This document shows, piece by piece, positions 1 through 21,933 of a stretch of 21,933 bases of DNA. The first letter of the stretch is position 1. The number at the start of each line of letters is the position of its first letter. The notes below the pieces were generated by a model, which searched no databases, was not told where the DNA came from, and worked only from the letters and a program-made list of their open reading frames with translations. The DNA is taken from NCBI GenBank assembly GCA_039698055.1, contig JBDKTL010000028.1, positions 1-21,933 of the forward strand, written 5' to 3'. The position numbers and the translations under genes were made by a program. The DNA is from Methanoregula sp. (lineage in GTDB: Archaea; Halobacteriota; Methanomicrobia; Methanomicrobiales; Methanospirillaceae).

Positions 1-1
1 A

Positions 2-56
2 TCTTGCCCAGCGAGGGGTCGACGAGACCCCTCAAGCGACCCCATCAGGGGTGGGA
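2..56. repeat. 55-bp GC-rich structured dispersed repeat, copy 1 (may extend past the window edge)
   Basis: Reverse complement of 13441-13495 at 54/55 nt. Contains hairpins GAGGGGTC-N5-GACCCCTC and ACCCC-N4-GGGGT. Confidence 0.9.
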
Positions 57-167
57 TGAATCTTTTTTATATCAAAAAATAATTTTAAAAAAAATCAACA
101 TTCTGAACTTCGCTAACGACATCCCCAATTTTCAATAAAAAAAATTCCCGCCAAAAAAGTGGAGTGC

Positions 168-764
168 CTATTCCATCTTCCGCCACGCGTACGCAAACCG
201 CTGGAATGCGGTTACATGCCCGAATATCCCAAATAATAAAAGCAGCCAGCCAAACCAGGTCAGGCCGGCAATTGACAGGGGTAACAGGATAGTGATTATC
301 CCGACAACCAGAATCAGAACAAGCCGGTCTGCCCGCCCGAGGATGCCCCCGTAATACCTGCCAATACCGACGGCCTGGGCCTGGGTGCCAAGGTATGACG
401 ACATCAGGACACCGGTGAGTGCAAGCACACCAATCTGCCACGGCACAATCCCGCTTGCAAAAATACCGGTAATAATGAAGATATCCGCGTACCGGTCCAC
501 CGCATGGTCAAGGAAATCCCCCCGCTTGCTCGTGATCTTCATCTCGCGGGCGACGGCGCCGTCCATCGCGTCAAAGAACGCGTTTAAGGCGACCGCAAAT
601 ACTGCGCAGAGGTCCAGGCGCAGGTAGAAGAAGATGCCGGCAACCGCCGATGCGACGAATGCAGCAACGGTGAGGATGTTTGGCGTGATCCTGCACCGGA
701 TGGCAAGAGAGACCAGCGGATCGAAATAGACCTTCACGTGCGGGCGGTACTGGTCGAGTGTCAA
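168..764 (-). CDS. pgsA: CDP-alcohol phosphatidyltransferase (archaetidylinositol-phosphate synthase-like)
   Basis: Family motif DAMDGAVAR...GDFLDHAVD, N-terminal ITPNILT, several hydrophobic helices. Confidence 0.9.
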   Translation of the reverse strand: MTLDQYRPHVKVYFDPLVSLAIRCRITPNILTVAAFVASAVAGIFFYLRLDLCAVFAVALNAFFDAMDGAVAREMKITSKRGDFLDHAVDRYADIFIITGIFASGIVPWQIGVLALTGVLMSSYLGTQAQAVGIGRYYGGILGRADRLVLILVVGIITILLPLSIAGLTWFGWLLLLFGIFGHVTAFQRFAYAWRKME

Positions 765-1273
765 TTGTGCACCTCCACAAACATTGACCAGTCGATGGAA
801 CCAAAAGCAGCCGGGATCTCGTCTTTGAAAAACTTCTCGATTACGTCAGCGCACTCCACCGGTTTTTTGCCGGTGCTGTCGACTTCAAGGATTTTGTCAG
901 GATCGTACATTTCCACCGTTTCAATCAGGCAGACGTCCAGCGCTTCAGCATCCATATTCTCCCGGATCTTCTGTGGACTGTACTTGCGCTGTTGTAACCG
1001 TGCCTCAAGCTCGTCAGGGCGGCACCGGAGCACGACAATACGGTCGCAGTCCAGGAGGTGGGCAAAATGCCCTTCGATAAACCCATCGACCGGCTCAAGC
1101 TCGTCAGAGAGCCGGTCAACATCGATCACCTGTGTGTCCCGTGCCTCATCGTCACCGATAACATACGGCTGGACAATCTCCGTGATATGGACAACGGTAT
1201 ACCCGCGCCGGGCAAGCTCATCGGCAACAATCGATTTTCCTGTGCCCGGTGTCCCGGTGATGCCACACATCAT
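761..1273 (-). CDS. Archaeal AK6/Fap7-type adenylate kinase
   Basis: P-loop GITGTPGTGKS, EGHFAHLL, VVLRCRPDELEARL, KIRENMDAE. Confidence 0.88.
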   Translation of the reverse strand: MMCGITGTPGTGKSIVADELARRGYTVVHITEIVQPYVIGDDEARDTQVIDVDRLSDELEPVDGFIEGHFAHLLDCDRIVVLRCRPDELEARLQQRKYSPQKIRENMDAEALDVCLIETVEMYDPDKILEVDSTGKKPVECADVIEKFFKDEIPAAFGSIDWSMFVEVHN

Positions 1274-2325
1274 AGCGAGTTTATCCCCACTAAAAACAAT
1301 TCATTCTCCCAGTCCTCTCCGATACTTACACGGATATAATGATCGGCAAGTCCGCTAAAGCTTCTGCAGGAGCGGACAAGCACACCCTTGCCGGCAAGCT
1401 TTTCCACAACTTCATCGCTCGTGTGGGGTGCAACATCGACCATGACAAAGTTCGCATCCGAGGGCAGGACCGGGAATTTCAGTTCCACAGCAAACCGGGC
1501 CCGCCACCGCAATACCTGTTTGATATAATCGGCGGCATGGTCTTTATCTCCCAGTGCCGCCGCTGCTGCTGCTGCTGACACCGAGTTCACGGTAAAGGGG
1601 GTTCCCGCCCGCTGGTAGTACGGCAAGAGCCATACCGGCACAAAGGCATACCCGATACGCAGCCCGGCAAGCGAGTGCACCTTGGAAAACGTCCTGCCGA
1701 TCACAAGATTGTCGTACTTTCGCATCAGGGGGAGATAATCGGTATCGGAAAACTCGACATACGCATTATCGAGAAACACAATTCCCTGCACGCCTTCAAG
1801 CACGCGGGCTATTGTTTCAAGCGGTGTTGCGTTGCCGGTCGGATTGTTGGGGGTGCACAGTACCGTGATCTTGGCATTCCTGCCTTCCCGCACCAGCGCA
1901 TCGGCATTGACCGAGAAGTCCTTCTCACGGGGAACCGCAACGACCTTTGCCCCCTGTGCCTGCGCGGCAAGCCCGTAGAAGGAGAACGTCGGGGTGGATA
2001 TGGCGACAGTTTCACCGGGATCGATGAGCATCCGCATCAGCGTCTCGATGACACCGTCCATGCCGACACCGGTGACAAAGTGGTAGTCCCCGTAGAATCT
2101 GGCAAGGGCGCTTGTCAGCACGTCCACCCGTTCATCGGGATACCGGTTGACGGTTTCAAGTGCCTGTTGAGCGGCAGCTAAAACAGAGGGTGACGGGGGA
2201 ACGGGATTTTCGTTGCTCGCGAGCCGGGCGATGCGGGTGTCGCCCTCCCTGCGGGCAAGATCGCCGGCTTTTCTGGCAAATACGTAGCCGCCCTGTTTAT
2301 AGCATGACCTGACCAAGCGCTCCAT
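1270..2325 (-). CDS. hisC: Histidinol-phosphate aminotransferase
   Basis: LASNENP, NRYPD, PNNPTG, DNAY, RTFSKVHSLAGLRIGY (PLP lysine). Start placed at ATG 2325 (MERLVRS). Confidence 0.93.
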   Translation of the reverse strand: MERLVRSCYKQGGYVFARKAGDLARREGDTRIARLASNENPVPPSPSVLAAAQQALETVNRYPDERVDVLTSALARFYGDYHFVTGVGMDGVIETLMRMLIDPGETVAISTPTFSFYGLAAQAQGAKVVAVPREKDFSVNADALVREGRNAKITVLCTPNNPTGNATPLETIARVLEGVQGIVFLDNAYVEFSDTDYLPLMRKYDNLVIGRTFSKVHSLAGLRIGYAFVPVWLLPYYQRAGTPFTVNSVSAAAAAAALGDKDHAADYIKQVLRWRARFAVELKFPVLPSDANFVMVDVAPHTSDEVVEKLAGKGVLVRSCRSFSGLADHYIRVSIGEDWENELFLVGINSL

Positions 2326-3448
2326 CGATAACCCTGACCACACGGTCAATCTCGGCATCCGTGATAACAAGTGGCGGGACAAGACGAAGGTTACCGTCAG
2401 CCGCGCAGTTCACGAGCACCCCTTCATTTGCACATTTCTTCTGGACACCGGCACACGCATCTCCGACCGTGATCCCGATCATCAGCCCGCGGCCGCGGGG
2501 ATGATATTTTTCCAGGCCTTTTTTGATCCGCTCTCCTTTACGGGTAATATCCGGCAGGATCTTTTCAATGATCCCGATGGTCGCAAGCGCTGCGGCGCAG
2601 GCAAGCGGACCACCGGCAAACGTGCTCCCGTGCTCGCTCTTTTTGAACTCAAGACCGTCCCGTGCGACGAGCGCTCCCATCGGAAACCCGCTTGCAATTC
2701 CCTTTGCAAGGGTTACGATATCGGGAACGGCTTTTGTGTGCTGCACTGCAAGCCACTTCCCGGTACGGCCCATGCCGGTCTGCACTTCATCGACAATCAT
2801 CAGCGTGTCGGTTGCATCACAGGTCTCGCGGATGCCTTCCATGAAACTGTTTGGGGGGATGATGACACCGGCTTCACCCTGTATCGGCTCGACAATGACC
2901 GCGGCAGTATCGCCGTCAATGGCTTTTTTCAGGCCATCGAGATCGCCATATTCGACAAATGTTGTCTGGAGCCCGAGCGGTTCAAACGGCTCCCGGATCG
3001 CAGGCTTGTGGGTGACCGCAAGAGAGCCCACGGTCCGGCCATGGAACCCGTGCATGAATGCGACAAATTTCTTCTTCCCGGTCCGGACACGGGCAAGTTT
3101 CAGGGCGCCGTCTGTAGCCTCGGCTCCCGAATTTGAGAAGAATGCCTTGGACAAACCCGTAGCTTCCACGATTTTTTTTGCCACTTCACCCTGGTGGGGG
3201 ACGTAATAGAGGTTTGAGCAGTGGATGAGCGAGTGCGCCTGATCGCAGATCGCCTTGACGACCGCCGGGTGGCAGTGCCCGGTGCTGCACACCGCGATGC
3301 CTGCTACGCAATCGATATATTCGTTTCCTTCCGCATCCCAGACTTTTGAGCCTTCCCCCTTCACAATCGCCATATCCCGGGAGAATGCAGGCATATAGTA
3401 ACGCTCGTCGAGCGCCTTGAACTGGCTGGTTTTTTCCATTCCCATCAC
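2297..3448 (-). CDS. argD: Acetylornithine aminotransferase (class III)
   Basis: FSNSGAEA, FHGRT, EPIQGEAG, DEVQTGMGRTG, TLAKG, HGSTFAGGP. Confidence 0.92.
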   Translation of the reverse strand: MMGMEKTSQFKALDERYYMPAFSRDMAIVKGEGSKVWDAEGNEYIDCVAGIAVCSTGHCHPAVVKAICDQAHSLIHCSNLYYVPHQGEVAKKIVEATGLSKAFFSNSGAEATDGALKLARVRTGKKKFVAFMHGFHGRTVGSLAVTHKPAIREPFEPLGLQTTFVEYGDLDGLKKAIDGDTAAVIVEPIQGEAGVIIPPNSFMEGIRETCDATDTLMIVDEVQTGMGRTGKWLAVQHTKAVPDIVTLAKGIASGFPMGALVARDGLEFKKSEHGSTFAGGPLACAAALATIGIIEKILPDITRKGERIKKGLEKYHPRGRGLMIGITVGDACAGVQKKCANEGVLVNCAADGNLRLVPPLVITDAEIDRVVRVIDGALGQVML

Positions 3449-3504
3449 TTTTTTTAATAATGTTCGTTTATTCTTTGTTTATACGGTCTTCTAAAAAAGA
3501 CCAC

Positions 3505-4422
3505 TCACTCATACTCGATTGTTGCCGGGGGTTTTGCGGTGATATCGTAGACCACCCGTGACACACGCGGGATATCGGCAGTGATTCTCGAGCCGATTTT
3601 TGTGAGATGATCGAAAGGGATATTGATCGGATCGGCAGTCATCCCGTCACGTGAATTGACCGCACGGATAGCAACAATCCACCCGTGGATGCGGTTGTCC
3701 CCTTTCACGCCGGTCCCAAGGCCAAGAAGCGCCGCAAAGCACTGCCACGGGTGGTAGCTCTCGACAAGTTCTTCTTCGACAATCCAGTTAGCCTCACGGA
3801 TGACCTCGACTTTCTCCTGTGTCACTTCGCCAAGCACCCGGACGGCAAGCCCGGGGCCCGGAAACGGCATCCGGTGCTGGATCTCCTTTGGCATGCCAAG
3901 CGCGCCTGCCACATCACGCACTTCGTCCTTGTAGAGATCGCGGAGAGGCTCGATCACTTGTGAAAATTCCATATGAAGGGGCATGCCGCCGACATTGTGG
4001 TGGCTTTTTATGCCCCCCTCGCTCTCGATCCGATCGGGATAGATCGTGCCCTGCAGCAGGCAGGTCGCACCCTGTTTTTTTGCTTCCCGCTCAAAACACC
4101 GGATGAACCGCTCGCCGATTGCCTTGCGCTTTGCCTCAGGATCGGTAATTCCTTTGAGAGACTCCAAGAATTCATCGCCGGCCTCAACAACCTGGAGATG
4201 GATATCGGAAAAGAGCATTTTTATCCGTTCGGTCTCCCCTTTGCGCATCAGGCCGGTGTCAATGTAGATCGGGATCAGCCGGTCGCCGATTGCCCGGGCG
4301 GCAAGTACGGCACAGACGGAACTATCGACCCCTCCCGAGAGCGCCATGACCACTTTTTCATTGCCGGCAGCGGTTTTGATCTCCTCGATGGACTGGGAAA
4401 TAAATTTTTGTGTGTTTACCAT
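3505..4422 (-). CDS. guaAB: GMP synthase subunit B (ATP pyrophosphatase subunit)
   Basis: [41 protein letters not shown]-terminal KPPATIEYE. Confidence 0.96.
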
Positions 4423-4434
4423 ACGATCGCAATC

Positions 4435-6015
4435 CTATTTGGTGAGTTTATTGGCCTTGCATGCGCTCACAAATCCAACATAGGGCGGGGATGGCCGGGT
4501 CGGGCGGGATTTGAACTCGGGGTGGAACTGTGTCGCAAAGAAGAACGGGTGACCGGGAAGTTCGAGCATCTCCATACGGTTTTTGTTGGTCGCCGAGAAG
4601 ACGAGCCCGGCATCCTCAAGATTCTTTATGTACCGCGGGTTGACTTCATACCGGTGCCGGTGCCGTTCGACAATCTGCGGCTCCCCGTACAGTTTCATCG
4701 CAAGTGTGCCATCGCGAATATCAGCCGTATAATTGCCAAGCCGCATCGTGCCGCCAAGCTCGGTGAGCCCTTCCTGCTCCGGCAGGAGTGCAATCACGTG
4801 GGTGCCTTCACCCATCTCTTCACTGGTTGCATCCGGTATCCCTGCCTTGTTGCGGGCAAATTCCACGACCGCAAGCTGGAACCCGAGACAAAGCCCGAGG
4901 AAAGGCACATTGTTCTCGCGGGCGTACCTGATCGCCTCAATCTTGCCTTCGATACCCCGTTTGCCAAAGCCTCCCGGTATGAGTATCCCGTCATAATCCT
5001 TGAGCTGGCACTTCTCGTACCGCTCGGCGTCCAGCCAGACTATCTTTACTTCCGTTGAGAGCGAGCGCCCCGCATGCTTGAGCGCTTCCTTGATACTGAT
5101 ATAGACGTCCTCAATGCCGTATTTGCTGACAATTGCAACCGTCACCCGGTTGGTATATTCTTTGGTGACAACACGGTACCAGCTGGAATCGATATCACGC
5201 GGTTCAAGGCCAAGATGGGCGGAGAGGACATCGGCAATCCCTTCCTTTTCCATCTCCATGGGGACTTCATACGTATCCGGCGCCGTGGCTGCCGATATGA
5301 CGGCATTGATGGGGAGGTCGCAGAACGCCGAGATTTTGCGTTTGGTGTTGGACCCAATCACCCGCTCGCTCCGGCCGACGATGATATCCGCGTGGAGCCC
5401 CAGTTCCCGCAGCGCTTTTACCGAGTGCTGGGTGGGTTTTGTCTTGAGATCGCCCATCGTATCTTCCGGTATGAGCGTGACATGGATCAGTACATAGTCT
5501 GTGTCGGGCAGTTCGCCACGCATCTGGCGGGCCGCTTCCAGAAACGGCATGCTCTCTATATCGCCGACAGTTCCGCCCACTTCCACAAGACAGACATCGG
5601 GTCGTGTCCCGTCAGGGAATTCCTCTTCGGCAGCCAGACGGATGCACGCTTTGATCTCGTCGGTGATGTGGGGGATGATCTGGACGGTTTCGCCAAGGAA
5701 ATCGCCGCGCCGCTCCTTATCGATGACCGTGCGGTACACTTTCCCGGTGGTGATATTGTGCGGAGCGGAAAGTTCGATATCAAGGAACCGCTCGTAGTTC
5801 CCGAGATCGAGATCGACTTCACTCCCGTCCTTTAAGACAAAAACTTCCCCGTGCTGGGCAGGGTTCATCGTCCCTGCATCGATATTCAGGTAGGGATCGA
5901 TTTTGACCGCGGTCACCCGGTATCCCCGGTTCTTCAGGATGCGCCCCACTGAAGCGGCGGTAATTCCCTTTCCAAGGCCGCTCATCACTCCGCCGGTAAT
6001 AAAAATGTACTTCAC
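4435..6015 (-). CDS. pyrG: CTP synthase
   Basis: [58 protein letters not shown]; GTG start. Confidence 0.98.
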
Positions 6016-6231
6016 GTAATCTCCCCGATTGCTTTACTGTTTTGATTCGATTCCGTATTATGATTATCTTTTCGCCGGGAAATGCAGGTTTTTACAGGTT
6101 TTTTGCCAGCGGCCGTTATTCCGTTTTTCCTTTTGGTGGGGCATACGCCAGTGCGGGTGGCAAAAATCCTCAAAAAAACACCGGTAAAAAGGACAAAATA
6201 GTTTATCAGCCTGCCGGTAAAAAACTTCAGT

Positions 6232-6462
6232 GTGCCCCTGCGGATACCGGAGACATTCATCAAGAAATGCGCCATACTGGCCGGGATCATCTGCCTGCTT
6301 CTCTTTGTTGTAACCCTGCTCGCCCTCAACATCACCCCGGATTATGTGGATATACTCACGAAAAACGAGCAGATGAAATATAACCTTGTGTTCCTCGCGG
6401 TGCTTGCGCCCGGTATCACGCTTGTTTCCCTGCTGTTATTGATGGAAATCGGGAAGAAATAA
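6232..6462 (+). CDS. Small hypothetical membrane protein (two TM helices)
   Basis: 76-aa ORF with two hydrophobic stretches and a Lys-Lys end; fills the gap before the TPR gene. Confidence 0.55.
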   Translation: MPLRIPETFIKKCAILAGIICLLLFVVTLLALNITPDYVDILTKNEQMKYNLVFLAVLAPGITLVSLLLLMEIGKK

Positions 6463-6540
6463 CCAATCCATACGGTCATATCCAAAAAAAAAAATTGCCG
6501 TTAAAAACATTCATGTGTGCAGGAATCAAAAAATGGGGAT

Positions 6541-7248
6541 ATGAAACTCCGGCAGATATTATTCATTCTGGCGATTCTGTCATTTATTTCCTGTATCGCC
6601 ATCCCGGTGATGGCTGATGACACCACCCCGGTGGATGAAGCTACCCAGCTGTACAATAACGGTGTACGAACGCTTGCAACAAATAATTATGAAGGGGCAA
6701 TTGCGCTGTTCGACCAGGCACTGGCATCAAACATCACGATGATAAGAATCTCCGATGCCCTGCTCTATACGTACCAGGGCAAGGCATATGCACTCATCCA
6801 GCTGGGACGGTACAACGATGCTATCCAGACACTTGACCTCGGTATTGCCGAGTATCCCAAAGATGCAATGCTCTGGAACAACAAGGGATATGCGTACTTC
6901 AAACTGGGAAAATATTCCGATGCCGTAACCGCATATGACAATGCCATCGCGATCGATCCCGCCTATACCGGCGCACTGATCAACAAAGGAGATGCTCTCT
7001 ATGCGGCGGGACAGTATGCCGATGCGGTCACGGCATACAACAAGTCGCTTGAAAACGATCCCGGAAATGCTAACACGACAGAAAAACTTGCAACCGCACA
7101 AAAAGCTGCAGCATCCGCCATTTCACCGGTGACCATCCTCCTGATTATTCTCGTCATTGCATGTGCCGGAATCGCCGGGTATTATCTCCTGCGAAAAAAA
7201 CCGGTTAAGGAAGAGCCAAAGAAGAAGAAGAAATCTGCCAAAAAATAA
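6541..7248 (+). CDS. Secreted, membrane-anchored TPR-repeat protein
   Basis: Signal peptide MKLRQILFILAILSFISCIAIPVMA, about four TPRs (e.g. LWNNKGYAYFKLGKYSDAVTAYDNAIAIDP), C-terminal TM and Lys-rich tail. Alternative GTG start at 6517. Confidence 0.88.
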   Translation: MKLRQILFILAILSFISCIAIPVMADDTTPVDEATQLYNNGVRTLATNNYEGAIALFDQALASNITMIRISDALLYTYQGKAYALIQLGRYNDAIQTLDLGIAEYPKDAMLWNNKGYAYFKLGKYSDAVTAYDNAIAIDPAYTGALINKGDALYAAGQYADAVTAYNKSLENDPGNANTTEKLATAQKAAASAISPVTILLIILVIACAGIAGYYLLRKKPVKEEPKKKKKSAKK

Positions 7249-7316
7249 TTTTTTTTAATATCGTCATAAGAAGAGAGAAATTCAGGGGCTGTAGTGACAC
7301 TTTACCTAAAAAAAGA

Positions 7317-7571
7317 TTATGCGGGTATACTATGACAATTTAATTTTCCAAAGAGTTTTTTAGGGATTTGGACTTTTCTTGCTTTTGATATCGGGATGGG
7401 CAGAGACTGGTTATCGTCACGTAATCCTTCAAGATGGAATTTAATCGCTTCTCTCATGTTTTTGATTATCTTCTCTTCGGTTTTACCCGTTGCAATTACC
7501 CCGGGAAGATCCGGGCAGTACGCCGAAAAGTTTCGTTTCCCTTCTTCGATAATTATGGTAAATGAAACCAT
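7317..7571 (-). CDS. hicB: HicB-family antitoxin (short form)
   Basis: FSAYCPDLPGVIATGKTEEKIIKNMREAIKFHLEGL; start overlaps the hicA stop (TAATG). Confidence 0.9.
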   Translation of the reverse strand: MVSFTIIIEEGKRNFSAYCPDLPGVIATGKTEEKIIKNMREAIKFHLEGLRDDNQSLPIPISKARKVQIPKKLFGKLNCHSIPA

Positions 7572-7777
7572 TATGTTCCCTCCGTTTTGAGTCCTGCTTG
7601 TTTCAATACACTATTCAATGTTCCCGGTCTGACTTCATCGTTGAGATGACCGGATATTGTGACAAGGCCGGGCTTTGTCGGATGTTTGAATTGCCGATGA
7701 TCTCCTTTTTGGCGATGCAATTCCCATCCATCAGATTCGATTGAATTGATCAATTTTCGAATCTTCACAGGATGCAT
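7571..7777 (-). CDS. hicA: HicA-family mRNA interferase toxin
   Basis: DGWELHRQKGDHRQFKHP...VTI...GTLNSVLKQAGL; ATG at 7777. Confidence 0.92.
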   Translation of the reverse strand: MHPVKIRKLINSIESDGWELHRQKGDHRQFKHPTKPGLVTISGHLNDEVRPGTLNSVLKQAGLKTEGT

Positions 7778-7922
7778 TGTTTCCTGCGGCAACTGTATGT
7801 TACTCTATCATTATAACATTATGTTGTTGTAGGAGAAATTTGCTTGCCGGATTTCTCCGTCACCATCTGTTGTATATGCTTATTTGGAAACTTTCTTTAA
7901 AAAAAGAGACCTGTTTTTCCGT

Positions 7923-8342
7923 TTATTCCTTCATGGCCGTTACGGCAAATGCCGCTGTCGTCCGGGAAAGGATCGTTTTTTTGTCGTCATTCAAACGGAT
8001 ATCCCCTTCCACAAACGCAACGCGCCTGCCTTTCCTGGTGACACACCCTTCTGCGACGATGGTGCCTTCCCGCACACCCTTGATAAAACTGGTGGATTCG
8101 GAGATGGTTGCAATACCCTCGTTTTTGGCAAGAAGAGGATAGAGCGCAAGCGCCATTGCTTCATCGGCAAGCGCCACGAGCATCCCGCCCTGGAGCCAGC
8201 CCACCCCGTTGAGCATATCCGGGCGCACGGTCATGCTCAGGACGGCTTTTCCGGCTTCATACTGCACCACATCGATACCCATCTGGCAAAAAAACGGGTT
8301 TGCATCGCGGCCATATTTTTCGATATTATCAAGATACGTCAT
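7923..8342 (-). CDS. PaaI-family hotdog-fold thioesterase
   Basis: NPFFCQMGI, MLNGVGWLQGGMLVALADEAMA, GRRVAFVEGDI. Start at ATG 8342 or 8351; the longer ORF-track extension overlaps an opposite-strand gene. Confidence 0.88.
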   Translation of the reverse strand: MTYLDNIEKYGRDANPFFCQMGIDVVQYEAGKAVLSMTVRPDMLNGVGWLQGGMLVALADEAMALALYPLLAKNEGIATISESTSFIKGVREGTIVAEGCVTRKGRRVAFVEGDIRLNDDKKTILSRTTAAFAVTAMKE

Positions 8343-8478
8343 TGTCCTCATAGACTGTTTTTGTTTAAAAGGGGATTTAAGATTATCCCGCTTGGCAAAA
8401 TCAACAACCCGGCGAACTTTTTTTGCTGCATACCCCGGTACAAAATACTTTATTGGTTGAGCAAACGACGTATCCTTC

Positions 8479-8709
8479 ATGCAGAGTGAAGAAACAAAAG
8501 AAATGCTTGCCGACCTTGTCTGGCTCAACGCCCTGATCGCAACCGAACTCTTACAGGTAACCGAGAATACGTCTGCCATCCTGCGTAAAACCACTCCTCC
8601 GGCAAGTTGCCTCGCGGAGCACCAGGCGCTCCGGGCAACGGCTCTTGCCATCGCAGAAAAATACCGGAAGAATACCGTGCTTGCCCAGCACCTCACCGGA
8701 CACCAGTAA
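8479..8709 (+). CDS. Small helical hypothetical protein
   Basis: 76-aa ORF divergent from the thioesterase, with natural-looking amphipathic composition. Confidence 0.7.
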   Translation: MQSEETKEMLADLVWLNALIATELLQVTENTSAILRKTTPPASCLAEHQALRATALAIAEKYRKNTVLAQHLTGHQ

Positions 8710-8875
8710 TATTATTGGCAATCTTCACCCACCAGTAAGAGAGAGCCATAGAAAAAAACCCGGAACTTTGTGCACAATCGTTCCCCATGGTACATGTGTC
8801 CGCCACCATGATACCCGTACCTGACGTCCCTTTCAAACAAGACCAGTAAAAAATTCACCAGAACCCGTGTCATCC

Positions 8876-9583
8876 ATGTCCCCCGCACCCGATATCCGCT
8901 ACAGCCTTGTCATCCCCGCATACAATGAAGAGAACCGTATCGCATTCCTTTTCGATGCGATCACCCGTTTTGACGGGGAGCTTATTGTCGTCTGCGATGG
9001 GACTGATTCGACTGCCGATGTGGTCGGGGAGATTGCCAAAAAGCGCCCTGACCTGTCGATCCGGTGCCTGCGGTTTACCACCCGGCTTGGAAAAGGAGGA
9101 GGGGTCATTGCCGGGCTTGTGGCGGCACAGGCACCACTCGTCGGGTACGTGGACGCGGACGGGTCAACCCGGATGGATGAGATGATCCGGCTGTTTTCCC
9201 GGCTTTCATCCTCCGATGCCGCCATTGGTTCACGCTGGGTCGCCGGTTCGCAGCTGGGCGTCCGCCAGAGCCTGATGCGGCAACTGGAGAGCAGGGGATT
9301 TAACCTGTTTATCCGGATCTTTTTTGGCCTTTCCTTCAACGACACCCAGTGCGGGGCAAAAGTCTTTAAAAAAACCGCGCTCGACACTGTATTGCCAAAG
9401 ATGATCTCCCGGGGGTTTGAATTTGACGTCGAACTTCTCTGGCGGTTGTCAAAGGAGGGGTACCGCATCGATGAATGTCCTATTGAATGGCAGAACAAAG
9501 GGGATTCGCGGGTACAGAAAAGCGATATGATCCGGATGCTTGCAGGCCTGTTAAAGGTCAGGTTCGCCGCAGGGAATGCATGA
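8876..9583 (+). CDS. GT2 glycosyltransferase (dolichyl-phosphate glucosyltransferase-like)
   Basis: SLVIPAYNEE, VCDG, GKGGG, YVDADGS, IGSR, DTQCGAKVF, FEFDVELL. Alternative GTG start at 8867. Confidence 0.92.
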   Translation: MSPAPDIRYSLVIPAYNEENRIAFLFDAITRFDGELIVVCDGTDSTADVVGEIAKKRPDLSIRCLRFTTRLGKGGGVIAGLVAAQAPLVGYVDADGSTRMDEMIRLFSRLSSSDAAIGSRWVAGSQLGVRQSLMRQLESRGFNLFIRIFFGLSFNDTQCGAKVFKKTALDTVLPKMISRGFEFDVELLWRLSKEGYRIDECPIEWQNKGDSRVQKSDMIRMLAGLLKVRFAAGNA

Positions 9584-11394
9584 TACCAAGGACAGAGCAG
9601 GAACAAAAAAAGGAAGCGGTCCGGCTTTTTGAGGACGGGCGGTACCAGGAGTCGCTGGAGATCTGCCACCTCCTGCTAGAAACGGTAAAAGACCCGACCC
9701 TTGAGATTCTTGCCGCCACCAACCTCTATTATACCGGAAAACTTGAGGATGCCGAGGTTTTTTTCCGTGACATTGCGCAGAAGATGCCCGAATCGTCCTA
9801 TGTCCACAGTTTCCTTGCAAAAGTCCTGGAAAGCCGGGGCGACGATGGCGCAATTGCCGAATATGCCCTTGCCGTGCAGCTTGACCCGACAAACCAGGCA
9901 GCACTCCGCAGTTATGCCGATTACCTGGTGCTGCGCAAAGATTTCCGGGGCGCACTGCCGGTCCTCAGGCGACTGGTGGATGCAGGGAGAAAACCCGGCG
10001 ACGTGCATGACCTGATGCGGGCGCTCATCGCAGCGGGGAATGCACAGGAAGCACTTGCCGTGTCCGCACAGTACGGGTCGGGTCATACCCGAACCGGGGA
10101 ATATGTGGACGCGCTTATCACGACGCAGAAGTACCGGGCCGCCGCCGATGCAGCGAGCCTGCTCTATAAAGAGACTCCTGACCCCGCCATGACACGCAGG
10201 TATCTTGCCGCACATTCGCTGGACGATCCAGCCGCCGGACCGGATGCCTATGCTGCATGTCTTGCCGATGCCGACAACGACGATATCCGGGCAGATTATG
10301 TCCGGCTCTTACAGGCTGAAAGAAGATATGCCGAAGCGCTCGCCGCATTACAATCCCTGTGCACCCGAACGTCCCTTCCCCTCTACCGGCTCATGGAGTG
10401 CGAGATCCTCGCAGCGACAGGTAACGACGTGGAAACGATCGCGGCATATGAGCGGCTTATTGGCGACGAACTCATAACAAAAAATGATCTTGAGATGCTG
10501 GAGCACATCATCAGGTCTTACCGGTCCTTTATCGTTTCGCACAGTGCTCCCGATACCGCCCGGGAGCGTTTCCTGTCCGTCGTCTCGCAGGATGTAAACG
10601 TTGTGAGCCTGCTTGAAACCGCCCGGTGGTATGAGGATGAGAGAAATGCGGTTGAAGCACGGGCATGGTATTACCGTGCGTACCGTGCCGATTACTTAAA
10701 CGGCGGGTTACCTTATGCCCGGTTCCTGTCCAGTCACGGGGAGGAACGGGAATGCGAGAAAGTGATGCTCTATATCCTTTCCAACGTGAAAAAGAGCGCC
10801 GATCTCGGGCGGGTTGCCAGAGTCATCGTGGATAAGAGCGGGACGATGCACCAGCTCAAACGGCTGGTCGGCCAGTTGATCAAACGGCTGGTCGAACGCC
10901 GGGCAGGCCTGAGTTCGGATGAGATGGAACTGCTGGCAGTCGCATTCTTTATCGCCGCACAACGGGCGCTCGAAGAGGCGGACTATGCGGAATGCAAGTA
11001 TTACAGTCTCTGCGGGATGGACGTCCTGCCGGCACAGGCAACCGGTTGCCAGCTGGAGGATTTCCTCGGGCTTATTAGGACATGCAAGGACCAGTCGATT
11101 GCCGAACGCCCCGTGATGCAGGCAGCACCGATAAAAAAACGGGTGACCACCGCACATCCCGTACCGGTACTGGCGCAACAGGTGGAACTATCAGACCAGG
11201 AGCAGAAGATCGTTGCATTTATCCGGTCACACCGCAAAGCAACCGAGATGGACCTGCGGGCACTGCTCCAGACCCGCCGGGTGACGGGGATCGTGAACCG
11301 GCTGATCCAGAAAGCAACGGCACAGGGAATCATGCTCATCAGGAAAAATGGTGTGGGAGATGACGGAGAGATCTATGAATATGCCGGAACCTGA
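9580..11394 (+). CDS. Large TPR/helical-repeat protein with a C-terminal winged-helix-like domain
   Basis: TPR-like units (AIAEYALAVQLDPTNQAALRSYADYL), a Pro/Lys linker, then LSDQEQKIVAFIRSHRKATEMDLRALL. ATG 9580 overlaps the GT2 stop (ATGA). Confidence 0.8.
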   Translation: MIPRTEQEQKKEAVRLFEDGRYQESLEICHLLLETVKDPTLEILAATNLYYTGKLEDAEVFFRDIAQKMPESSYVHSFLAKVLESRGDDGAIAEYALAVQLDPTNQAALRSYADYLVLRKDFRGALPVLRRLVDAGRKPGDVHDLMRALIAAGNAQEALAVSAQYGSGHTRTGEYVDALITTQKYRAAADAASLLYKETPDPAMTRRYLAAHSLDDPAAGPDAYAACLADADNDDIRADYVRLLQAERRYAEALAALQSLCTRTSLPLYRLMECEILAATGNDVETIAAYERLIGDELITKNDLEMLEHIIRSYRSFIVSHSAPDTARERFLSVVSQDVNVVSLLETARWYEDERNAVEARAWYYRAYRADYLNGGLPYARFLSSHGEERECEKVMLYILSNVKKSADLGRVARVIVDKSGTMHQLKRLVGQLIKRLVERRAGLSSDEMELLAVAFFIAAQRALEEADYAECKYYSLCGMDVLPAQATGCQLEDFLGLIRTCKDQSIAERPVMQAAPIKKRVTTAHPVPVLAQQVELSDQEQKIVAFIRSHRKATEMDLRALLQTRRVTGIVNRLIQKATAQGIMLIRKNGVGDDGEIYEYAGT

Positions 11395-12676
11395 ACAGAT
11401 GGACCCGGGCAGGATTGCAAGCCTGAATATCATCAATGCCCTCCGGAGGGGTACGGTGCCGGCGGGGGGGCTTGAACGCATCGCCGTCGGGCTTGACGTG
11501 GAAGAAGGCGTCATTGGCAAACAGCTCGATTACGTGGCGCAGGGAGGCGGCGACCTGAAATTTATCCGGGGCGATTACGGGAGCGGCAAAACGTTTCTTG
11601 TCGCCCGTTCCCTCGAGATCGCGACCGATAAAGGGTTTGTCACCACCCACGTCATCATCGGTTCACAGGCGCCGCTTTACAAGGTAAAAGCGATCTACCA
11701 GCAGATCTGCGCAAACCTCCGCACAAAGGAAGAGGATCACGCGCTGAAAATGATCGTCGACAACTGGCTTTTTTCCATTGAAGAGCGGTTACTGTCGGTC
11801 AGCGGGTCCGGTGAAGAGGATGCCGCCCTTGAAGCCGCAACCGAAAAGGAGATCGAGGCGGCACTTGCGGGCATCAGCGAGATGAACACGGCGCTTGCCG
11901 CAGCTCTAAGGACCTACTACCGGGCAAACAATGCCGGGGATTTTGCGCTGGCACAGTCGGCACTCGGGTGGATTTCCGGCGAGCCAAATATCGGCCGGGA
12001 CTTCAAACAGAAAGCGGGTATCAAAGGAGAGATTGACGATACGATAGCGTTTGCATTCCTCAGGGGGCTTGTCACGATCATCCACGGGTCCGGGTACAAG
12101 GGGATCGCCATTGCAGTTGACGAGATGGAAACAACACAGGGGCTCCAGCGCAACCAGCGCGAGAAGGGATACCACACGCTTGTCCAGATCATCGATGCGC
12201 TTGACCGGGGCGATATGCCCCGGTGCTATTTCCTTTTTACCGGGACACCAGCGTTCTTTGACGGTTCACGCGGCATCCGCTCCGTCACCCCGCTCTATGA
12301 CCGTATCAGCGTCGTGCAGGCAGACAATTTCAAAAATCCCCGCCAGCCACAGATCCACCTGGCAAAATTTGATACCGGTAAACTCGAACTGGTCGCGCTC
12401 AAGGTTATCGATGTTTATTCGCAGGCGTACCGTGAAGTCGACCGCGAGCGGATCTCCCACCGTTTTATCCGGGCGATGATCAAAAAGATCACGAACCGTT
12501 TTGGCGGACGGATCGACGTGATCCCCCGGATTTTCTTAAAGGAGTTCGTCGATGTGCTGGACAAATGCGAGCTCTATGACCAGTATAACCCGTGGGACGG
12601 ATATGAATTCGACGCGGAGCATATGAAAGGCGAACTGAAAAAAGAAGAAGAAGCGGTCATGGTCGTCGAGTTCTGA
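11375..12676 (+). CDS. BrxD-like / DUF2791 P-loop ATPase
   Basis: NALRRGTVP, KFIRGDYGSGKT (Walker A), IAVDEME (Walker B), FLFTGTP, PRIFLKEFVDVLD. Start at 11375 or 11381, overlapping the upstream gene. Confidence 0.85.
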   Translation: MNMPEPEQMDPGRIASLNIINALRRGTVPAGGLERIAVGLDVEEGVIGKQLDYVAQGGGDLKFIRGDYGSGKTFLVARSLEIATDKGFVTTHVIIGSQAPLYKVKAIYQQICANLRTKEEDHALKMIVDNWLFSIEERLLSVSGSGEEDAALEAATEKEIEAALAGISEMNTALAAALRTYYRANNAGDFALAQSALGWISGEPNIGRDFKQKAGIKGEIDDTIAFAFLRGLVTIIHGSGYKGIAIAVDEMETTQGLQRNQREKGYHTLVQIIDALDRGDMPRCYFLFTGTPAFFDGSRGIRSVTPLYDRISVVQADNFKNPRQPQIHLAKFDTGKLELVALKVIDVYSQAYREVDRERISHRFIRAMIKKITNRFGGRIDVIPRIFLKEFVDVLDKCELYDQYNPWDGYEFDAEHMKGELKKEEEAVMVVEF

Positions 12677-12736
12677 CCGGTTCTGGCTCCCGCGATTATG
12701 ATAGCATTAAATTGTTTAAATGAACACCGTACTGGC

Positions 12737-13270
12737 ATGAGAGGGTTCAACCGGCTTGCAATCGTTCTGGCTCTTTTCATCTGTGCAATACCGGCGGCCG
12801 GTGCAGTTTCAATAACCCTCAATGCGTCTCCCACGGAGGCACATATCGGCGATGTCATTACCCTCAACGGTTCGATAACCGGCATCAAAACGATTGCAGT
12901 GTATCTCTTTGTGACCGGCCCGGGACTTGATCCACGGGGAGTCACGCTGGAAAACTTCAACATCCCGGCAGGCAGGGGATTGTTTACAACCTCCCCGGTT
13001 GACATGGCTTCCGGGAACTGGCAGTACCAGTGGGATACCTCCATAACACTGGGGGAGATGCGGCCCGGGAAATATACCGTATACGTGGTGAGTTCCCCTC
13101 TCGATAAACAACAGTTTGAAGGAGGGGATTATGCAAAAGCGGATATCATGCTGGTGCCTCCCGTCGAACCGACAAACGCAATACCCTTATCATCCATGAC
13201 CACCGTTCTTGCTCTCATCGCGGCCGGGTTGATTGGCTGCGGTGTCTGCTGCCGGGTTAAAAAAGAATGA
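12737..13270 (+). CDS. Secreted cell-surface protein with a C-terminal membrane anchor (S-layer-associated type)
   Basis: Signal peptide ending PAAGA, beta-rich VYLFVTGPGL...WQYQWDT...GKYTVYVV, then Pro linker, TM and RVKKE. Confidence 0.78.
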   Translation: MRGFNRLAIVLALFICAIPAAGAVSITLNASPTEAHIGDVITLNGSITGIKTIAVYLFVTGPGLDPRGVTLENFNIPAGRGLFTTSPVDMASGNWQYQWDTSITLGEMRPGKYTVYVVSSPLDKQQFEGGDYAKADIMLVPPVEPTNAIPLSSMTTVLALIAAGLIGCGVCCRVKKE

Positions 13271-13440
13271 GACGGGTCTGGTTTTACGTCAATATAAGGG
13301 AAATTTTTGGTGCAATTATTGACTGATGAGACACCTGCATTGATAACCGTATTTTGGCTAAATGCTTCTTTTTAATTTGAACGTTTTTTTAAAAAACAGA
13401 TTGGCCATTGTAAAGAGGATGTGTGTGTGTTTAGGATGCC

Positions 13441-13495
13441 TCCCACCCCTGATGGGGTCGCTTGAGGGGTCTCATCGACCCCTCGCTGGGCAAGA
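13441..13495. repeat. 55-bp structured dispersed repeat, copy 2 (inverted relative to copy 1)
   Basis: TCCCACCCCTGATGGGGTCGCTTGAGGGGTCTCATCGACCCCTCGCTGGGCAAGA is the reverse complement of 2-56 with one mismatch. Confidence 0.9.
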
Positions 13496-13555
13496 CGGTT
13501 TTTGTTATTCCAATAAAAAAAAGTGAGTGCTCCCATCAGGAGTTCCTCTTTTTTA

Positions 13556-13772
13556 GGCACTGGAGAAAACCTCTTTCATAACACGCAAGCCCCCCCCTTC
13601 TTTGCGCCATCAGTCCCCCAAGGGGGACGGGGCGCAGTGCGATGATGCCAGAAAAGATAATACCCGGCTATCGCAACCAAGGGATGTCACAGCGGCAGGG
13701 GCGAAGGCAAGGATTGCCGTAGCCTAAAAAGAGCGTTATGGCAATTAAAATTTTGAGGATTTCTACAGAGCC
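13556..13772. mobile_element. MITE-like non-autonomous element (217 bp)
   Basis: Imperfect terminal inverted repeats GGCACTGGAGAAAACCTC (13556-13573) and rc GGCTCTGTAGAAATCCTC (13755-13772), 15/18 match. No transposase, nested internal palindromes, no clear target-site duplication. Confidence 0.65.
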
Positions 13773-13801
13773 GAATTTTTCATTCAACCGTACATCACAA
13801 T

Positions 13802-13936
13802 TCAGATGGAATAAGTTTGTGTTCCTGTGACGCGGTCGCTATACACTTCATAATACCAGGTTCCTCTTGCTACACCGCTTGGATAGTTGATGTAAAAATT
13901 TATACGTCCGTCATTTGCACCATCAAAACGGTCATA
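13802..13936 (-). pseudogene. 3' remnant of a secreted pre-peptidase-C-terminal (PPC-like) domain gene
   Basis: YDRFDGANDGRINFYINYPSGVARGTWYYEVYSDRVTGTQTYSI* resembles the end of a methanogen PPC-like beta-domain family (from recall). Coding-like sequence stops at an A10 run upstream. Confidence 0.55.
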
Positions 13937-14072
13937 GTTTTTTTTTTGAAGGACCATGGGTGGTTCCCTCACAGAACACCGGTCTGCCTCACGATCCTGT
14001 TTCAAACCGCAGACAATCCCTTTAGTTCGATCTGTGATTAAAGCATTTTTCGGACACTTTTTGTTTATGCGA

Positions 14073-14669
14073 TTATTTCTTGCGTCCTATCAAGGCAAAT
14101 GCAATGCCAATGAGTGCAAGTGCAATAACGACACCCGCAACAAAAACGGGCGGGAGTTTGCCCGCTCCGGTGAGAATCCCCTGGATCCGGTAATCCCATA
14201 CTGAAGGATATACCGGGTCCATGGTATCTGACCAGGTCTCTTTGGCATCCAGGATCCATACTGCTATAATCTGCGTCGGGTCATCATGCCCCCCGGCCAT
14301 TCTTGTCAAAAAGACCAGCTGTTTCCCGCAGGAATTGCCCGGTGGGATGTGGACAGATATGAAGCCACTATCCATCTTCTTCTCGTCCCATCTCCCGACC
14401 CCGCATTCCGTGATATATTCCATAATGGCGGGGTTGCCCTTCACGGACGGATGCCTCCCATTAAGTGCGTCAACCGGTGCACCCATACCGGGATAGATAG
14501 GTGTGGCTATCGCAACTGGCGCCGGACTGATAGTGACCGCGGTAGTATTCCCGCCTGCCACCGGGACAGGGGCCGCAAGAGAGTACCCGCACAGGACGAG
14601 GCTGCTGATGAGGACAACAACAACCATGAGTATAGTACTGCCGTGATGTTCCCGAAAACCTGCAATCAA
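14073..14669 (-). CDS. Secreted hypothetical protein with a C-terminal TM anchor
   Basis: N-terminal hydrophobic signal, Pro/Thr-rich linker, C-terminal LPPVFVAGVVIALALIGIAFALIGRKK. Confidence 0.75.
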   Translation of the reverse strand: MIAGFREHHGSTILMVVVVLISSLVLCGYSLAAPVPVAGGNTTAVTISPAPVAIATPIYPGMGAPVDALNGRHPSVKGNPAIMEYITECGVGRWDEKKMDSGFISVHIPPGNSCGKQLVFLTRMAGGHDDPTQIIAVWILDAKETWSDTMDPVYPSVWDYRIQGILTGAGKLPPVFVAGVVIALALIGIAFALIGRKK

Positions 14670-14975
14670 TTATATCAAAAAGATTGTTATATTTACGTTA
14701 TAATAAACTCGACCGCTACCCCTTCCACCCGGTGTATACGTGACCTGGTACATCATGATCTTCCCAAGACTTTTATTTGGGTAACCGTGCGATTAAGGAT
14801 CAGACTTTCCGTGCACCGGTCTGCGGTTATCTCTGGTAATTTCGACGAATCCACCTTGATTCTTCTTATTTTCAAAGTCCTAATGGATGTTCTTTGAATC
14901 CAAATATTACGAGGATGCCATTACCGGTGGTGTGGATAGCCCGGTACATCCAGATATAATACTCTTAAAAAAAGG

Positions 14976-16265
14976 TTAGTTGTATCCTGGCAGTTCTCCC
15001 AAGGGCTGAGCAACCAGGTCTTCATACCTCAACAGTCCATCCCCGGCGGGATCTCCCATAGACCGGTTGTCATCAGCATCGGTGTATTTTGTCAGGTTCA
15101 TATGGGTATTATTCCCATTTTTATACACCTGAGAGTTGTTGAAAATATGCCAAGTCGGATCGGAATGGACCCAGGCACTACCTACTCGGTTTTCCAGGAT
15201 GCCATGCCCAAAGACCTGTCCGGTCTCATTCACCCACGTAATACCGAGGAACCGTGATGGGATCCCGAGCGAGCGGCTGAAGGTTACGTCCATCGTGGCA
15301 TACTCATCGCACACGCCCTCGTATCCCTGGTTTATTACATAGAGATCAGATGCAGCATAGAGCTTGTTCGTGTCAGAATCGACATAATGCATCGTATCAT
15401 TCACGTATGTGTTCAGTGTATTGGCAGTTTCAAACGGTGAGTTGGTGTTGTCAGCTGCGGTTGCTGCTTCCAAGATGATCGCATATCCTTCACTGAACGG
15501 GAAATGGTACAGGTCGCTTGTCTCAAGGTTGTCCCCGCCATCCGGGTCTGGCAGGTGCGAGGCATCATTGTTGTATTTTTCAATCCCGTTCAGTTCCAGT
15601 TGCCCGGACCATGTCACGGTATTGTCGGGGCCCACGGTGATGAAGGATCCCATCGGTTTTATTCCCACGGTACTCTGGCTTCCAACGACCATGAACGGGA
15701 TGGAAACCGTCATATTCGCACCGGGAGCGAGGTTCAAATACTCTGCCGGTGTGCCGAACCCATCTTCGATGGATACGAAATACACCAGGCCGCTAGCGGC
15801 TGTTGATCCATAATTGTGTATGACAACGGTCTGGGTAGCAACGGTGTCCTGTGTCCAGTACCAGTTGAAATACCCGTATTCCGGTGCCACGGGTGGGATC
15901 ACCGCTGCTGCCTTTGCCACGACATTGGTCTTCGATTCTGGCGTAACGAAGTTGATCTTCGCCGCTTTCATCGAGGACTTCTCAACATCAATAAAATTGT
16001 TTCCGGTCGGGAACTTCATATTTGGGCTGATAACTTCGACCCCCGGGTATGCTTTTGCCGTTTGTGCATCCATCTTTTTGATCGGGACCGTCGGAACAAT
16101 CACACTATACGCCGACATGTCCTTTTGTCCTGCCCATTCATCGAACTGTCCGACCCATCCCGGCGGTGTCGGGTTTGTCTGGTTCGTCGCGCTTGCAAGC
16201 GGAACAAACACCATTACCAGCATCACTGCCGCGAGCAGCAGTGAAAATCCTTTCATGTGTTTCAT
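14976..16265 (-). CDS. Secreted transglutaminase-like (papain-fold) cysteine enzyme with an Ig/CARDB-like domain
   Basis: Signal peptide ending PLASA; triad motifs GVCDEYA...RSLGIPSR, FGHG, WVHSDPTW; GGAGGT SD upstream. Confidence 0.85.
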   Translation of the reverse strand: MKHMKGFSLLLAAVMLVMVFVPLASATNQTNPTPPGWVGQFDEWAGQKDMSAYSVIVPTVPIKKMDAQTAKAYPGVEVISPNMKFPTGNNFIDVEKSSMKAAKINFVTPESKTNVVAKAAAVIPPVAPEYGYFNWYWTQDTVATQTVVIHNYGSTAASGLVYFVSIEDGFGTPAEYLNLAPGANMTVSIPFMVVGSQSTVGIKPMGSFITVGPDNTVTWSGQLELNGIEKYNNDASHLPDPDGGDNLETSDLYHFPFSEGYAIILEAATAADNTNSPFETANTLNTYVNDTMHYVDSDTNKLYAASDLYVINQGYEGVCDEYATMDVTFSRSLGIPSRFLGITWVNETGQVFGHGILENRVGSAWVHSDPTWHIFNNSQVYKNGNNTHMNLTKYTDADDNRSMGDPAGDGLLRYEDLVAQPLGELPGYN

Positions 16266-16394
16266 AGGGTTTTTTTACCTCCGTGTTGTTACGGAAGCAT
16301 GATCCAAAATCTTCATTAGAACAGAAGTTCATTGTATTATGCCTACGGGCAGGGTCGGGTTTGTCAAGTGTGCAAACTTATGTGAACCCGTCCT
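16266..16394 (-). promoter_or_regulatory. Structured 5' leader, copy A (candidate cis-regulatory RNA)
   Basis: Homologous to 21120-21241. Stem CGGGUU/AACCCG around GCACACUUGAC, hairpin UGCC-CGUA-GGCA, SD-sequestering hairpin at 16276-16299. Confidence 0.75.
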
Positions 16395-16420
16395 TTCCAC
16401 TTTTGAGATCAACATTCGTG

Positions 16421-16428
16421 ATATAAAG
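16421..16428 (-). promoter_or_regulatory. Putative archaeal TATA box
   Basis: CTTTATAT on the minus strand, preceded by A-rich AAATAAC, about 28 nt before the first leader stem. Confidence 0.5.
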
Positions 16429-16507
16429 GTTATTTGATTCAATCTTTTAGATACAAATCGGTGATCCTCCGGTATTAAAGGTATGGAATATACATCCCGG
16501 AACCGTG

Positions 16508-17434
16508 TCAGATCTGCATGTCACAGATCATATAACGGATGCCCTTGTCCGGATAGGTGACAATGATCTGGAGATGGACGGGGACAGTCTCATTACCTGA
16601 CACGTCTCTGCCTTGGAGGGTGACTGATGCTTTCCTCTGGAATGGGAGCCCTTCCGGGGGGTTGATAACAGCATCAAGACCCGATCCCATAATTATCGAC
16701 TGGTTACTGGCATCTTTTTCATTAAGGAAAATCTTCACGGACGGAACCACATCATGTTTTATCCCTGAATCAGGTTGCATGACGATGCGAATGGAATCAG
16801 GGGCGGTACGGGTTACATCCACCCTGTCGTTAATGGGGACAAAACACCTGAGCTCTTCTGCAACGGGTCCCGGATTCCCGAGGTATAGCAGAACCGGCGG
16901 GACGATCAGGACTGCGAGGAGTAAAAACCTGGAGGAATGCAGTTGTCTCGTAATAGCGGATATATTTTGGATCTTCCTATCCTCCGGTGCGAATCCGCAT
17001 CGGGGTTCAGAGAAATATGCGCCGATGGCCTGTATGACCGCCGATGATATGAGGATTCCTGTCACTAGGATCGGCGAATCGGAAAAATCCGCTGAGTCCA
17101 ATACCAGTGTTTTGAACGCAACCAGCGCTGTGAACACAAGCGCTGTACAAATCCCGGACACCATTCCGATAATCAGCGCCCGTGAATTTTTTCCGGTACA
17201 GAACAAGCATCCTGTAAAAAAACCAAGGAGTGCGAATATGAGTGCAAACAGTACGATTACCTGAATAGAGTAATAATCATACAGAGAATGACATACTGCA
17301 AACGGAAGAAACTGATCCCATATCCCCTGCAGGAGAAAATACGCTGTTGCTGAACAGGCGCCGCCAAAACACCCAACGAGGATAATTACCGGTATCCGTG
17401 TCAGTAATTGCGTATGCTCACGAAAGGCACCCAT
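16508..17434 (-). CDS. Multi-TM membrane protein with a C-terminal pilin-like beta domain, paralog 3 of 3
   Basis: About five hydrophobic helices, then VDVTRTAPDSIRI...SGLD..INPPEGL...HLQIIVTYPDKG. ATG 17434 follows GGTGA; alternative GTG at 17443. Confidence 0.78.
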   Translation of the reverse strand: MGAFREHTQLLTRIPVIILVGCFGGACSATAYFLLQGIWDQFLPFAVCHSLYDYYSIQVIVLFALIFALLGFFTGCLFCTGKNSRALIIGMVSGICTALVFTALVAFKTLVLDSADFSDSPILVTGILISSAVIQAIGAYFSEPRCGFAPEDRKIQNISAITRQLHSSRFLLLAVLIVPPVLLYLGNPGPVAEELRCFVPINDRVDVTRTAPDSIRIVMQPDSGIKHDVVPSVKIFLNEKDASNQSIIMGSGLDAVINPPEGLPFQRKASVTLQGRDVSGNETVPVHLQIIVTYPDKGIRYMICDMQI

Positions 17435-17451
17435 GCATGTCACCAGAGAAA

Positions 17452-18429
17452 TTAAAGGTATAGATCGCGGTGTATCCCGGTCGAGCTCTTATCTGGAACG
17501 ATCACCTGAATGTGAGCAGGCATTGTTTCATTGGCAATCACATCCCTGCCCTGTAATATCACATAATCTCCATCCTGCCGTCCCAGTCCTTCACGGGGAG
17601 TAATTGTAACATCAAGTCCTGATTTTGCTATGAGCTCCTGGTTACTGACAATAATTCCATTCAGGAGAATCCTGAAAGTGTTATGGGACCCGCAACTCGA
17701 GCTCACCTTCAGACTTACGTGGATGGAATCCGGGCTGGTACGTACTACTGTAACATTGTCAGGAAGCTTTCCCGTACCGCATTGGTGACCGGGCTCACAC
17801 GTCGTCCCCTCCGGACACGCGAAGTAATCCGTGGTATCAACGGGGAGTGCAAGGAGACCAAGGGGAAATATAAGAAAGAGCGCGCATAATGCCACGAAGA
17901 AAAACCAGTGACGATATTTCCTGCCTGCTTGAGCCGAAGGTGCGGGTTCATCCGGACCTTGTCCGGATATCAAGCGGGATCCCTGATACCATGCACCGAG
18001 AACCTGAGGGAGGGTTGTGATCAGGATATACGCAACCAGAATGTAAATCAATATCTCCGCCAGGAACATGGGATGACTGCCCAAGATAAAACCTAAGGGA
18101 TATATTTCAACGAGGATAATGGTGACAAGAGTGGTACAGGCCCCGGATACCAATCCGGTCCGGATCGGATCCCGCCCTGTTTTTCTGCCGATACAGAACA
18201 GATCCGCCGTAACCATACCCAAAGTGAATGAAAGAAGGATAATTGTCCCGAATTTCCAGAACGGGTATAACGGGCTTACGATGTAAGAATAACAGGAAAT
18301 GAAAATTATCTGCTCTGCTTTCTGCAGGTAATAACAGGCTGCTGTTAAACATATGCCGCAAAAACAACCCCAAAGGATTATTGCAGGAAGCGACACCCGC
18401 AACCATTTATGATCAGAAAAGATGCCCAT
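17452..18429 (-). CDS. Multi-TM membrane protein with a C-terminal pilin-like beta domain, paralog 2 of 3
   Basis: Same architecture: VTVVRTSPDSIHV...SGLDVTITPREGL...HIQVIVPDK, plus a Cys-rich insert; GGAGA SD. Confidence 0.78.
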   Translation of the reverse strand: MGIFSDHKWLRVSLPAIILWGCFCGICLTAACYYLQKAEQIIFISCYSYIVSPLYPFWKFGTIILLSFTLGMVTADLFCIGRKTGRDPIRTGLVSGACTTLVTIILVEIYPLGFILGSHPMFLAEILIYILVAYILITTLPQVLGAWYQGSRLISGQGPDEPAPSAQAGRKYRHWFFFVALCALFLIFPLGLLALPVDTTDYFACPEGTTCEPGHQCGTGKLPDNVTVVRTSPDSIHVSLKVSSSCGSHNTFRILLNGIIVSNQELIAKSGLDVTITPREGLGRQDGDYVILQGRDVIANETMPAHIQVIVPDKSSTGIHRDLYL

Positions 18430-18579
18430 GATTCTCCAAAAAATTAGTTGAAGGGGTTTGTTGATAATACCTTTCCGGAAATCGCATCAACCGTTCCAGT
18501 GGTGTTAAAGACCAATTCTCTGAAACAATTTTCCATTTTAAAAAACGCAACTGGCATTCACACGTCCGGCAAATAAACA

Positions 18580-19578
18580 TCAGATATCCCGGTCACAGAT
18601 TATCGCCCGTTCACCGGTGTCTGGATAGGTGACAATAATTACGAGACGAACAGGGACTGTGTCATTTGCTGATGCGTCTTTGCCCCGGAGTATCACGGAC
18701 GCCCCGTTCCTATACAGGAGACCCTCTGAAGGTTTGATAGTATCGTCAAGTCCAGATTCTGTTATTATCGACCGGTTACTGACGTCCTTCTCACCAAGGA
18801 GAATTTGCACTGATGGAAGAGGTGAAGTTGTTCTCCGGACCTTGTTTGGATCAGGTTTCATGACGATCTGAACAGAGTCAGGGGCGGTGCGGGTTACGTC
18901 CACGCTATCGGTAATTGCGTAATCCCGGGGCTGTTCTGCAATGACTCCCGTACTCATACCGAGATATAACAGGCTTGGAGGGATGATCAGGACTGCGAGG
19001 ACTCCAAGTAATAAAAACCTGTAGGAAGGTAGTTTTTTCGTAATTGCTGGTGAGTCCGGGGTCTTCATATCATCCTGTGGAGCGCTGCGTCGGGATTCAC
19101 GGAAATATGCCCCCATTGCCTGTATGATGGTTGATATAAGAATAAATCCTGCGAGCGGGATCAACCACTGGTGGAAAAGCCCGTCGAGAAATACCCGAAT
19201 CAGGAAAGGATCACCAGCATAATGAAGTATCGGCGGATGGGAAATCATATCGTGAATAACAAGGATTGACGTAAACACGAGTGCTGTACATGTGCCGGAC
19301 ACCATTCCGATAAGAACCGGACCGAGCGCACGGTATCTGCCGGGGCTGAACAGGTCAGCTGCAATCACGGCCAGAACCCATAACAGAACGGCAAACGATC
19401 CAATTATCTGGAACTGGAATACCGGGGATAATAATGCGTAATTATATGCCAGGACCGGGGACCAGATGCCCTGCAGGAAGAAACTCACCGCAGCTAAACA
19501 GATGCCTCCGAAACAACCCCAGAGGACGATTGCCGGAATCAAAGCCAATAATCGGTCATGCTCGCGAATGGATTCCAT
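18580..19578 (-). CDS. Multi-TM membrane protein with a C-terminal pilin-like beta domain, paralog 1 of 3
   Basis: VDVTRTAPDSVQI...SGLDDTIKPSEGL...RLVIIVTYPDTG. Shares the GTGACATGCATG start context with 16508-17434. Confidence 0.78.
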   Translation of the reverse strand: MESIREHDRLLALIPAIVLWGCFGGICLAAVSFFLQGIWSPVLAYNYALLSPVFQFQIIGSFAVLLWVLAVIAADLFSPGRYRALGPVLIGMVSGTCTALVFTSILVIHDMISHPPILHYAGDPFLIRVFLDGLFHQWLIPLAGFILISTIIQAMGAYFRESRRSAPQDDMKTPDSPAITKKLPSYRFLLLGVLAVLIIPPSLLYLGMSTGVIAEQPRDYAITDSVDVTRTAPDSVQIVMKPDPNKVRRTTSPLPSVQILLGEKDVSNRSIITESGLDDTIKPSEGLLYRNGASVILRGKDASANDTVPVRLVIIVTYPDTGERAIICDRDI

Positions 19579-19593
19579 GCATGTCACAAAAAT

Positions 19594-20412
19594 TTATTGG
19601 AGGGGGTAAACTGATAACACATTCCCCAGAACAGCATCAACGATAACCGTTCCGCCATGACTGGTGTTATCATTGTTCGTTTCAATGGTCTCTACCATCC
19701 AGGCAAGCTTCTGGTTATCTCTGTCGGGAACAACTACTAATTTTGACTGGATTTTTGCGGCTGATCCCATTGCGAAGGTGCGCAGGGCTGTCTCCTGGGC
19801 AACGTTCTGTGATACTTTTGGAGTAGTATCAACGAGTAGTGGACGGTCTATCCCGATATAGGCGATTGAATTGTCCCAATCCGGGAGAACTGAGACCATG
19901 ACGGCAGACTGGGTGTATGCTTCTCCGGCCATCTCGTTCCAGACAAACAGGTATTCCCTGCCCGCATCACCATGATCAAGGATTCGCGATTCGGTAAGGA
20001 CCATGTTTTTACTGTTGAAGTCCCGGTAGTTCTTTTGGGCAAAAGCCTTAGCCTGCATCTCCATGCCGGGAATATCCTTTGCAGTGATAGAACTCGATAA
20101 TATCCCGTCCCGGATTATTGCCGATTCTATCTCACCGGTTTTTGCATTAATGGTAAACCGGCCGGTCTTTGTCGTAACTTCGTAAACTTTCCCGCTCGGT
20201 AGTTCTTTCGTCCCACGGTAAGCGATTTCTTCGTTCGGAGTTCCTGTAAAGTTCTGGATGTTCTCTTTAACTAATCCGGTCCCAATCGTTTCCGGTGAAA
20301 TAAGGGCATTCGAACCCTGGCTGGTATCTGCCGCGGCAACAGCCGAACAAGCAAAAACCAGTGATAATCCAATGATAATTCCGATAAGTTTTGAAAGGTT
20401 GATTTTCAACAT
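19594..20412 (-). CDS. Secreted protein with a PepSY/propeptide-like C-terminal region
   Basis: Signal peptide ending AVAAA; TPKVSQNVAQETAL...KLVV...KLAWMVE...VIVDAVLGNVL; GAGGTGA SD before ATG 20412. Confidence 0.7.
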   Translation of the reverse strand: MLKINLSKLIGIIIGLSLVFACSAVAAADTSQGSNALISPETIGTGLVKENIQNFTGTPNEEIAYRGTKELPSGKVYEVTTKTGRFTINAKTGEIESAIIRDGILSSSITAKDIPGMEMQAKAFAQKNYRDFNSKNMVLTESRILDHGDAGREYLFVWNEMAGEAYTQSAVMVSVLPDWDNSIAYIGIDRPLLVDTTPKVSQNVAQETALRTFAMGSAAKIQSKLVVVPDRDNQKLAWMVETIETNNDNTSHGGTVIVDAVLGNVLSVYPLQ

Positions 20413-20426
20413 CTTGTTCACCTCGA

Positions 20427-21119
20427 TTAATACCCTGCCCTCGCCGGGTCGATCGCGCTGGAGATGCTGCCCTGGATGACGTAACTGTCCATTCCCCCGG
20501 GATTGAGTAAGCCATACTGAGCACGGGTATCGATGAGAGAGTACACGGCTGCATCGTGGATGTTATACCGCTCATCAAGATAGTACCAGAACCTGTTTGA
20601 CCAGTACTCGGACTGTGGCGAGGTGATATAATTGCTGAAGCCTACCGCAGTGTCAACTCCCCGGGATGTTGACTCATATAACAGGTTCCCGTTCGTTGAA
20701 TCGGTGTTAGCAGTATTGCATGCTACATAAACCGCGAGTGCAACATCATTTAATTCGCCACTGGTGAACGACGAAAGTCTTATAAGACCAGGATTGCTTG
20801 CGGAAATAGCACTGTCTACTCCGTTGTGCTGGAATACAATCTGGCCCGGGCTCCCATGACCATCGACGAAAAATACATTGTCTGAGGGCATCCGCAAAAA
20901 GACACTGCTCGCACTTGGATTCTCAATATACGAAGCCGAATAACCCATACTTGTGAGTTCATTTGCCGCAACCTGTCCGGTTGCACGGGTATCAATAGTA
21001 TCGTAATAGACTCCGTAACTGCTTGCCTGGTACGCACTCACGCATGGTGTGAGCACCATTCCTGCCAGCAAAAGTGCAGACAGGAATGTACCAAATCTGA
21101 TACTGTTCATGTTTTTCAT
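20427..21119 (-). CDS. Secreted caspase/gingipain-fold (clan CD, DUF6345-like) cysteine protease candidate
   Basis: Signal peptide ending PCVSA; VFFVDGHGSPG (His-Gly) and LAVYVACNTA (Ala-Cys) dyad motifs; GVDTAVGF, RFWYYL; GGAGGT SD before ATG 21119. Confidence 0.72.
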   Translation of the reverse strand: MKNMNSIRFGTFLSALLLAGMVLTPCVSAYQASSYGVYYDTIDTRATGQVAANELTSMGYSASYIENPSASSVFLRMPSDNVFFVDGHGSPGQIVFQHNGVDSAISASNPGLIRLSSFTSGELNDVALAVYVACNTANTDSTNGNLLYESTSRGVDTAVGFSNYITSPQSEYWSNRFWYYLDERYNIHDAAVYSLIDTRAQYGLLNPGGMDSYVIQGSISSAIDPARAGY

Positions 21120-21241
21120 TACCTCCGTTCTGTTACATCGCGGAGGCATGATTCAAATTTTCTTTTAGGAGGAGGAAATCTGTTTCATGCCTACGGGCAG
21201 GACCGGGTTTGTCAAGTGTGCATCCAATGTAAACCCGGTCT
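21120..21241 (-). promoter_or_regulatory. Structured 5' leader, copy B (candidate cis-regulatory RNA)
   Basis: Perfect 10-bp stem GACCGGGUUU/AAACCCGGUC around GCACACUUGAC, hairpin UGCC-CGUA-GGCA, SD-sequestering hairpin at 21120-21148. Confidence 0.75.
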
Positions 21242-21542
21242 CATCTTTTGAGGCAACTTTTGGCTGCCCACAATAAGCGATTTATAATTTCGTTATATAT
21301 TTTCTCTGTCCCTATCATCGAACTGGGAAAATTTTCTCAAAAAAGTGAAAGATGTTGGCCGATGAAAACTTCATTGAATTTACCGGTCATGGATAGGAAA
21401 GAAAATGTTACAGGTGTGACAGTAACCTGCGCGGGGAAATATTCCGGACTCGTTAAAATCAATTACCATTATGAATGGGTATGAAGGTGACTGGGTTTGC
21501 AGGCGGCCCCGTCCGACTCCAAAGAGAAAAACCCGGTACTCC

Positions 21543-21932
21543 TTATTTCCGGAACTTCCTCAATATAGCCTCAACTTCCGGTAAAATGATATAGTTCCTG
21601 TTCCTGCCGTCCCACCGGAAAGCAACCATCTCCTCTTCAATGAACTGTTGGAGATGCCAATGAATCGTGTTCCGTTTTAAATCCAAACGCTCCGCGATCT
21701 CCTTATTGCTGATGCCTGGTTGGTCGAGTATCAAATTGAGAATTTTCTGCTTTGTCGGATTCATGATATATCCGTAGACTCTTTTTTTCTCAAGGGGTCT
21801 CCCGCTGTTGGCGAAAATATAACTCAGTTTCCCATATTTTTTTTGCACAACCTTTCGTTCGAGAAGGAGAAGGTAGAGATGATACCGGGCGGTTCCCCGG
21901 TTAATGCCGGTATTTTTCGAGAGATCCGCAAT
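21543..21932 (-). CDS. Archaeal transcription regulator with two winged-HTH domains (5' end outside the window)
   Basis: Frame stays open to the window edge: IADLSKNTGINRGTARYHL..., then TKQKILNLILDQPGISNKEIAERLDLKRNTIHWHLQQF. Confidence 0.85.
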   Translation of the reverse strand: MADLSKNTGINRGTARYHLYLLLLERKVVQKKYGKLSYIFANSGRPLEKKRVYGYIMNPTKQKILNLILDQPGISNKEIAERLDLKRNTIHWHLQQFIEEEMVAFRWDGRNRNYIILPEVEAILRKFRK

Positions 21933-21933
21933 G

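Follow-up and report, generated by a model that had tools for sequence, protein, structure and literature searches.

Results

Two leaders in front of two secreted-protein genes

The window, by which we mean the whole stretch of 21,933 nt analysed here (Methanoregula sp., GCA_039698055.1, contig JBDKTL010000028.1, forward strand, positions 1-21,933), carries two signal-peptide genes on its minus strand, which is the strand of the mRNAs discussed below. Gene A (14976..16265, minus strand) encodes a protein of 429 aa with a Transglut_core match (E 4.9e-10) and a putative cysteine peptidase fold, and it has relatives at 85% identity in Methanoregula MAGs. Gene B (20427..21110, minus strand) encodes a protein of 227 aa that belongs to no known family. 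An AUG at 21119 lies only 2 nt after the GGAGG of copy B and a second one, at 21110, lies 11 nt after it; judged by this spacing, the AUG at 21110 is the likely start of gene B. Since the two products show no homology to each other, and an enzyme-like domain is present only in A, the label of "both enzyme genes" given to them in an earlier, sequence-only reading of this DNA has to be dropped. A third minus-strand gene (21543..21932), cut by the contig end, encodes a winged-helix (ArsR-like) regulator (HTH_24, E 5e-17).

The same reading had placed a hairpin over the Shine-Dalgarno sequence (SD) of each gene, and both hairpins are present with exactly the arms, loops and base pairs that it described. 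In copy A (16276..16299, minus strand) the arms UGCUUCCGU (16299-16291) and ACGGAGGUA (16284-16276) form 9 bp, two of them G-U, around the loop AACAAC. In copy B (21120..21148, minus strand) UGCCUCCG (21148-21141) and CGGAGGUA (21127-21120) form 8 bp, one of them G-U, around a loop of 13 nt. The GGAGG of the SD lies within the 3' arm in each case (16282-16278 in copy A, 21126-21122 in copy B). The predicted folds reach -11.7 kcal/mol for copy A (z -3.20, equalled by 1/200 shuffles) and -14.1 kcal/mol for copy B (z -3.33, equalled by 3/200), nearest-neighbour energies being approximate here as throughout.

For a genome control we used the 326 sites of the same 2.26-Mb genome at which GGAGG, followed after 4-13 nt by ATG or GTG, opens an ORF of 100 aa or more. 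Counting gapless helices, a cruder measure, was non-discriminating, helices of at least 8 bp occurring at 30/293 sites, and since it failed as a control for chance, pairing probabilities were used in its place. When the 326 sites are ranked by predicted pairing of the SD, copy B comes 1st (probability unpaired 0.0001) and copy A 16th (0.008), against a median of 0.35, so that the hairpin does bury the SD of both genes. It is conceivable that such an imperfect helix acts as an RNA thermometer, melting off the SD as the temperature rises, and the G-U pairs within it, together with a weak match to the Rfam HtrA_thermometer family (19.3 bits), would be in keeping with this. However, the match, with E 0.32, is far from reaching its gathering score of 52, the energies given above are those of stable helices, the genes are not of the heat-shock or host-sensing kind and the 120-nt conserved part of the leader further upstream would be superfluous, all of which makes a thermometer very improbable.

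The hairpins are real, but they do not stand alone as the sequence-only reading had them. Each is the last helix, P4, of a long conserved mRNA leader, which in the window extends about 150-175 nt 5' of the start codon. From 5' to 3', this leader is made up of an optional hairpin P0, a long hairpin P1, the invariant GCCCGNAGGC, a small hairpin P2 enclosed by helix P3 (consensus AGGCAUG:CRUGCCU), the anti-SD GCCUCC, a loop, the SD and the start codon. In copy A, P1 (16353..16393) is formed by GGACGGGUU and AACCCGACC, the invariant motif reads GCCCGUAGGC (16341..16350, minus strand) and P3 (16295..16344, minus strand) pairs AGGCAU (16344-16339) with AUGCUU (16300-16295) around P2 (about 16328-16310). 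Copy B has P1 at 21201..21240 (GACCGGGUUU and AAACCCGGUC), the same GCCCGUAGGC at 21189..21198 (minus strand) and P3 at 21144..21192 (minus strand), in which AGGCAUGA (21192-21185) pairs with UCAUGCCU (21151-21144) around P2 (about 21180-21154). A P0 hairpin is found in copy B (21252..21268, minus strand; GGCAGC/GUUGCC, with one sense-only G-U pair) and is absent from copy A. The two copies share exact blocks of 19 nt and 13 nt.

A TATA-like UUUAUAUC precedes copy A (16420..16427, minus strand) and a BRE/TATA-like GACAGAGAAA-AUAUAUAA precedes copy B (21293..21310, minus strand). From the usual spacing between TATA box and start site, transcription is predicted to begin near 16397-16402 for copy A, just 5' of P1, and near 21270 for copy B. 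In two RNA-library runs from one sample, whose contigs are unstranded, a single abundant contig covers 18396..21264 (minus strand as annotated here), with a depth of 165 compared with 0-8 in the flanks. It joins leader B to gene B and continues through a PepSY-domain protein and a 335-aa ORF. Leader B is therefore transcribed together with its coding sequence, and since the contig spans the whole leader up to 21264, the transcript of copy B does not begin downstream of the anti-SD arm. The region of leader A (16046-16695) has no RNA contig and gene A has low-depth pieces only, which is uninformative on the transcription of leader A.

A leader family of secreted-protein mRNAs in two orders

A covariance model built from Methanoregulaceae leaders (R1) matches both window copies over its full length (copy A 16283-16402, 95.9 bits; copy B 21131-21249, 81.8 bits), both copies and a third from the same genome (contig C8) having been part of its seed alignment. 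The window's genome holds 3 full copies. Matches, more than 300 in all, occur in 33/61 genomes of the genus, whose complete genomes carried 3 to 22 copies, in 45/151 genomes of the Methanomicrobiales (5/6 sampled families, up to 22 copies per genome) and in 33/101 genomes of the Methanosarcinaceae (6/14 sampled genera); among the 112 genomes of 18 other families in the phylum sample there are none. Copies are often clustered. In the family the anti-SD and SD sit between the R1 match and the start codon, with the gene directly downstream.

That gene almost always encodes a protein with a signal peptide, and these proteins are unrelated to each other. Signal-peptide-like products were scored by a simple rule in 63/70 called ORFs, and in the Methanosarcinaceae all 22 ORFs inspected by eye open with a basic and then a hydrophobic stretch. 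C39-like, M12-like and transglutaminase-like peptidases, halocin-C8-like proteins and many unknowns are represented, and 40/59 and 15/22 of the downstream proteins have no Pfam family. Looking upstream of the leaders for a divergent gene that is conserved yielded noisy ORFs only.

The helices are supported by compensatory change. In the 79 distinct Methanomicrobiales members 88.2% of the cells pair, with double changes at 19/24 pairs and slid controls at 41-51%, and in the 24 Methanosarcinaceae members 91.4% pair, with double changes at 12/24; none of 500 shuffles reached the observed value in either set, with the reservation that model-fitted alignments lean toward the model and that related sequences inflate shuffle tests. 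With respect to P4 itself, the CCUC:GAGG core is paired in at least 87% of the 103 distinct family members, and the flanking pairs covary (for example CCUCUU:AAGAGG, CCUCAU:AUGAGG and CCACC:GGUGG), several pair types being present at each P4 position of the family alignment. Positions 4-6 of P4 are paired in 0.55 of the cells, compared with 0.48 +/- 0.023 when arms were permuted and re-optimised (0/200 as high). The claim that P4 is a conserved RNA helix of the sense strand is thus supported.

The opposite strand resembles the 5' domain of sRNA162

The invariant motif is found in 89/103 family members with its N free to vary. On the antisense strand it reads GCC-UNCG-GGC, all four N occurring, and the plus strand of both window copies has GCC-UACG-GGC. 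Readings of the motif by eye as a K-turn or a GNA triloop were dropped in favour of this UNCG reading; a K-turn in the sense of a three-nucleotide bulge with tandem sheared G-A pairs was not consistently visible by eye in the family alignments. The helices differ in the strand that they favour. Non-Watson-Crick cells in P1 are mostly A-C (59, compared with 20 G-U), whereas those in P3 are mostly G-U (53, compared with 11 A-C). Likewise, P1, which covaries in the family, is more stable on the antisense strand in 65/79 Methanomicrobiales and 14/24 Methanosarcinaceae members, whereas P3 with P2 is more stable on the sense strand in 60/79 and 21/24, respectively.

The window copies follow the same trend, the fold of P1 in copy A being stronger on the plus strand. 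The 65 nt of copy A fold to -22.9 kcal/mol on the plus strand (z -2.9) compared with -16.0 on the mRNA strand (z -0.7), and the first ~65 nt of copy B to -26.0 (z -2.8) compared with -20.9 (z -1.9). Within these ~65 nt the plus strand forms the GCC-UACG-GGC hairpin and a long hairpin, and nucleotides 1-65 of sRNA162 (L106) fold alike. In copy A we mark a candidate cis-antisense small RNA (16341..16405, plus strand), consisting of the tetraloop hairpin, the long hairpin and then UUUCCACUUUUG, that resembles the 5' domain of sRNA162. The Rfam model of sRNA162 (RF02792) aligns to the plus strand from 16341 to 16453, beginning at the invariant motif, with model positions 1 to about 80 placed at high posterior and the 39-nt single-stranded linker and SL3, the trans-acting domain, largely deleted in the Rfam alignment. 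With these parts missing and a score of 15.9 bits (E 0.8), where gathering requires 78, no more than the 5' domain of sRNA162 is shared. RF02792 has no match in 20 Methanomicrobiales loci.

In the Methanosarcinaceae, RF02792 lies above its gathering score opposite the leader in 9/24 loci, and it always starts inside GCCCGNAGGC. Since sRNA162 is antisense to the leader and starts in this motif, the family includes the mapped 184-nt MM2442 leader of M. mazei. R1, although built from Methanoregulaceae leaders, finds the leaders of Methanosarcina. According to the available text of Jäger 2012 (PMC3510493), MM2442 transcription starts 184 nt upstream of the annotated start, a measured length compared with about 150-175 nt in the window, and the MM2442 leader and sRNA162 overlap in antisense over 65 nt through the 5' domain of sRNA162. 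The same text reports binding of sRNA162 to the MM2442 leader by gel shifts and footprinting, stable 5' fragments of sRNA162 of 55-65 nt that accumulate in stationary phase, and a slight fall in MM2442 mRNA upon sRNA162 overexpression.

By analogy with M. mazei, an antisense RNA may also be made in Methanoregula. No good TATA box for an antisense promoter was seen by eye in the window copies. An A-tract that could provide the U-tract end of the antisense RNA was considered as a terminator and set aside, as its presence in only 34/103 members lends weak support.

It is possible to regard all of this as a matter of DNA alone, that is, a promoter, operator and signal-peptide module copied by recombination in which the inverted repeats are protein sites or arise by chance. 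A GGACAGAAA-TATA arrangement recurs in other copies, one of them from Methanosarcina, the palindromes upstream of it and the signal-peptide codons are conserved too, and the clustering of copies would suit such a cassette. However, P1, P2 and P4 carry compensatory changes across two orders, the use of G-U pairs is strand-specific and differs between helices, leader B is present in RNA contigs, and in M. mazei both the homologous leader and its antisense RNA have been mapped as transcripts, according to the available text of PMC3510493. A reading at the DNA level only is already largely refuted and, to our mind, scarcely credible.

P3 and P4 compete for the anti-SD

Because CCU belongs both to the 3' arm of P3 and to the anti-SD, P3 and P4 are mutually exclusive. 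The overlap extends over UGCUU in copy A, and the P3 3' arm of copy B likewise overlaps its anti-SD. It follows that the leader has two states: one with P3 formed and the SD free (on), the other with the anti-SD closed on the SD as P4 (off). P4 is thus probably the off position of a translational switch. The notion that translation is off by default, as the sequence-only reading put it, is too simple, because the conserved P3 takes up some of the anti-SD in competition with P4, and across the family both states have nearly equal energies.

Indeed, when the energy of the P3 state is subtracted from that of the P4 state, the difference averages +1.2 kcal/mol (median +1.1) and is within 2 kcal/mol in 34/82 members. 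The SD is mostly paired in 16/66 members when P3 is enforced and in 60/66 when the 5' arm of P3 is blocked. Blocking the 5' part of the leader through AGGC lowers the mean probability that the SD is unpaired from 0.32 to 0.08, with a fall in 46/70 members and a rise in 1. Two observations count against such a switch. First, P4 is already favoured in both window copies, the constrained folds being -35.7 (P4) compared with -30.9 (P3) kcal/mol in copy A and -40.0 compared with -38.2 in copy B, differences of 4.8 and 1.8, respectively; on these predicted energies the window leaders may for the most part be closed and may require activation, not repression. Second, the mRNA of operon B is abundant in the single sample, unlike that of a tightly silenced gene, an argument that concerns mRNA and not translation.

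P3 is nearly invariant, with no double-change pair in the Methanosarcinaceae set and few double-change cells in the Methanomicrobiales set, and its support therefore lies in conservation, in the alternation of U-G and U-A and in the strand asymmetry. The NUG in its 3' arm was considered as the start of an upstream ORF; this reading was rejected, as all four bases occur at N and the NUG keeps no consistent frame with the main ORF.

The slight covariation of P3 would be in keeping with the view that the leader is static: its fold, including P4, would set a fixed low level of translation or would stabilise the mRNA as a 5' hairpin shield, while any antisense RNA would act through decay or transcriptional interference with no refolding. 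In both window copies P4 has the lowest energy with no partner present, which speaks for this view, as does a strong hairpin at the 5'-terminal P0 place in 44/77 Methanomicrobiales members, and degradation, transcriptional interference and promoter occlusion are all left as open options in the available text of PMC3510493. A static role, however, does not need a P3 5' arm and adjoining motif that are almost invariant across two orders, and neither the sense-strand preference of P3 nor the near-equality of the two states across the family is accounted for. We consider a static leader rather unlikely.

Discussion

The hairpin is best explained, in our view, as the helix P4 that closes the SD in a two-state leader of secreted-protein mRNAs, a leader that an antisense RNA drives towards P4 by occupying the 5' arm of P3, an explanation in which we place about as much trust as doubt. 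With P3 formed, the SD would be free and the mRNA in its on state. An antisense RNA that pairs with the leader from P1 through AGGC would remove the 5' arm of P3, upon which the anti-SD would close on the SD as P4 and initiation would be blocked. The folding predictions suggest that a switch of this kind could operate in cells. Among the triggers proposed by the sequence-only reading, a small RNA is the best supported, through the homology with the MM2442 leader and sRNA162 (PMC3510493, available text), except that its site is the 5' end of the leader and not the hairpin; nothing in the present evidence favours a thermometer or a metabolite riboswitch as the trigger.

It could still be argued that a metabolite or an RNA-binding protein reads the base of P1, GCCCGNAGGC and P2/P3 and thereby sets the balance between P3 and P4. 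The leader has about 60 well-conserved positions around covarying helices, an alternative pairing in what would be its expression platform, and it is common to a large regulon. On the other hand, the downstream genes (peptidases, halocin-like proteins and unknowns) have no metabolic theme that would point to a single ligand pathway, and the opposite strand offers the better explanation for the strongest conservation of the 5' half. Neither a known aptamer family nor any Rfam family matches the sense strand, the window having no match at gathering score and no relevant one at E values up to 10. A crude search for additional column pairs that covary brought up mainly G-U artefacts from related sequences and showed no clear pseudoknot or pocket. 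A riboswitch or protein-binding leader appears improbable on these grounds.

In translational riboswitches and thermometers, SD-sequestering platforms work by pairing of the SD with an anti-SD strand, for which an alternative helix competes. The present leader is alike in having both the anti-SD/SD pairing and the competing helix. It differs in having no identified aptamer or Rfam match and in that its likely trigger is an antisense RNA acting ~100 nt upstream of the SD. Another methanogen leader with a predicted buried ribosome-binding site is the 65-nt 5' UTR of Hsp20 from Methanolobus psychrophilus (PMC5378194), which, as described in the available text, concerns a single gene whose transcript start is chosen by temperature, with neither a conserved multi-copy family nor an antisense partner mentioned there. 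The Methanosarcina S-layer slmA1 leader was also considered and set aside as a different conserved 154-nt UTR, going by the available text of PMC3361143; R1 gives no more than 3 matches, at E values of 1 or less, in a 5.8-Mb Methanosarcina genome (G487).

The homology ties MM2442 and sRNA162, a pair studied by experiment but unexplained, to a leader family with up to 22 copies per genome, and the preferred reading, in which antisense pairing removes one helix so that the anti-SD closes on the SD, would provide them with a testable mechanism. The available text of PMC3510493 names M. acetivorans and M. barkeri as the only species with homologues, notes "no RBS" before MM2442, where the present analysis indicates a strong SD together with a UUG start lying upstream, and speaks of an elusive role. 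It makes no mention of an anti-SD/SD helix, a competing P3, signal peptides, many copies or the Methanomicrobiales. In the literature searched, which did not extend to subscription journals and supplements, no description of the sense leader fold was found.

A broader proposal, which we advance tentatively and would sooner doubt than defend, is that a sense/antisense module, composed of the bistable P3/P4 leader and a short antisense RNA equivalent to the stable 5' fragment of sRNA162, serves in two methanogen orders as the common post-transcriptional switch of much of the secreted proteome. Long stretches are identical between leader copies, so that antisense RNAs made at a few loci could reach every copy in trans, which, if true, would place secretion under growth-phase control. 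The same proposal, if true, would also account for the repression of MM2442 by the 5' domain of sRNA162, a point left open in 2012. The present findings suggest that methanogens regulate their secreted peptidases and archaeocin-like proteins jointly. To our knowledge, very few cis-acting RNA controls are known in archaea. Genetic tools exist for Methanosarcina, and the model is therefore directly testable.

The secreted proteome concerned includes halocin-C8-like proteins next to C39-, M12- and transglutaminase-like peptidases and many unknown proteins. A further observation concerns the winged-helix gene at the end of the window. The regulator is homologous to the one beside the sRNA162/leader locus of a Methanosarcina genome (28% identity over 128 aa, E 2e-15), the gene being located upstream in both, and tblastn places relatives of it within 1.5 kb of the leader at 19/104 loci, which holds for copy B and not for copy A.

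Hairpins over the Shine-Dalgarno sequences of genes A and B

On the minus strand of the window, two hairpins carry GGAGG in their 3' arms directly upstream of genes A and B: copy A at 16299-16276 (UGCUUCCGU-AACAAC-ACGGAGGUA) and copy B at 21148-21120 (UGCCUCCG-(13 nt)-CGGAGGUA). The base-pair counts and G-U pairs that the sequence-only reading gave for both are confirmed by reading the sequence, and the predicted folds reach -11.7 kcal/mol (z -3.2) for copy A and -14.1 kcal/mol (z -3.3) for copy B. As a control for chance, we took from the organism's own 2.26-Mb assembly every GGAGG followed 4-13 nt on by an ATG or GTG opening an ORF of at least 100 aa (326 sites, some of which are not real starts) and calculated the probability that the Shine-Dalgarno (SD) sequence is unpaired in a context of -60 to +12. 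The median was 0.35, while copy B ranked first (0.0001) and copy A 16th (0.008). Given these ranks, the SD-burying hairpins exceed the background of their own genome.

A widespread leader family

Each hairpin forms the last part of a conserved leader that is far longer: the regions upstream of genes A and B can be aligned over ~150 nt, 37 nt of which, in one stretch, are nearly identical. Related stretches, several to a genome, turned up by BLAST in 11 of 101 genomes of the family. An alignment of 28 of them (A3) served to build R1, a covariance model made up of a long hairpin (P1), a small one (P2) and a third helix, P3 (AGGCAUG:CRUGCCU), which encloses P2. R1 detects three full copies in this genome, matches in 33 of 61 genomes of the genus (up to 16 per genome) and in 45 of 151 genomes of the order Methanomicrobiales (five of six families, 14 of 33 genera, at most 22 matches in one genome). 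Outside the order, a sample of the phylum added one further family only, the Methanosarcinaceae (5 of 16 genomes), and the 18 other families gave 0 of 112 genomes, all these counts being of genome samples in which absence is valid for the searched genomes only. Within the Methanosarcinaceae, the model matches 33 of 101 genomes and 6 of 14 genera, including 18 of 26 genomes of the genus that holds Methanosarcina. Tandem clusters, with 2-5 kb from one leader copy to the next, are frequent (genomes G050, G118, G012 and G272), as at 16.7, 21.1, 24.4, 27.3, 30.3 and 35.4 kb on contig C6 of G118 or in about ten copies on contig C5 of G012, which suggests arrays of leader-gene units.

Aligned to the model, 79 distinct Methanomicrobiales members form standard pairs in 88.2% of cells, with both-side changes in 19 of 24 pairs (124 cells), values that 0 of 500 shuffles reached; the 24 distinct Methanosarcinaceae members show 91.4% pairing and both-side changes in 12 of 24 pairs, again with 0 of 500 shuffles as high, in alignments that were fitted to the model and in tests that related sequences inflate. 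Sliding the partners by 1-3 columns lowers pairing in the Methanomicrobiales members to 41-51%. The covariation resides mostly in P1 and P2; P3 is nearly invariant, the exceptions being an alternation of U-G and U-A (35 vs 33) and a few double changes. Of 77 members, 44 have a further hairpin, P0, just 5' of P1; copy B is among them, and copy A lacks it. For leader B as a whole (173 nt), the predicted fold reaches -49.1 kcal/mol (z -3.26), which 0 of 200 shuffles matched.

The helix between the SD and its upstream pairing arm, the anti-SD (helix P4), was surveyed in 103 distinct members by anchoring on the CCU that ends P3 and seeking the partner strand before the start codon. Its core, CCUC:GAGG, pairs in at least 87% of members, and the pair types vary at position 4 (C-G 32, U-A 19, U-G 15) and position 5 (G-C 22, U-A 23), whole-helix variants including CCUCUU:AAGAGG, CCUCAU:AUGAGG, CUCCUG:CAGGAG and CCACC:GGUGG. 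Positions 4-6 are paired in 0.55 of cells, vs 0.48 +/- 0.023 when arms are exchanged among members and the partner re-optimised (0 of 200 permutations as high), a modest but consistent effect. With this conserved core, variable pair types and permutation result, the proposal of a conserved SD-burying hairpin is valid across the family. One large subclass (e.g. loci L010, L021, L027) has a second conserved word, CGAGCGNAGCG, 3' of a GCCUCC anti-SD; this word is similar to the first invariant motif (xCGNAGx), but with its flanking bases swapped, and does not occur in copies A and B.

Competition between P3 and P4

CCU belongs both to the P3 3' arm (CRUGCCU) and to the anti-SD (CCUCCG); in copy A the shared stretch is UGCUU. 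Of 66 members, 16 have a mostly paired SD when P3 is enforced in folding, and 60 when the P3 5' arm is withheld from pairing. With each helix enforced in turn in 82 members, subtracting the energy of the P3 state from that of the P4 state gives +1.2 kcal/mol on average (median +1.1, sd 4.4), the gap lying within 2 kcal/mol in 34 members, with P4 favoured in 19 and P3 in 29. Both window copies favour P4, copy A by 4.8 kcal/mol and copy B by 1.8 kcal/mol. Since P4 wins in both copies when no partner is present, it is possible that, as these models have it, the window leaders are mainly closed.

Signature of a possible antisense RNA on the opposite strand

Watson-Crick covariation is blind to strand, but G-U pairs discriminate between strands, and an A-C combination can pair on the opposite strand only. 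Among the non-Watson-Crick cells, P1 has 59 A-C and 20 G-U, while P3 has 53 G-U and 11 A-C, and P2 has 40 G-U and 21 A-C. Likewise, the antisense strand gives P1 its better fold in 65 of 79 members, by a mean of 3.15 kcal/mol, and in 14 of 24, and P3 with P2 folds better as sense in 60 of 79 and 21 of 24. The invariant GCCCGNAGGC, carried by 89 of 103 members (N being U in 47, A in 21, G in 15 and C in 6), reads on the opposite strand as GCC-UNCG-GGC, a tetraloop hairpin; tetraloops of the UNCG type tolerate any base at N, which is the variable base here. The plus strand of the window at 16341-16405 and 21189-21255 folds into this hairpin plus a long one. For copy A the plus strand reaches -22.9 kcal/mol (z -2.9), vs -16.0 kcal/mol (z -0.7) for the mRNA strand of the same stretch; for copy B the values are -26.0 kcal/mol (z -2.8) and -20.9 kcal/mol (z -1.9). 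The first 65 nt of one Methanosarcina copy of the antisense RNA sRNA162 fold in the same way.

While the sense strand of the leader matches no Rfam family, the sRNA162 family (RF02792, 'antisense') scores 78-197 bits opposite the leader in 9 of 24 Methanosarcinaceae loci, its position 1 always falling within GCCCGNAGGC in these nine; 0 of 20 Methanomicrobiales leader loci pass. In the window, positions 1 to ~80 of RF02792 align with high posterior to 16341-16420, down to the flank UUUCCACUUUUGAG, with a total score of 15.9 bits, and the linker and SL3 of sRNA162 are missing from the alignment. Judged by sequence, the 5' half of the window leaders looks like a candidate antisense RNA gene. Upstream of leader B stands a regulator gene with homology (E 2e-15) to the regulator gene that precedes a Methanosarcina sRNA162 locus, and relatives lie at most 1.5 kb from the leader in 19 of 104 loci.

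According to the published account (Jäger et al. 2012, PMC3510493), sRNA162 of M. mazei is 191 nt long and is flanked by MM2441, a gene for an ArsR-type regulator, and by MM2442, whose transcript starts 184 nt upstream of the annotated start (5' RACE); the sRNA 5' end and the MM2442 leader overlap in antisense over 65 nt, the 5' part binds the leader in gel shifts and footprints, and stable 5' fragments (nt 1-55, 1-60 and 1-65) build up in stationary phase. The same account describes a paralogue, sRNA171, adjoining MM2449, reports homologues by BLAST only in M. acetivorans and in M. barkeri, states that 'no RBS' precedes MM2442, and calls the role of the sRNA elusive; a 2024 Ribo-seq paper (PMC11456600) has it abundant and untranslated. 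In the Methanosarcina members L105-L113, the ORF starts with UUG 7-8 nt 3' of a strong SD, AAGAGGUG, and some database entries for the same proteins are 14 aa shorter, starting at an internal Met. We infer that the UUG start and shorter annotation may explain the 'no RBS' remark.

In the mechanism proposed here, an antisense RNA beginning at GCC-UNCG-GGC would base-pair with ~65 nt at the leader's 5' end and cover AGGC of the P3 5' arm, so that binding ~100 nt upstream would lead to closure of the SD. Blocking the 5' part through AGGC in silico lowers the probability of an unpaired SD from a mean of 0.32 to 0.08 (median 0.25 to 0.003), with a fall in 46 of 70 members and a rise in one, and thus provides a route from distant antisense binding to SD closure. 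Such a mechanism would fit the slight drop in MM2442 mRNA published for sRNA162 overexpression (PMC3510493, as above). The antisense RNA in Methanoregula, its effect on translation and the fold in the cell are all proposed. The sense/antisense pair is already known in three Methanosarcina species; the literature searched, including PMC3510493 and excluding supplements, yielded no description of the leader's own fold, of an anti-SD helix with a competing helix, of a link to exported proteins, or of the many copies and the spread to Methanomicrobiales.

Exported proteins behind the leader

The product of gene A (14976-16265, minus strand) is 429 aa long and has a signal peptide and a transglutaminase-like core; relatives of the gene were found in Methanoregula MAGs. 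Gene B (minus strand), the first of five ORFs in a run on one strand, encodes a signal-peptide protein of 227-230 aa without a family; its start is likely the second AUG, at 21110, which lies 11 nt past GGAGG, the usual spacing in the leader family, the first AUG being only 2 nt past it. The two genes are not homologous, and the description of both as enzyme genes therefore fails.

Across the family, a simple rule finds signal-peptide-like proteins in 63 of 70 called ORFs, and by eye a basic and then hydrophobic N-terminal stretch is present in 22 of 22 Methanosarcinaceae ORFs. Among 59 leader-downstream proteins of Methanomicrobiales, Pfam assigns four reprolysin-like M12 peptidases, four C39-like peptidases, three DUF6345, two PKD, two subtilases and one transglutaminase-like protein, with no family for 40; the 22 from Methanosarcinaceae comprise four C39-like, one reprolysin-like, one DUF6973 and 15 without a family. 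Two Methanosarcina loci (L109, L113) have leader-associated cysteine-rich secreted proteins with a halocin C8-like domain (NCBIfam TIGR04449), at 42.8 bits in one and, just under the cut-off of 24, at 23.9 bits in the other; therefore, sRNA162-type loci precede archaeocin-like genes. From the signal-peptide counts and these diverse matches, the leader is, at the level of sequence, a marker of a mixed set of exported proteins.

At two Methanoregula loci (L060, L063), the leader precedes 53-aa cysteine-rich ORFs without a signal peptide that share ...C-x-C-x-C-x-C-S-C-F-P-I-I-N-P-S... and may encode precursor peptides. Small divergent ORFs, also with signal-peptide-like beginnings, lie on the opposite strand 150-380 nt upstream of the leader at five loci (L015, L029, L030, L095, L126).

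Transcription of leader B

Two RNA-library runs of one sample, which belongs to the study that also gave the likely source DNA, yield one contig per run that ends at 21264 at one side and at 18427 in one run or 18396 in the other, at a depth of 165; the flanking stretches have depths of 0-8. Since the contigs span to 21264, leader B, including the anti-SD arm, is joined to the gene B coding sequence in an abundant RNA. Past 21264 both runs continue in non-genome letters, taken to be library adapter. This position lies in the P0 5' arm, ~6 nt from the start predicted from a BRE/TATA-like box (21310-21293), a weak hint of the transcript start, as the contigs are unstranded and cannot prove an end. 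At the other side, the contig of this minus-strand operon stops just past a run of six T (~18445-18440), where the following ORF has its start codon (18429). Given this position beside the six-T run, the first three operon B genes may form one transcript, with much lower expression of the two ORFs that follow (17452-18429 and 16508-17443).

In many copies, GGACAG(A)AAA stands immediately upstream of the BRE/TATA box (21293-21340 in the window; L042, L066, L095, L100), and several have a long inverted repeat, CTGTCC-N6-TCAAACTG / CAGTTTGA-N6-GGACAG, an arrangement suggestive of an operator bound by a common transcription factor, which may be the winged-helix regulator encoded nearby. A Methanosarcina copy also contains GGACAGAAA-TATA. 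Elsewhere in the window, on the plus strand, a gene for a 635-aa TPR protein (9487-11394) stands directly 5' of a BrxC/BrxD-type ATPase gene (11348-12676; PF10923, E 1e-130), a pair that may be part of a phage-defence locus.

Follow-up and report, generated by a model that had tools for sequence, protein, structure and literature searches.

Two stretches that precede secreted-protein genes in a contig of Methanoregula sp. are copies of a large family of structured 5′ leaders that lacks a match in Rfam. The leader is about 150 nt long and is well supported by covariation. The whole stretch of DNA that was analysed, positions 1 to 21,933 of contig JBDKTL010000028.1 in assembly GCA_039698055.1, is here called the window, and both copies lie on its minus strand (copy A at about 16277-16393, copy B at about 21121-21269). 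The archaeal leader family, its breadth and the Shine-Dalgarno (SD) look-alike that it carries are new. On balance, the leader reads as a translational switch composed of an anti-anti-SD, an anti-SD and the SD, combined with 5′ hairpins in a reusable promoter-leader-signal-peptide block that is probably transcribed with the gene downstream.

The two leaders of the window

The original prediction described a near-identical 36-nt repeat in two leaders, and 34 of 36 bases do agree between 21222-21187 (copy B) and 16374-16339 (copy A) on the minus strand. The likeness of the two copies extends over about 250 nt up to the start codons, with a mean column identity of 77%. The 18-mer common to both copies is present twice in the window, where shuffled sequence would give 0.02; none of 100 shuffles contained two matches. 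The lowest-energy folds of both leaders are also better than those of shuffled sequences (z of -3.3 and -3.1). The parts of copy B, with the basis for each, are as follows:

21293-21325, minus strand: putative promoter, with an upstream box (21314-21325), a purine-rich BRE-like box (21301-21312) and a TATA-like box (21293-21300)
21251-21269, minus strand: hairpin P0 (21269-21263 with 21257-21251), from the minimum-energy fold
21201-21240, minus strand: hairpin P1, 10 bp (21240-21231 with 21210-21201), from the fold and family covariation
21186-21199, minus strand: elements 1 and 2, with the 4-bp hairpin P2 (21199-21196 with 21191-21188) and its CGTA loop, from the fold
21195-21186, minus strand: element 2, the SD look-alike (anti-anti-SD, or "decoy"), from anti-SD pairing counted in 31 leaders
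21154-21182, minus strand: hairpin P3, from the fold and family covariation
21141-21151, minus strand: anti-SD arm, predicted to pair with the SD (OFF) or with 21195-21186 (ON), from fold energies and family counts
21117-21127, minus strand: SD arm, with GGAGG at 21122-21126, the first ATG at 21117-21119 and a second in-frame ATG at 21108-21110

The corresponding parts of copy A are:

16420-16427, minus strand: TATA-like box, in the place that P0 holds in most other copies
16353-16393, minus strand: hairpin P1 (16393-16385 with 16361-16353, one A.A mismatch), from the fold and a covariance-model match
16339-16351, minus strand: elements 1 and 2, with P2 (16351-16348 with 16343-16340) and the SD look-alike (16347-16339)
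16310-16329, minus strand: hairpin P3, from the family alignment; missing from the minimum-energy fold of copy A itself
16277-16301, minus strand: anti-SD arm (16301-16291) and SD arm (16284-16277), with GGAGG at 16278-16282

Element 1 is TGCC in both copies. In copy B, element 2 is CGTAGGCATG, which resembles a ribosome-binding site, and element 3, the anti-SD, is CATGCCTCCG. The pairs of stem P1 are located as first described, including the mismatch in copy A, and the pair proposed to covary is in register (A-U at 21239/21202, G-C at 16392/16354). The small hairpin (21199-21188 in copy B, 16351-16340 in copy A) is found in both minimum-energy folds, as is the hairpin that buries the SD (21151-21141 with 21127-21117 in copy B; 9 bp, 16299-16291 with 16285-16277, in copy A).

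Each copy has its own TATA-like box upstream. For copy B this box had been placed at 21272-21287. A better candidate is 21293-21300: it comes directly after a promoter box that is shared with distant copies, and an RNA-library contig covers 21264, which is upstream of the start predicted from the box at 21272-21287. The order of boxes seen in copy B (upstream box, purine-rich box, TATA) is met again ahead of copies from other families of the order and from f7, a family outside it. A regular expression for the upstream box, composed after viewing the sequences, matched 28 of 61 upstream regions and none in a reverse-complement control. Counted from 21293-21300, the usual archaeal spacing between TATA box and start site puts the predicted start of copy B at about 21270, at the foot of P0. 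In copy A the TATA-like box occupies the usual place of P0, so the start would fall just before P1; the same arrangement occurs in two further copies (genomes G002 and G031) of the 36 aligned.

The region is present in four metatranscriptome runs of one study. Contigs from two RNA libraries of one sample run unbroken from 18427 (X1) or 18396 (X2) to 21264 and span the inside of P0, P1, P2, P3, the SD hairpin and three ORFs; the libraries may contain DNA, and contig cover shows neither transcription nor transcript ends. Both contigs end at 21264 and pass into adapter letters, with 21265-21563 uncovered among the contigs of this study. The copy A leader is touched by X3 alone (16098-16331, depth 2.7), its P1 being uncovered.

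Breadth and covariation of the leader family

A BLAST search of 61 related genomes with the 161-nt leader of copy B returned many partial matches, centred just 3′ of P1. A regular expression run on the fetched loci gave 41 matches, two of them at contig ends; five (loci L017, L018, L020, L027 and L050) were coding-like sequence without P1 and were discarded. Chance BLAST matches in the window's own genome (contigs C46, C43 and C16) were likewise coding-like and lacked P1. A third copy in this genome lies on contig C8, where the P1 stem is GC-rich, different yet complementary. The resulting 36 copies were used for alignments A2 and A4 and for covariance model R1 (106 positions, 22 pairs).

R1 finds exactly three copies in the genome of the window, at E values of 1e-15 to 1e-18 (copy A is matched over 16293-16399 at 9.5e-19), the next match having an E value of 0.07. 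Across the genus Methanoregula there were 298 matches at E <= 1e-4, spread over 61 of 108 genomes, and single genomes had as many as 21. Two carriers assembled as one contig each, G020 (3 copies) and G061 (21 copies), suggest the existence of isolates. Within the order Methanomicrobiales, 47 of 151 sampled genomes matched, in five of six families (f1 15/29, f2 2/20, f3 5/12, f4 6/30, f5 18/30, f6 0/29); a search at class level returned just these six families again. Outside the order, in a sample of the phylum, five of 14 genomes of family f7 matched, and 18 other families gave 0 of 117. The copies of f7 retain P1, the conserved core, the anti-SD, the SD and an ORF with a signal peptide. A single weak match in family f26 covers 70 nt (E 0.008).

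The claim that this is no known RNA family agrees with searches of Rfam 15. The whole window gave no match at the gathering score, a search around both copies at E <= 10 gave rows at chance level (the best with 23.9 bits against a gathering score of 43 bits), and six loci with diverse copies gave none at E <= 0.1. No such leader was found in the literature on Methanoregula, Methanomicrobiales, archaeal riboswitches and RNA motifs, or SD sequestration in methanogens. Words beginning with "Methano" and the term "signal peptide" are both missing from the main texts of PMC2864571 and PMC5737381.

The homologues do covary, in line with the original prediction. The MAFFT alignment of the 36 copies shows pairing in 87% of cells and changes on both sides at 10 of 22 pairs; of 500 shuffles, none came up to the observed value on four of the five measures, and 6 did on the fifth. 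For 55 copies from 54 loci aligned to the model, pairing is seen in 90.5% of cells, against 35-47% in slid-partner controls, and 17 of the 22 pairs have changed on both sides; these covariation figures are generous and shuffle controls overstate support, since the model itself guided the alignment and the copies of any one genome share ancestry. In this alignment 10 of the 11 P1 pairs (90.9% of cells pairing) and all six P3 pairs have changed on both sides. P0, taken from the 36-copy MAFFT alignment, pairs in 76.7% of cells, with changes on both sides at six of seven pairs. Applied to the plain MAFFT alignment, RNAalifold returned 11 pairs only and proposed a pairing of the 5′ arm of P1 with GCCCG of P2.

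The loop of P1 is constant in length (18-21 nt in 53 of 55 copies) and variable in sequence, often with a small inner helix, and the top of the P1 helix and its internal loop are conserved across the family. The 12-mer once described as invariant sits in the P1 loop of copy B and is a loop variant, present in 4 of 82 distinct family copies. The invariant stretch lies instead 3′ of P1 and reads YGCC-CGNA-GGCA, with the CGNA loop in 76 of 82 distinct copies. All eight paired columns of P2 are invariant or nearly so, and covariation is therefore no test of this hairpin.

Genes and regulators beside the leader

In 47 of the 55 copies, the end of the model is followed at 18-48 nt by an SD-like word and a start codon, and the encoded protein has a hydrophobic signal-peptide stretch at its N-terminus. 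The remaining eight comprise three with starts mis-called by the script, three in which inspection by eye shows both a start and a signal peptide, and two (L096 and L097) lacking an ORF. The leader has a constant orientation to its gene: in the 47 copies, and likewise in f7, the start codon is on the same strand. The random orientation that a mobile repeat would show was not seen. The proposal that the element acts at the RNA level, on the mRNA strand and ahead of secreted proteins is supported. Without their signal peptides, 32 downstream proteins sort into 14 groups by BLASTP. Pfam assigned Peptidase_C39_2 to four of these 32, a reprolysin-like family to three, DUF6345 to two and Transglut_core to one; in a second set, the 43 proteins passed on out of 49 references, it assigned C39_2 to three, Transglut_core to three, Peptidase_S8 to two and DUF6345, MZB and reprolysin to one each. 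A Pfam family was absent for 22 of the 32 proteins and for 32 of the 43. In the window, the genes behind the two copies are:

20427-21119, minus strand: gene B, secreted protein with a signal peptide, 230 aa (227 aa from the second ATG)
16508-20421, minus strand: genes downstream of B, comprising a PepSY-domain protein (19594-20421) and ORFs without a family at 18580-19587, 17452-18429 and 16508-17443
14976-16265, minus strand: gene A, secreted 429-aa transglutaminase-like protein (cysteine-peptidase fold; Transglut_core, E 4.9e-10), its signal peptide read from the sequence

Beyond the signal peptide, BLASTP found no likeness between proteins A and B. Homologues of protein A with 73-85% identity are encoded in Methanoregula sp. 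MAGs. Protein B has a weak match to DUF6345 (E 0.008, below the cut-off), and its Atlas model resembles CHAT and Peptidase_C25 domains (TM 0.69-0.75 by query), a likeness that may serve as a lead.

Leader copies often form tandem clusters, 3-4 kb apart. A promoter-leader-signal-peptide unit that recurs before unrelated genes in this manner is what would be expected of a homology block kept alike by duplication or gene conversion, or of a mobile cassette end (an integron attC site, for instance), in either case without a part of its own in regulation. Shared upstream blocks of this kind are known in bacteria from the upstream homology box of the Borrelia erp genes and from the surface-lipoprotein families of Mycoplasma, where they are kept alike mainly by recombination. 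As in those systems, one promoter-leader-signal-peptide unit stands before many unrelated or variable exported proteins; unlike them, the present family has been kept throughout an archaeal order and also outside it, with covarying helices and a putative SD switch. Helices maintained by compensatory changes, parts conserved between orders despite unrelated flanking genes, a fixed orientation and SD-to-start-codon distance, and a TATA-like box for every copy make a block without regulatory role extremely improbable.

A regulator with two winged helix-turn-helix (wHTH) domains is encoded next to copy B:

21546-21932, minus strand: 3′ end of the gene for a two-wHTH regulator, cut off by the edge of the window (HTH_24, E 5.3e-17)

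A full-length paralogue (L051, 2977-3762) has 261 aa with HTH_HVO_0163_N and HTH_24 domains. Paralogues adjoin the C8 copy and copies in genomes G019, G023, G032, G042, G151 and G219, and in the genome of the window regulator genes stand beside two of the three leader copies. In five genomes with 55 leader copies, 8 of 27 regulator paralogues lie within 3 kb of a copy, against 0.75 expected. Six of the eight adjoining genes are divergent, about 1.1-1.4 kb away and mostly at the head of a cluster.

This association bears on the proposal that the inverted repeats of P0, P1 or both are DNA operators for the adjacent regulators, the RNA folds being a by-product. Besides the enrichment of regulators near copies, P0 overlaps the predicted start site, a usual place for archaeal repressors to bind. 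Yet stems within one genome differ and stay complementary (T/A against C/G in G019; the GC-rich P1 on C8), for which a single DNA-binding protein has no need. G.U pairs, which exist in RNA only, are the commonest pair at one position of P0 (20 of 36 copies) and are common in the long-range helix described below. The regulators are moreover diverse, being 25-36% identical among themselves, against a leader core that is uniform everywhere, and a promoter box apart from the hairpins, itself conserved, is the stronger candidate for their site. Hairpins that function as operators are thus quite improbable. The suggested tie to the wHTH regulator is indirectly supported by the paralogues that stand beside leader clusters, the shared promoter box being a more likely target of the regulators than the hairpins.

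Alternative pairing at the SD

The favored reading, a translational switch, would order the leader as the 5′ hairpin P0 (missing in copy A), the long P1 and then elements 1-4, element 4 being the true SD; the transcript would begin at P0 in copy B or at P1 in copy A. In the OFF state, element 1 would pair with element 2 as hairpin P2 and element 3 with element 4, burying the ribosome site. In the ON state, elements 2 and 3 would form a long helix around P3, leaving the SD exposed and allowing translation to proceed. The leader may alternate between these two states, and a trans-acting factor that binds the P1/P2 part may set which is adopted; for this role we favor a protein over a small molecule.

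Pairing was counted in 31 distinct leaders with an anti-SD, from families f1, f2, f4, f5 and f7 and including both window copies. Each of the seven core pairs of the 2:3 helix (look-alike with anti-SD) forms in 25-31 of these leaders, and each of the five core pairs of the 3:4 helix (anti-SD with SD) in 28-31, so the SD-burying hairpin first noted in the window is conserved in the family. The free loop position N lies opposite the C that the SD requires, and N pairs in 10 of the 31. The first four bases, YGCC, are dispensable for the 2:3 helix and are able to close P2. As both alternative helices constrain bases, the pattern of invariant and free bases is explained without a ligand pocket. Most of the 2:3 helix and P2 is invariant in sequence, and covariation therefore cannot test either; in the long-range helix GGCAT/ATGCC one of five modelled pairs has changed on both sides (U-A or U.G to A-U, in seven rows from distant families). 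The calculated energies are -48.0 kcal/mol (OFF) and -46.9 kcal/mol (forced ON) for copy B, a gap of 1.1, and -35.6 and -32.0 kcal/mol for copy A, a gap of 3.6.

The arrangement is not universal in the family. By a script rule that missed copy A of the window, both anti-SD and SD are present in only 30 of 75 distinct copies. Many copies, mostly in the genus, have no recognisable anti-SD; their 3′ hairpin is of another kind and keeps the SD accessible, which indicates that burial of the SD is not the sole function of the family. The predicted pairing probability of the SD ranges from 0.01 to 1.0 among copies. Several other candidate structures were considered and rejected. A pseudoknot between the loops of P2 and P3, complementary in the genus consensus, is contradicted by alignment A4, where the P3 loop does not follow the change in N. 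The boxes of a box C/D or K-turn motif 3′ of P2 are not retained in the window copies, the start codons of short ORFs in copy B that might encode an upstream leader peptide are not conserved in the family, and the T-loop likeness of the top of P1 was, as judged by eye, a misfit to the tRNA pattern.

The logic of the proposed switch is known from bacteria. In the thiM TPP riboswitch, as described in PMC2018614, the anti-SD masks the SD when expression is off and is bound by an upstream anti-anti-SD when expression is on; in the off state the anti-anti-SD is engaged by a fourth stretch. The leader family shares this logic of three mutually exclusive segments. It differs in having neither a sequence or Rfam relation to thiM nor a TPP aptamer, and in being archaeal, present in many copies and placed before secreted-protein genes.

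A leader with no switch at all is an alternative of low though appreciable probability. P0 and P1 would then protect the mRNA from decay that depends on the 5′ end, the rest of the leader tuning translation, in the manner of stabilising 5′ UTRs on mRNAs for abundant surface or secreted proteins. The many copies with a free SD fit this account, as does the position of P0 (copy B) or P1 (copy A), predicted from TATA spacing only, within a few bases of the transcript start. Stabiliser hairpins at the 5′ end of bacterial mRNAs, of the ompA type, offer a parallel, a hairpin being predicted by the same spacing at the 5′ end of the leader of an exported protein. Archaeal decay enzymes differ from those of bacteria, however, and stabilisation leaves elements 1-4 unaccounted for. 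It likewise does not account for the joint conservation of the SD look-alike, its 4-base partner and the anti-SD across orders, or for the burial of the SD in the lowest-energy folds of both window copies.

A factor-free RNA thermometer, in which P2 and the SD hairpin melt with temperature, would suit an SD hairpin of 6-9 bp and two states close in energy. It would also render superfluous some 100 nt of conserved, covarying P0, P1 and P3, and the only Rfam likeness to a thermometer is a chance-level HtrA row (E 0.4, 19 bits against a gathering score of 52 bits). A thermometer is accordingly very improbable.

The original prediction leaned toward a riboswitch on the strength of invariant unpaired bases and an expression platform. 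As stated, this argument is not supported: the 12-mer is variable, and anti-SD pairing accounts for the CGNA loop with its flanks. Other features do speak for a true riboswitch, in which the P1 domain (the conserved internal loop and adjoining P2) would bind a small molecule or ion and fix element 2 in P2, closing the SD. The RNA has several helices and is conserved across an order, matches no known family, and includes in 31 leaders an expression platform with alternative SD pairing; the states of copy B differ little in energy, the P1 loop is constant in length, and the conservation of the helix top and internal loop goes beyond what alternative pairing accounts for. Against it, besides the invariant bases that the alternative helices explain, the sequence of the P1 loop varies, and the genes controlled share export and no metabolic pathway; the gene set indicates no ligand. 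Up to 21 copies per genome head unrelated genes, an unusual situation for metabolite riboswitches. On this evidence a small-molecule riboswitch is unlikely. The archaeal riboswitches for TPP and fluoride are likewise cis-acting structured leaders in 5′ UTRs, and the crcB (fluoride) motif occurs in both bacteria and archaea according to PMC2864571. Their genes are tied to the ligand, whereas those of the leader family have export alone in common, and neither Rfam family matches the leader at any threshold tried.

More broadly, and only tentatively, the leader might be a new archaeal sensor RNA, either a riboswitch or the site of a dedicated RNA-binding protein, that sets the translation of a group of exported proteins, encoded by as many as 21 unrelated genes in one genome and in many cases peptidases, across the Methanomicrobiales and in at least one family of a different order. 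If so, it would be the first secretome-wide RNA regulon described in archaea, in which, to our knowledge, few natural cis-regulatory RNAs have been found. Hundreds of copies of the leader are spread across an order of methanogens that is important in wetlands and digesters, where it stands before, and may well control, genes for exported peptidases and for uncharacterised secreted proteins. It thereby marks a hitherto unannotated regulon of secreted proteins and provides a defined RNA with which to ask whether masking of the SD switches translation in archaea. The promoter-leader-signal-peptide block may also find use in protein secretion by methanogens.

Sequences flanking the leader

Copy B, one of the two leader copies in the window, has in common with leader copies of another order a promoter box that is followed by a purine-rich box and TATA.

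21293-21325, minus strand: promoter box, then purine-rich box and TATA, of copy B

The same box is found upstream of L120, L121, L122 and L124, loci of a carrier family outside the order (f7), and upstream of many copies within the genus. Copy A is without this box. A regular expression for the box, composed after the fact, matched 28 of 61 upstream regions versus none in the reverse-complement control. The sole RNA-library contig touching leader A comes from metatranscriptome run X3 (16098-16331); it differs from the window by two bases and a one-base gap, and probably derives from a related strain in that run's sample.

Downstream of all leader copies, the ORFs encode otherwise unrelated proteins with almost identical signal peptides (consensus M..K..VVLLALLLAAMAMVP.VSA, alignment A3). 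This likeness is also present at the DNA level, and the conserved block therefore takes in roughly the first 75 nt of the coding region.

A second leader type

The genus also holds a common second leader type (for example L061:1400-1605, minus strand, L066 and L073), which carries, in place of the anti-SD, a conserved stretch of the CGAGCG type together with a hairpin; the 5' arm of this hairpin overlaps the segment that partners the SD look-alike. Further downstream the SD lies free, so another explanation is required for such leaders.

Genes adjoining the leaders

Leader clusters are adjoined by paralogues, of approximately 260-290 aa, of the two-wHTH regulator (HTH_HVO_0163_N plus HTH_24).

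Window 21546-21932, minus strand: two-wHTH regulator
L051:2977-3762, plus strand: paralogue
Further places in genomes G061, G105 and G019: paralogues

Across five genomes, 8 of 27 paralogues lie within 3 kb of a leader copy (0.75 expected), and six of these eight are divergent, at distances of roughly 1.1-1.4 kb. The C-terminal part of the regulator recurs, at 94% identity, at the start of G000 contig C34 (2-385); this may be a near-duplicate of the locus or result from a split in the assembly. Elsewhere in the window, an ORF at 11348-12676 (plus strand) has a match (E 1.2e-130) to BrxC_BrxD, a BREX ATPase family, with a gene for a 635-aa TPR protein upstream.

19594-21119, minus strand: protein B gene and adjoining PepSY-domain gene

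The Atlas model of protein B resembles the caspase-like CHAT and Peptidase_C25 domains (TM 0.69-0.75), and its gene is followed by one for a PepSY-domain protein; the PepSY family takes its name from peptidase propeptides. The pair may constitute a secreted peptidase with its inhibitor.
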